Assembly: GCA_018985225.1 (NCBI GenBank)
Contig: JADGIF010000593.1
Span: 1-6,276, forward strand
Length of the DNA: 6,276 bases
Origin: Amoeboradix gromovi X-113
Taxonomy: Eukaryota; Fungi; Sanchytriomycota
Direction of reading: 5' to 3'
This document shows, one piece after another, positions 1 through 6,276 of the stretch. The stretch's first letter is position 1. Each line of letters opens with the position of its first letter. Position numbers and translations under genes: made by a program. The notes below the pieces were generated by a model. It saw nothing but the letters and a program-made list of their open reading frames with translations. It had not been told where the DNA came from and made no database searches.

Positions 1-437
1 GCTTAGAGACTCGGAGACCTCATATATTTGAACGAGATGCAGGGTCTTCTAGTTTTATTTTAAAAAGAGGAATACAATCAATGAAAGAGTCTTGGTATAA
101 CAGAAGATCTTTTATTAATGATAGCATTTCCTGCGTATGGTGCACCTTCTTTAAAAACGAGTTAGTCTAGTTTTTATATTTGGTGTCCCAAAGGATGGTT
201 TGACTATACAGTTAGGTAGAATCCTGATTATGTAACATACAGCTACGAGAAAATTCACTATTTGTAATCTCACAAAATCTATAGCTGCGGCTGCTTGCTT
301 GTGCAGATAAAAGTCTATCTTGTTTTGCAGTATATTCTAAAAACAGAAGTGTTTCAATATCTTTGGATTCAGCACTTATCTTATTTTCGCTGAAATAGTG
401 GTATAAATAATTTTTTGATATTTTTCAATACTCCCTT

Positions 438-2234
438 ATGCGTTCAGTCATTAGAAAATTGAGTACCTTTTCGAATCAAAGCAAGTTGCCCAGACTTCCG
501 ATCCCTTCCTTGAATGATTCTCTTGTTTATTATATGGCCAGTGTGAAAGCTATTCAAGATAACAAGGCTTCTATAAACAAGACTGCTGCGAAAGTAAATT
601 CCTTCGAGGCGGTAGGAAACAAGCTTCGCCAGTTTTTGCAGGCTTATGATGAGAAGCAGCCTAATAGCTGGCTTGAGAAGATATGGCTTGATAAAGCTTA
701 CAACATTTGGAGAGTGCCGATTATGGTCAACGTTAACTGGTGGACCTTATTTCGTGATGTGCCAAAATACTCAGTTAGAAACACCACTGGCTATTCAGAT
801 GTTCAGCTAAATCGTGCCTCTTCCTTAGTTCATGCTTTATTGCAAATGAATAACGCGATTAATAAACAACTTTTGCCATCTGATAAACTTAAAAATGGTC
901 AGTATATGTGTATGAATCAGTTAAAGTGCATGTTCCAAGCATATCGAACTCCAGTAAATCCTATTGATCAAACTCGCACTTTATGGCCTACAGACAGCAA
1001 TCATATAGTTGTGCTGATTGATGACCAGCTATTTAAGATGCAAGTGGATCCAAAATGGAAGATTTCAGATTTCAAATATTTATTTGAAAAGATAACCAAC
1101 ACTGAAATTGACAAGAGGCAATCTCATGTTGGTGCGTTTACTGCAATTGATCGTGCACAATGGGCCTCGATGTATTCTAAACTGAGCAAAGATGAGTTAA
1201 ACAAAGAGTCTTTAGATACCATAAAAAATGCTTTGTTTGCCGTTGCTTTGGATAATGTTGGGTGGGATGATCAATCGTCTAGTGTGAAGGCTTTGTTTCA
1301 TAATTATGGCAAGAATAGATGGTTTGATGTTGGTTTAACTATCGCTATTGATAACAATGGTAGGGCCGGCTGCAACGGAGAGCATAGCCCCTGTGATGCA
1401 ATTGTACCTGCTAATATGTTTGATCATATCTTGAAGAATGAGGAAAACGCTCAATTACCCTCTACCGCTGTAAATGGAGAAATTAAACAGTTGAAATTTA
1501 ATATAGCAAGAGAAACCGAGGTTGATATAGCAAATGCTGAAAAAGCTGCATCGCAGTATGCAGCAAACATTGAAGTCGAACTTTTACATTTTAATGATTA
1601 TGGTAGCGACTTCATTAAGAAGCTGGGCAAATGTAGTCCAGATGCTTTTATTCAGTTGGTGCTACAATTGTCATATTACAAAACACATGGCCACATCGAC
1701 GCTACATATGAAAGCGCATCAACCAGACTTTTCAAACATGGAAGAACAGAAACATGCAGAAGTGCTAGCTCAGAAATGAAAGAATTTGTCAAATTGTTTT
1801 ATAGAACTAGTCCAGGCAGAAGATGGGAACTAGCGGACAAACCAATGAAATCTCATGTAGCGCAACTAACTAGATGTACACAGGGTCTTGGTATCGATAG
1901 GTTATTTCTAGGACTAAAAGAAATGTCAATACTTCATAAAGACGAGCTATCAGATGCAGAGCACAAGATTATTAAAGATTTCTATGAAGATTTAAATTTC
2001 CAAAAATCTAACACTTTTATCTTAAGCACCAGCAATGTATCCCCTGGGACTTGGCATTACGGAGGGTTCGGACCAGTTGCAGTAAATGGATACGGTGTTA
2101 ACTATTCAATTGCCAATGATGGATTAAAGTTTAGCATCAGCGGGTGGAAGGGAACTAAAGCCAATATAAACGAGTTGAAATCAAATATCCATACGGTGCT
2201 ACTTGATTTTAAAAACGCTATTAATAGTAAATGA
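438..2234 (+). CDS. Carnitine O-acyltransferase (choline/carnitine acyltransferase family; CAT2/CRAT- or CPT2-like), probably mitochondrial
   Basis: 598-aa ORF with family motifs LPRLPIPSL, NRWFD, catalytic-His motif GEHSPCDA, SPDAFIQL, YESASTRLFKHGRTET, LSTS and GFGPV..GYG.NY. The N-terminus (MRSVIRKLSTFS) is Arg/Lys/Ser-rich and acid-free, like a mitochondrial presequence. Subfamily not resolved by eye. Confidence 0.95.
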   Translation: MRSVIRKLSTFSNQSKLPRLPIPSLNDSLVYYMASVKAIQDNKASINKTAAKVNSFEAVGNKLRQFLQAYDEKQPNSWLEKIWLDKAYNIWRVPIMVNVNWWTLFRDVPKYSVRNTTGYSDVQLNRASSLVHALLQMNNAINKQLLPSDKLKNGQYMCMNQLKCMFQAYRTPVNPIDQTRTLWPTDSNHIVVLIDDQLFKMQVDPKWKISDFKYLFEKITNTEIDKRQSHVGAFTAIDRAQWASMYSKLSKDELNKESLDTIKNALFAVALDNVGWDDQSSSVKALFHNYGKNRWFDVGLTIAIDNNGRAGCNGEHSPCDAIVPANMFDHILKNEENAQLPSTAVNGEIKQLKFNIARETEVDIANAEKAASQYAANIEVELLHFNDYGSDFIKKLGKCSPDAFIQLVLQLSYYKTHGHIDATYESASTRLFKHGRTETCRSASSEMKEFVKLFYRTSPGRRWELADKPMKSHVAQLTRCTQGLGIDRLFLGLKEMSILHKDELSDAEHKIIKDFYEDLNFQKSNTFILSTSNVSPGTWHYGGFGPVAVNGYGVNYSIANDGLKFSISGWKGTKANINELKSNIHTVLLDFKNAINSK

Positions 2235-2235
2235 T

Positions 2236-2610
2236 TTATTCATCTAATTTACCGAGTTCTTCTACAGGCTCAATTCCTAACTCTGTCAAGGTTGGTTTTA
2301 ACTCTTCAATGGCCTGCTTGTAGTTCTTGAGATTTCCGCCGAATTGATACTTGTCTTTCAATCCTTCCAAACAGCGTAGAGCAAGCCCGTATTGATTCAG
2401 CTTTCTACAGGAAAGCAAAGCTTCAACAATTACTCCTTTTGGAGGTACTACATCATGAGAGAATGCATTATTTAGTAATCTAATAAGATCAAACTGGGAA
2501 TCACAATCTTTGAATTGCTGAGTGAAATATGGCGTGTATTTAGCAGGCTGTGAAAGTTCCATCAGTTTATGTGCATGATCCAAAGATCGCAAAATTCTAC
2601 GAAGGAACAT
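2236..2610 (-). CDS. COX6: Cytochrome c oxidase subunit 5A (fungal subunit VI)
   Basis: 124 aa. FDLIRLLNNAFSHDVVPPKGVIVEALLSCRKLNQYGLALRCLEGLKDK and LKPTLTELGI..VEELG match the COX5A/Cox6 consensus. MFLRRILRS looks like a mitochondrial presequence. Confidence 0.93.
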   Translation of the reverse strand: MFLRRILRSLDHAHKLMELSQPAKYTPYFTQQFKDCDSQFDLIRLLNNAFSHDVVPPKGVIVEALLSCRKLNQYGLALRCLEGLKDKYQFGGNLKNYKQAIEELKPTLTELGIEPVEELGKLDE

Positions 2611-2749
2611 GTTTGAGATTTCCCCATATTACAGCAGCTTGACTATGAATAAACCATTTATCGCGAATTTGTATATATTTTTGTATCATTTCAATACTTT
2701 TCCAGATTTTTTTAATAGCTCAAATACTCGATATTCTTCCTTTTCGCAA

Positions 2750-2792
2750 ATGGTAAATCAATTCTAAATAAATAATTAACAGGTACAGCATA
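2750..2792 (+). pseudogene. Short remnant of the IS607 TnpA (serine recombinase) N-terminus, copy 1
   Basis: ATGGTAAAT at 2750, then CAATTCTAAATAAATAATTAACAGGTACAGCATA (NSK*IINRYSI). Aligns with the HTH remnant in copy 2 after a ~29-bp deletion. Confidence 0.55.
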
Positions 2793-3215
2793 CAAAGACA
2801 TATGATCTGATATTCTTATCATCGTTCAATACGAGCCAGATGCTAAGTAGCTTGTCGAGCAAGGTCGAAAGAAAACATGGCTACAATGTCCCATTACGCA
2901 TTCAAGGAACGCTTGAAGTTCAAGTGTAAGCAAAGAGGAAAGACGATGGTCGAATGCAATGAATCATTTACTAGTCAGACATGTACAAGGCGTGGTACTT
3001 TAAAGAAAACCAACTTAGAAACCTACACCTGTACCAATTGTCATTTGGAAATAGATAGAGACCATATGTCAGCAAGGATCATATACATCAAGTGTATGCA
3101 TCCTTATTCAATCCCGCCTCAGGGTAGTGAAAGCGCGAGCGATTGCTGTAACGGAGAAACTAGTATTAGTTTCTCTGTGGAACTTCTCGATTTTCTCGGA
3201 AATCAGGACTTTTAA
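2792..3215 (+). pseudogene. Fanzor2/TnpB C-terminal fragment (RuvC-II, Zn finger, RuvC-III), frameshifted
   Basis: 2792-2875 reads TKTYDLIFLSSFNTSQMLSSLSSKVERK. After a +1 shift, 2877-3215 reads MATMSHYAFKERL...NESFTSQTCTRRG...CTNC..EIDRDHMSARII. This fits Fanzor2 YDxIxLPxFxTSxM, SHYxFxxRL, ExxTSxxCxxCG, CxxC and DRDxNAARNI. RuvC-I is absent and the first CxxC is broken (CTRR). Confidence 0.88.
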
Positions 3216-3235
3216 CGAGGAGTGGATTATGAGAT
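3096..3235 (+). ncRNA. Putative Fanzor2 omegaRNA, copy 1 (scaffold ~3096-3215 plus variable 3' guide ~3216-3235)
   Basis: Best conserved part of all three copies. Invariant TAGTGAAAGC (3125-3134), a 12-bp hairpin (3151-3162/3167-3178) and a sharp loss of homology after TTTTAA. Its position at the 3' end of the TnpB-like ORF is the established omegaRNA location. Boundaries approximate. Confidence 0.72.
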
Positions 3236-3600
3236 AATCATATTGGTAGGAACTTTGTGTGGATTGAGAGCTGTAGGCAGCAAAGAAAAAATAGAAGCAA
3301 TTATTTGGTGTTTATTTGTAGAATTCAGAAAACTATGAATTCAACTTAAGCAATAAGAAGAAAAATCTTGCCCGTTGTGTATCAGATCACCATTCTACAA
3401 TCATCTTTTGTAAGTTTTACCTGCTTGAATTTTCGGACAGATCAACAGTAAAAGTTTACTATAAAAAGACAAAAAACTGTGGAAATTGGTAGAGTTTTGG
3501 GGTTTAAATATATAATGCTTGTAGATGACCACACATTCATGAGGTGACGCACTCTCAATGAAAAGGTACAAGGTGATCTGATTTTGAACGGGCTGTTTCA

Positions 3601-3740
3601 AAAACTTGTATTACTTCTGCTTAAAAGTCCTGATTTCCGAGAAAATCGAGAATTTCCACAGAGAAACTAATGCTAGTTTCTCCGTTACAGTGATCTCTCA
3701 CGCTTTCACTACCCTGAGGCGGGATTGAATAAGGATGCAG
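3601..3740 (-). ncRNA. Putative Fanzor2 omegaRNA, copy 2 (scaffold 3740-3621, guide ~3620-3601)
   Basis: Colinear with the copy 1 scaffold without indels. Hairpin 3658-3685 has the same stem with a changed loop (GCAT vs GTAT). The 3' flank GCAGAAGTAATACAAG is different. Confidence 0.7.
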
Positions 3741-4002
3741 ATACTTGTATATGTTCCTTGCTGCCATATAGTCTCTTTCTAGGCATTGAAAGACATCTAA
3801 TTGTTCCATGTTTGGATCAGTTCCTCAACGTTGATCAATTTATGCTCTACCAGTTATTTCTTTAGAGTTGACATATTCGGGATTACATCCATTAATTCCA
3901 TTTACCATTTGTGAAAAGGAAGAATATCGAGTATTTAAGCTATAGGAAGAGTCATGAAATTATACAAAAATCCATACAAATTCGCGATAAATGATTTATT
4001 CA
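3621..4002 (-). mobile_element. Non-autonomous IS607-like/Fanzor2 element, copy 2 (382 bp, inverted relative to copy 1)
   Basis: Reverse complement starts TGAATAAATCATTTATCGCGAATTTGTAT and ends GGAAATCAGGACTTTTAA. A tnpA HTH scrap is fused at ~3781 to the Fanzor RuvC-III scrap ERDYMAARNIYKYLHPYSIPPQG. Confidence 0.85.
3781..3908 (-). pseudogene. IS607-family TnpA serine recombinase N-terminal MerR-type HTH remnant
   Basis: From ATG 3908: MVNGINGCNPEYVNSKEIT. After a frameshift (4-nt gap relative to copy 1), 3831-3781 reads TLRN*SKHGTIRCLSMP, with TGA where TGG is expected. This matches the IS607 TnpA HTH pattern Y....E.......TLR.W...G.I...R.P. Confidence 0.75.
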
Positions 4003-4088
4003 AGAAAACAATCGAGCTGGTTTCATAGAAATGATAGCTGATCAAGAAAAGTTACAACTCTGTAGTTTGTATAGCATTTATTTATTAA

Positions 4089-4925
4089 TCACCATGTTAT
4101 ACTCTTTTTGTCTACAACAGTTTGCTCCAAAACAGTCCATAAAGTACCCTCCATGTCAAATAGTAACCATTTTCCATCTACATATCCTATTTTAGCTGAT
4201 TTAATCTTTAAAGTAGGGTGAAAATAGCTCGTATCAACGATTGCATTACTGTAACCAATGCTCGTATTCTGTGTATAAAAATGTACAGTATTCTCGCTAC
4301 TAACTACAAGATAGTCATGATAATTCAAATCTGTGATGTTGCCACCCATTAGTCCTCTGCGATATTCTTTGGTCAGTTCACCATTACCTATGCTGTATTG
4401 CCTAATTATGGTTCCTCTTTCACTGCAAGTAAATATAAACTCATTATTGGCATGCATTTTAGTTATGCTGTGATTGTGCGGTGTTATAGAATACATCGGG
4501 TATAAAGATTGGATGTTAAACAAAATCAATACATTTTTGATGGTATAAACCAAATGGGTATCTAGTAAACAAATTAGGGATGTGCTAGTGAGTTCTATCT
4601 TGTTAATCAATATCAAATCATTCATTCCATATATGTAGAGATGATCAGCACTGACAACGAGATACTGGCGATTCATGTTTATATACTTGACAACATCTTT
4701 GTACTGCATTTCTCCAATAATCGAGTCTCTTTTTATATTTTTGACTGTTAACTGGTTTTTTTGACTATATGCTACTAATGAAGTATTATATAGCAATTCT
4801 ATGACATCTACTTGCGTTTGTGAGTTATAAAAAGATCCAAAAGGATTTATATTATATAGAGAGTAACCGCTATCTGTCGTGATGGCACATGTGGTAGAAT
4901 CTTGATTAAAAGTTATTGAGTTCAT
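4089..4925 (-). CDS. ATG18: Autophagy PROPPIN, ATG18/WIPI family WD40 protein (compact)
   Basis: MNSITFNQDSTTCAITT..GYSLYNINPF, IELLYNTSLVA, INMNRQYLVV, HNHSI and CSERGTIIR..S...GEL.KEYRRG (F/LRRG phosphoinositide-binding motif). Start set at ATG 4925 because NQD lies at the family N-terminus. An upstream in-frame ATG exists at 4994. Paralogue (Atg18/Atg21/Hsv2) not certain. Confidence 0.82.
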   Translation of the reverse strand: MNSITFNQDSTTCAITTDSGYSLYNINPFGSFYNSQTQVDVIELLYNTSLVAYSQKNQLTVKNIKRDSIIGEMQYKDVVKYINMNRQYLVVSADHLYIYGMNDLILINKIELTSTSLICLLDTHLVYTIKNVLILFNIQSLYPMYSITPHNHSITKMHANNEFIFTCSERGTIIRQYSIGNGELTKEYRRGLMGGNITDLNYHDYLVVSSENTVHFYTQNTSIGYSNAIVDTSYFHPTLKIKSAKIGYVDGKWLLFDMEGTLWTVLEQTVVDKKSITW

Positions 4926-4954
4926 TCGTAACCAAAACACGGGTAATATTCTGG

Positions 4955-5620
4955 ATGAGACAAGGAAAGGATTTGCAAGGTATTTTGTCAGCATACTTAT
5001 CAAATAGTAAGCATTTGCAACACCATCATAATTTGAAAGATTCCTGGATACCAGTCAGTATTATCAGGAAGTATAATTCTATGAAAGAATTTACAATCAA
5101 TGATATTGTTGCTGCAGGAATGGCCAGCAACTGTATTAAATTAAACGATAATTTTACGGCATTGAAGTGGATAGGAAACCAACGCGGAAAGTTAAAAAAA
5201 ATTCCAAAGAGTGTAAACAACAATAGCATTTTCAAGGTGGAGTTGCCTCCAATTGATAAACAAACGATAAAAATTATGTTTAAAGATTACGGGAACGTCA
5301 AATTCATTGACCAACATGTCGATTCAAATATCGCTTATGTTCATTTAGAGATAATGGAGAATCCCAATCAGATGCAAACGAATCCGGTATTTGACTTGCT
5401 CGAGTCTTTTACAAACAGCTATCCATCTTTTAAGATAAATCTATTGGACTTTTCCGCGAAAGAATCATACCTTAGCTCTTATAGGAGCAGGAATAACAAA
5501 AAGGTTAAAAAGAAACGAAGTAAAACTACAAATAAGAATATAATGGGCATTAAAAAGAAGGGTGAACCGTTGCCGGACATCCAATTTAACAGTATTGTGG
5601 CAGGATTGAATAAATTGTAA
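4955..5620 (+). CDS. La-related RNA-binding protein (divergent La motif + xRRM-like domain + basic tail; LARP7/La-like)
   Basis: AYLSNS..., WIPVSIIRKYNSMKEFT, IVAA..SNCIKLNDN resemble a La motif. IFKVELP.IDKQTIKIMFKDYGNVKFID...IAYVHL and INLLD..KESYL resemble an xRRM. The tail is K/R-rich, like an NLS. The track start at 4916 is TTG; the first ATG is 4955. Confidence 0.65.
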   Translation: MRQGKDLQGILSAYLSNSKHLQHHHNLKDSWIPVSIIRKYNSMKEFTINDIVAAGMASNCIKLNDNFTALKWIGNQRGKLKKIPKSVNNNSIFKVELPPIDKQTIKIMFKDYGNVKFIDQHVDSNIAYVHLEIMENPNQMQTNPVFDLLESFTNSYPSFKINLLDFSAKESYLSSYRSRNNKKVKKKRSKTTNKNIMGIKKKGEPLPDIQFNSIVAGLNKL

Positions 5621-5760
5621 TTTACTTCACTCTAGCCTTGTTAAAAGTCCTGATTTCAGAGAATAAAGAATTTCCACAGAGAAACTGATAACTCCAGTTT
5701 CCCCGTTAAAATAGTCGCTTATGCTTTCACTAGCCCGAGGCAGGATTACTTAGAGATGCA
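5621..5760 (-). ncRNA. Putative Fanzor2 omegaRNA, copy 3 (scaffold 5760-5641, guide ~5640-5621)
   Basis: Keeps TAGTGAAAGC and the 12-bp stem (5676-5687/5695-5706) with a compensatory A-U to G-C change and an A-U to G-U change. Unique 3' flank CAAGGCTAGAGTGAAGTAAA. Confidence 0.7.
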
Positions 5761-5978
5761 TATATTTAAATTGTATTTTCTTTGCTATCGTGTAAACCTC
5801 ATTTACTTTCAAATGACAATGAACAGCATACTTCTCCAAGTTGGTTTTCTTCAAGTGCCACAGTTATACATTTTTGACTGGTAAACATAAACTTATTTGA
5901 ACCATTTCTGTATTTTATATCTATTAGATATGTTTAGATTTGACATATTTGGGATGGCACTAATTGGGGCCCATTTGC
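5641..5978 (-). mobile_element. Non-autonomous IS607-like/Fanzor2 element, copy 3 (most diverged; left terminus not visible)
   Basis: The right end TTAAAAGTCCTGATTTC at 5641 is identical to 3621. On the minus strand, 5885-5810 gives a frameshifted FTSQKC..CGT.KKTNLEKY Zn-finger scrap. 5933-5955 matches 3861-3883, and GCAAATGG (5978-5971) begins a tnpA scrap reading HPKYVKSKHI.NRYKI. Confidence 0.8.
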
Positions 5979-5984
5979 AATTTA

Positions 5985-6160
5985 TGATAGAAATTATGAA
6001 GAGTTTTACACCGTTGAAGATTTAAAATGTCAAACTTGAAGTTTAGGAAAAAAATTCCTGGGTCCATTTTGGACCCAACATTCTAAATTACTCCAACAGT
6101 TGAGGCTTTTCATCCTCTGTAAATCATGAGTTTGTAGTATCGACGTAATACTACTGAAAA
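5985..6160 (-). ncRNA. Putative Fanzor1 omegaRNA (scaffold ~6160-6005, guide ~6004-5985)
   Basis: Immediately 3' of the Fanzor1 stop. Stems: GTAGTAT/ATACTAC (6134-6154), GAGG/CCTC (6102-6117), TGGGTCCA/TGGACCCA (6059-6077), AGGAA/TTCCT (6045-6059). Long-range complementarity between 6118-6125 and 6005-6010 or 6019-6024. Confidence 0.62.
6005..6029 (-). repeat. Candidate right terminus/TIR of a Fanzor1-carrying transposon (TTTACACCGTTGAAGATTTAAAATG on +)
   Basis: Lies at the end of the structured region 3' of the Fanzor1 ORF. From memory it resembles the CATTTTAAATCTTCAAGGGTGTAAA-type ends of Fanzor elements in large DNA viruses (not verified). The partner TIR would be outside the window. Confidence 0.45.
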
Positions 6161-6276
6161 ATTCTTTGGAGATAAGCCGGTCTAGCTATGCCTTGAATAG
6201 CGTTCCTGGCTACCTTCCAAATATTTCTTGAGGCATTTGTATCTCTGTTCCACAGCCTTGAACAAGTCTTACACTT
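6151..6276 (-). CDS. Fanzor1 (eukaryotic TnpB-family RNA-guided endonuclease), C-terminal 41 aa; gene extends beyond the window
   Basis: Hand translation from 6276: KCKTCSRLWNRDTNASRNIWKVARNAIQGIARPAYLQRIFQ* (TAG at 6153-6151). CxxC, WNRDxNAxRNI (RuvC-III Asp) and G..RPxYLxR are the characteristic Fanzor1 C-terminus. Intactness upstream is unknown. Confidence 0.88.
   Translation of the reverse strand, partial: KCKTCSRLWNRDTNASRNIWKVARNAIQGIARPAYLQRIFQ

Follow-up and report, generated by a model that had tools for sequence, protein, structure and literature searches.

Fanzor2-derived IS607-type mini-elements in Amoeboradix gromovi are probably non-autonomous and look like decaying relics

Main finding

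Here we report that three loci in a 6,276-nt stretch of the Amoeboradix gromovi X-113 genome (contig JADGIF010000593.1; hereafter the window) are most probably non-autonomous, internally deleted copies of an IS607-type transposon, which in its full form carries a serine-recombinase TnpA and a Fanzor2, and belong to a family that looks inactive as a guide system. The inactivity is deduced from two observations, namely that no intact cognate nuclease gene was found in the assembly and that one decay rate holds throughout the copies. The three loci look like decaying relics and not like a working guide library.

Three copies of one element

In a repeat search of the window, 3089-3223 and 3613-3747 emerged as an inverted repeat of 135 nt with 92% complementarity, and direct repeats were found between the 3621-3746 and 5641-5767 regions. 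The right end (RE) is common to all three copies up to GGACTTTTAA at 3215, 3621 and 5641 in a three-way alignment, and a covariance model of the right end recognises them with scores of 148.6 (copy A), 140.8 (B) and 107.3 bits (C). The three copies of one element proposed in the original prediction are thus real. Their parts are as follows.

2635..3222, plus strand: copy A, a near-complete mini-element of 588 nt, type 1, with 88% identity to the family consensus
2635..2749, plus strand: copy A left end (LE), with the CAG junction first, CTTGACTA next and conserved non-coding LE from there to the start codon of tnpA
2750..2876, plus strand: what is left of the tnpA start in copy A (ATG at 2750), with the deletion junction region
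2877..3215, plus strand: copy A remnant ORF of 112 aa from the Fanzor2 C terminus (Pfam Cas12f1-like_TNB, E=3.9e-16)
3100..3222, plus strand: copy A right end, omegaRNA-like scaffold, with an 11-bp hairpin at 3152-3177 and ending in CGAGGAG
3223..3242, plus strand: copy A true flank, guide position, occurring once in the genome
3614..4019, minus strand: copy B, a 406-nt mini-element, type 2, with a larger internal deletion
3614..3736, minus strand: copy B right end and scaffold, terminal heptamer mutated to GCAGAAG
3594..3613, minus strand: copy B true flank, guide position, occurring once in the genome
5634..5978 (end about 5978), minus strand: copy C, old and degenerate, with 72% identity to the consensus over 5636-5885
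5634..5757, minus strand: copy C right end and scaffold, hairpin kept with the apical pair changed from A-U to G-C, terminal heptamer CAAGGCT
5614..5633, minus strand: copy C true flank, guide position, occurring once in the genome and overlapping the stop codon (5618-5620) of an RRM_3-like gene

Missing from copy A are 6 nt of its left terminus (TTTTCT) and, in the tnpA head, a 29-nt segment. For copy B, identity to the consensus is 88% in the LE (3900-4019) and 93% in the RE part; in copy C weak LE-internal similarity extends to 5955-5978, and the first ~110 nt of LE are unrecognisable. None of the copies encodes a full protein, as predicted: copy A retains 112 aa and copy B 62 aa (3621-3809, minus strand), while ORF and domain examination of the window found no remnant ORF in copy C. 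The remnant in copy A includes the rearranged Glu motif (NESFTSQTC), the zinc finger and the DRD motif and is devoid of RuvC-I. A complete RuvC (D, rearranged E, D) with zinc finger in one open frame is absent from the window copies, in which only the tail is represented.

All three copies lie close to genes. Copy A has its start 25 nt upstream of the start codon of COX5A (2610); the end of copy B is ~70 nt past the stop of a PROPPIN gene (4089), and that of copy C 13 nt past the RRM_3-like stop.

The assignment to IS607/Fanzor2 in the original prediction is borne out by the TNB domain of copy A and by the tnpA head of sister copies elsewhere in the genome. In these the head reads MVNGINRCNPEYVKSKEITNRYSIHSSTLRNW, given also as MVNGI...RYSIHSSTLRNW, and matches the MerR-type helix-turn-helix head of the tnpA genes of C459 and C542; the window copies keep its first codons only.

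Element borders and guide flanks

The original prediction placed the end of the shared right end at TTTTAA. The copies are indeed common up to that motif, but homology runs 7 nt further before conservation falls to background (49 to 113 genomic copies). The first 7 bases of each sequence quoted there as an unrelated flank and guide therefore belong to the element, and the true flanks begin at 3223 (plus), 3613 (minus) and 5633 (minus). The terminal heptamer has the consensus CGAGGAG, found in 46/98 copies and intact in copy A. At the other end, the border proposed at 2646 has to be moved: the LE starts 17 nt upstream, with CAGCT[C/T]GA[C/T]T[A/G]TTTTCT, at 2635 in copy A and 4019 in copy B. 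This canonical left terminus is present in 85/98 copies. Across 49-113 copies, LE and RE are each ~87-92% conserved and the flanks stand at a background identity of 0.28-0.30, so that the identity and borders of the family are directly visible in the alignments. The same copies have asymmetric ends, both retained, and no terminal inverted repeats; no target-site duplication was seen in a sample of 113 copies, two unusual copies (L029 and L030) excepted.

The left junction reads [A/T][A/G]CAG and the right terminus GGAG, with AG common to both. Judged from junction logos and two pseudo-empty sites in the unusual copies only, the crossover would fall at this AG and CAG would serve as TAM. This CAG/GAG end logic is new and, by analogy, appears to mirror that of bacterial IS607 (10.1101/2023.11.20.567912, 10.1101/2023.08.09.552727).

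Each of the three corrected 18-nt flanks has one perfect match in the genome, the flank itself; no second perfect match, and hence no guide target beyond its own locus, was found genome-wide for any of them. Genomic matches with 2 mismatches number 3, 5 and 1 per flank vs 0, 3 and 3 for reversed-pattern controls. Since a transposon inserting anywhere acquires a different flank with each copy, variable flanks lend no support to a guide repertoire.

A family of several hundred mini-elements

Several hundred copies are present in the 10.5-Mb genome (560-674 first-look candidates), occupying ~3% of it. A right-end search gave 674 first-look candidates, 40/40 of those scored being 91-100% identical, and a TNB-domain search gave 560, with all 150 scored candidates exceeding the Pfam cut-off. 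Typical mini-elements measure ~570 nt and comprise the left end, the first tnpA codons and the last 60-145 Fanzor2 codons, which overlap the omegaRNA-like right end. There are at least three distinct deletion derivatives with identical ends.

At a density of ~1 copy/16 kb, three copies within 3.3 kb are unsurprising: ~7% of copies are expected to have two more at most 3.3 kb to either side, and a second copy was present in about 9/60 loci of 3.1 kb.

Search for a cognate Fanzor2 and tnpA

A full-length tnpA and Fanzor2 master, as anticipated by the original prediction, was sought with 456 aa of the C542 Fanzor2 (93 scored of 445 candidates) and with a 90-aa family probe (150 scored of 153), and no intact Fanzor2 of the mini-element family was found with either. 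The sole full-length match to the former was C542 itself; the family-specific probe matched only three longer remnants (C385, C565 and C977), each broken by stops or frameshifts.

C542 is the only intact Fanzor2 found, an ORF of 671 aa with the D, rearranged E and D residues, and it belongs to another family. Mini-element tails are about 49% identical to it in protein sequence, no DNA similarity between C542 and the mini-elements is detectable, and the covariance model of the mini right end has no match at the C542 right end. The C542 element and its ends are single-copy, its tnpA contains a stop, and its ends obey the same CAG...GAG logic on inspection. Among solved structures its nearest relative is mimivirus L79/ApmFz2 (9b0l, E=1.6e-13), to which the rearranged Glu can be aligned, and database relatives at 29-38% identity, some of them from brown algae, carry PF12323/PF01385/PF07282. 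The closest relatives are Fanzor2 or IS607-type TnpB and not Fanzor1, and the Fanzor2 gene is linked to a serine-recombinase tnpA. Among 12 Resolvase (PF00239) loci in the genome, 10 adjoin Fanzor2 sequence, and at least one tnpA, on C459, is apparently open. In full-length relatives tnpA is nested, in another frame, inside an N-terminal extension of Fanzor2, an arrangement that we report as new.

The assembly, of 1319 contigs, was built after whole-genome amplification of cells and has a completeness of about 92% (PMC8371127). A 3-kb master flanked by sequence repeated ~600 times could have escaped such a fragmented assembly.

Fold and decay of the right end

The right end overlaps the 3' end of the nuclease ORF, stops at the transposon boundary and is followed by the variable flank, which is the layout of an omegaRNA gene. 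The original reading of a constant scaffold with a variable 3' flank is thus consistent with the position and layout of the sequence. In copy A this region folds at -54.1 kcal/mol (z = -3.0) with a stable hairpin, and the terminal CGAGGAG is able to pair with CUUCUCG at 3183-3189. In total 83.7% of cells are paired vs 42.6-58% with partners slid. Covariation support for the fold is weak: there is one A-U to G-C swap, in four old copies, and two-sided changes occur at 7 pairs vs 3.1 in shuffles, the covariation score being not above shuffles in 103/500 cases. RNAalifold misses the scaffold hairpin, and the right end has no Rfam match.

All parts of the element decay uniformly. Among 74 copies not chosen by their ends, private substitutions per site amount to 0.020-0.022 in both LE and RE and to 0.014-0.018 in the coding remnant; RE changes at the same rate as LE and no more slowly than the coding remnant, and there is no signal in these copies of a scaffold kept by selection. 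Pairwise identity is 0.87 for LE and 0.89 for RE. Uniform decay of individual copies is compatible with function in a few. With ~2% private substitutions many copies are young, and activity may be recent or ongoing.

Proposed mechanism

The ~115-nt non-coding LE may hold a promoter and TnpA-binding sites. Mini-copies would be excised and inserted by TnpA supplied in trans, with crossover at the AG dinucleotide adjoining a target 5'-[A/T][A/G]CAG. As the element's own right end reads GGAG, C vs G at position -3 would separate an empty site from self, a discrimination paralleling TGGG vs UCGG in bacterial IS607. Transcription through the right end into the flank would yield an omegaRNA whose guide matches only the empty site of its own copy. 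With a cognate Fanzor2 present, the function of such an omegaRNA would be selfish retention or homing of that copy, and not defence.

Two copies, L030 (= C485) and L029 (= C489), among 113 bear on this model. In these, the first 13 or 9 right-flank bases are repeated directly after the left-junction CAG; the repeated stretch is the guide-matching sequence from offset 0 after GAG, and it is fused to LE at TTTT or AATAAA microhomology with loss of the first 12-17 LE bases. These possible break-repair scars are new. It is conceivable, if doubtful, that they record, as fossil scars, RNA-guided cut-and-copy homing that took place in the nucleus of a eukaryote. By this route, an emptied site (CAG plus flank) would have been cut some 15-25 nt into the guide match and the element copied back from the filled chromatid or homologue, the last join being made by microhomology and not by full homology. 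If so, a cognate Fanzor2 and omegaRNAs of the family once worked in vivo, using CAG as TAM, and mini-elements, including the three window copies, would have been retained by a nuclease supplied in trans.

Alternative explanations

We consider it improbable that the family survives as a living selfish element, with a cognate tnpA and Fanzor2 master that was left unassembled, minis moved in trans, and omegaRNAs guiding cleavage of emptied sites whose repair restores the copy (cut-and-copy homing). The youth of the copies, the many open remnant frames of 144-145 aa, the apparently open tnpA on C459, the incompleteness of the assembly (PMC8371127) and the L030 and L029 junctions, which fit microhomology-mediated completion of copy-repair at a cut empty site, are all consistent with it. 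Against this, neither set of scored candidates contained an intact cognate Fanzor2, all three longer remnants are broken, and the scars number only two and could be imitated by whole-genome-amplification chimeras.

The original prediction went further, viewing the protein-less copies as a dispersed, CRISPR-like guide repertoire for a Fanzor2 encoded elsewhere; on such a model they would be kept to supply guides in trans for a purpose beyond their own retention. C542 is one candidate for such an effector: its 671-aa ORF is intact, its CAG...GAG ends agree, and its interrupted tnpA and single-copy ends might fit a domesticated gene. Protein-less relatives of this sort are discussed for bacteria: PATEs, whose omegaRNAs would need TnpB in trans (PMC10055086). 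Yet C542 differs from the mini-elements in DNA, in tail and at the right end as described above, the right ends are no better conserved than the rest of the element, the guides are local flanks for which the genome offers no further perfect target, and the terminal heptamers of copies B and C are mutated. Two of the outcomes that the original prediction named as counting against itself were observed, namely that no intact cognate Fanzor2 was found among the candidates scored and that right ends decay as fast as the other parts of the element. We judge a guide repertoire very improbable. Co-option of the copies by the host as promoter or terminator modules is in keeping with their positions at the ends of the COX5A, PROPPIN and RRM_3-like genes, but any intergenic insertion in a genome this gene-dense adjoins a gene end, and with no conservation signal either we regard this as extremely improbable. 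Non-autonomous transposon relics remain our preferred reading.

Comparison with known systems

Sanchytrid fungi appear beside transposon terms in none of the papers searched. The nearest known systems are the IS607-type Fanzor2 transposons of eukaryotes and giant viruses (Bao & Jurka 2013, PMC3627910; ApmFNuc/mimivirus L79, PMC10530073, PDB 9b0l). Shared features are the serine-recombinase tnpA with Fanzor2, seen here in full-length relatives, a rearranged Glu ahead of the zinc finger, a conserved right end, non-coding or overlapping the ORF, that abuts the flank, and the lack of terminal inverted repeats or target duplications. Unlike them, the window copies have very little left of either gene, CAG/GAG takes the place of GGG as junction motif, and copies number hundreds in 10.5 Mb, as compared with 3 for mimivirus and with Fanzor counts per genome of 'up to 122' (PMC10530073).

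In bacterial IS607/IStron TnpA(S)-TnpB systems (ISXfa1, CboIStron; 10.1101/2023.08.09.552727, 10.1101/2023.11.20.567912), the left-junction target/TAM and the last bases of the scaffold share the crossover dinucleotide and differ at -3 (TGGG vs UCGG), a logic that the present ends would follow with [A/G]CAG vs GGAG. The end of the nuclease ORF is overlapped by the omegaRNA there and by the omegaRNA-like right end here. By analogy, the right flank would be the guide and element retention the function. The dinucleotide is GG in bacteria and would be AG here, and the present elements reside in a eukaryotic nucleus, are without a group I intron and, in full-length relatives, have tnpA nested in another frame within the Fanzor2 ORF.

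PATEs and minimal non-autonomous IS200/IS605-family elements (PMC10055086) are likewise protein-less, keep both ends and the guide-RNA gene and would need transposase and nuclease in trans. They are prokaryotic and moved as single-stranded DNA by a Y1 transposase, whereas the parent here is an IS607 (serine recombinase) element of a eukaryote, the copies retain coding remnants, and no cognate nuclease is left. Eukaryotic MITEs are also short, internally deleted derivatives of a few hundred nt, in hundreds of copies enriched between genes; the elements described here differ in being without terminal inverted repeats or target-site duplication and in having asymmetric ends, one of which is the remnant of a guide-RNA gene. 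The mini-elements thus resemble, by analogy of structure, eukaryotic counterparts of bacterial PATEs or of MITEs.

Three members of an abundant mini-transposon family

Fanzors are eukaryotic RNA-guided nucleases, and what they do in nature is still deduced from bacterial TnpB. Here we report that the three repeats placed between the genes of this gene-dense, AT-rich window of 6276 nt belong, as ordinary members, to a very abundant and apparently unreported family of IS607/Fanzor2 mini-transposons, whose several hundred mini-copies make up about 3% of a 10.5-Mb fungal genome.

Genes and mini-elements in the window (element borders from genome-wide copies)
438-2234, plus strand: carnitine/choline acyltransferase gene
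2236-2610, minus strand: COX5A
2635-3222, plus strand: copy A
3614-4019, minus strand: copy B
4089-5003, minus strand: PROPPIN/WD40 gene
about 5078-5620, plus strand: RRM_3-like gene
5634 to about 5978, minus strand: copy C

That three copies share a common right part, as originally predicted, is confirmed by a repeat search of the window and by a three-way alignment. The former returned an inverted repeat of 135 nt (3089-3223 versus 3613-3747, 92% complementary), inverted repeats of the left ends (2646-2758 and 3900-4002) and direct repeats joining 3621-3746 to 5641-5767, and in the latter the right part common to A, B and C terminates in GGACTTTTAA at 3215, 3621 and 5641. It also holds that no copy encodes a full protein: copy A retains a 112-aa ORF, residues 6-69 of which match the Pfam domain Cas12f1-like_TNB (E=3.9e-16), copy B a remnant of 62 aa, and the ORF search found no remnant in copy C, which is only 72% identical to the family consensus.

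Host start or stop codons lie 13-70 nt from all three copies (2610-2635, 4019-4089, 5620-5634); copy A begins 25 nt upstream of the ATG of COX5A, whose promoter must therefore be in or beyond the element. Copies A and B lie tail to tail, and the 391-nt spacer that separates them (3223-3613) holds a 22-nt inverted repeat (3370-3391 and 3572-3593, 82% complementary).

As had been anticipated, the right end recurs throughout the assembly (10.55 Mb in 1319 contigs; reported genome size 10.5 Mb, PMC8371127), with 674 first-look candidates and 91-100% identity in 40/40 of those scored. TNB-domain candidates numbered 560, and 150/150 of those scored exceed the Pfam cut-off. Copies with flanks were drawn from fetched loci in sets of 49, then 98, then 113 distinct.

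Conservation of the right end runs past TTTTAA through CGAGGAG and then drops to background, and the exact CGAGGAG terminus is present in 46/98 copies. The proposed right end up to TTTTAA is shared by the copies, with a border that lies 7 nt further on, and the quoted guides are therefore not pure flank, each opening with seven element bases (CGAGGAG in A, GCAGAAG in B, CAAGGCT in C). At the left end, conservation begins 17 nt before the predicted start, with CAGCT[C/T]GA[C/T]T[A/G]TTTTCT; this canonical terminus, with two sub-variants, is found in 85/98 copies, and the two bases preceding CAG are biased to [A/T][A/G] (0.55-0.59 bit each). Elements are typically about 560-625 nt long, copy A being typical.

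Two copies on different contigs, L136 (C240:15263-16065) and L144 (C512:12729-13534), have a common mutated terminus, TAACAAGTAG, and nearly identical first eight flank nucleotides (AATGTAAC), a pattern that suggests a segmental duplication, or alleles left uncollapsed, and not two separate insertions. Older right ends of 68-77% identity (L027:2656-2862, L025:567-770, L043:2030-2232, L008:476-683) adjoin young copies, evidence of one or more previous waves of the mini-element family or of a sister family.

Parent anatomy

Element middles differ from copy to copy, since one parent gave rise to at least three distinct internal deletions, each of which was amplified. The left part terminates in ATG, and longer variants continue with MVNGINRCNPEYVKSKEITNRYSIHSSTLRNW, which is the MerR-type helix-turn-helix head of a TnpA of the IS607 type; the final 60-145 codons of a Fanzor2 make up the right part. 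The Resolvase domain has only 12 matching loci genome-wide, and two loci look near-complete, one on contig C542 (L071) and one on C459 (L062), where the counterpart of the TnpA head reads YQVSSGTLRN* and FDVSDTQLRKW, respectively. In C542 the Fanzor2 frame is open (671 aa, with HTH_OrfB_IS605 and TNB domains) and tnpA carries a TAG (about 3397-3399, minus strand) at the expected Trp of the 'GTLRNW' helix-turn-helix; in C459 tnpA is open and the Fanzor2 frame carries one TAA (2798-2800). The defects of the two loci are complementary.

Among relatives with a solved structure, mimivirus L79 (the Fanzor2 ApmFz2; 9b0l, E=1.6e-13) is the best match to the C542 protein. The alignment brings together the DPG aspartate, the DRD motif and the rearranged glutamate that precedes the zinc finger (E467 in ApmFz2; 'NESFTSQTC' in copy A, 'TEEFTSQTC' in C542). 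Database relatives at 29-38% identity, brown-algal records included, contain TnpB domains. The predicted assignment to IS607-type elements with Fanzor2 is sound on all these counts: TnpA head, Fanzor2 tail, TNB domain and ApmFz2 alignment. A placement of the C459 TAA at the catalytic Glu was rejected, as the ApmFz2 alignment puts this residue before the zinc finger in Fanzor2; the stop still breaks the frame.

In full-length elements, tnpA lies in another frame within an N-terminal extension of about 200 codons of the Fanzor2 ORF, and the same nesting was noted at L065, L066, L067, L069 and L070.

Loci with tnpA nested in the Fanzor2 ORF
L071 (C542), 2767-3488, minus strand
L062 (C459), 1219-2050

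Over about 1540 codons of tnpA span, taken from 10 diverged loci, stops number 6 in the +1 frame and 121 in the +2 frame; the +1 frame of the window's host genes has 6.5-11 stops per 100 codons. The Fanzor2 extension is itself kept at 35-38% identity. The Fanzor2 ATG lies 7-8 nt downstream of the tnpA ATG in C542 and C459, a spacing that suggests that both proteins may be read from one mRNA by leaky scanning.

Search for a cognate nuclease

The original prediction assigned these right ends to a Fanzor2 encoded elsewhere in the genome. The intact C542 Fanzor2 is a candidate, and its element is, from these comparisons, not the parent of the mini-elements: a DNA similarity search of the window copies against it gave no match, its tail is only 49% identical to the mini-element tail, both its ends are single-copy genome-wide, and a covariance model built from 40 mini-element right ends, which scores the window copies at 107-149 bits, has no match at its right end. 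A match of this model at the expected right end of the C392 element (L069; 10.6 bits, E=2.2) was too weak to use.

A search with 456 aa of the C542 Fanzor2 recovered only C542 itself at full length among the candidates scored, nearly all other matches spanning only the final ~100 residues. The true parent survives as longer remnants on C385 and C565, whose DNA matches the mini-element consensus at 92% identity; these remnants extend back to the RuvC-I DPG motif, with stops and frameshifts. A 90-aa probe from the family-specific part absent from the mini-elements found, at ≥87% identity, only C385, C565 and C977, all other matches beginning at the deletion junction. Among the candidates scored, the mini-element family is thus represented by broken remnants only: its cognate Fanzor2 is gone from, or unassembled in, this assembly, and no intact cognate was found to serve these right ends.

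Right ends and guides

The last 180 nt of copy A are predicted to fold, with a hairpin of 11 bp, at -54.1 kcal/mol (z = -3.0), and CUUCUCG, about 30 nt upstream, is a possible pairing partner of the terminal CGAGGAG. RNAalifold returned only a trivial 5-pair stem from 63 right ends, whose alignment is disrupted by two variants of the hairpin (an AAA or a CAT arm, plus an apical insert of 3 nt); a hand-drawn structure was scored in its place. In its two helices 83.7% of cells pair across the 63 right ends, versus 42.6-58% with slid partners, and in four old copies, copy C among them, the apical pair has changed from A-U to G-C. In its covariation score across the 63 right ends this structure did not exceed shuffles, and Rfam gave no right-end match at E ≤ 1. 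An omegaRNA scaffold is a plausible reading of these predicted folds.

Because the first 29 loci had been picked by likeness to the right end of copy A, decay was measured on domain-found copies. Their pairwise identity is 0.87 in the left end, 0.86-0.90 in the coding remnant and 0.89 in the right end. Rare variants (allele in ≤2/74 copies), which approximate post-insertion change, occur per site at 0.020-0.022 in the left end and likewise at 0.020-0.022 in the right, and at 0.014-0.018 in the middle and coding remnant. The right end decays as the rest of the element does, and these rates give no sign that selection maintains it; the terminal heptamers of copies B and C are already mutated.

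Searched genome-wide, the corrected flanks (18 nt) of the three window copies are each matched perfectly at one place only, the flank itself. Two-mismatch matches number 3, 5 and 1 (reversed-pattern controls 0, 3 and 3). With no intact cognate nuclease found, right ends no better conserved than the rest of the element and flanks perfectly matched only by themselves, the proposed CRISPR-like repertoire is not supported. 'One scaffold, many guides' is how any TnpB-family transposon looks by default, and such a pattern is not evidence of a guide library.

Possible break-repair scars

In 2/113 copies, the first 13 or 9 bases of the right flank recur directly after the left-junction CAG, replacing the first 12-17 bases of the left end up to a TTTT or AATAAA microhomology.

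Copies with possible scars
L030 (C485), element about 1494-1948, minus strand: 13-nt direct repeat TATCCGCTGTTTT
L029 (C489), element about 1075-1634, plus strand: 9-nt direct repeat TTCAATAAA

Both repeats begin with offset 0 from CAG as well as from GAG, which places the borders independently at these two motifs. A serine-recombinase 2-bp crossover cannot be their source. A cut in an empty site matching the guide, followed by copying from a filled copy and a microhomology join, would leave such a repeat; that these two are traces of past RNA-guided cut-and-copy activity is nevertheless a rather unlikely reading of the junctions. Template-switch chimeras could alternatively have made them, consistent with an assembly built from amplified DNA (PMC8371127).

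Proposed mechanism and comparison with known systems

We suggest this genome is a compact natural record of the element life cycle (burst, deletion derivatives, nuclease loss and neutral decay), and propose the mini-element family as a place for seeking in-vivo homing scars.

Bacterial IS607 inserts at TGGG with a GG crossover, its omegaRNA scaffold terminates in UCGG, so that the filled site is spared, and TnpB cleaves the emptied donor joint, whereupon the element is copied back (10.1101/2023.11.20.567912; 10.1101/2023.08.09.552727). In the mini-element family the geometry is the same and the letters differ: [A/G]CAG marks the left junction, GGAG the right terminus. By analogy, crossover would occur at AG, the TAM would be RCAG and target would be told from self at position -3, which gives a testable prediction of TAM and self-avoidance (RCAG versus GGAG). 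The guide of each mini-element would then protect its own insertion only, and such guides would not form a repertoire. The mini-elements likewise resemble PATEs, the bacterial protein-less derivatives that would need both proteins in trans (PMC10055086).
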